From: a virus
Taxonomy: Duplodnaviria > Caudoviricetes
Length of the DNA stretch: 35,011 nt
Reading direction: 5' to 3' (one strand)
IMG/VR virus record: IMGVR_UViG_3300032314_000157
Location: 1-35,011 of that record
The position numbers and the translations under genes were made by a program. The notes beneath the pieces were generated by a model. It was given only the letters and a program-made list of their open reading frames with translations. It was not told where the DNA came from and did no database searches. Shown here piece by piece: positions 1 through 35,011 of this stretch; the first letter of the stretch is position 1; every line of letters begins with the position of its first letter.

Positions 1-8
1 TCCGATCT
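1..8. other. Probable Illumina adapter remnant (TCCGATCT); genome proper likely starts at 9
   Basis: TCCGATCT is the 3' end of the TruSeq adapter ...CTCTTCCGATCT; the last 3 nt of the window (AGA) match the start of AGATCGGAAGAGC. Confidence 0.7.
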
Positions 9-60
9 ACCGCGACTTTTTTGTACGAGTTTAGTCTAAAACCTTTATCTCAACACACTT

Positions 61-1119
61 ATGCAAACAGAATCTTCTCTGAAAATTGGTAAGGATAAAT
101 TTGGTCACACAATTTATGATGAGGCCAAAGTTTTAGAGCTTCGAGCAACCGGGCTAGGTATGAGAAAAATTCACAATCAAACGCTCATTCCCAAGGCGAC
201 ACTTCATAGAATCTTTAAGCGTAACAACATTAAAACTTTTCCATATCAGACAAAAAGATGGGGCAACGCATTCCGGATTAAGGAAAGAAAAAGGATGGTT
301 GGGCAAATATTCAAAAGGGGATCAGAGGCAAGAACCATAACGGCCAAAGTTATTAGGGCAATTAGGGGTGGTTCTTCTTTGCTTGAATCAATAGAAAGAT
401 GCGGGGCTTGCCCAGAAATAGCCTTGCGATGGCTCAAAAAAACAAAAAGCTATGATGCCCTTAAATGGAGAGAGCAAAAAAGAAAGATATCACTTGGCCT
501 ATCGGCAGAACAGATGGAGCTACAAAAAGAACATCGCATTAAGAAAAAGATGGAAATGCAAAAGGCAAAGTATGCAGAAGCACGAAAAAACACGGCCATT
601 CTGATCAAATCATTAAGGGCTGGGATACCGATTGAGATCACGGCGAATCAACTCGGTCTAAACAAATCAACCGCATGGAATTGGGTATATAAAACAAAAG
701 CGTATAAAATTTTGCGGAATAAAATGAATTGCAATTTGAAATACCCCCGCAAAAAGAATATTGGGGTCTTGTCTAAAAAATACACATCGGAAAAGAAAAT
801 GATGCCCGATGCCCGCCAATATGTTGTTGCGGCAAATATCGGTAAGGGCGTTGTCGAGGAAAAGGAAACATGGAAAACAAACCAAATTGGGCAGGGGAGA
901 TCGGGACTAAGGGCGGATTTTTTTGTAAAAGAAGATAACCATATATACGAATGCAAGCAAAGGTGTGATCCCGGAACATCTCAAAGAATGATAGGGCAAA
1001 TTTTCATTTATATAATGGCGGGGTATAGGGTTTCGGCAATAATGCCAAACGACATTATTATCCCAAGCTACCTATCTGAAGCCCTTGAAAGAATGAAAGT
1101 CGAAATGATTCTTATATGA
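61..1119 (+). CDS. Multi-HTH protein with C-terminal PD-(D/E)XK-type endonuclease domain (homing-endonuclease-like)
   Basis: Three HTH-like units; C-terminal RADF...IYECK...IGQIFIY; very basic and AT-rich. Confidence 0.6.
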   Translation: MQTESSLKIGKDKFGHTIYDEAKVLELRATGLGMRKIHNQTLIPKATLHRIFKRNNIKTFPYQTKRWGNAFRIKERKRMVGQIFKRGSEARTITAKVIRAIRGGSSLLESIERCGACPEIALRWLKKTKSYDALKWREQKRKISLGLSAEQMELQKEHRIKKKMEMQKAKYAEARKNTAILIKSLRAGIPIEITANQLGLNKSTAWNWVYKTKAYKILRNKMNCNLKYPRKKNIGVLSKKYTSEKKMMPDARQYVVAANIGKGVVEEKETWKTNQIGQGRSGLRADFFVKEDNHIYECKQRCDPGTSQRMIGQIFIYIMAGYRVSAIMPNDIIIPSYLSEALERMKVEMILI

Positions 1120-1580
1120 AATACCCACAACTTCTAACAAAAAGAATCAGCGAACTTTCTCCCGCAAAATACAATCCCAGAAAAATTACTTCTGATGCTC
1201 TGGGTAGGCTCACAAAATCTTTGAGCGAACTTGGGAATCTTCAGCCGATAACTTGGAACGCCAAGACCGGGAACATAGTCGGAGGCCATCAGCGGTTGAA
1301 ATGCTATCAAGCCCTCGGCAAAGATGAAATCGAGGTATGGGCGGTCTGGTTGGATGAGGCAAAAGAGAAGGCGGCGAACCTAGCTCTTAATAAATTGAGT
1401 GGCGAATTTGATATGCCCCAACTCAAAGACATCCTAGAGGAACTGGACGCAGGGGAGATCGACATAGATATTACCGGGTTCAGCTTGGATGAGATTGGAA
1501 AGATGATGGAGGCCACTAGCCCAGAAGATGAGAAGGGTGGAGAGGGCGAGAAATGCTTGGCGTGTGGGAAGCCCTTGTGA
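1116..1580 (+). CDS. ParB/Srx N-terminal domain protein (terminase-adjacent type) with C-terminal CxxC
   Basis: LSPAKYNPRKI, LQPITWN, IVGGHQRL, ANLALNKLSGEFD, ITGFS; ends CLACGKPL. Confidence 0.85.
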   Translation: MKYPQLLTKRISELSPAKYNPRKITSDALGRLTKSLSELGNLQPITWNAKTGNIVGGHQRLKCYQALGKDEIEVWAVWLDEAKEKAANLALNKLSGEFDMPQLKDILEELDAGEIDIDITGFSLDEIGKMMEATSPEDEKGGEGEKCLACGKPL

Positions 1581-1583
1581 GAA

Positions 1584-2183
1584 ATGATAAGACAAAAAGA
1601 GCTATGCGAGAAGTGGGGGCTAACAAGGGGGGCAATCTCCCAGTTAGTAAAAGCGGGTATGCCCCTTACGAGCGTAGTCGATGCAGAGCGTTGGAAAATA
1701 GCCAATCAAAAGAAGCCAAGCAGGGCGAGGCCGATCTTGTCAGCATCAGCGAACTTATCAGAGACATCAGAGAACTCGGATGCCGAGTCGATCAAATTGG
1801 GAAATCCGCTTGGACGATTACATCGGGCGAGGAGAGCCGAGTTAGTTGCCTACTCGTTAGTTCAGAGGGCGGCCAACGAAAAAAACCCAGTAGCCATGAG
1901 GGCGGCAGTTCAAGGATGGGGCGAAGCAAAAAAGCGAGTCGCAGAAGCAGAAATGGAACACGCTCGGTGGGAAGAAGTGAGCCGAGTCACAGTTCGGATG
2001 GGGGAAGTGCAGGAATGGATAACGAAGTGGCACGGAGCAATCAGATCGCTTCTGGATGCCCTTCCTTCGAGTCTAGCGGCCAGAGCAAACCCATCAGACC
2101 CAGAGTGCGCCAAGCAAGCCATCCAAGACGGAATCAATCAAATCTTCGTTACTATTCAGAAAGCAGAGGGGGCGTTTAAATGA
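1584..2183 (+). CDS. terS: Terminase small subunit (Nu1-like)
   Basis: N-terminal winged HTH (QKELCEKWGLTRGAISQLVKAGMP), coiled coil, C-terminal LDALPSSLA; upstream of GpA-type TerL. Confidence 0.75.
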   Translation: MIRQKELCEKWGLTRGAISQLVKAGMPLTSVVDAERWKIANQKKPSRARPILSASANLSETSENSDAESIKLGNPLGRLHRARRAELVAYSLVQRAANEKNPVAMRAAVQGWGEAKKRVAEAEMEHARWEEVSRVTVRMGEVQEWITKWHGAIRSLLDALPSSLAARANPSDPECAKQAIQDGINQIFVTIQKAEGAFK

Positions 2184-2317
2184 TACTAGGGCTAAAAATA
2201 GGTGTCGGGATAGTGCTTGGAATCGTGCTAATCAATGTGGCGTTCTGGGGTTGCATTATTCTGGCCTATCTGCTCGCCACTTTATTTGAGTGCATCGGGA
2301 AGTGGATAAACAAGTGA
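2180..2317 (+). CDS. Small membrane protein (45 aa, MILGLKIGVGIVLG...)
   Basis: Read manually; ATGA overlap with terS; long hydrophobic stretch. Confidence 0.55.
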   Translation: MILGLKIGVGIVLGIVLINVAFWGCIILAYLLATLFECIGKWINK

Positions 2318-2502
2318 ACAAAAACCAATTAACACCCCAAGAAGCAAGAATCCTTTTTATTCTTCTTGAAAGCAAAACTGGATATGAACTATTGCGGGAT
2401 GCCGTGACCAGCATTTATGGTTATGAAAACGACCATAAAATCAAATGGCCTAAAACCATAAAACGCAAAATCAAAAAACTTTATATGTCTCAATTCAAAT
2501 GA
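2314..2502 (+). CDS. Hypothetical protein (GTG start)
   Basis: GTGA overlap with previous ORF; fits tight tiling. Confidence 0.5.
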   Translation: MNKNQLTPQEARILFILLESKTGYELLRDAVTSIYGYENDHKIKWPKTIKRKIKKLYMSQFK

Positions 2503-2573
2503 ACGAATGTTTCCTCATCATCCTCGCCACCCTCGGCTTGCTAGGATTGATTCTGCCATACTTTGACGAATGA
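2499..2573 (+). CDS. Small hydrophobic peptide (24 aa, MNECFLIILATLGLLGLILPYFDE)
   Basis: ATGA overlaps on both sides fill the gap exactly. Confidence 0.45.
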   Translation: MNECFLIILATLGLLGLILPYFDE

Positions 2574-2878
2574 AAACAACGAAGCCAACAAGAATAGCCT
2601 TGGCCTACTGCCGGAACTCAAGCTACTCAACGCTTTTTATTCCCTCCAAAGGACAACTCAAAAACTTTGAAAGCAAATACGGATTTTCTATGTGTGTAGG
2701 ATGTTGCTTCAAAAACTACCCAAAGACACGGCAGGGAGTGGGAAGATATTGGATGGTTCACTTTCATCACGCAGTTGTTAGGGACAAAGCAGACCCAATC
2801 GCACTTCACAAAACCCTTATGCAGATACCAGAGTTTAGGGATTTATGTGCCCACGATGTTCCATTCTTTGACCAATGA
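2570..2878 (+). CDS. Hypothetical protein
   Basis: ORF with ATGA coupling on both sides. Confidence 0.55.
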   Translation: MKTTKPTRIALAYCRNSSYSTLFIPSKGQLKNFESKYGFSMCVGCCFKNYPKTRQGVGRYWMVHFHHAVVRDKADPIALHKTLMQIPEFRDLCAHDVPFFDQ

Positions 2879-3180
2879 AACGCTCGCCTCTTAAACGCAA
2901 AACCCCACTCAAGCGAGGGGGAAAACTGCGCCGAGTGTCTGCCAAGAGGCGAAAGCAGAATGAAGTTTATTCTGATGTGCGAGAGAAGTTTCTAGGCAAC
3001 ACACCAGTCTGCCAAGTTTGCCAGAGCAAGATGGCGAGCCAAGTTCACCATAGGCGAGGGAGATTCGGGGATAGGCTAAACGAGGTAGAGTTTTTCTTGG
3101 CGGTTTGCTTTGAGTGCCACCATAAAATCCACATGAACCCAGCGTGGGCGTATGCAAAAGATTATCTGGTTAAGAGATGA
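2875..3180 (+). CDS. HNH-type endonuclease (terminase-associated)
   Basis: CQVC...QVHH...LAVCFECHHKIH; directly upstream of TerL. Confidence 0.75.
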   Translation: MKRSPLKRKTPLKRGGKLRRVSAKRRKQNEVYSDVREKFLGNTPVCQVCQSKMASQVHHRRGRFGDRLNEVEFFLAVCFECHHKIHMNPAWAYAKDYLVKR

Positions 3181-4955
3181 ACATCGGGGCGTTCAGCCGT
3201 AGTTTCTTTGAGCCAAGAGAACAACTATCAATCCCAGAATGGGCAGAGAAAAACCTCACGCTCTCGGCAAGAGTAACAAACATACCCGGAGCGTATTCGA
3301 CAACCCTCACCCCCTATGTCCGTGAACCCCTAGAGGCTTTTGGCGATGATTCGATTCGGAGAGTTGTGTTGGTCTGGGGAGCGCAGACCTCAAAGACGAC
3401 AACGATTCTAGCTGGCCTAGCCTACCGAGTAGCAGAACGGCCTTGCCCGGTCTTGTGGGTAATGCCCTCGGAACATCTGGCGCGATCATTTACAGAAACC
3501 CGCTGGCTTCCGATGGTGGACGATTGCCCAGCCCTAGCCAAAGAACGACCAGAAAATACAGACCGAATCAAAATCCTAGAGCAACATTTTAAGCGATGCT
3601 CGGTCTGGTGGGCGGGAACAAGTGCCTCGGCTCTTTCTAGTCGCTCGATTGCTTTGCTCTGTATGGATGAGGTGGACAAGTTCCCAGAGCAAGCAGGCTC
3701 GGGGAGGGAGGCCAATCCGGTGCAGTTAGCAGAGGCACGAGTCAGCACCTACCCCAATCACTTAATCATAGCAACCAGCACCCCAACAACTGCCGACTCA
3801 ATAATCTGGGCTGAATGGCAGAAGGGCGATATGCGCTTCTATTTTGTGCCTTGCCCCCATTGTGGATTAAAACAAAAACTAATCTGGGGACAAGTTAAGT
3901 GGGACGAGGCCGCCAAGATAGAAGATGGCGTTTATGACTATGCCCTAGTGAAATCCTCGACCTATTACGAGTGCGAGGGATGCAAGGGCAAGATTACAGA
4001 TGGACAGAAAACCAAGATGCTTCGAGAGGGCGAATGGAGGGCAACCAATCTAAAGGGCGAACCAGCCAGACGCTCCTATCATCTCAACGGCCTATATGCC
4101 CCTTGGGTATCCTTCGGAAGTTTGGCGGTGAAGTTTCTGCAAGATAAGCACAATGGAATCATCGGCCTTCAGGACTTCGTGAACCGAGTTCTTGCAGAGC
4201 CTTGGATGGAACACGAAAGCGAGAAGATGGAAATTGTGGCTGGCGACTACAAGATGGGCGAGGTTAGAGTTAATGAGAAACTGATTATGGCTTGTGATAT
4301 TCAGGAGGCTGGGGGCTTCCACGCTTGGTGCGTTGTTAGGGCTTGGGATATTGAGGGCAGATCACGGCTTGTTTGGGCTGGAAGGCTTGAGACTTGGGGA
4401 GACATTAAGGCCAAGGCAGACGAGTTTGGGGTGGAATCGAAGTGCGTTTTCTGTGACAGCGGTGACCAAACCAGAGAGGTCTATCTTCATTGTTGCAAAT
4501 GGGGCTTTATGGCGTTGGTCGGTTCAGACCGCACTAGCTTCTCTGAAATTGTGGGGGAGCAAAAGCTACAACGCCCATACGCTCGAATTGCCAATGGCGA
4601 CCCTTTCAGCGGTAAGGCAGTTCAATCGAAGGCAGGGTGGAAGTGGAAGTTCTGCCCAGTCTGGCGGTGGTCAAACCCATCCATCAAAGACATCCTCTCC
4701 AACCTAATCAAAGAACCCGGCTACATCGCTCTCGACACCCCCGATGTTTGGCGTGTGCATATCGAGGCAGAGGTGAAGGTGCGGGTGAAAAACCCTATGA
4801 CTGGAAGAGAAAGGCTTGTATGGAAGCAAGTCGGAAAGCATAATCACTTAATGGATTGCGAGTGTATGAACATCGTGGGTGCGGCTTTATATGGTCGATT
4901 GAAAGTCTCGCCCGCAAGTTTGACAGAAAGTGAGTTTGATAATGGCGAAGGGTGA
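3177..4955 (+). CDS. terL: Terminase large subunit, lambda GpA family
   Basis: TPYVREP, GAQTSKT (Walker A), LCMDEVD (Walker B), STPT, GDMRFYFVPCPHCG, CEGC, DSG, NHLMDC. Confidence 0.95.
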   Translation: MNIGAFSRSFFEPREQLSIPEWAEKNLTLSARVTNIPGAYSTTLTPYVREPLEAFGDDSIRRVVLVWGAQTSKTTTILAGLAYRVAERPCPVLWVMPSEHLARSFTETRWLPMVDDCPALAKERPENTDRIKILEQHFKRCSVWWAGTSASALSSRSIALLCMDEVDKFPEQAGSGREANPVQLAEARVSTYPNHLIIATSTPTTADSIIWAEWQKGDMRFYFVPCPHCGLKQKLIWGQVKWDEAAKIEDGVYDYALVKSSTYYECEGCKGKITDGQKTKMLREGEWRATNLKGEPARRSYHLNGLYAPWVSFGSLAVKFLQDKHNGIIGLQDFVNRVLAEPWMEHESEKMEIVAGDYKMGEVRVNEKLIMACDIQEAGGFHAWCVVRAWDIEGRSRLVWAGRLETWGDIKAKADEFGVESKCVFCDSGDQTREVYLHCCKWGFMALVGSDRTSFSEIVGEQKLQRPYARIANGDPFSGKAVQSKAGWKWKFCPVWRWSNPSIKDILSNLIKEPGYIALDTPDVWRVHIEAEVKVRVKNPMTGRERLVWKQVGKHNHLMDCECMNIVGAALYGRLKVSPASLTESEFDNGEG

Positions 4956-5178
4956 TTTCATTGGGCTACCCCTTGCTACCCTAACTTCTCTTCGTGATAA
5001 GTATATCACTTGTCTTGAGGCGATAGCGGTGGCGGGTTCAAGCTATTCGATAGCTGGTCGTTCGTTTTCAAGAGCGAATCTCGGTGAGGTAAGAGATACG
5101 ATTATGGAGCTAACCCTCGCCATCCAACAAGCGACTGGTACTAGGGTTCGCACAACCTACGCAAACTTCGGATCGTGA
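4942..5178 (+). CDS. Head completion protein (gpW-like)
   Basis: GSSYSIAGRSFSRANL; sits between TerL and portal; ATG 16 nt after TTGACA. Confidence 0.75.
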   Translation: MAKGDFIGLPLATLTSLRDKYITCLEAIAVAGSSYSIAGRSFSRANLGEVRDTIMELTLAIQQATGTRVRTTYANFGS

Positions 5179-7559
5179 AAAAAGCCTCTCTCAATCTGAT
5201 CGACAAGGCGATTGCCTTTGTAAATCCTCAAGGGGCAGTTGATAGGCTTGTTGCTCGTCAAAGGATTAAGAACTTCGAGTATGATGCGGTAAAGTATTCA
5301 AGGCAACGCAAAGGGCCGAGCCAGTTGTCGGGTGCGGAAGATTATCGTTCCAACTATGACCGAGTGGAGTTAATGAAAAGGGCGAGGGACTTGGCAGAGA
5401 ATGTTGGCCTTGTTCGCTCAATCCTTATGAAGTTTGCCAGCCACACCGCCGCGAACATTTCCTACCAAGCCCGAACCGAGAACCCCGAAGTCAATACCGA
5501 GGTAGAAATGTATTGGGCAGAATGGTTCGATAAATGCGACATCTCCACAAGGCATACTGGCTCAACACTTATGCAGGTGGCGATGATCAGCATGTTGCGA
5601 GATGGTGACTTCCTTTTCGTTTTGGTTCGCGATTCTGATGGCAACTTAAAAATACAAGGCATTGAGGGTGATAGACTTGGCGACCCATTCAAAGTCTATA
5701 CTAGCTCGGAGTTAATTGGTGGAATCCATATCGATCAAAGGACTGGCTCGCCCACAGCTTACGATATTTACAGCCGAAGCATTGGGGATATGTACACCTA
5801 TCAAGTAACGATTCCCGCAAGCCAAGCCTTCCACTTGTTCGACCCACTCCGCATTGACCAGTACCGAGGAATCTCCGCTTTCCATACCGCCATCAATGAC
5901 GCAACGGATATTCACGAAATCGTGGGCTTCGAGAAGATGTCGGCCAAGGTTGCTTCTAGTCAGAGTGCAATCATAAAGCGGAATAACAACAATGCTTCCG
6001 ATCTATCAAGCCTCACAAACGACCAAGACATCAACGGAAGCCCAATCAAACTAGAAGCGATTGAGTCTGGTAAAATCTCCTACCTAGAACCGGGTGAGGA
6101 CATCGTGTTCCCCGATGGGCCGAGCCGTCCCTCCGGTGCGTTTGCAGAGTTCCATAAGATTCTACTCCGCAACATTTGCTTGGGCGTTGGCATCCCTTAC
6201 AGCTTCGCCGTTGACCCTTCCGCTATGAGTGGCCCGACTGCTCGCCTTGAGATGCAACAAGCAGGGCGAACCTTCCGCAGATACCAGAAGCTACTAGATG
6301 ATAAGGTTCTGCGACCAATTAAGAACATCGTTATTGCTGATGGGGTAGCAAGGGGATTGATCGAGAACAATGTAGGAAGCAGAACGACTAGGGGCATTTT
6401 CAATTTCGGGGCGAATGTATCTATTGATTTAGGGAGAGAATCTGCCTCAGCTATCTCCGAGTTCAAGACCGGCCTCCGCACAGCCGCCGACATCTACGCC
6501 GAGCGAGGCCAAGATTTTGAAAGTGCTATGCGACAAAGGGCTATTGAGGCCAAGCTGATTAAAGACTTGGCAGAGAAGTATGGCGTAGCCCCAGAGACCA
6601 TTTCCGATATTGTCACCCCAACACCCCCACAACCCCAACTACCGCCTGCCCTTGCGCCAAAACCAGTAGCACCCATAGAGGACAAACCAGAGGAGGATGA
6701 GGATGAGGGGGGCGACCAGAAGCCAATTCCAGAAGACCCGATTGAGCCATCCTCCGAGGAACTAGAGGTTAAAAAAAAAGAAACTGAATTAGATTGCGGA
6801 ACGGGTGCGGGAGGGTTTAAAGAAGGAAATACTTGTGCGGAAGGAGAGGGAGGAGATGAAACAGAGGAAAACACGGGAAGCCAAAAATTTCCACAATACA
6901 AAGAAGCAAAAACAAGAGAAGAGGCGGAGGAAATAGGAAGAAGTTATAGCAAGGAAATTAGCTATAGGGGTATGTCTACCGAACACGCAAATATAACCAA
7001 CAAAGAGATATCTGATTATGTTCGATCAACAAAAGGAGCATTAAGGCTTAAAGAAATTAAGTCACTAAAATTCAATGGCGTTACATTAAGAATGAGGGAA
7101 GGAGCTGTGGCGTCCTATAAGGATTTAACTGGTTTCGATAGTGATGGTGCAATTTATATAAATACGGCAATACTTGGTGATTCTAAAAAGTGGAATGAAT
7201 ATCAAAAAGCAAGCGTGGATGCCGAAAAATTAGTTCGAGCCAAAATAAACACTCTGCCACCAGAAAAAAAACAACTTGCCGAAAAGATGCTTTCCTACAA
7301 AAGACAACTTGTAGATGACACACCCCAAGGAATTATAAGACACGAATTGGGTCATCACTTTGATTATAATTTTATAATGAAAAATCATAAAGAAGAAAGG
7401 CTTAAAATTCTTGCAAACAAGCAAAAATACGAGAAAAACTTGAGCTATCGTGCATCAGAAAATAATGCAGAATATATAGCGGAATCATATTCAGCATACA
7501 GAAGGCAAGAGCCTATAGACCCAGATTTAGAGACAATCTTCAACAGATATAAAAAATAA
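5175..7559 (+). CDS. Lambda-family portal protein with Pro/acidic linker and C-terminal HExxH zincin metallopeptidase domain
   Basis: RARDLAEN, RDGD, HLFDPLRIDQYRGIS, YLEPGEDI, GIPYS; then DCGTGAGGFKEGNTCA tag; HELGH (7341-7355) and SYRASENNAEYIAESY. Confidence 0.9.
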   Translation: MKKASLNLIDKAIAFVNPQGAVDRLVARQRIKNFEYDAVKYSRQRKGPSQLSGAEDYRSNYDRVELMKRARDLAENVGLVRSILMKFASHTAANISYQARTENPEVNTEVEMYWAEWFDKCDISTRHTGSTLMQVAMISMLRDGDFLFVLVRDSDGNLKIQGIEGDRLGDPFKVYTSSELIGGIHIDQRTGSPTAYDIYSRSIGDMYTYQVTIPASQAFHLFDPLRIDQYRGISAFHTAINDATDIHEIVGFEKMSAKVASSQSAIIKRNNNNASDLSSLTNDQDINGSPIKLEAIESGKISYLEPGEDIVFPDGPSRPSGAFAEFHKILLRNICLGVGIPYSFAVDPSAMSGPTARLEMQQAGRTFRRYQKLLDDKVLRPIKNIVIADGVARGLIENNVGSRTTRGIFNFGANVSIDLGRESASAISEFKTGLRTAADIYAERGQDFESAMRQRAIEAKLIKDLAEKYGVAPETISDIVTPTPPQPQLPPALAPKPVAPIEDKPEEDEDEGGDQKPIPEDPIEPSSEELEVKKKETELDCGTGAGGFKEGNTCAEGEGGDETEENTGSQKFPQYKEAKTREEAEEIGRSYSKEISYRGMSTEHANITNKEISDYVRSTKGALRLKEIKSLKFNGVTLRMREGAVASYKDLTGFDSDGAIYINTAILGDSKKWNEYQKASVDAEKLVRAKINTLPPEKKQLAEKMLSYKRQLVDDTPQGIIRHELGHHFDYNFIMKNHKEERLKILANKQKYEKNLSYRASENNAEYIAESYSAYRRQEPIDPDLETIFNRYKK
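6792..6839 (+). repeat. Copy 1 of 48-nt repeat encoding DCGTGAGGFKEGNTCA
   Basis: 41/48 nt identical to 8456-8503; all 7 differences at synonymous third positions. Confidence 0.95.
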
Positions 7560-9097
7560 TGATTACTGAAGATTTTTATAGAGACTTGTTTGGCCTCGCT
7601 GAAGAGCTCGGGTTTCATCCTCCGAAGTTAATGGATATTCAAGAAAAAAACTCGGAGATTTTATCGAGCTTTAATATACAAGACCTAAAAATGCTCATCG
7701 CCGGAATGATGGGCGGCATTGAGTTGGCAAAATATGATGGGATTGATTTTACCCCACCAGAAGGAGCTAGGGAGGCCGCCAAAAGAGCCTTGGATGTTAG
7801 AGAGACAAAACCACCCAGCCAAAGGGGAATGACCCCAGTAGGCATCGCCAGAGCTAGGGACTTGCAAAATGGCGTGAAGCTATCACCCGACACAGTAAGG
7901 CGAATGTTGAACTTCCTAACTCGTCACGAAGTCGATAAGAAGGGTGCAACTTGGGATGAGCAGGGCAAGGGCTGGCAAGCGTGGCACGGATGGGGCGGAG
8001 ATGCTGGCTATGCTTGGGCAAGGAAAGTAGTTAAGCAGATGGAGGCTAGGGATAGCAAAGAACTCGCCCGACCAGTCTCTCAAACACCTGCTCCTCCTAA
8101 AGAGAGAATCAAAGGCTCGAAGGAGAACCCAGAAGGCACGGCATCCACCCGAAGCAAAGCAGGGGACATCGAGATTTCATCCGAGAACGAGGAGGCATTG
8201 AAGAACAAGATTGCCGAGTTCAAAGACAAGCACCCAGCAAGGAAAGCCCCCACCCTTGGAGCATTGAAGAAAGTGTTTCGCAGGGGGGCGGGTGCATTCT
8301 CGACCAGCTTTAGGCCAACGATTACCGGGGGAAAGCCCAACTCAAGGAACGCTTGGGCGATGGCAAGGGTGAATAAGTTTCTCAAGATGGCGGGTGGGGG
8401 AGAGGTCAAAGACTCCTACCGCAAGGCAGATGGCGATTTATTGGAGGAAAGATTTGATTGTGGAACTGGTGCTGGTGGATTTAAGGAAGGAAATACTTGT
8501 GCTGGCGGGGGTGAGGAAACAAAAATATCAAATAAAATAGAAAAAAATAGGCAATTCATTGATGATGTAGATAAAGAAAGCAAAAATAATAAAGAAAAAA
8601 TAATTTTTGTAAAGGACGGTAAAAAAATATCTGAAACATATGGGGTGGATGATAGGGCAGACTTAACTGAAGAACAAAAGAATCTTTTGAAATCATCAAG
8701 CGGAGAAATCACAACAATCCACAACCATCCACAAGAGAGTATTCCATCTAGTCTGGATATTGGGCTTTTTGCTGGAAGCGGGGGAGAGCATATTATATCA
8801 ACACCTACATCAATATATAAAATAAATATCGACAAAAAAACAGAAGATGAGGCAAGAAATCTATCTGAAAATTATGCCAGCGTTAACTATAAAATACAAA
8901 AAGAACTAAATTCATATCTTTCAGATAGATTCCCAAGAAAAATAGGAGGAGGTGCTGGCATAGACGGATTCTCATATAGAAATAAAGGAGAATTTGAAAA
9001 AGCAAAAAATGCAGAAAAGAAAATATCTGAAAGCATATTTTCAGATTTTGCAAAAACAAACGGGTTTGCTTTTGATGTAATTGACAAGAAGTCATAA
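7559..9097 (+). CDS. Multidomain head-associated protein: W/G-rich domain, DUF5824-like domain, tag, JAB/MPN-like domain
   Basis: PPEGAREAAKRAL...WHGWGGDAGYAWA; VFRRGAGAF...WAMARVNKF...ADGDLL; tag; TIHNHPQESIPSSLD. Confidence 0.7.
   Translation: MITEDFYRDLFGLAEELGFHPPKLMDIQEKNSEILSSFNIQDLKMLIAGMMGGIELAKYDGIDFTPPEGAREAAKRALDVRETKPPSQRGMTPVGIARARDLQNGVKLSPDTVRRMLNFLTRHEVDKKGATWDEQGKGWQAWHGWGGDAGYAWARKVVKQMEARDSKELARPVSQTPAPPKERIKGSKENPEGTASTRSKAGDIEISSENEEALKNKIAEFKDKHPARKAPTLGALKKVFRRGAGAFSTSFRPTITGGKPNSRNAWAMARVNKFLKMAGGGEVKDSYRKADGDLLEERFDCGTGAGGFKEGNTCAGGGEETKISNKIEKNRQFIDDVDKESKNNKEKIIFVKDGKKISETYGVDDRADLTEEQKNLLKSSSGEITTIHNHPQESIPSSLDIGLFAGSGGEHIISTPTSIYKINIDKKTEDEARNLSENYASVNYKIQKELNSYLSDRFPRKIGGGAGIDGFSYRNKGEFEKAKNAEKKISESIFSDFAKTNGFAFDVIDKKS
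8456..8503 (+). repeat. Copy 2 of 48-nt repeat encoding DCGTGAGGFKEGNTCA
   Basis: See copy 1; longest exact shared run GAAGGAAATACTTGTGC (17 nt). Confidence 0.95.
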
Positions 9098-9101
9098 CCT
9101 T

Positions 9102-10184
9102 ATGCCCCTACCCATTCCCTCTGCTGACGAATCCGAACAAGACTTTGTTTCCCGCTTTATGGGTGACGAAGAGGCAGTATCCAAGTTTCCAGATGAGACC
9201 CAGCGTTCAGCCGTAGCCTATTCGACCTATCGGGACGAGGAGCTAGATGAAATGGAGCTAGGCGGGGTGAGCATTTTGGAGGTGGGAGAGGCCAAAGGAC
9301 ACGACCTTTTCGTGGATAAAACAAGCCTAGAGACTGCCCTCAAACTTATGAGCAACGCCAAGAATGGCGTGAAGGTTAAAATGAACCACGGAAGCGGATT
9401 GGACGCAGTTGTCGGCTTTGCCCGCAACCCCCGCATCGAAGGGGACAAGCTGGTTGCCGACCTTCGCCTACTCCGCAACTCGCCCCACTACGGCCTAATC
9501 AAAGAGATGGCCTCCGAAGCACCCGACCAGTTTGGAGTTTCCCTAGCCTTTGTGAATGAGTCCGAGACCATCAACGGCAAGGACTACATTCGCCCCCAGA
9601 GCATCGCTTCTGCTGATTTAGTTTCCTCCCCTGCGGCCACCAATGGCCTCTTTGAAGAAATGGTAAAGTTTATGGAAAAGCTGGGATATGTAAGCGGAGG
9701 AAAGACAATCCCAGCCGTAGTTAAACAAGCCGTGGAGGAAGCTCCACTTGACAAAAAGGACAAAACAAATATGGAAAACAATTATTCGAAAGATATCGAG
9801 GACATCAAGGTTCGCTTGGCGGCCATTGAAGATTCGATGAAACCCAAAGAAGAAATTAAAAAAGAGGAGATGGCCGAAGATAAGAAGCCCTCCGAGACTC
9901 CCGCCCCTGCTCCCGAAATCTCTGTTGAGGTTGAACCCTCCGAAGATAAAAAGGAAGAGATGAGCGAAGTCGTGAAGAAAGTTCTCACCGAGTTCGGCAT
10001 TAAGCCCATCTCCGCTTCGCCAGTTGTCGAAGCCCCTGCGAAGGTTGAACCCAAAACTTTTGAAGCACTCGTGGCCGCCCACAGCGATTACGGAACTTCA
10101 AAGCTCAAGGCTATGCAAGCCGTGATGCTGTCTAACCCTAAAGAATACTCCGAGGCTCTGTCTCGCGGTATCTCAAAACTCTAA
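9102..10184 (+). CDS. Prohead protease / scaffold protein
   Basis: GEAKGH, MNH, VVG, FGVS, SADLVSSPAATNGLF protease-like core; acidic Pro-rich C-terminal scaffold; ATG 9102 preferred over TTG 9081. Confidence 0.8.
   Translation: MPLPIPSADESEQDFVSRFMGDEEAVSKFPDETQRSAVAYSTYRDEELDEMELGGVSILEVGEAKGHDLFVDKTSLETALKLMSNAKNGVKVKMNHGSGLDAVVGFARNPRIEGDKLVADLRLLRNSPHYGLIKEMASEAPDQFGVSLAFVNESETINGKDYIRPQSIASADLVSSPAATNGLFEEMVKFMEKLGYVSGGKTIPAVVKQAVEEAPLDKKDKTNMENNYSKDIEDIKVRLAAIEDSMKPKEEIKKEEMAEDKKPSETPAPAPEISVEVEPSEDKKEEMSEVVKKVLTEFGIKPISASPVVEAPAKVEPKTFEALVAAHSDYGTSKLKAMQAVMLSNPKEYSEALSRGISKL
9771..10184 (+). CDS. Probable nested in-frame scaffold protein (Nu3-like internal start, MENNYSK...)
   Basis: Internal ATG preceded by TTGACA (9748-9753), AAGGA and an A-rich leader. 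Confidence 0.55.
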   Translation: MENNYSKDIEDIKVRLAAIEDSMKPKEEIKKEEMAEDKKPSETPAPAPEISVEVEPSEDKKEEMSEVVKKVLTEFGIKPISASPVVEAPAKVEPKTFEALVAAHSDYGTSKLKAMQAVMLSNPKEYSEALSRGISKL

Positions 10185-10202
10185 ACCAAAGGATAAAAGA
10201 AA

Positions 10203-10565
10203 ATGTCTACTCAAATTGATGGTAATTTTCGCACATTCGGCTCGGCCAATGCTATCTCGGCATTCCGATTCGTTCAGCCCGACACCACCACGGCTGGCTT
10301 CGTTAATGTTGCGGTAACTGGTGCAACCAAAGCTATCGGCGTGACTCAAGAAGATGTTGTCGCTGGTGGCTTCGTGTCTTGTAAGTTGTTTCATCCGACT
10401 TTTTTCGCAACAGTTTCTGGCGTTGCGGCAGTCGGTGATACTTTGAAATTCGACGCTACTGGTTTGGTGACCACATTGGCCGCCAACCTCGTAACGGCTG
10501 GTGTTGCACTCGAAGCGGCCACAAGTTCATCGGCTGTTATCGAAATCGCAATCCCGATGTTCTAA
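10203..10565 (+). CDS. Capsid decoration/cement protein (DUF2190-like)
   Basis: 120 aa, Ala/Gly/Thr-rich, AIGVTQED, GVALEAAT; directly before the MCP. Confidence 0.75.
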   Translation: MSTQIDGNFRTFGSANAISAFRFVQPDTTTAGFVNVAVTGATKAIGVTQEDVVAGGFVSCKLFHPTFFATVSGVAAVGDTLKFDATGLVTTLAANLVTAGVALEAATSSSAVIEIAIPMF

Positions 10566-10602
10566 ACAATAACAACAACAAACAAAGAAAGAATAATATA
10601 AA

Positions 10603-11565
10603 ATGAGCTTTATTTCTGGTGGCACGACCATTCGTGCTGATATCAACCAAGCCCTCATCGAATCTCCCGCAGAGATCGGCTTGATCGGTGCGGAAGTTCT
10701 CCCTCTCTTGCCCGTTCCGGCAAAGAGCGGAACTTACCTCAAAGTGCAGACGGCTGATGCTGGTCTGCTAGATGCCGATGCGGCGAAGCGTAGTGCTGGT
10801 TCTGAATACGCACGGGCTTCAAGAAAATTCACCTCTGATAATTACGATTGTCAGGAAACCGGACTGGAAGAATTGTTGGACGATTCTTTCCGTGCGGATT
10901 CTGCCAGATTTTTTCAAATCGAGGCCGAAACAGCGAGGTTCTTGCTCCGACAAGTTAAGCTCTCCCACGAAAAGCGGGTGGCTGATTTGTTGTTCGCAAC
11001 AACGACCCCCTTCACCACGGCTGATTTAAGCCCTACGGCTTCATACATTGAAGGCAATCTGACAACCATCAACGCCCCTGCGGATGTTGCGGCTGGCAAG
11101 CTCGCTCTTAATCGCTTGGGTTATGCGGCCAATGCGGTCATTATGTCGGCCAATGTGTACGAGCGGGTTCGTCGTACCACCCTCCTACAGAATCAGTTCT
11201 ACGGAGTTGTGTCGAATACTGGCGGTCGTCTCCTAGACGAAGCACAGATTGCCGAAGCGTTCGGTGTGGATAAAGTCTACATCGGTCGTGCGGCCATCAA
11301 TACTGCCAACAAGAACAAGCCTTACTCTGGTTCGTTCATTGTTCCGGACACCAAGATTGTTGTTGCCAATATCTCTAGCGGTCAGTTCACCGCTGGCGGC
11401 ATCGGACGCACCTTGGTCTGGTCGGAAGATGCTCCCGGTGGTTTCGTCTCCGAGAGCTATCGTGACGAGGCTCGTCGCTCGAATGTTCTCCGTGTTCGCA
11501 TGAACACAGCCGAGAAGGTCATTGATGCGAACGCCGCCGTCCGTATCACCACGACTTACAGCTAA
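10603..11565 (+). CDS. Major capsid protein (lambda gpE-like)
   Basis: 320 aa; IGAEVLPLLPV, YDCQETGL, HEKRVADLLF, ESYRDE...RVRM; followed by strong terminator. Confidence 0.85.
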   Translation: MSFISGGTTIRADINQALIESPAEIGLIGAEVLPLLPVPAKSGTYLKVQTADAGLLDADAAKRSAGSEYARASRKFTSDNYDCQETGLEELLDDSFRADSARFFQIEAETARFLLRQVKLSHEKRVADLLFATTTPFTTADLSPTASYIEGNLTTINAPADVAAGKLALNRLGYAANAVIMSANVYERVRRTTLLQNQFYGVVSNTGGRLLDEAQIAEAFGVDKVYIGRAAINTANKNKPYSGSFIVPDTKIVVANISSGQFTAGGIGRTLVWSEDAPGGFVSESYRDEARRSNVLRVRMNTAEKVIDANAAVRITTTYS

Positions 11566-11590
11566 AGATTGGTTGGTTGTTTCCTCCGAA

Positions 11591-11631
11591 GAAGGGGGAG
11601 CAGGGGAAACCTTGCTCCTCCTTTTTCTTTT
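11591..11631 (+). terminator. Rho-independent terminator after MCP
   Basis: GAAGGGGGAGCAGGG-GAAA-CCTTGCTCCTCCTTT stem-loop followed by T-tract. Confidence 0.9.
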
Positions 11632-11651
11632 GACATTAGGATAATAAAACT

Positions 11652-11948
11652 ATGGCAGACCTAACTAATTCCGAACCTTATTACGACCAGATTTCCCACG
11701 CCGCCAGACCCGGCACAAGGTATGTGGTTACAACTGGAACAGCAATCACAACCCCCAACGAGTTCGCTGGTATTTATGTTGTTTCAGATGCAAAGTTCGC
11801 AAGCATCTCCTCTGCCGTAACTGGCTTTTCGAGCCTTGCTAATGCTACTGCGGCCTCTGCCTCCACCATCAACGCGGGGATTTATCTTGCTGGCACTTGC
11901 ACAGCATTCTCTATTCATAGCGGAATTGTTCTTGGCATCGGTGACTAA
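11652..11948 (+). CDS. Small Ala/Ser/Thr-rich virion protein
   Basis: Position after MCP; composition; TTGACA 16 nt upstream. Confidence 0.55.
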   Translation: MADLTNSEPYYDQISHAARPGTRYVVTTGTAITTPNEFAGIYVVSDAKFASISSAVTGFSSLANATAASASTINAGIYLAGTCTAFSIHSGIVLGIGD

Positions 11949-11969
11949 AAGTTGGTAAGGTAAATCCTT

Positions 11970-12791
11970 ATGATGATTAAAGGCGGTATTCGGATTGGTG
12001 GGCTAGGAATATCTGGATATGATGCAGATGCCGCCGCCTATTTCGATAGAGCGGGCGTGACAGATAACACCGCCAAAGTGCAGATCAATGGATTTGTGAA
12101 GGGCATAAAAGACCTCGGCCTTTACAATAGTATGGTTTGTTATCCGTTGCGTTCTGCACAAAATAGCCCAAGCGGAAACACAATTTATTCTTTGGGAGGA
12201 TTGGGGATATTTAACGGGACGCTAGTAAATAATCCAACCAGAGCTTCCGACTTTATGGTCTTTTCTGATGTCACGAAATATATGGAGATAAATGGCCTAA
12301 CTGGCTTGACCTCCACGATGTTTCTTATGACTGTTGCAAAACTAGGTTCAGAAGAGAACGGAACTTTGGGAATTGATATTAACAGCGACGCTCTTTTTGG
12401 GGGTCAGCCAACAAACTATATGCAAACCTACACATCACCTAGCACTGTAATTGGTTCTGGATTGAGAACTACATCTGGCGGTAGTTTTTCCCAGTGGGCA
12501 AATTTAGTCACTGGAGTAGCCGAGGATGATATTGGTATTTTATTTATTGGTCACAATGCAACAGATCAATTATTTAGATGGAATAACATAACACAATCTA
12601 GGACAATCGCAACCGCCGTTGGAATTGGAGCTAGAGCAAGACTGAACATTAGGTCAGATAATGGAATGCAAGGCGGCAGGTCGGACTATGCATTTACAAT
12701 GATGTGCAACGGAGGTGTTTCGGATGCTAATTTTCAATCCATTCGCACCCTCTACAAAACCACCCTTGGAACTGGCCTCGGATTGCCATAA
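11970..12791 (+). CDS. Putative virion fibre/lectin-like protein
   Basis: YDADAAAYFDRAG N-terminus, beta-rich core, LYKTTLGTGLGLP C-terminus. Confidence 0.5.
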   Translation: MMIKGGIRIGGLGISGYDADAAAYFDRAGVTDNTAKVQINGFVKGIKDLGLYNSMVCYPLRSAQNSPSGNTIYSLGGLGIFNGTLVNNPTRASDFMVFSDVTKYMEINGLTGLTSTMFLMTVAKLGSEENGTLGIDINSDALFGGQPTNYMQTYTSPSTVIGSGLRTTSGGSFSQWANLVTGVAEDDIGILFIGHNATDQLFRWNNITQSRTIATAVGIGARARLNIRSDNGMQGGRSDYAFTMMCNGGVSDANFQSIRTLYKTTLGTGLGLP

Positions 12792-12823
12792 TTAAAAACT
12801 AGAAATCCTAACTGAAATCCTAA

Positions 12824-14473
12824 ATGAAACACGACATCTCACTCTATCTCATAGCTGGTAATGAAGAAGAATATATTGAGCGTTGCCTCAAATCGTTCTC
12901 AATCGCAAAAGAAATGGTTGTATGTATTTCTAGGGGGTCAGCTACGCCCGATAAGACCGAGGAAATTGCAAAAGGGTTGGGAGCGAAGATCGTTCATTAC
13001 CAGAATAAAAGAACTGATTGGAATCACATAGATGACTTTGCCACGGCAAGGAACACGGCTCTTGAGGCTTGCTCAAGCGAGTGGTGTTTATGGGTCGATG
13101 CTGACGATGTAATGGCCGAGGATGGGGCGAAGGTGGTCGAAGAGGCTATTGACCTTGCCATTCAAAAAGACGCTCACCTAGTGGCGTTAAAATACAATGT
13201 GGACAACGCTGGACTCATTCCGCTTCGAGAAGAAATCTCCAAGAAAGGCACTTGTAGCTGGAAGAACCGAGTTCACGAAATGCTGGTTTGCAAAGAACCA
13301 AACAAGACGATTGGCGTGGACAAGATTTTCAGAATCCACAAACCTCACGGCTACAAGCCAAGGAGTGCAGAGAGGAACTTAAACATCTTGGCCGACACGC
13401 TTGCCCCAGCCGCTAACTCCCTTTATTACCAAGCCCAAGAGTATTTCCTATCTGGGCAGATTGAAAAGTGTATTGATTCAAGTATGCGAGCGTTGGCATT
13501 CCCAGAGCTAGAGGACACGCTCCGATACGATGTGCTTTGCAACTTGGGGAGAGTTGCACCAGAAAACGAGAGGCTTTCTTATCTTGGACAAGCCGTAGCC
13601 CTACAACCCGATAGGCGAGAGGCTTATTTCTATATAGCAAATCATTGGTCTGGAAAGGGAAGCTGGATAAAAGCGTATGGGGCAGTTCGTTCTTGTCTGA
13701 CTCTACATCGCCCCAAAGCCCACTACTGGAATCTAGTCGAGGCGATTTACAACTGGCAAGCTATGGACTTATACGAGACCGCATCGGTATGCGTTGGAGA
13801 AACTGCCGAGGCTGAAAAGATTAAGAAGATGCGACCAGCCCCCAAGATCAGCATTATTCACGCCACAAGGGGCAGACCGCAAGTGGCTTGGCAGAGGCGA
13901 TGGATGTGGCTTTCTTTAGCCGAGAAGCCCCTAGAAATTGAGTGGCTCTTTATGGTCGATCACAACGACCCAACCGACTACACCCCCCACCAAGCTATCA
14001 GATGCAATCCGGGCGGGATGATTAACGCTTGGAACGCAGGGGCAAAAATAGCCAAAGGGGATATTGTTATTCAAATGAGCGATGATTGGACACCCCCCCG
14101 CCATTGGGATGCCCTAATTTCGAACGCTATTGGGGATACAACGCAAGAGAAAGTGCTGGCAGTATCAGATGGCCTACGGCAAGACAAGCTCCTCTGTATG
14201 GCGATTCTGACGCAATCTAGACTCAAGAAGCAGGGGCATCTATTCCACCCCGACTACCAAGATTCGGATGGCATCTATTCCGACAACGAGTTCACGGATA
14301 GAGCCTATGCAGAACAAGCCGTAGTTGAGGCTAGACATATCCAGTTTAAGCACGATAACCCTATGTTTAATGGCGGCCAACCAGACGAACAATTAAAGAA
14401 CCACAACAAGCCAGAATTCTACGAGAAAGGAAAAGCGATCTATGAAAAACGCAAAGCAAATAATTGGATGTAG
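12824..14473 (+). CDS. GT2 glycosyltransferase + TPR-like region + second GT-A domain
   Basis: NEEEYIERCLKS, DDFATARN, WVDADD, RVHE; YYQAQEY, QPDRREAY; ISIIHATRGRP, AWNAGA, MSDDW, YSDNEF. Confidence 0.85.
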   Translation: MKHDISLYLIAGNEEEYIERCLKSFSIAKEMVVCISRGSATPDKTEEIAKGLGAKIVHYQNKRTDWNHIDDFATARNTALEACSSEWCLWVDADDVMAEDGAKVVEEAIDLAIQKDAHLVALKYNVDNAGLIPLREEISKKGTCSWKNRVHEMLVCKEPNKTIGVDKIFRIHKPHGYKPRSAERNLNILADTLAPAANSLYYQAQEYFLSGQIEKCIDSSMRALAFPELEDTLRYDVLCNLGRVAPENERLSYLGQAVALQPDRREAYFYIANHWSGKGSWIKAYGAVRSCLTLHRPKAHYWNLVEAIYNWQAMDLYETASVCVGETAEAEKIKKMRPAPKISIIHATRGRPQVAWQRRWMWLSLAEKPLEIEWLFMVDHNDPTDYTPHQAIRCNPGGMINAWNAGAKIAKGDIVIQMSDDWTPPRHWDALISNAIGDTTQEKVLAVSDGLRQDKLLCMAILTQSRLKKQGHLFHPDYQDSDGIYSDNEFTDRAYAEQAVVEARHIQFKHDNPMFNGGQPDEQLKNHNKPEFYEKGKAIYEKRKANNWM

Positions 14474-14687
14474 GAAATCAAAAAAGGGGGAGAATGCGAA
14501 GGGGCTTGGTGTGATTACCTTCGGTAAGTCTAGCATAGACAAAACAAAGTATGTGCTAGTTGATATTACCTATGATGATAAGGCGGGGAAGGAATTGTAT
14601 GAGGCTGGGATGCTCGCATTGAAGCACGACAAGGAATCCGTGATTGCCTATGTAATTCGCAAGGCTTTAGAGGCGAAAATTAAATGA
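14442..14687 (+). CDS. Hypothetical protein
   Basis: ORF tiling between the two GT genes; start uncertain. Confidence 0.5.
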   Translation: MKNAKQIIGCRKSKKGENAKGLGVITFGKSSIDKTKYVLVDITYDDKAGKELYEAGMLALKHDKESVIAYVIRKALEAKIK

Positions 14688-15613
14688 AAACAGCAGATGT
14701 TTTATTTAGTTGTTATGAGCCTCCTTCTTTTGGGATTTTTGGATTATCAGAAGCAAAGGAATATGGAGTTGTTAAAAATTTCTTCCCAATGCCTCAAAAC
14801 CCAGACCTTGTAATTAAGACATTAAGGGAATCAACGGCAGATGTGATTATCTTAATTTCACCAGTATATTTTGGCGAGTTCTTTGTATCAAAAGCAAAGG
14901 AGTTGATATCTATTGGAAAGCCGATTATTGAGCTTGCTTGTGAATGGACTTGGGAAAATCCAACTATTCAATTTCATAAGAATTGGCAAGAAAACAGAAT
15001 CTTTGATGCGAACTATTATTTCTGTACGCTTGAGGCAGATAGGAAAAGAATGGTTGATATGGGCAGAAAAGCCTATCCCCTAAAGATGTTTGCATCAAAA
15101 AATGCTTTTCCCAAGGGGCCGCAATTAAGCCAGAGGGTACAGAAATTCTGCTTTATTGGAGCAATCGGAGAAGATATGTCGGGATTGTATTCAGAAAGAC
15201 GAAGAGTGCTTCAAGCATTATTAAGGAAAAATTTAATTGATATTATTAGTGTCCCGAAGGGAATCACAACAAACCATATTGTTTCCTATGCTTATGGTAT
15301 GTATGCTGGCATATTTTGTGCCCCTTGTAATGGAAAAGCTCACAGTATAAGGCTATATGAAGGGGCATTAGCTGGTGGATTTCTTTTTGAAGTGCAGAAT
15401 ATCATAGAGCAAAATAGAGTTTTTTTTAACAATCAACACGCTATTTCGATTCCAGAGGGAATTGACGAACAAGAATTATGTGAAAGAGTAGCGTCCATCA
15501 ATTTTTCTGTTGTTTCCGAAATGGCTGAAAATGCTAGAGAGATGGTTTTGAAAAATCACCTACCACAAAATGTTATTTCTGAAATTATTGATACAGCATT
15601 AGAGAAAATCTGA
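14684..15613 (+). CDS. GT-B glycosyltransferase (CgeB/Glyco_trans_1_2-like)
   Basis: FCFIGA...YSERRRVL, SIRLYEGALAGG, ENAREMVLKNH; AT-rich. Confidence 0.65.
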   Translation: MKTADVLFSCYEPPSFGIFGLSEAKEYGVVKNFFPMPQNPDLVIKTLRESTADVIILISPVYFGEFFVSKAKELISIGKPIIELACEWTWENPTIQFHKNWQENRIFDANYYFCTLEADRKRMVDMGRKAYPLKMFASKNAFPKGPQLSQRVQKFCFIGAIGEDMSGLYSERRRVLQALLRKNLIDIISVPKGITTNHIVSYAYGMYAGIFCAPCNGKAHSIRLYEGALAGGFLFEVQNIIEQNRVFFNNQHAISIPEGIDEQELCERVASINFSVVSEMAENAREMVLKNHLPQNVISEIIDTALEKI

Positions 15614-15669
15614 CAATATATTTGGGGTTTGTGATGTGACAACTATGGATTGACATAGGTAGCTGATTT

Positions 15670-15987
15670 ATGGCTGGAACTATCAGCGCCTCCTACTTCG
15701 CAACGGACTTGACCTATATGATTCAAGACCTATATCAATCCGTCACCGGGCTTGGTTCTTCCTCTGTTTCTGCTTCTGTTACCGACCTAACAACGGCAAG
15801 CGAGTTGGAGATAGGTGGTGAGGTGTTTAGGGTGACGCAAAGTCTGGTCGTTTTAGCTTCTGGAATCTCTGCCCCAGCCATCGGCTCTCTTTGCACAGTT
15901 AGCGGGGTGGAGCGTATGATCGGAGGATTTTCGCAAAGCACAGATGGCCTTTCATTTACCATCGAACTTGCGGAGATTACGACCTAA
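15670..15987 (+). CDS. Head-tail joining protein (FII-like)
   Basis: 105 aa beta-rich, PAIGS; first gene of neck block. Confidence 0.55.
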   Translation: MAGTISASYFATDLTYMIQDLYQSVTGLGSSSVSASVTDLTTASELEIGGEVFRVTQSLVVLASGISAPAIGSLCTVSGVERMIGGFSQSTDGLSFTIELAEITT

Positions 15988-16403
15988 TGGCCTCGATAGA
16001 GAGGGAGGTAGAGAACGCCCTCCTTAATGTAGTTTCTGGTGTTACTGGGGTGAACTTCTTTACGAGTGAAAGAGGCACGGCTAGGACGATGCCGAGCGTA
16101 ACAGTTCAAGCCCAGATTGGGTCAGAGGAGCTTGTGCCTTTCTCTGGTGTATTCAAAACCCCAGCATCTATCACTTATGTGGCAAGGGCAGACACAACCG
16201 CACGAACCGCCTTTGATGCAAAATTTTACGACATCCTAGAACAACTCTATCGTTCGCCAGACCTTGCTAGTTATTTAACGACCAACTCAAACATTACTTT
16301 CTATGTGGCAAAGGTGACTGGGGATAGCCCCGCCGTGATAAGCCAAAACCGCACTTGGTCAAGGGCGATGACCCTAGACATCACCGCAACAGCAAAGAAA
16401 TGA
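15987..16403 (+). CDS. Putative tail terminator/neck protein
   Basis: EREVENALLN...MPSVTV... pattern and position. Confidence 0.5.
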   Translation: MASIEREVENALLNVVSGVTGVNFFTSERGTARTMPSVTVQAQIGSEELVPFSGVFKTPASITYVARADTTARTAFDAKFYDILEQLYRSPDLASYLTTNSNITFYVAKVTGDSPAVISQNRTWSRAMTLDITATAKK

Positions 16404-16891
16404 GCAACAGCGTTCAAATCAATGTTGAGGATGCGTTAGACAATCTTCTAGCGAACATCCCCAATCTGAATGTTTATAAGACTAATAGGGTGGGGGCAAA
16501 GCTATTCCCATTTGCCACAATCTCGGCATCGGTAGGGGGGCAACTCTTGGGAAACTATACAGGCGTTTATGAAGTCTCTGTTTCCGTGGACTACTCCGAC
16601 ACGGCGGCCAAGATAAGCCAAGAGAATTTTGATTCCACCTACTGCCAAATCTTCGAGGCGTTCTATTCTGAAACTCCACCCCTTTTTACCAAGATTCAAA
16701 ATAACATAGTCGATACAAAGGTCTATACGGCACGGATTACTGGCCAAACCCCAACGATTAGAACGGCTAAAAGGGCTTGGCAGAGGGGGTTGAATATGAG
16801 CCTTATTTGCACGCCATCAGAAACAAGCGATGGCTTGCGGTCTTTGAACTTCTTTCAAACGCAAAACTCGATGTATGTGGCAGTCATTTAA
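16400..16891 (+). CDS. Second neck/terminator-like protein, apparent paralog of 15987-16403
   Basis: VEDALDNL, FPFATI, GVYE, FY, ARITG...RAWQR parallel the previous gene; ATGA coupling. Confidence 0.5.
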   Translation: MSNSVQINVEDALDNLLANIPNLNVYKTNRVGAKLFPFATISASVGGQLLGNYTGVYEVSVSVDYSDTAAKISQENFDSTYCQIFEAFYSETPPLFTKIQNNIVDTKVYTARITGQTPTIRTAKRAWQRGLNMSLICTPSETSDGLRSLNFFQTQNSMYVAVI

Positions 16892-16907
16892 CAAGGGATA
16901 AGGCTAT

Positions 16908-17753
16908 ATGGCACTATCCATTTTAGACGGCAACCAATCAGCAACTACGCTCTCAACCATTCTCTCTAGTGGGCAACACATAACAGCCCATACGGTTGTT
17001 AGCCTTGGGACACAAGCAATTACAGATATGCGAAGTGCAGTAAGCGGAAGCGTTGTTACTGCCAACATAGGTGGGATTGCAAATAGCGTAACCCTACCAG
17101 TTCGTCTTTTTGCTGAAAAGTATGGGGAAAGCCCAAGCAATCAAGATACTCTAGTGGTTTGTAATTCTGATGGAATGCTTTTGGTGGATGCAAATGTTTC
17201 TGGGCAATCAGTTCTTGGATTTGATGGGAATGCCTTTGTTCAGGTTAAGCAAGTCTCTGGTTCATCTGTAACTATTGGAAACAGCGTAACCATCTCTTCC
17301 CTCCCCGCCATCTCTGGCACGGTCACGGCGAATATCGGGAATCCATCAGACATTATTGGCGGTGGATATAATAACCTAGAAGAATTTGCGGCAAGTGGCG
17401 GTATTCCAGTAAATCTTGAATCTAATTTTGTAAATAATGCCCTCCCCATCTCTGGCACAGTCACAGCAAATTCCTTCAATGGTGAATTAACTACTCGTTT
17501 TGGTTCTATCACAACTGCCAATACAGCTTTCTCGACAACAGCAGTTACCAATACTTCACGAAAGTATTTAATGATTCAGAATATAGCATCAACGGTTATT
17601 ACTGCTGGAATAGGCTTCACACCCACAACTACACAAGGCATTCAGATTGTTGCTGGTGCTACAATAACTTTTGATGGTAATTACATTCCAACTGGTGCAG
17701 TTCGTATTTTGTCCTCTGTTACTGCATCTAACTTTACTGTTTTAGAGGCGTAG
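16908..17753 (+). CDS. Low-complexity Ser/Thr/Val-rich fibre-like protein with ISGTVTAN repeats
   Basis: Repeats LPAISGTVTAN (17301-17333), LPISGTVTAN (17442-17471), SGSVVTAN; C-terminal RKYLMIQN domain. Confidence 0.6.
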   Translation: MALSILDGNQSATTLSTILSSGQHITAHTVVSLGTQAITDMRSAVSGSVVTANIGGIANSVTLPVRLFAEKYGESPSNQDTLVVCNSDGMLLVDANVSGQSVLGFDGNAFVQVKQVSGSSVTIGNSVTISSLPAISGTVTANIGNPSDIIGGGYNNLEEFAASGGIPVNLESNFVNNALPISGTVTANSFNGELTTRFGSITTANTAFSTTAVTNTSRKYLMIQNIASTVITAGIGFTPTTTQGIQIVAGATITFDGNYIPTGAVRILSSVTASNFTVLEA

Positions 17754-17762
17754 TTGGGCTTT

Positions 17763-17891
17763 ATGCCGCTTCTTTTGTTTGCGGTTTTCTTGTGTTCCTG
17801 CTCGCCAAGGCTAGTAGATCATAACAACCCCTTGCCAAACTACGAAATGATGCAAGCCGCCGAGGACGCAGGAAAGACACCGAGCAAATGA
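17763..17891 (+). CDS. Small putative lipoprotein (42 aa, MPLLLFAVFLCSCSPR...)
   Basis: Read manually; hydrophobic N-terminus with LCSC lipobox-like motif. Confidence 0.45.
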   Translation: MPLLLFAVFLCSCSPRLVDHNNPLPNYEMMQAAEDAGKTPSK

Positions 17892-18028
17892 AGTATCAAT
17901 ACACCTACGAGGACTTCGTGTCCTCTTTGAAATGGCTTTGTGATGAGGGATACATAGAGAAGTTCATAGATGAAGATGGTAATACTTGCGTCCGAATCTG
18001 TGAAGGAGCAGAGGATTGCGAGGTATGA
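17888..18028 (+). CDS. Small acidic protein (46 aa, MKYQYTYEDF...)
   Basis: Read manually; ATGA overlaps at both ends. Confidence 0.55.
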   Translation: MKYQYTYEDFVSSLKWLCDEGYIEKFIDEDGNTCVRICEGAEDCEV

Positions 18029-18279
18029 GTGCAGACCAAGTTGCTGACCTCCGAGAGAGACTCGCAAGAATTGAAGAGAGGCAGGTGGGCTTAATTTCGA
18101 TTTTAGAGCGTCACACTAGCGAAATAGCCGAATGGACTAGCAGAATGAACGGCAAGGTGGACACCCTAGAAAGGGATGCTCATACTATCAAAACTAAGCT
18201 ATGGCTAGTCGCCCTAGTGTCGGGGGCGGTCTTTTCTACAATCTGGGAACTCATAAAGGTGCGGGTGTTCCCACGATAA
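18025..18279 (+). CDS. Coiled-coil + C-terminal TM protein (XhlA/holin-like)
   Basis: LRERLARIEERQ coiled coil then LWLVALVSGAVFSTIW. Confidence 0.55.
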   Translation: MSADQVADLRERLARIEERQVGLISILERHTSEIAEWTSRMNGKVDTLERDAHTIKTKLWLVALVSGAVFSTIWELIKVRVFPR

Positions 18280-18336
18280 TTTGACACAAGCAAAGGAGAT
18301 TATGAAAAACACACTTTCTAACGAGGTTTCAATCTA

Positions 18337-18684
18337 ATGCCTGCCGTCAGTATTGGCACGGCTGGGTTATCGTTCGGCTTAACCGCAGAAGCTGGTATCG
18401 GACTGGTTCAGAGCTTTTCAGAGGCTCGTAATGTAGAGAAGAACGAAGTGAGAAATAATTCCGGGGATATAGTTGCCGTTGGATTTTTCAACGCCACGAC
18501 CTCTTACTCCCTATCGGTTGCTATTACTGGCTCGTACAATGTGACCGCAGGGGCGGCTCTTGCGGCCTTGGCGAATGCAACCACCCTTGGCACAACTCGC
18601 ATCGATTCCATCACGCTTAACAAGTCTAACGATGCGTTTGTGACCCTTGATATCTCGGCGACCGGCTATCCGAATGTAAGTTAA
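18337..18684 (+). CDS. Major tail (tube) protein, small type
   Basis: 115 aa; VQSFSE, EVRNNSGDIVAV, RIDSITLNKSNDAF; upstream of chaperone/TMP. Confidence 0.6.
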   Translation: MPAVSIGTAGLSFGLTAEAGIGLVQSFSEARNVEKNEVRNNSGDIVAVGFFNATTSYSLSVAITGSYNVTAGAALAALANATTLGTTRIDSITLNKSNDAFVTLDISATGYPNVS

Positions 18685-18719
18685 AGAGGTTCTAAACCTC
18701 TTAACGAAATCCTAAACTT

Positions 18720-19094
18720 ATGACCGAAGCCTACTGGGGAACGACTAATATAAAAGTGGCGAGTGCCGTTGCTTCGTTTGGTGCAAAGCCTCGCTCGCTC
18801 GACCCGGTAACAAGGACAATCAAAGAGGACGGAAGCACCCAAGCAACATTCTGGTTCGAGGCTGGGGCGGGGGCAGAGGCCAAAGCAGAAATGGAACGCC
18901 CTTGGTCAGAAATGAAAAGCGACCCAGAAAGCCCAATTCGCTATGTCCGTGCCGCCTTGGAGAACCGAGAAACATTCCTAGGATTGCTTAAAAGAGCCGT
19001 TCCAGTTCGGGTGATACAAAGGGGCGGGCAGACTTTACTTATATCAGAAAACGCAACCTCGGAGCAAAGAAGGGCAATCCTAAAGCATCTATGA
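18720..19094 (+). CDS. Hypothetical tail-region protein
   Basis: Clean ORF with GAAATCCT leader. Confidence 0.55.
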   Translation: MTEAYWGTTNIKVASAVASFGAKPRSLDPVTRTIKEDGSTQATFWFEAGAGAEAKAEMERPWSEMKSDPESPIRYVRAALENRETFLGLLKRAVPVRVIQRGGQTLLISENATSEQRRAILKHL

Positions 19095-19471
19095 GCATCT
19101 CACTAGAAGAAGAACTAAACTCGGCCTTTATCTCCCCAGAAAAGGAGTTTATGGGCGAGAAACTAGCCCCCTACACGGAAGGCTCAAGATTGCTCCTTTT
19201 GCAAGTAAGGGACGACGAGGATTCCTCAATCTATTTTATCTGGTCGTTTATCTATGTCCACATCCTCCTAGCCAAGAACAAGAAGGACGCAATCAAACTG
19301 GCTTGGAATAAGAACTTGTTTAGAGAGAAGATAATGGAATACATTGAAGGAAAGACAGAGGCAGATCGTGAAGTAGCCACCACAATCGTTTCCAAAATTT
19401 TAGACGAAGCCCAGAAGGGCAAAGTTGATGTTATCCCAGCCCCTCATCAGCCCGACTTGGGAAACGCCTAA
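19091..19471 (+). CDS. Tail assembly chaperone (gpG-like)
   Basis: Ends ...LGNA with GGGAAAC slippery heptamer. Confidence 0.7.
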   Translation: MSISLEEELNSAFISPEKEFMGEKLAPYTEGSRLLLLQVRDDEDSSIYFIWSFIYVHILLAKNKKDAIKLAWNKNLFREKIMEYIEGKTEADREVATTIVSKILDEAQKGKVDVIPAPHQPDLGNA

Positions 19472-19677
19472 CGCCAGCGGGAACAGCAAGCTTTGTGTTC
19501 TCGTTGGCAGAACGAACCGGGTGGAGCATAGATTACATCTTATGGGACATTCCTTTAGCCCTAATCACGCAAGCAACTCACACTTACCTATGGCAAAATG
19601 GGGTGAAGTGTAGGCGAGTGCTTACAGAGATTGGCGAGGATAGGGCAAACCTAGAGAGGTTATTAGGACTAGTTTAA
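19459..19677 (+). CDS. -1 frameshift extension of tail chaperone (gpGT-like)
   Basis: G GGA AAC at 19459-19465; -1 frame open to 19677 and encodes LAERTGWSIDYILWDIPL. Confidence 0.75.
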   Translation, partial: GKRLTPAGTASFVFSLAERTGWSIDYILWDIPLALITQATHTYLWQNGVKCRRVLTEIGEDRANLERLLGLV

Positions 19678-19693
19678 CACAAAGAAGAATCTT

Positions 19694-20470
19694 ATGGGCA
19701 ATTTCTTTAAGCTAGATGTGAGAGAATTTAATAGGACGATTGACCTATATCTTGACCTCACACGCCGAGACAGAATCAATGAGCTTAATCGTAGGGCGGC
19801 CAACATTTGTGCAAGGGCAAGCAAGCTGACGGATAAGGCAGACCCAGAAGAGATTTCCGATGATATGAAGGCAGTCGAAACTGTCACGGCTTCTTATGTT
19901 AAAACAACAAAGAAGAGGGGCGAATATGTTGCGTTAGGCAAGGGCGGCAAGACAACCCAGAAGCAATCAACTGTTAATTATATGGGGAGTAAAGAGGCTT
20001 TCAAGATTGCAAATTGGAGGCTTGCAAGAGGGAAAAGATTGGGGTTCTACAATAAGTTCCCAGCTAAACTAGCAGGGCCGGGTAAAGGCAAAAAGGGTGG
20101 AACAGCAAGCCAGTTCTACAATAAGTTTGTTAAACGAGCGAGGTCATCTGCTGGATATATAGCCGCCGGGTGGTTGCCTCCGTTCTATTATTTCAAAGGA
20201 AAAACCATTGGGAAAACAATTCAACCCGACAATGTTCTATTGAAGTTCTTTAGGGCATTAAAAGGAAGTGCTGGGTTGGGATATGGGATTGATAATGTTT
20301 TTGCGGCTGGGGATATCGTTAAGGCAGTATTTGTTAATGCGGCGGCTGGGGTTGCAAAGATCGGGCCTCGTGCCTTGCAGAACGCAATCAATGAAGAAGA
20401 GGCAGATATGAAGGTAAAGATTGCACAAGAACAGCAGAAGATTGCTGACAAGGCCAATAGGACAAGGTAA
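19694..20470 (+). CDS. Basic tail-completion/neck protein (HK97 gp10-like, tentative)
   Basis: LDVREFNRTI, SAGYIAAGW, ALQNAINEE; very Lys-rich. Confidence 0.45.
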   Translation: MGNFFKLDVREFNRTIDLYLDLTRRDRINELNRRAANICARASKLTDKADPEEISDDMKAVETVTASYVKTTKKRGEYVALGKGGKTTQKQSTVNYMGSKEAFKIANWRLARGKRLGFYNKFPAKLAGPGKGKKGGTASQFYNKFVKRARSSAGYIAAGWLPPFYYFKGKTIGKTIQPDNVLLKFFRALKGSAGLGYGIDNVFAAGDIVKAVFVNAAAGVAKIGPRALQNAINEEEADMKVKIAQEQQKIADKANRTR

Positions 20471-20475
20471 TATAT

Positions 20476-21765
20476 ATGGCTTTTGTATTAAAAGGAGAGA
20501 TCGAGATTGATGGCAGTAAAGCCACGACTGGATTGCGAGGAGTCCAAAAAGAAGCTACAAAGACGGCCAATACATTCAAGCAATCTGACGCATCGGCTCA
20601 AAAGCTAGGCAAGACGCTTGTAAGCCTTGGCCTTAATGCGAGCAAGGCGGGAACATCCCTTGGGATGTTGGCTAGGCTTGGGACTGGTGGAATCTTTGGG
20701 TATGCGGTAATCGGCTCGATGAATAAGTTTGGGGATGCCGTCAAGCAAGCCTCGACTGACTACTATTCAGCACAGAAAGACCTAGCTTCCGCATTTGAAA
20801 CATCATTCAAAAGCACGAGCGTTGAGCAAGCCAGAGCAGGGGTTGAGAAAACCCAAGACACAATCGAATCCCTGCGAGGAAAGATTACGCAATTAGGGGC
20901 TACTGGCGGGATTATCAAAGCTCTTGAGAAATTTACTGGCATCAATTTGGGCGTTGGGGATACGGAAAGAGCCTTGGCTCAAGCCCAAAACCAGCTTCTT
21001 GTCCAAGAAGAAATCGTCAAGCTAAAGCAAGCAGAACTGAAATTCACAGAAGGAGTGCAAGCGGAAACAAGGGCAGTCGTTATGCAGTCCAAAATAAACC
21101 AAGAAAATCTTAAGGCCGAGGCAGAAATATATGGACTGCAAGATTTAGGGGTAAAGCTCGCAACAGAAGAACTTAAACAAACCAATGCAATCTATGATGA
21201 AAATTCTCGCATTCTGAATCAGCTAATTGAAACCAATAGAGAGGAAAGCAATAAAGAGGCAATTAAAGAAAGGCAGATTAAAAAAGCTGAATTAGAGTTT
21301 AACATCCTAAAGGCGAATCTCAATGTCCAGAAGGAGCAGACAAGACTCCAAGAGAAACAATCCAAGCAAGCACAAGAAGCCGGCGGCGGGTTGTTGGGTG
21401 CTAGTAGGGGCGGGCAAATTGCCCTAGACACGGCAAGAAAGCAAAGGGCGAGGGAAGTTAAGGGGGAGGATTTTAAGACACAAGAGCGAGTGTTTGGAAG
21501 TATGCGTGATGAGGAAAACAAGAAAAGGTCGGCACAAGGACTACCGCCTCTTACGGCTCAAGATATGAGAGTTCGAGTAGCCCAGCAACAAGCCGCAGGG
21601 GAGATGCCGTCATTGGCCAATAGATTACAAGCTGGTGCTGGTGGGGTTAGTGCAGAACAATCGGCCAGAGAGGGTGCTGGTGGTGGGGCAGAGCAAACCG
21701 AAGCACTCATTAAAGCAGTTCAAGCCCTAGTAGACACAATGAAATCTGGAACAATGGTAAAATAA
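20476..21765 (+). CDS. Tape measure protein (short, 429 aa)
   Basis: Ala/Gly/Gln-rich helical protein after chaperones; N-terminal GEIEIDGS...GLRGV. Confidence 0.8.
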   Translation: MAFVLKGEIEIDGSKATTGLRGVQKEATKTANTFKQSDASAQKLGKTLVSLGLNASKAGTSLGMLARLGTGGIFGYAVIGSMNKFGDAVKQASTDYYSAQKDLASAFETSFKSTSVEQARAGVEKTQDTIESLRGKITQLGATGGIIKALEKFTGINLGVGDTERALAQAQNQLLVQEEIVKLKQAELKFTEGVQAETRAVVMQSKINQENLKAEAEIYGLQDLGVKLATEELKQTNAIYDENSRILNQLIETNREESNKEAIKERQIKKAELEFNILKANLNVQKEQTRLQEKQSKQAQEAGGGLLGASRGGQIALDTARKQRAREVKGEDFKTQERVFGSMRDEENKKRSAQGLPPLTAQDMRVRVAQQQAAGEMPSLANRLQAGAGGVSAEQSAREGAGGGAEQTEALIKAVQALVDTMKSGTMVK

Positions 21766-21766
21766 T

Positions 21767-22420
21767 ATGGCAAGCGTAATTATCGGAAACTCAATCGGGG
21801 CAACCAACACCTCAAAGGTTCTGCAAAGGCAGAACTTCAACAAAGAGCCTAACGGCCTAGAGATAATCATCGAGTCTTACGCAATCGCAACAGCAAACAG
21901 AGACACGATTGTTCCAGAAAAGGACACGCTTCATTCTGCATTCTCATCTTCTGCAAAAAAATACTCTCGAATGATTGTGGAATCCGTAACCACCGAGGAG
22001 CAAGATGGCGGAATAACTCAAATGCTTGTTACTTTTGTTGGGCTAACCGCATCGACTGGTCTGCCCCCAGCTATTGTCCGTCTAATCCCGACACCGGGAG
22101 TAGGGATTTATGGAGCACCCCTCATCATTGAGGCAGAGTTTATCACAGATGTAAGCGAGACGGATTTTATCCGTGGCAACATCCAAGGGACTTCATCAAT
22201 AAATTTAGGAAATGTTAGTTTTGGTTCGGTGAATCAAATGCCCCCATTTATCAATGGAACAAAAATGCCGTCCAACCCAAGAGAGCCATTCAAAAGCTCA
22301 AGCCGAGTGGCAATAGTAGAGTATTTTGGCTATTGCACCCAGTCGCATAGTTGCGAAAGAAGGGGACTATTTTTAGTTGCACGAACCACATACCAAGAAG
22401 TCGCAACTAGGTTCGGTTAA
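21767..22420 (+). CDS. Tail tip/distal tail protein (putative)
   Basis: Position immediately after TMP. Confidence 0.5.
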   Translation: MASVIIGNSIGATNTSKVLQRQNFNKEPNGLEIIIESYAIATANRDTIVPEKDTLHSAFSSSAKKYSRMIVESVTTEEQDGGITQMLVTFVGLTASTGLPPAIVRLIPTPGVGIYGAPLIIEAEFITDVSETDFIRGNIQGTSSINLGNVSFGSVNQMPPFINGTKMPSNPREPFKSSSRVAIVEYFGYCTQSHSCERRGLFLVARTTYQEVATRFG

Positions 22421-22433
22421 AATCTAGGTATTT

Positions 22434-22691
22434 ATGAGAGAGAATCAACTGACCGAGCTTCAAGGAACATCAATCCTTACAAAGTCATTCTTCAACAAGC
22501 TAATACGAAGGATTGAATGCACGAAGCCCATAGCTGGTTCTGGAATCACCATCAAAGAGCAAGAGAATGGATTTGAAATTTCTGGCGGAGTCGGAGTCGG
22601 AGGTGGGAGTGTTGATGGGTATTCTGCAATCACTCTGAATGTATGTTCAAATGGAACACCAGCCACAATCACGGTTCTTGGCAAGGCGTAG
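22434..22691 (+). CDS. Small tail protein
   Basis: FNKLIRRIE...PIAGSGI, LNVCSNG; position. Confidence 0.5.
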   Translation: MRENQLTELQGTSILTKSFFNKLIRRIECTKPIAGSGITIKEQENGFEISGGVGVGGGSVDGYSAITLNVCSNGTPATITVLGKA

Positions 22692-22714
22692 GATTGACAC
22701 AATAGGACACATAA

Positions 22715-24355
22715 ATGGCTCAATCTCTCGACATCTATATTGACACAACGAGTGGGACTCTCCTTGCCGCTGGGTCAGCTAGGAATGGAACGCTCCCGAC
22801 CCTTACCCGCAACGACTCCTACAATCTGCGAGTTCGCCTACAAGAGAGAGACACCGGGGGATTCCTTCGGGATTTAGATTTAACTGGTTCTTCAATTAAG
22901 CTAGGTATCGGCGGGATTGACGGAGACCCAACGGACGGACAATTCAAGCTAATTCTTAACAGCGTAACTTCAAACGCTATTTCTTTCAACGCAACTCCGC
23001 TCCAAGTCTATACAGCTATTTCTGGAATTGCTGGTACTGGCGTTACCGTAACAACCTATGGTAACGAGCAATTCGCCTATCTCATAACTTCCGCAACGCT
23101 CAACACGGCTATGTCCTTCGGGGGTTCTTCCTTTACCCTTTTCCCAACTAGCTCGGTTCTTGTAAGCACACGCAGATTCCCAGCTTCATCAGTTGCCGCA
23201 CAACAAGTTATTCGTTTGGTTCGCAATCCTGCGGTTTATTCGGACACATTTGTTGCGTCTCCTACCGCTGGGGTTGTCTCGCTTACAAAAGTTCAAGATG
23301 GTTCGGCTACGCAGAATGAAACTTACAACCTAGCGATTGGTTCTGATGCGGAGGGAGGCTCTGTAATTCTAAATTATGGAACTAACTCAACAACTGCTAT
23401 TCCAATAGGTTCAAGTGCAGTTAGTTTCCAAGAGGCTCTTACATCCATCACGGCGATTAGCAACGGAAACATAAGCGTAGATACTGGTAACAATGCTGGC
23501 AACTATTCCATTTCTTTTGTTCGTGACCTTGGCCTAACCAACATTACAACTGCTCTTACTCTTGATGCAAGTGGGGTTATCTTTGGGAGTTTTCTACAAA
23601 CGACCTGCACCCTTGCAACTGCTGAACTAGATGAGCTATTTGCCGAAGCTGGTGCAGATACCATCTCGCCAAAGATTGAGGTTGAGCTAACCCAAGGAGG
23701 AACACCCAAAACAGTTCTTCAAGCTGATGTTACAGTTCGCCGTGATTTGATTACGAGTGGTTCTGCCGTTCCCGCCTCACAAGCCAGCTATCTTACCGCC
23801 GCAGAAAGCTACGCCGCTTTTGTTCGCAACTCAACGACTGGTGTAAATTCAACGGCTAGAGGTCTTGCTGATTCTTCTGCCGTTACCTCTGTTAATTTTG
23901 GGGCAAGGACTCTTAATAATAACTCTGGAACGCAAGTAGTTTCTTATGGAACTGGATTGGCCTTTGCCAACACTCCTATGGGTTTCTATGGGGCAACTGT
24001 TACTGCCCAGCCCACAAACATTAATATTGTTTCTGGTCTTATCAATACTGGCCTATTTGCAAACGGTGCGACTTATGGAGTGTTTCCGCAATCTCCGAGA
24101 ACAGTTACGACTCTTACCTCGGTCACCTTTGGAACAGTAGGTGCAAACGATCAGCATTATCGTGATGTGACTATAAATGACGCAGCGGTGAATGATATTG
24201 TGCTTATTGGACTGCCTGCGGCCGTTTCAGCAGGGGCAGTAATTCAAGGCGTAGTTTATAAAGCGAACACCGTCTGTCTTTCTTGCGTCAATGCCGACAG
24301 CGTTTCTAGGGATGTAAATACCGCCACCTACCGAATCACCGTCATAGGTTATTAA
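22715..24355 (+). CDS. Tail fibre/baseplate protein
   Basis: 546 aa, very Thr/Ser/Gly/Ala-rich; internal duplicated unit (GQFKL..NSVTSNAISFNA / GSVILNYGTNSTTAIPIGS). Confidence 0.7.
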   Translation: MAQSLDIYIDTTSGTLLAAGSARNGTLPTLTRNDSYNLRVRLQERDTGGFLRDLDLTGSSIKLGIGGIDGDPTDGQFKLILNSVTSNAISFNATPLQVYTAISGIAGTGVTVTTYGNEQFAYLITSATLNTAMSFGGSSFTLFPTSSVLVSTRRFPASSVAAQQVIRLVRNPAVYSDTFVASPTAGVVSLTKVQDGSATQNETYNLAIGSDAEGGSVILNYGTNSTTAIPIGSSAVSFQEALTSITAISNGNISVDTGNNAGNYSISFVRDLGLTNITTALTLDASGVIFGSFLQTTCTLATAELDELFAEAGADTISPKIEVELTQGGTPKTVLQADVTVRRDLITSGSAVPASQASYLTAAESYAAFVRNSTTGVNSTARGLADSSAVTSVNFGARTLNNNSGTQVVSYGTGLAFANTPMGFYGATVTAQPTNINIVSGLINTGLFANGATYGVFPQSPRTVTTLTSVTFGTVGANDQHYRDVTINDAAVNDIVLIGLPAAVSAGAVIQGVVYKANTVCLSCVNADSVSRDVNTATYRITVIGY

Positions 24356-24384
24356 CGCAGGGCAAATGCCCTAACGAAATCCTT

Positions 24385-24831
24385 ATGGCTATATTGATAC
24401 CAGAAAGCCCTTGTGATGCTTGCGAGTGTTGTGTTCAGTATATGTATTATAGTTACTACGATGACTCTGCGTATGGGAATGTGAATTGCACAGCAGTTCC
24501 TTGTGGTGGAGGAGATTGCGACCCACCTCCTTGTTGTTGTGGTGCGTCAATATCTGGAACTATTTTAAGTCAAGAATACGACCAGAAGTGTTTTGATTTA
24601 CTTACTCCAAGAGCACTCATATATGCCAATTCCTACATAGACAACATTGGCTCTGTGGGTGGTGTTCAATTCTCACATACAGAATGTCAGTTAGGTTATC
24701 TTCCTGTTAATACAGAGGTTATTCCAGATATAGTTGGTAAAAAATTATCTCTTCCTTTTACGGTTTCAAATGACAGCACTTGCGGGCCTTATGGTCTTTA
24801 TGGTGTAAGCGTAAAATGGTATTTTAATTAA
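24385..24831 (+). CDS. Cys-rich tail-associated protein (13 Cys)
   Basis: PCDACECC, CTAVPCGGGDCDPPPCCC; AT-rich. Confidence 0.55.
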   Translation: MAILIPESPCDACECCVQYMYYSYYDDSAYGNVNCTAVPCGGGDCDPPPCCCGASISGTILSQEYDQKCFDLLTPRALIYANSYIDNIGSVGGVQFSHTECQLGYLPVNTEVIPDIVGKKLSLPFTVSNDSTCGPYGLYGVSVKWYFN

Positions 24832-25098
24832 ATGGGGATGCGTTTTAAAAGCCTAGAAGAATTGGCTCAGCATTCTCAAAGACCTAGTGCAGTTGCTATG
24901 GCTGGGAATCTTGGCAAGAGTCTAATAGAATGGTCTGCCTCTGGATTTAAGACTTGTGAAGGTGATGAATTAAGTAAAAGGCTAGATATTTGCTCATCTT
25001 GCGAATACTTAATAAACAATAGATGTCTTAAATGCGGGTGCTTTATTGAAGTAAAGACTCGCCTTGGAACAAGCAAGTGTCCTATTGGCAGGTGGTAG
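24832..25098 (+). CDS. Small Cys-rich metal-binding protein (DUF6171-like)
   Basis: RLDICSSC...RCLKCGCF..K......CPIGRW. Confidence 0.65.
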   Translation: MGMRFKSLEELAQHSQRPSAVAMAGNLGKSLIEWSASGFKTCEGDELSKRLDICSSCEYLINNRCLKCGCFIEVKTRLGTSKCPIGRW

Positions 25099-25120
25099 TC
25101 TTGACACTCCCTCCCTTCTT

Positions 25121-25291
25121 ATGAGCCAAATCTTAACCTTTATTCAGTCTCAAGATGTGTTTGCTTGGCTTGGAGCATTAACTACTGTGCTTACTGCTGT
25201 TATTGGAGTTGCCTCTTTGATTAAGGGTGACGAACCAGAAAAAACCTTGCAAAAGATTGTTGATTTTCTTTCTAAGTTTTCTAGGAAATAA
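25121..25291 (+). CDS. Putative holin
   Basis: One TM segment, basic C-terminus, first gene of lysis block; TTGACA 14 nt upstream. Confidence 0.55.
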   Translation: MSQILTFIQSQDVFAWLGALTTVLTAVIGVASLIKGDEPEKTLQKIVDFLSKFSRK

Positions 25292-25294
25292 AAG

Positions 25295-25456
25295 ATGTGG
25301 GAGGCCATTCTTGCCTCGCTTGCTGGTGTGATAGGAATTATTGCTTGGTGGACTAAAAATCGTGCAAAGACCCGCAAAGAAAGAGACGATGAAGAAATTG
25401 CTTATAAACGCCGTCTCCGTGATTCGGAAGTGGATTCTTGGATTCATCGCGGGTAG
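25295..25456 (+). CDS. Putative i-spanin (MWEAILASLAGVIGIIAWW...)
   Basis: Read manually; N-terminal TM then charged tail; overlaps lipoprotein gene. Confidence 0.55.
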   Translation: MWEAILASLAGVIGIIAWWTKNRAKTRKERDDEEIAYKRRLRDSEVDSWIHRG

Positions 25457-25667
25457 TTTAATTTGCGGGTGTGCAACCACCCGCCCCTACGACATTGGCG
25501 AAGTCCCGAACCAAGATTCAATTACCGACTACATTATGCGGTGGGACAAACTCGACAGAACCAAAGCAACCCCAGACGAATACCGACAGCTTTTTGGGCA
25601 ATCGCTCAAAACGATATCTCGACTCGTGGAGGAAAATGAAAAACTCCGAAATAGGCTTGACCAATGA
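25389..25667 (+). CDS. Putative o-spanin lipoprotein
   Basis: MKKLL...GSLICGC lipobox; overlaps i-spanin candidate in another frame. Confidence 0.6.
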   Translation: MKKLLINAVSVIRKWILGFIAGSLICGCATTRPYDIGEVPNQDSITDYIMRWDKLDRTKATPDEYRQLFGQSLKTISRLVEENEKLRNRLDQ

Positions 25668-26170
25668 CGATTCGGGAGGCAGTGGAAAGATCAAGAAAGC
25701 ACATCGAAAAGTGTGAGCCTAGTTTCGGGAAGAGGGTAGCGGCTTGGTACTCGGAGTTGATGAGCAAAAAGATTCCAGTTTTGATCTACTGCTCAACCAG
25801 AACGCCCCAAGAACAAGAGGAACTCTACGCCCAAGGACGGACAAAGGCAGGGGCTAAAGTCACAAACGCTCGCGGGATACCCCCACAATCGCTCCACATT
25901 GACCTAGGTAAAGGCTCTCATGCAATAGACTATGTTCCCCTTGCTCGCACTCCGACTAGCGATTTAATCCCCTCTTGGGAGGACGACCAAACCTACTCGA
26001 TCTGCCAGAAAATTGCACAGAAACACCAGCTACGGCATTTAGAATGGGAGCAACCTCACCTTGAGGACGCAACAATTTCTGGATGGAGGGAGTTAATCTC
26101 CCCACAAAAACAAGAGGTGAATAATCAAAAAGTTTCCCTAGTCAGCAAGCGTCCGTGGTCTAGCAGATAG
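25664..26170 (+). CDS. Endolysin, M15 family (L-Ala-D-Glu peptidase-like)
   Basis: RTPQEQEELYAQGRT, KVTNA, SLH, AIDYVP, WEQPHLE. Confidence 0.9.
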   Translation: MTIREAVERSRKHIEKCEPSFGKRVAAWYSELMSKKIPVLIYCSTRTPQEQEELYAQGRTKAGAKVTNARGIPPQSLHIDLGKGSHAIDYVPLARTPTSDLIPSWEDDQTYSICQKIAQKHQLRHLEWEQPHLEDATISGWRELISPQKQEVNNQKVSLVSKRPWSSR

Positions 26171-26173
26171 GAT

Positions 26174-26533
26174 ATGACATTAGAACAAGGCGTGGAGAAA
26201 ACCCAAAAGCATTTTACCAAAAAGCACGAACTTCATTTAACGACTTTGCAAGTGGCGGCAGTCGAATCGATGGAGAAGAAATACAAGCGGGGGGTTGAGG
26301 AAAACGAGGGAACGAAGTTATGGGAAATGCCCACGGCCAGATTGGTTGAGGAAGCAATAGCGGAGGCAACCGATCAAATGGTTTATCTTTTGTCACTACG
26401 CCAACAAATGCACATAGTTATGGAATTGGCGAAGGAAGGATGCACAGACGATACATTGACAAATCCCAGAGCTAGAGAGTGTTGTAATTTAATTTACACA
26501 ACTCTAACTGGACAATCTAAACCCCCATTATGA
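26174..26533 (+). CDS. Helical protein, possibly MazG-like nucleotide pyrophosphatase
   Basis: KKY...EEAIAEATDQMVYL acidic helix motif. Confidence 0.35.
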   Translation: MTLEQGVEKTQKHFTKKHELHLTTLQVAAVESMEKKYKRGVEENEGTKLWEMPTARLVEEAIAEATDQMVYLLSLRQQMHIVMELAKEGCTDDTLTNPRARECCNLIYTTLTGQSKPPL

Positions 26534-27270
26534 AGCCAATTAAGTTTGTCGCTTGTGGAGACATTCACGGCGATGAACAAGATGCTCCCTCAGTAAAGGC
26601 TCTACTCGCTTTCACGAAAGAATACCAACCAGACCTAGTCGTTTGCATCGGAGACCTCTGGGACTTCCGCGCCATTCGCAAAGGGGCAGGGGATGAGGAG
26701 CAAGCATCCAGCCTTCAGAAAGATTGGGATTGTGGGGAAGATTTCATTCGAGAGTTCTTCAAGTTCGGGGATGAAAGAATCTTTCTGCGGGGCAACCACG
26801 ATGAACGGATATATGACTTGAGCCGCAACTCTCGAAGTGGAATAGCGAGGGACTACGCCAACGATGGCATTGAAAACATCGAGGCGATTATGAAAGAGAC
26901 AAGGGGAAGAATGTTTCCCTATGATTCCGTGGCTGGTATCTACAAGTGCGGGACGCTCTCATTCGCACACGGCTACGGCCACGCTATGCACTCGGCAAAG
27001 CAACATAGCGATGCTTATGGAGATGTTATCTTTGGGCATACTCACGCCATTGATTATTTTCGTAGCGTTTCCATCGACCCCCGCACCGGGTACAACATCG
27101 GATGCCTTTGCAACAAAACCCCCGAATACAACCGAGGCCAGTTGCGTAGATTAAGATGGCAACACGGCTGGGCTTATGGGATGATTTATCCAGATAAAAC
27201 GCACGATGTATTTCAAGCCAGACAACGAGGAAACAAATTCTATCTACCCACAAACATAAAATCCTTCTAA
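26530..27270 (+). CDS. Calcineurin-like metallophosphoesterase
   Basis: GDIHG, GDLWD, GNHD, HG, GHTH, GCLC. Confidence 0.9.
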   Translation: MKPIKFVACGDIHGDEQDAPSVKALLAFTKEYQPDLVVCIGDLWDFRAIRKGAGDEEQASSLQKDWDCGEDFIREFFKFGDERIFLRGNHDERIYDLSRNSRSGIARDYANDGIENIEAIMKETRGRMFPYDSVAGIYKCGTLSFAHGYGHAMHSAKQHSDAYGDVIFGHTHAIDYFRSVSIDPRTGYNIGCLCNKTPEYNRGQLRRLRWQHGWAYGMIYPDKTHDVFQARQRGNKFYLPTNIKSF

Positions 27271-27545
27271 TGAAATCCCCACGAAATCCTTGGCAGAAAC
27301 TCCTACAAGAACACATCCACAATCGCTTCACGCCACCACGCCCAGAGGGGTTTTATACTCGGCCAGAAATTGCAAAACTCTGGGGCTTGAAAACGAACAC
27401 GACCGCAAGACTGATTAAGGATATGATGAAAAATAAAAAGCTAGAGATGCGGAAGCACCCATTCCTAATTGCGACAAAAACAAAACCATCCATTCGCCAG
27501 TTACAAATCTATAAAATTCTGCCCACAAAGCCTCCTCGTAAGTAG
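27270..27545 (+). CDS. Small basic HTH protein
   Basis: TRPEIAKLWGLKTNTTARLI. Confidence 0.55.
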   Translation: MKSPRNPWQKLLQEHIHNRFTPPRPEGFYTRPEIAKLWGLKTNTTARLIKDMMKNKKLEMRKHPFLIATKTKPSIRQLQIYKILPTKPPRK

Positions 27546-27563
27546 CTTGTTTATAGGGACTTA
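27539..27563. promoter_or_regulatory. Spaced palindrome TAAGT-N15-ACTTA at late/early boundary
   Basis: Direct reading; related copy near right end (34902-34926). Confidence 0.55.
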
Positions 27564-27595
27564 TAAACAATCGTTAAGATAGGATAAAAAAAGAC

Positions 27596-27623
27596 TAGAC
27601 GAGTTGGGGAGGTGTGTTAGGGT
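27596..27623 (+). promoter_or_regulatory. Putative sigma70-type early promoter, near-leaderless
   Basis: A-tract, TAGACG-16 nt-TAGGGT with TGn extension, ATG 6 nt later; sits in an 84-nt intergenic gap. Confidence 0.5.
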
Positions 27624-27629
27624 TGTCGT

Positions 27630-27716
27630 ATGAACAAAATCCTAATCGCATACATAGTTGGGCTAATCGTCGGGGCTGGTGTAACCCTCTGCATAGTTGA
27701 GCAACTGCTAAAATAA
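27630..27716 (+). CDS. Small membrane peptide (28 aa, MNKILIAYIVGLIVGAG...)
   Basis: Read manually; follows promoter-like sequence. Confidence 0.5.
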   Translation: MNKILIAYIVGLIVGAGVTLCIVEQLLK

Positions 27717-27754
27717 GGCTTGCCACAACCCCACGAAATCCCTAGAAAAAAACA

Positions 27755-28324
27755 ATGACATCCTTCCCACTACCCGCAAGGCCAGTAGGTTCAGCCGTGC
27801 CAGCGAGCCACGGCGAGTTCTCCGACGGCTTCTCCATTGAGGGCAAGCTCAACGGATGGCGGGGCTGGTTCGACCAAGAAACCCAGCAAGGCTACAATCG
27901 TCACGGCAAGTTCGCAACGAATCACAAGCTAATGGCAGATCGAATCCTCGGTGCTGGCATCAAGTCTCGGTTTGTTGATTGTGAAATTATGGGACAGCGA
28001 ACCAAGACTGGCAAAGGAACAATCGTAGTGATGGATGCCTTCGACCCTGCCAACCCCAAGCCTTACGCAGAACGGATGAAGGAGATTGAACACCTCGAAG
28101 CCGTGACCTTCGATGTGCCACAGAATAAACTTCTCCGCTTTGTTCGGCTTGCCCACCACAAAATAAATTCGATATGGGAAGAGATGAACTACCAGAACAA
28201 CAAAGCTGGCGAGGTAATTTGGGAAGGCTTTGTAATGAAGGCTACTGATGACGGCAAATATCCTTTCATCACCAACCCCAACTACTGCTCACCCGCTTGG
28301 CAGAAACAGAGGATTCGATGGTGA
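27755..28324 (+). CDS. Minimal ATP-dependent ligase-like nucleotidyltransferase (adenylation domain only)
   Basis: Motif I EGKLNGWR, III VDCEI, IIIa VMDA, IV EGFVMK, V WQKQR; ends right after motif V. Confidence 0.75.
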   Translation: MTSFPLPARPVGSAVPASHGEFSDGFSIEGKLNGWRGWFDQETQQGYNRHGKFATNHKLMADRILGAGIKSRFVDCEIMGQRTKTGKGTIVVMDAFDPANPKPYAERMKEIEHLEAVTFDVPQNKLLRFVRLAHHKINSIWEEMNYQNNKAGEVIWEGFVMKATDDGKYPFITNPNYCSPAWQKQRIRW

Positions 28325-28536
28325 TCTTTGGCCTCATCATCTTTGTGGGGCTGGTGATTGTGCGAGGGCTTTATATGATCGCCCAACATATCGACCAGCA
28401 GAACTACGAGAGACGGAGATTCTATTTGTCCGTGGCCGCCGATCTTGATCGCTTGGACAAGATCGTGGCAGAGGGCAACCAGCCCAAGCAACCAGAGCTA
28501 GTCCTGCCTAGCAAGAATTGGGTGGGGCGTAACTAA
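28318..28536 (+). CDS. Small membrane-anchored protein
   Basis: N-terminal TM segment. Confidence 0.5.
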   Translation: MVIFGLIIFVGLVIVRGLYMIAQHIDQQNYERRRFYLSVAADLDRLDKIVAEGNQPKQPELVLPSKNWVGRN

Positions 28537-28537
28537 A

Positions 28538-28858
28538 ATGAAGTTATCCCCATCAGCCAAGTTCGAGATTCTATGGAAGAGTCTTGGCGGGTGGGGGCTA
28601 CTTAAAGAATACAAGTTTGCTGATAGTAGAAGATTTAGATTCGACTATTACCACATCGATGGCGTAGCGGTAGAATTGGAAGGGGGAATTTGGGTGCGTG
28701 GTCGCCATACGAATCCATCCGGGTTCTTGAACGATATGGAGAAATACAATCTTGCCGCCTCGATGGGCATCCTAGTTTTCCGAGTGCCATCTCACGACAT
28801 CAGCACCAAATGGCTTTCCCCGATAATCAAAACCATAAATGAAAGGACAAAAAAATGA
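28538..28858 (+). CDS. DUF559/Vsr-like endonuclease
   Basis: EYKF..RRFRFD, VAVELEGG, GRH, DMEKYN. Confidence 0.8.
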   Translation: MKLSPSAKFEILWKSLGGWGLLKEYKFADSRRFRFDYYHIDGVAVELEGGIWVRGRHTNPSGFLNDMEKYNLAASMGILVFRVPSHDISTKWLSPIIKTINERTKK

Positions 28859-29070
28859 GTGAAGAAATGCCTACATTCTGGCATCAAGAACCAGCCAAAA
28901 AAAAATTACCAAATGAAACTACGGATGAATGGATAGTAAGAGTGTTTGGGCCTATCCCAGATACCGAATTCGACCAGAGGAATGACTTTAGGTGTTTGAG
29001 CTTACCTCGAACCGCAAAAGAAAATGCCGAAGGCTTCGGCGTATTCGATGACGGACAGAAGAAACAATAA
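28855..29070 (+). CDS. Hypothetical protein
   Basis: ATGA coupling, AAGGA upstream. Confidence 0.5.
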   Translation: MSEEMPTFWHQEPAKKKLPNETTDEWIVRVFGPIPDTEFDQRNDFRCLSLPRTAKENAEGFGVFDDGQKKQ

Positions 29071-29089
29071 ACCAAGAAAGAACCAACAA

Positions 29090-29920
29090 ATGAATGACCA
29101 ACTAGCAGTACACAATGGCAACGGAGTCTCAAACCATATCCGACAAGCGACTGATGTGGCGGGGGCTTGTCGAGCCATCGTAAAGGAAACTTGCCAACGC
29201 ATAGGCCAGAAGGATTATGTCCGGGTCGAAGGCTGGCAAGCAATCGCAGTAGCTCACGGATGCGTGGCATCTGCAAGGGATGTCGAGCGTCTCGAAGATG
29301 GCTATCGTTGTATCGGTGAGGTCAAGAGGATGGACAACGGACAAGTAATCTCAAGTGCCGAGGGGTTCTTGGGTGATGACGAAAAGATGTGGTTTGAGCG
29401 TCCGACCTATGCAAAAAGGGCTATGGTTCAGACCAGAGCAATTAGCAGGGCTTGTCGTTCGGCATTCGCACATATCGTTGTGCTGATAGATTCTAAGTTG
29501 AGCACGACACCGGCAGAGGAGATTCCCATCGGTGGCTTTGAAGATATCAACACGGACAAGTATGAGCAAGCACCCAAGCCAGTTAAGCTAGACACGGTTA
29601 AGTCTGATTCGATTAGCAAGGCAGACCTAGCCGACATCACGGCCAAGCTCAACGGAGTTGCGGTTAAGACTAATGGCGGTGAGCCGAGAGATATGGAGTT
29701 GAAGTTTGGCAAGCACAAAGGCTCAACGCTTCGCCAGATCGCCGCCTTTGGGAACAAAGGCTTGGATTATTTGGAGTGGTTATCCAAGCAAGACCTCAAG
29801 CCCGGTGCTGATGGTAAGCCCTACAAGAACGACATCATCAGAAACGAAATCATCGCAGAGATTCTTGCAGAAGCAGATGCGATAGCGAAAGGAAATCCTA
29901 ATGATGAAATCCCATTCTGA
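29090..29920 (+). CDS. Single-strand annealing protein (RecT/Bet-like) with C-terminal FGKHKG (DUF3820-like) domain
   Basis: YVRVEGW, AMVQTRAISRACRSAF, TPAEE; FGKHKG..L..I...YLEWL; acidic DEIPF tail. Confidence 0.65.
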   Translation: MNDQLAVHNGNGVSNHIRQATDVAGACRAIVKETCQRIGQKDYVRVEGWQAIAVAHGCVASARDVERLEDGYRCIGEVKRMDNGQVISSAEGFLGDDEKMWFERPTYAKRAMVQTRAISRACRSAFAHIVVLIDSKLSTTPAEEIPIGGFEDINTDKYEQAPKPVKLDTVKSDSISKADLADITAKLNGVAVKTNGGEPRDMELKFGKHKGSTLRQIAAFGNKGLDYLEWLSKQDLKPGADGKPYKNDIIRNEIIAEILAEADAIAKGNPNDEIPF

Positions 29921-30089
29921 CCAAATACAAGACATCATCAACGATGCGATGCGTAAGGCCGCCGTCCTTGAAAGGGAACGGTGTGCCGAACTTGTCCAGA
30001 GACTAGCCGATGGGACTGAAGATCAAGTTATCCAAGACATACTCAACGAGGTTGTCGTAGCCCTACGGAGGCTATCGGATGAGCGTTGA
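29901..30089 (+). CDS. Hypothetical protein (ERERCA motif)
   Basis: ORF tiling; GAAATCCT leader. Confidence 0.5.
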   Translation: MMKSHSDQIQDIINDAMRKAAVLERERCAELVQRLADGTEDQVIQDILNEVVVALRRLSDER

Positions 30090-30294
30090 TGTAGATGTTC
30101 CAAGGGTCAAGTGGTCAATGCTTGAATGGAAAACAATGGAGGAGAAACCCAAGAACGATGAAAAAGTGCTTATGGATATTGGCGGTGAGGTTGCTGTTGG
30201 TAGGTTCGTTGATGGCTCGTTTGTGTCTCGAAGCTGGGGGCATTCTGAAAATGATGTTCGGCTTTGGGCAAGCTGGCCGAAAGCACCCAAATGA
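30079..30294 (+). CDS. DUF551-like small protein
   Basis: W...EEKP...VL...V..WA.WP..P pattern. Confidence 0.55.
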   Translation: MSVDVDVPRVKWSMLEWKTMEEKPKNDEKVLMDIGGEVAVGRFVDGSFVSRSWGHSENDVRLWASWPKAPK

Positions 30295-30443
30295 TAAGTT
30301 TCCTTTTATCCATCGTGAAACTTTTGTGGGAGTTGTTCGTCATCGGTTTGGGATGTTTGAGTCTCTATCTCCTAATTATATTCGTCAGCGGAGCATTGTG
30401 GGATTTGGGAAAAGACATAATCGAAAGGATTAAAAAGAAATGA
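30291..30443 (+). CDS. Small membrane protein (50 aa, MISFLLSIVKLLW...)
   Basis: Read manually; ATGA overlaps at both ends. Confidence 0.5.
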   Translation: MISFLLSIVKLLWELFVIGLGCLSLYLLIIFVSGALWDLGKDIIERIKKK

Positions 30444-30649
30444 GCGTTAAAAGACTGAAACTTGTGGACGAGTTCCACGCAATCGTATCGAAAAGGCTGA
30501 AGGATTTATTTAAGGACTTCGACCACGCCAAGAGGGAGAACTACAAAGACATCATTAGCCACTTAGATTATAGCCATCGTATCACTAAAGAGCTATTAGA
30601 GCGAGCAAAGAAGTATCAAAAGATCGATATGGAAAAGGGCAAGAAATGA
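30440..30649 (+). CDS. Hypothetical protein
   Basis: ATGA coupling. Confidence 0.5.
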   Translation: MSVKRLKLVDEFHAIVSKRLKDLFKDFDHAKRENYKDIISHLDYSHRITKELLERAKKYQKIDMEKGKK

Positions 30650-31359
30650 GGCGGGATTCCTTCTGGTTTCCCTTCGAGCCTAACCGCTGGCTGGCAAATG
30701 AAAAGCTGGCATTGGTAAGCCTTGAGGCCAAGGGGCTATGGATTCACTTGCTCTGCCTTATGTATAAGGCCAACGCTGGCGGCAAGCTAACCATCAATGG
30801 ACATATACCCACCCCCGAACAGATCAGCAGAATGGTTGGGCAAGATGCCAAGCCTTTACTGCAAGAGCTTGAGGTTGCTGGGGTTTATGAGCTAAAGGAT
30901 GGGGCAATCTATCACGGAGGAGTTGCCTCTGGATTGGCAAAGATGGAGGAAAGATCGGCTGGTTATGCACGAAGGATGAACCATAGATCGTCCATCTATG
31001 TACCATCTATGAACCATCTATGTACCAAAGATGAGCCATCTATTGTATATAATAATAGTAATAGTAATAGTAACAATAATAGTAAGACAGATAACAAGAA
31101 AGAGAGAGAGGGCTTACGCCCCACGCTGGCTGAATGGATTGCCTTTGCTAAAGAGATTGGATGGAGGCAGACAGACGCAGAGTCGGCTTTTGATTACTAC
31201 CAGAGCAACGGATGGAAGGTCGGAGGCAGAGCATCGGTTAAGGATTGGAGAGCGTGTGCCAGAAATTGTAAGCGCAGAAACCAAAACCAAAAGAAAGGAG
31301 GCGATCTCATTAGCATTAACTCTTTAGAGTTTGATGGTATGGAGAAAGTCAAAATATGA
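30646..31359 (+). CDS. Replication initiator (YdaU/lambda O-like architecture)
   Basis: WFPF...WL...LEAKGLWIHLLCLMY N-terminus; internal iterons; C-terminal FDYYQSNGWKVG...KDWRA. Confidence 0.8.
   Translation: MRRDSFWFPFEPNRWLANEKLALVSLEAKGLWIHLLCLMYKANAGGKLTINGHIPTPEQISRMVGQDAKPLLQELEVAGVYELKDGAIYHGGVASGLAKMEERSAGYARRMNHRSSIYVPSMNHLCTKDEPSIVYNNSNSNSNNNSKTDNKKEREGLRPTLAEWIAFAKEIGWRQTDAESAFDYYQSNGWKVGGRASVKDWRACARNCKRRNQNQKKGGDLISINSLEFDGMEKVKI
30975..31090. repeat. Putative replication origin: six tandem 11-bp iterons then AT-rich AATAGT repeats
   Basis: GATGAACCATA GATCGTCCATC TATGTACCATC TATGAACCATC TATGTACCAAA GATGAGCCATC (30975-31040). Confidence 0.8.
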
Positions 31360-31970
31360 AAACATCAGAAATAGTAAATGAGGCTATGAAATTAGTTGGC
31401 TCTGAAAATAATGGAGAGAAAATACAAGACTGGGATGCTTATATTCTGAAACGAGAAGCTGATAGGCTTTTAAATGAAAGGAAAGAACGATGGAACAAAA
31501 TATGCCCACCTCTCTATAAGGAAACAGATATTCAAAAAATAGATAAAAAAAGGCTTGATATGGTGATGTCTTGGAATCCTAAAGATGGGAAAAACCTTTG
31601 GATTCAAGGAGAGACTGGCAAGCAGAAAACACGGATGGCGTTTTTGCTTATTGAAAAACTTTTATTCAAGGGATATTCAGTTGAAGCCATCAATGCCGTT
31701 GAGCTTGGAATTAAATTATCTCAACCAGTTTGGGACGGAAAAGAAAAAGAGCTAGAAAGGCTTTCAAGGTATTCCGTCCTTCTAATAGATGATCTAGGGA
31801 AAGAACCAGACACGCAGAGCATATCTCAATACCTTTACTTGCTAGTTGAGAAGAGATATTCAAATAAAAAACTTACTATAATTACCTCGAACGAGCTTCA
31901 AAACAAAGAGGCACAACGACCAACTTATAGGCGTTTATTTGAAAATGCTCTATGCGTGGAGGTTGCATAA
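31356..31970 (+). CDS. DnaC/IstB-like AAA+ helicase loader
   Basis: GETGKQKT, LLIDDLGKE, RY...TIITSN, RRL. Confidence 0.85.
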   Translation: MKTSEIVNEAMKLVGSENNGEKIQDWDAYILKREADRLLNERKERWNKICPPLYKETDIQKIDKKRLDMVMSWNPKDGKNLWIQGETGKQKTRMAFLLIEKLLFKGYSVEAINAVELGIKLSQPVWDGKEKELERLSRYSVLLIDDLGKEPDTQSISQYLYLLVEKRYSNKKLTIITSNELQNKEAQRPTYRRLFENALCVEVA

Positions 31971-32372
31971 GTGAATTACCCTCAAGATATGGTTTTAGCC
32001 GCCACAATCCACCGGGTGAAGATGTGCGAGGACAAATTAAGGGAGTTTGAGCAAATGGTAAGCACACTAACCGCTACAATGGCTCAAAATCGAGCAGAAT
32101 TGGCCTCACAAGGGCTTGAAAAGCTCGTAATGGGTGTAACTACCCCCCTAGACATCCCAAAAGAGCTTGTTCCGACCTATGGCAAGGGTGGGGCGAGACG
32201 AAATCGTGAGTTTTCGACTGTAAAGAAGCGATGGACGCTCTGGAAGCACCAACTCGATAGCGGTATGTCGATGAGCGAGCTTGCAAGAGCTTGGGGCGTT
32301 CATAGAACAACCATAATGAACGCAAAGAGCCGTAACTTTGCCGTTCGCAAGGCCAAAGGAGGCTCAAGATGA
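31971..32372 (+). CDS. Coiled-coil + C-terminal HTH protein
   Basis: GMSMSELARAWGVHRTTI. Confidence 0.6.
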   Translation: MNYPQDMVLAATIHRVKMCEDKLREFEQMVSTLTATMAQNRAELASQGLEKLVMGVTTPLDIPKELVPTYGKGGARRNREFSTVKKRWTLWKHQLDSGMSMSELARAWGVHRTTIMNAKSRNFAVRKAKGGSR

Positions 32373-32641
32373 TTGCTATGATTGAGACAGAGCAGTTTGA
32401 GTTGCCTTTTATGAGGACAACGCACCCACAAAAGACGGAAGGCCACGACCAGAACGCTCGCATCCTAGCCCATTTGCAATCAGGGCGAACACTGACGGCT
32501 TTGGAGGCACTCGATTGGTTCAAGTGCTTCCGATTGGCGAGCCGAGTTTGTGATTTGCGGAAGGCTGGGCATTTGGTCGAGAAGCGAACAGTCAAAACCA
32601 GTAGCGGCAAAAACATAGCTCAATATTATTTGTCTTGTTGA
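32369..32641 (+). CDS. Winged-HTH protein (HTH_39-like)
   Basis: ILAHLQSGRTLTALEA...RLASRVCDLRKAG. Confidence 0.75.
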   Translation: MIAMIETEQFELPFMRTTHPQKTEGHDQNARILAHLQSGRTLTALEALDWFKCFRLASRVCDLRKAGHLVEKRTVKTSSGKNIAQYYLSC

Positions 32642-32659
32642 ACAACCCAAAACCACCCC

Positions 32660-32687
32660 TTGCCTCAACCTAAACTCAAAGTAGCTT
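32660..32687 (+). promoter_or_regulatory. Putative sigma70-type promoter
   Basis: TTGCCT-16 nt-TAGCTT in intergenic gap, 9 nt before ATG 32697. Confidence 0.4.
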
Positions 32688-32696
32688 AAAAACTCA

Positions 32697-32993
32697 ATGA
32701 ACGAATCTTATGTAACCGCAGAGGCGAAGGCCAACGGCATACTTGCCGATCGCTACCCCGGCAAGGAACTGGAAAAGCTCTACGCAACGACTCGCAACCA
32801 AGCGACCATTGATATGCTCCGAGATGCCGTGTTCACACTAATCACCAACGAGATTCCGACTTGCACGATTGCGGAGGTGCTAAAGAAAACCCACGGAGCA
32901 ATTCAGTACCACCTACGATATTTAGAGGGAAGGGGCAAGATCAAAAGGCCGAACAAGCGATGCCATTGGACGGAGGTAAATCGTGAAGATTAA
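32697..32993 (+). CDS. HTH DNA-binding protein
   Basis: TIAEVLKKTHGAIQYHLRYLEGRG. Confidence 0.6.
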   Translation: MNESYVTAEAKANGILADRYPGKELEKLYATTRNQATIDMLRDAVFTLITNEIPTCTIAEVLKKTHGAIQYHLRYLEGRGKIKRPNKRCHWTEVNRED

Positions 32994-33528
32994 CAAGATG
33001 GAGGCCAAGGCAATCGAGGCACAGATCGACAAGCTCAAGACCCCGATTGACAACGCAGAAGGCAAAAGAACTAAAGGGGACGAATCACCCTCAAGACGCT
33101 ACCGCCATTTGTGCGAGCGTCTCCATTTCTTAACGATGAAAAAAGCCATTATCATCCTAGCCATCACGCTCTTATGCTCAAGCCAAGCGGCAAACATAAT
33201 GATCGAGACCCCAAAGCAGAAAACCATCAAGGCTCGCATCACGGCATACTGGTTGGGTGAGGACGAGTTTGGCTATAAAAGCTCTACTGGAAAACGGTTG
33301 GTCTCTGGCAAATCTTGTGCCGTAGACCCCAAAATTATCCCCTACGGAACGACCCTACTGATTGAGGGCAAGGCATACCACGCTCACGACACCGGGACGG
33401 CAGTAATCTCACGGAAGGCATCGGGCAAGACCAAGCTCCCAGTTGTAGACCTTTTCTATGCCACGGAACGGCAAGCAAAGAGGGAACTGGCAAGGGTTGG
33501 ACGGACAGCATTAGTGGAAATCCAATGA
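32983..33528 (+). CDS. 3D-domain (three-Asp) lytic transglycosylase-like protein; probable secreted form starts at ATG 33136
   Basis: ITAY, CAVDPKIIPYGT, HDTGTA, VDLF; MKKAIIILAITLLCSSQAA signal-like peptide. Confidence 0.8.
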   Translation: MKINKMEAKAIEAQIDKLKTPIDNAEGKRTKGDESPSRRYRHLCERLHFLTMKKAIIILAITLLCSSQAANIMIETPKQKTIKARITAYWLGEDEFGYKSSTGKRLVSGKSCAVDPKIIPYGTTLLIEGKAYHAHDTGTAVISRKASGKTKLPVVDLFYATERQAKRELARVGRTALVEIQ

Positions 33529-34061
33529 ACCACCACCAAGGCCAAGACCCAGCCGACTCAATCTTGGCATCCTACACGCCAAATATGGCCGACCATATCG
33601 ACACCCTTGAAGATCGTGTGAAGGAGCGACTCGCCCAGATGAAGGCGATGAACCCAGCGATTGACCTAGACCAGCTTGCAAAGCTGACGGCAGAGGTTGT
33701 GGAGCAGACAATCAAGCACGAAGGCGATTCCCAAATGTTGAGGCATAGGCGGGACGATACCTTGGACGAGGCACTACTAGCCCTAGCATCGAACCGAAGC
33801 CCAGACAGCCTAACCTCAATCGCAAAGCGTTACATCAACCCAAGCACGGGCAAGCCTTATACCAGAGCCGCCATTTCGGCTCGCCTTACGGAGTTGAGCC
33901 AACGGACTGGCCTAGTTTTACGCATCCAACGGAGCGAAAGGGTGAGGCAGATTTACAAGGAACGAGCCTTGAGAGTTCACAAAAAGAGGCGTGAAGAATG
34001 CCCAAAATGGAACAAGGAAGCGTGGGAAAAAGGCATAAAAAAGCGAGGGAAAAAACGGTGA
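33525..34061 (+). CDS. HTH-like DNA-binding protein
   Basis: SLTSIAKR...TRAAISAR; basic tail. Confidence 0.5.
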   Translation: MNHHQGQDPADSILASYTPNMADHIDTLEDRVKERLAQMKAMNPAIDLDQLAKLTAEVVEQTIKHEGDSQMLRHRRDDTLDEALLALASNRSPDSLTSIAKRYINPSTGKPYTRAAISARLTELSQRTGLVLRIQRSERVRQIYKERALRVHKKRREECPKWNKEAWEKGIKKRGKKR

Positions 34062-34348
34062 CAACTGGGTCAAAAGTGGTGTGCGTGGACGACAGATTTC
34101 CACCCGACATCCTAGCCTTTTACAACGCCCTTCCCACCAAGGATAGGCAGTACACAATAAGGGGCATAGGCATAGGGGTAGGCTTGAACGGAGAGGCAGG
34201 GGAGGTGGTGGTCTATTTAGAGGGGCTAGAGAACCCCTGTTCATCTGTCCCGCCCTACCCGGAGCGAGGCTTTGCCCAGCATAGATTTCGAGAGATAGAA
34301 CCACCCGCAGAGGTCGAGGCCGAGGAGTTGGCCGAGGCTTACGCATAA
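34058..34348 (+). CDS. Hypothetical small beta protein (GTG start)
   Basis: GSKVVCVDD...YTIR...RFR pattern; GTGA overlap. Confidence 0.5.
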   Translation: MTTGSKVVCVDDRFPPDILAFYNALPTKDRQYTIRGIGIGVGLNGEAGEVVVYLEGLENPCSSVPPYPERGFAQHRFREIEPPAEVEAEELAEAYA

Positions 34349-34366
34349 CCAAAAGGACATCCCAAA

Positions 34367-34840
34367 ATGAGCGAAAAACAGATCGGAATGGAGCTACAAA
34401 AGACAGTCAAGCAGTTAGAAAAGGCCAAGGAAAATGCCATACAACAGATGGGGGAGGCGATAGGGCTGGCGGCAGACGCTGGCGATCTGCTCCTATCAGC
34501 AAGGGTGGAGGGGCTAGACCTAGAAGCCATCCAAGAGTATGCCCAAATAAACGGTGAGCAAGCTAGGCGGTATGAGCGTGTAGCAAAGGCAAGGCCAAGC
34601 CTACAAGCCCCTACCCCCGGTGGCCTCAAGCAGTTAGCCTTATGGACTGGGCTACTACCCGACCCCATTGAGACCTCGAACCCAAAGGCCGAGCAAGCGT
34701 GGCATAGCTACATAATCAAAGCCCGCCAATGGCTTGCCCGCAAGACCCCTAGCCAATGGACACCCGCCCAGCGTACCCAGTTCCTTGAGGAAGCCCGCCC
34801 TATCGTTGAGGCTTATAGGGAGGCAGGGGGGGAGCTATGA
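34367..34840 (+). CDS. DUF3102-like protein
   Basis: A..AGDLLLSAR...QARRYERVA. Confidence 0.5.
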   Translation: MSEKQIGMELQKTVKQLEKAKENAIQQMGEAIGLAADAGDLLLSARVEGLDLEAIQEYAQINGEQARRYERVAKARPSLQAPTPGGLKQLALWTGLLPDPIETSNPKAEQAWHSYIIKARQWLARKTPSQWTPAQRTQFLEEARPIVEAYREAGGEL

Positions 34841-34855
34841 CAAAAGCGATATGCC

Positions 34856-34932
34856 ACTTACGCAAGTTTTTACACAAGGCACAAGTGCGACTTACGCAAG
34901 CAGGGTCGTTGATTATAGGGTACTTACGCAAG
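34856..34932. repeat. Three copies of ACTTACGCAAG
   Basis: At 34856, 34890 and 34922 (periods 34 and 32 bp). Confidence 0.9.
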
Positions 34933-34968
34933 ATAGGGTCAATAGTGCGTGGTATCAACGAGTTAAGA

Positions 34969-35008
34969 GATTCCTATGCTGCCCAAACCCCCCAAAACAG
35001 GTTCCGAC
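34969..35008 (+). other. Lambda-like cosQ-cosN packaging site at right end
   Basis: GATTCCT, then 23 nt, then AGGTTCCGAC, joining to ACCGCG at position 9; same spacing as lambda GGGTCCT-23 nt-GGGCGGCGACCT-CGCG. Confidence 0.6.
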
Positions 35009-35011
35009 AGA

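Follow-up and report, generated by a model that had tools for sequence, protein, structure and literature searches.

A shared Cys-loop peptide heads optional enzyme-like cassettes in the portal polyprotein of a tailed phage

Introduction

Why does the same 16-residue peptide precede two unrelated enzyme domains within the head genes of one phage? To our knowledge, cargo choice, retention and ejection in small tailed phages are known for few systems, namely the T4 CTS, MuF and some ejection proteins. The question is raised by a virus stretch of 35,011 nt (IMG/VR record IMGVR_UViG_3300032314_000157; Caudoviricetes), which in its entirety is termed the window. A reading made from the sequence alone had proposed a MuF-independent polymorphic effector system in which the peptide, a Cys-loop tag, serves as a packaging, ejection or processing signal and possibly as a recombination anchor. 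Enzymes on head proteins have precedent: two reports describe zincin MPTase, JAB, ART, 2H, kinase and GNAT domains fused to portal, MuF or head protease, with packaging and injection predicted (Iyer 2017, PMC5512222; Iyer 2022, PMC9503650), and portal-fused effectors without MuF are already published (Iyer 2017, PMC5512222).

Results

The window carries two cassettes within its terminase-portal-capsid block, in a string of head domains followed by a likely protease. Features are listed by window position and strand.

5175..6620, +, portal core of the lambda family, the bead that opens the head polyprotein (PF05136, E 4e-55, aa 55-371; phrog_21)
6621..6779, +, Pro/acidic linker, differing among relatives
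6780..6794, +, likely head-protease site 1, E-T-E-L-D with the cut between L and D, suggested by covariation
~6789..7687, +, cassette 1, optional AT-rich DNA comprising tag, zincin, stop and short coupled peptide (relatives with an empty site align up to 6788 and again from 7688)
6792..6839, +, Cys-loop tag copy 1
6840..7559, +, zincin-like metallopeptidase module (HExxH 7341-7355; downstream E-x-x-A-E 7470-7484)
7559..7624, +, short coupled peptide, zincin-associated; candidate inhibitor or restart leader
7721..7729, +, likely protease site preceding domain A, E-L-A cut after L, untagged
7730..8050, +, domain A, conserved head-associated domain without assigned function (phrog_2859, E 2e-20)
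8060..8068, +, likely protease site preceding domain B, E-L-A cut after L; third slot, empty here
8069..8437, +, domain B (weak DUF5824 match, PF19141, E 0.0015, below cut-off)
~8438..9099, +, cassette 2, optional AT-rich DNA comprising its own site (E-E-R-F-D, cut after F), tag and JAB module (in relatives with an empty site the match ends at DGDLL and starts again at 9100)
8456..8503, +, Cys-loop tag copy 2
8516..9097, +, JAB/JAMM-fold module (E 8591, H 8720, H 8726, S 8747, D 8756)
9102..10184, +, likely head-maturation protease/scaffold, candidate cutting enzyme (His 9387, Ser 9540, Asp 9615)

Portal, domain A and domain B normally form a single ORF in relatives of 85-98% identity, domain A being in frame with the portal in 72/73 relatives. 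ORF 7559-9097 is separate from the portal ORF in this genome solely through a stop at 7557-7559 carried by the zincin cassette; the same stop and restart occur in loci L170 and L058. One contig of the probable source run covers 5175-9700 with zero differences, so the stop cannot be put down to an error in this one assembly. An assembly artefact was rejected. The enzymes had been described as fused to two head genes; the fusion holds, as portal-zincin and domain A/B-JAB, both conflict-type domains on head proteins, and the second of these genes is in fact the rear half of the portal polyprotein.

The tag, DCGTGAGGFKEGNTCA, contains two cysteines and is encoded at 6792-6839 in the portal ORF (5175-7559) and at 8456-8503 in ORF 7559-9097, its pattern occurring twice in the window versus 0/100 shuffles. 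As first reported, the copies differ at 7/48 nt; every difference is third-position and synonymous, an outcome with a chance of ~4e-5 (synonymous fraction 0.236), in keeping with the proposal that the peptide rather than the DNA is selected. A pure DNA repeat was rejected. Downstream of copies 1 and 2, GC is 0.36 and 0.32 and GC3 is 0.28 and 0.21, the corresponding ranges in the neighbouring head domains being 0.49-0.53 and 0.51-0.59. Motif and concept searches of mostly open-access literature found no published description of the tag; the Iyer 2017 supplements, which these did not cover, may list it.

Cassette-free relatives define borders close to the AT-rich limits estimated earlier from composition (~6780-7650 and 8440-9085). 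A joint between 6788 and 7686 is seen in run X6, and in runs X4 and X6 summed depth is ~330-3700 over head DNA and 0 over the cassette bodies. Slot 1 is untagged in 63/73 loci and CGTG-tagged in 10/73. At slot 2, 53/74 loci are untagged, 7/74 carry CGTG and 14/74 a variant tag, which also occupies the middle slot before domain B in 15/77 loci. GC3 was lower in the tagged module than in domain B of the same locus in 50/50 cases (0.31 vs 0.58). The same zincin (98.7%) lies behind a different upstream module in L170, where identity with the window begins at the tag; L170 and L187 diverge directly after the tag; the same JAB (94%) forms the C-terminal part of P0002, a portal fusion of 1152 aa; and two or three modules are carried by P0002, L152 and L187. 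Variable cassettes behind one tag, as originally suggested, are therefore evident in relatives whose slots are empty, filled alike or filled differently. A joint in run X2 (6745-8456) resembling a deletion between the tags was rejected as such, the intervening letters encoding another slot-1 junction.

These breakpoints bear on whether the tag merely anchors DNA recombination for cassettes that are selfish and neutral, its peptide idle. Identity that starts at the tag (window/L170) and divergence right past it (L170/L187) favour such an anchor, but the wholly synonymous differences, the absence of the tag from empty slots and the recurrence of the peptide in phages of three portal families make it highly improbable. 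The tag is missing from empty slots, and a first insertion therefore does not depend on it as an anchor; the anchor role once suggested survives only for exchanges between filled slots, which do break at the tag. Exchange would rely on homologous recombination in the head DNA on either side of a cassette; where both slots are filled, the tag would supply one 5' arm.

Neither module has an above-cut-off match in Pfam, PHROG or NCBIfam. Module 1 is a zincin-like metallopeptidase by motif and profile: the HExxH helix anticipated in the sequence-only reading and the downstream Glu residues are conserved, H155, E156, H159, E198 and E202 being invariant across 15 tagged modules, the profile matches an M34-type catalytic domain (E 2e-4), and Atlas neighbours are M48/M90/ATLF (0.93-0.95). 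Its structure model (pLDDT 39.5, built on 4 sequences) is unusable for fold. Module 2, by its predicted structure (pLDDT 93.7), has a JAB/MPN fold, in agreement with the JAB-like fold proposed before. The motif E..HNHP..S..D spans 8591-8758, with H69, H71 and D81 invariant and E26 and S78 conserved in at least 90% of 74 sequences, and a metal-site spacing that falls one residue short of that in the classic JAMM motif. A VIA structure search with the model returned JAB/MPN-domain entries in all top 16 rows and deaminases from Z 5.5; the best match is of moderate strength (Z 7.7, rmsd 3.8, 111 aligned; Foldseek E 0.005) and does not indicate a substrate. Minor capsid (MuF-type) proteins are among the closest viral folds. 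The JAB family also occurs at the same position behind other headers, this tag accounting for 10/150 matches and a D-x-x-G-[RK]-[FW] hairpin for 20/150. RadC-type JABs are argued to act on nucleic acids and not on ubiquitin-like proteins (Iyer 2017, PMC5512222).

Length-limited homolog searches, with fused forms outside their scope, gave 1 and 0 relatives for the two modules, and a related-locus scan gave 2 zincin and 0 JAB loci; tblastn located JAB copies in L137/L031 and L086, so the scan misses relatives. The short coupled peptide is present at 3/3 distinct zincin loci with DNA and in P0060 is fused to another bead; no counterpart follows the JAB module in the window. The earlier statement that no clear immunity gene exists thus stands for JAB and needs amending for zincin, whose cassette-specific peptide may be an immunity protein or inhibitor.

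Peptidase folds in both modules could mean that they are self-processing peptidases helping maturation and not host-directed effectors, and autoproteolysis has been proposed for zincin MPTases of polyvalent proteins (Iyer 2017, PMC5512222). We consider this quite improbable, as most relatives have the same head genes without either module, and ART, kinase and coiled-coil modules are found in these slots too.

The residue before the tag is L/F, K, R or E, depending on lineage. Its class agrees within contigs in 80/89 pairs versus 34% in permutations, a comparison in which the contigs are related and the classes follow the analyst's own rule. In 11/13 lineage groups, assigned by eye, it matches the junction preceding domain A (1 mixed, 1 ambiguous), as would be expected of a head-protease site. 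E-[LF]-[ADEG] is found also within folded domains and the terminase, and the short motif alone is therefore not predictive of cutting. Direct searches with the candidate enzyme at 9102..10184 gave no match in Pfam, PHROG or PDB and none among GenBank phages; 2/10 aligned homologs match a PHROG head maturation protease. No cultured relative was found.

The tag almost always begins 1-6 residues past the candidate P1 residue, and might be a prime-side part of the protease recognition site with no role after cutting. This reading is improbable, because the junctions of domains A and B are untagged and the tag is constant while P1 varies among L/F, K, R and E. The suggested processing signal more likely lies just upstream of the tag, in a lineage-specific site that also marks untagged junctions, so that the tag would remain attached to the cargo.

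Tabulating the domains and neighbourhoods downstream of the tag, as the sequence-only reading had advised, yielded 98 tag-headed modules in 58 clusters in IMG/VR, and a fixed pairing of tag and domain was rejected. Enzyme families (ART, PARP, zeta kinase, 2H, GNAT, topoisomerase IB, metallopeptidase), typical of polyvalent proteins, were matched in 18/77 scanned modules; the remaining 59/77 have no enzyme match, some being coiled coils. Head or packaging genes accompany the tag in 27/28 contigs checked, with three portal families represented. Neither fixed downstream domains, nor a lack of head linkage, nor a lack of cassette variation was seen. MuF (PF04233, PF06152) gave 0 matches in the 96%-complete genome, with positive controls, and membership in the MuF polymorphic toxins was rejected, the carrier domain being absent; the system is MuF-independent in this genome, but the tag also occurs in phages with MuF, which is present in 9/28 tagged contigs and fused in one. 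In GTDB the tag turned up in 10 stretches, most belonging to Planctomycetota, Verrucomicrobiota or Lentisphaerae records. A prophage-like region combining portal and tag is carried by Singulisphaera acidiphila DSM 18658 (L199) and by Singulisphaera sp. PoT (L193). GTDB did not reveal the host, the two stretches of this lineage being contig-level MAG pieces, possibly misbinned.

Stand-alone polyproteins (L014, L034, L049, L194) bear the tag within 5-20 residues of their start, as would be expected of a T4 CTS-like capsid-targeting signal that acts before cutting to bring cargo into the prohead. Such a role seems rather doubtful: the tag lies past the likely cut site, it is retained on modules already fused to the portal, up to five repeats occur in one chain and T4 internal proteins, by contrast, lose their N-terminal peptide (PMC9958956).

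Discussion

The explanation that we favour, and consider probable, is that optional junction, tag and enzyme cassettes on the portal bead string are freed by protease, retained inside the head and passed on along with the DNA, to act early against the host or its defences. The portal region would be a string of domains with E-L/F junctions into which AT-rich cassettes are inserted, and among close relatives exchanged. The 9102 protease very probably cuts after L/F, and the freed modules would then probably travel inside the mature head. To their delivery and their action as effectors on targets in the host we give slightly better than even chances. For the tag to hold the module in the head or lead it through the portal as a new N-terminal small hairpin, the chances appear evenly balanced, and a possible, more tentative step has the coupled peptide restraining the zincin during assembly. 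Against this explanation, in-frame portal-fused cargo can enter the head without a tag, and untagged beads exist.

We speculate, with distinctly less assurance, that the Cys loop may be one of a few interchangeable universal headers on unrelated head modules, holding protease-released cargo and feeding it to the portal exit. Site, header and enzyme, with or without a cleavable inhibitor on the next bead, would form a plug-in grammar that rotates an injected arsenal without MuF, and the 16-aa tag might suffice for packing foreign proteins into heads of the lambda, HK97 or Mu type. With a portable header and a cut-site code that can be read, candidate injected anti-defence enzymes could be listed directly from metagenomes (58 clusters, the majority lacking a family), head-protease specificity could be predicted and chosen proteins could perhaps be loaded into phage heads. 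The lineage adds a population view, with the same slots filled or empty among near-identical phages.

As with the polyvalent and portal-fused effectors, enzyme domains are carried on head proteins here; however, those systems, in the portions of the published accounts available, are described without a shared header peptide, a lineage-specific pre-module site or slot-by-slot population exchange. The MuF polymorphic toxins (Jamet 2017, PMC5576092) likewise carry, on a head protein next to the portal, a C-terminal enzyme that varies, with a small downstream ORF as candidate immunity, whereas this genome lacks a MuF domain, has several slots, internal as well as terminal, and carries its small partner fused to the next bead, its modules being candidate effectors. 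T4 internal proteins (CTS, gp21 processing; PMC9958956) and SPN3US ejection proteins (PMC10052503) share a short peptide and prohead-protease cutting on head-carried, ejected proteins. In T4 it is the N-terminal peptide that is removed, whereas here the tag is internal, C-terminal to the likely site, and would stay, in a small lambda-type head whose cargo is fused to the portal.

Results

A polyprotein split by the first cassette

The record (35,011 bases; CheckV completeness 96%) carries its head genes in the following order:

before the gpA-type terminase: small terminase
3177-4955: gpA-type terminase
5175-7559: lambda-family portal
7559-9097: ORF carrying head-associated domains A and B and a JAB module
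9102-10184: likely protease/scaffold
after the protease/scaffold: cement protein, then major capsid protein

The coordinates of the 16-aa, two-cysteine tag (CGTG tag; 6792-6839 and 8456-8503), the 7 synonymous differences between its copies and the AT-rich segments are all as described in the sequence-only reading, and the tag is the longest repeat within 5175-10200. MuF profiles are without any match genome-wide, bearing out the absence of MuF noted in that reading.

Of 593 loci with relatives of domains A and B, the 80 best were mapped; slot counts are contig counts because loci were not deduplicated by genome. Portal and domain A share one frame in 72 of the 73 loci holding both. The interval between them (slot 1) is untagged in 63 of 73 and holds the CGTG tag with other modules in 10, namely coiled coils, an ART-like module and another zincin, with as many as three consecutive tags. 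After domain B (slot 2), 53 of 74 loci end, the CGTG tag being present in 7 and a variant two-cysteine tag in 14. In 15 of 77 loci the A/B interval (third slot), empty in the window, contains a variant tag. Behind the protease domain lies a fourth slot, filled in loci L180, L370 and L372. An untagged Cys-rich bead of ~125 aa, flanked by E-L junctions and with no PHROG match, shifts between slot 1 and the third slot.

L180:6190-6231 and L370:4436: tagged module in the fourth slot
L166:5617-6000 and L151:5012-5830: untagged Cys-rich bead

The only split locus (L170) among the 73 with both portal and domain A holds a different first cassette followed by the window's zincin at 98.7%. DNA identity between L170 and the window begins at the tag; a role for the tag purely as a DNA anchor is nonetheless highly improbable. 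Relatives with empty sites set the cassette borders at ~6789-7687 and ~8438-9099. Two sequencing runs from other studies cover the head DNA deeply and the cassette bodies not at all, one contig in those runs linking 6788 to 7686 and others departing at 8514 into another module. In a sister sample the zincin cassette is preceded by different upstream sequence, and the homologous protein P0002 is an unsplit polyprotein, the C-terminal end of which is the window's JAB at 94%. GC3 of tagged modules is below that of domain B from the same locus in 50/50 cases. Thus what look like two 'genes' in the window belong to a single polyprotein that cassette 1 splits. Just ahead of this cassette, a run of ~10 A (6771-6781; K-K-K) is retained in relatives, a possible slippage site able to make cassette 1 part-time.

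Among independent data sets, window DNA is best represented in freshwater metagenomes (runs X4 and X6 among them). The GenBank phage set yielded no cultured relative: the portal reaches at most 27% identity among the 20 records listed out of 482, and the likely protease has no match in that set. The major capsid protein (10603-11565) falls into two groups among relatives with portals 85-98% identical, mostly 63-71% or 95-96% identical to that of the window, and the head genes are therefore mosaic. Between capsid and tail genes (12824-15613) lie two glycosyltransferase-like genes (PF00535, E 3e-16; weak PF13524); virion glycosylation is possible.

The two cassettes

Module 1 carries HExxH and a downstream E-x-x-A-E, invariant across 15 tagged zincins; its language-model neighbours are M48/M90/ATLF clusters and its Pfam Peptidase_Mx match is weak. 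These features fit the zincin MPTase of Iyer 2017, as presented in the available text (PMC5512222). The stop codon of the zincin and the start of ORF 7559 overlap, and cassette 1 takes in the first 22 codons of that ORF. In loci L170 and L058 the peptide from these codons again comes directly after this zincin, and in the homologous protein P0060 the peptide is joined to another kind of bead, a tagged JAB. Of 28 HExxH modules listed for the window lineage, 25 end in a stop, with a short fused peptide behind it in 15 and a separate ORF of 82-86 aa in 10; the remaining three belong to a single zincin family, and two of them are in frame. Slot-1 non-zincin modules remain in frame. The coupled peptide is possibly an immunity peptide and may equally be a restart leader. 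Small ORFs of 27-73 aa also follow zeta-kinase and topoisomerase IB-like modules at the ends of tagged ORFs (L014, L034, L049, L075, L195) and are candidates for further partners.

Directly 3' of the JAB module (module 2) is the protease start. A JAB profile built from 4 sequences reached 1,213 clusters, and a model from 74 sequences (pLDDT 93.7) had JAMM/MPN proteins as first matches (Z 7.7, rmsd 3.8, 111 aligned; Cap3 7.5, RadC 6.8), being closer still to uncharacterised and minor-capsid phage proteins. Ahead of the same domain, the 150 best JAB relatives carry the CGTG tag in 10 cases and a D-x-x-G-[RK]-[FW] hairpin, often directly after K or F, in 20; in locus L196 this hairpin follows the leader, where the tag usually stands. 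Since variant tags themselves contain D-x-x-G-x-F, we infer that the Cys loop is a stapled form of this hairpin.

The tag in other phages

The strict tag pattern was found in 117 IMG/VR stretches, ~210 stretches in metagenome contigs and 10 in GTDB, the last including two complete Singulisphaera chromosomes. The IMG/VR loci together with the window yielded 101 unique modules, of which the 98 of sufficient length formed 58 clusters by first domain, a count in which truncated modules may under-cluster. Enzyme families matched at E <=0.01 in 18 of 77 modules scanned; families matched include ART-PolyVal, exoenzyme ART, PARP, zeta kinase, 2H, GNAT, topoisomerase IB and metallopeptidase. Terminase, portal, protease or capsid genes are present in 27 of 28 tagged contigs chosen across lineages (the scan covered 98 of 165 ORFs), and MuF in 9. 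In-frame fusions place the tag on portals of HK97, lambda and Mu type as well as on S78 proteases, and in one case on MuF. With 58 clusters, 27 of 28 contigs head-linked and varied slots, none of the three outcomes opposed to the swappable cassettes of the sequence-only reading (constant domains behind the tag, no linkage to head genes, no cassette variation in relatives) was observed.

In the Singulisphaera sp. PoT chromosome (L193:5860-7290), the post-portal gene is a tag plus a DddA-like deaminase (E 2.5e-9), followed by an overlapping 126-aa ORF in a toxin-immunity-like arrangement. The cultured strain Singulisphaera acidiphila DSM 18658 (L199:4873-7539) has a portal-tag fusion among head genes in a prophage-like block, which makes the fusion accessible to experiment. 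L049:5959-10815 encodes a 1619-aa polyprotein with five tags, in which Y-N-[SG]-x, a candidate loading signal, recurs a few residues ahead of several junctions and also in the N-terminal leader.

Junction residues and the likely protease

Residues preceding the tag fall into the classes L/F, K, R and E. Within multi-tag contigs the class agrees in 80 of 89 classified pairs vs 34% under permutation, in contigs related to each other and with classes set by our own rule; some disagreeing pairs involve the variant tag, whose junction sits further upstream. Domain A provides a more independent check because it carries no tag. For tag class L/F its junction is E-L|A or E-M; for class K, T-K|A or E-K|A; for class R, E-R|A or Q-R|D; and for class E, R-E|A. 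Tag and domain A junctions match in 11 of 13 lineage groups (one mixed, one unclear; grouped by eye, one row unreadable). HK97-type portals go with the K or R class, with one exception, and the window's protease family goes with L/F or E. A junction motif that shifts in concert throughout a head module is as expected of a maturation-protease site. The short motif is found also at places where cutting is unlikely. That the tag is itself a prime-side recognition element for the protease is doubtful.

The 9102-10184 product, without a match in direct Pfam, PHROG and PDB searches, has invariant His and Ser and a near-invariant Asp in its family, 2 of 10 homologs matching PHROG head maturation proteases; it is likely, by this indirect call, the head protease/scaffold.

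Discussion

The tagged cassette system is real, and strongly so on comparative evidence. The polyprotein would enter the prohead together with the portal, the protease would cut it at the junctions, and the tag-headed modules would remain inside the head and then enter the cell with the DNA; judged from sequence, this reading as a whole is probable. Binding of the head by domain A or B might account for entry of the split rear half (ORF 7559). For the tag, the likeliest role, at even odds, is one after cutting, in retention or exit; that it is instead a loading signal is unlikely, though less so than the protease-recognition role.

Prohead proteases cut many head proteins, the portal included, at short motifs, according to the text available for PMC10052503. 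The coupled peptide or ORF after the zincins resembles the small downstream ORFs of MuF toxins, which follow 89% of them in the accessible part of PMC5576092. In literature listings and passages from the main text of Iyer 2017, there was no description of the tag motif and nothing closer in concept than the works cited here. Fusions of effector domains to the portal, to MuF or to the head protease are already published predictions in the portions available of PMC5512222 and PMC9503650, and the tagged form seen here is a variant of that kind. The T4 targeting sequence is a worked model of a peptide and its protease but, as far as the available text of PMC9958956 goes, the T4 peptide is removed, unlike the tag in the scheme proposed for the window.
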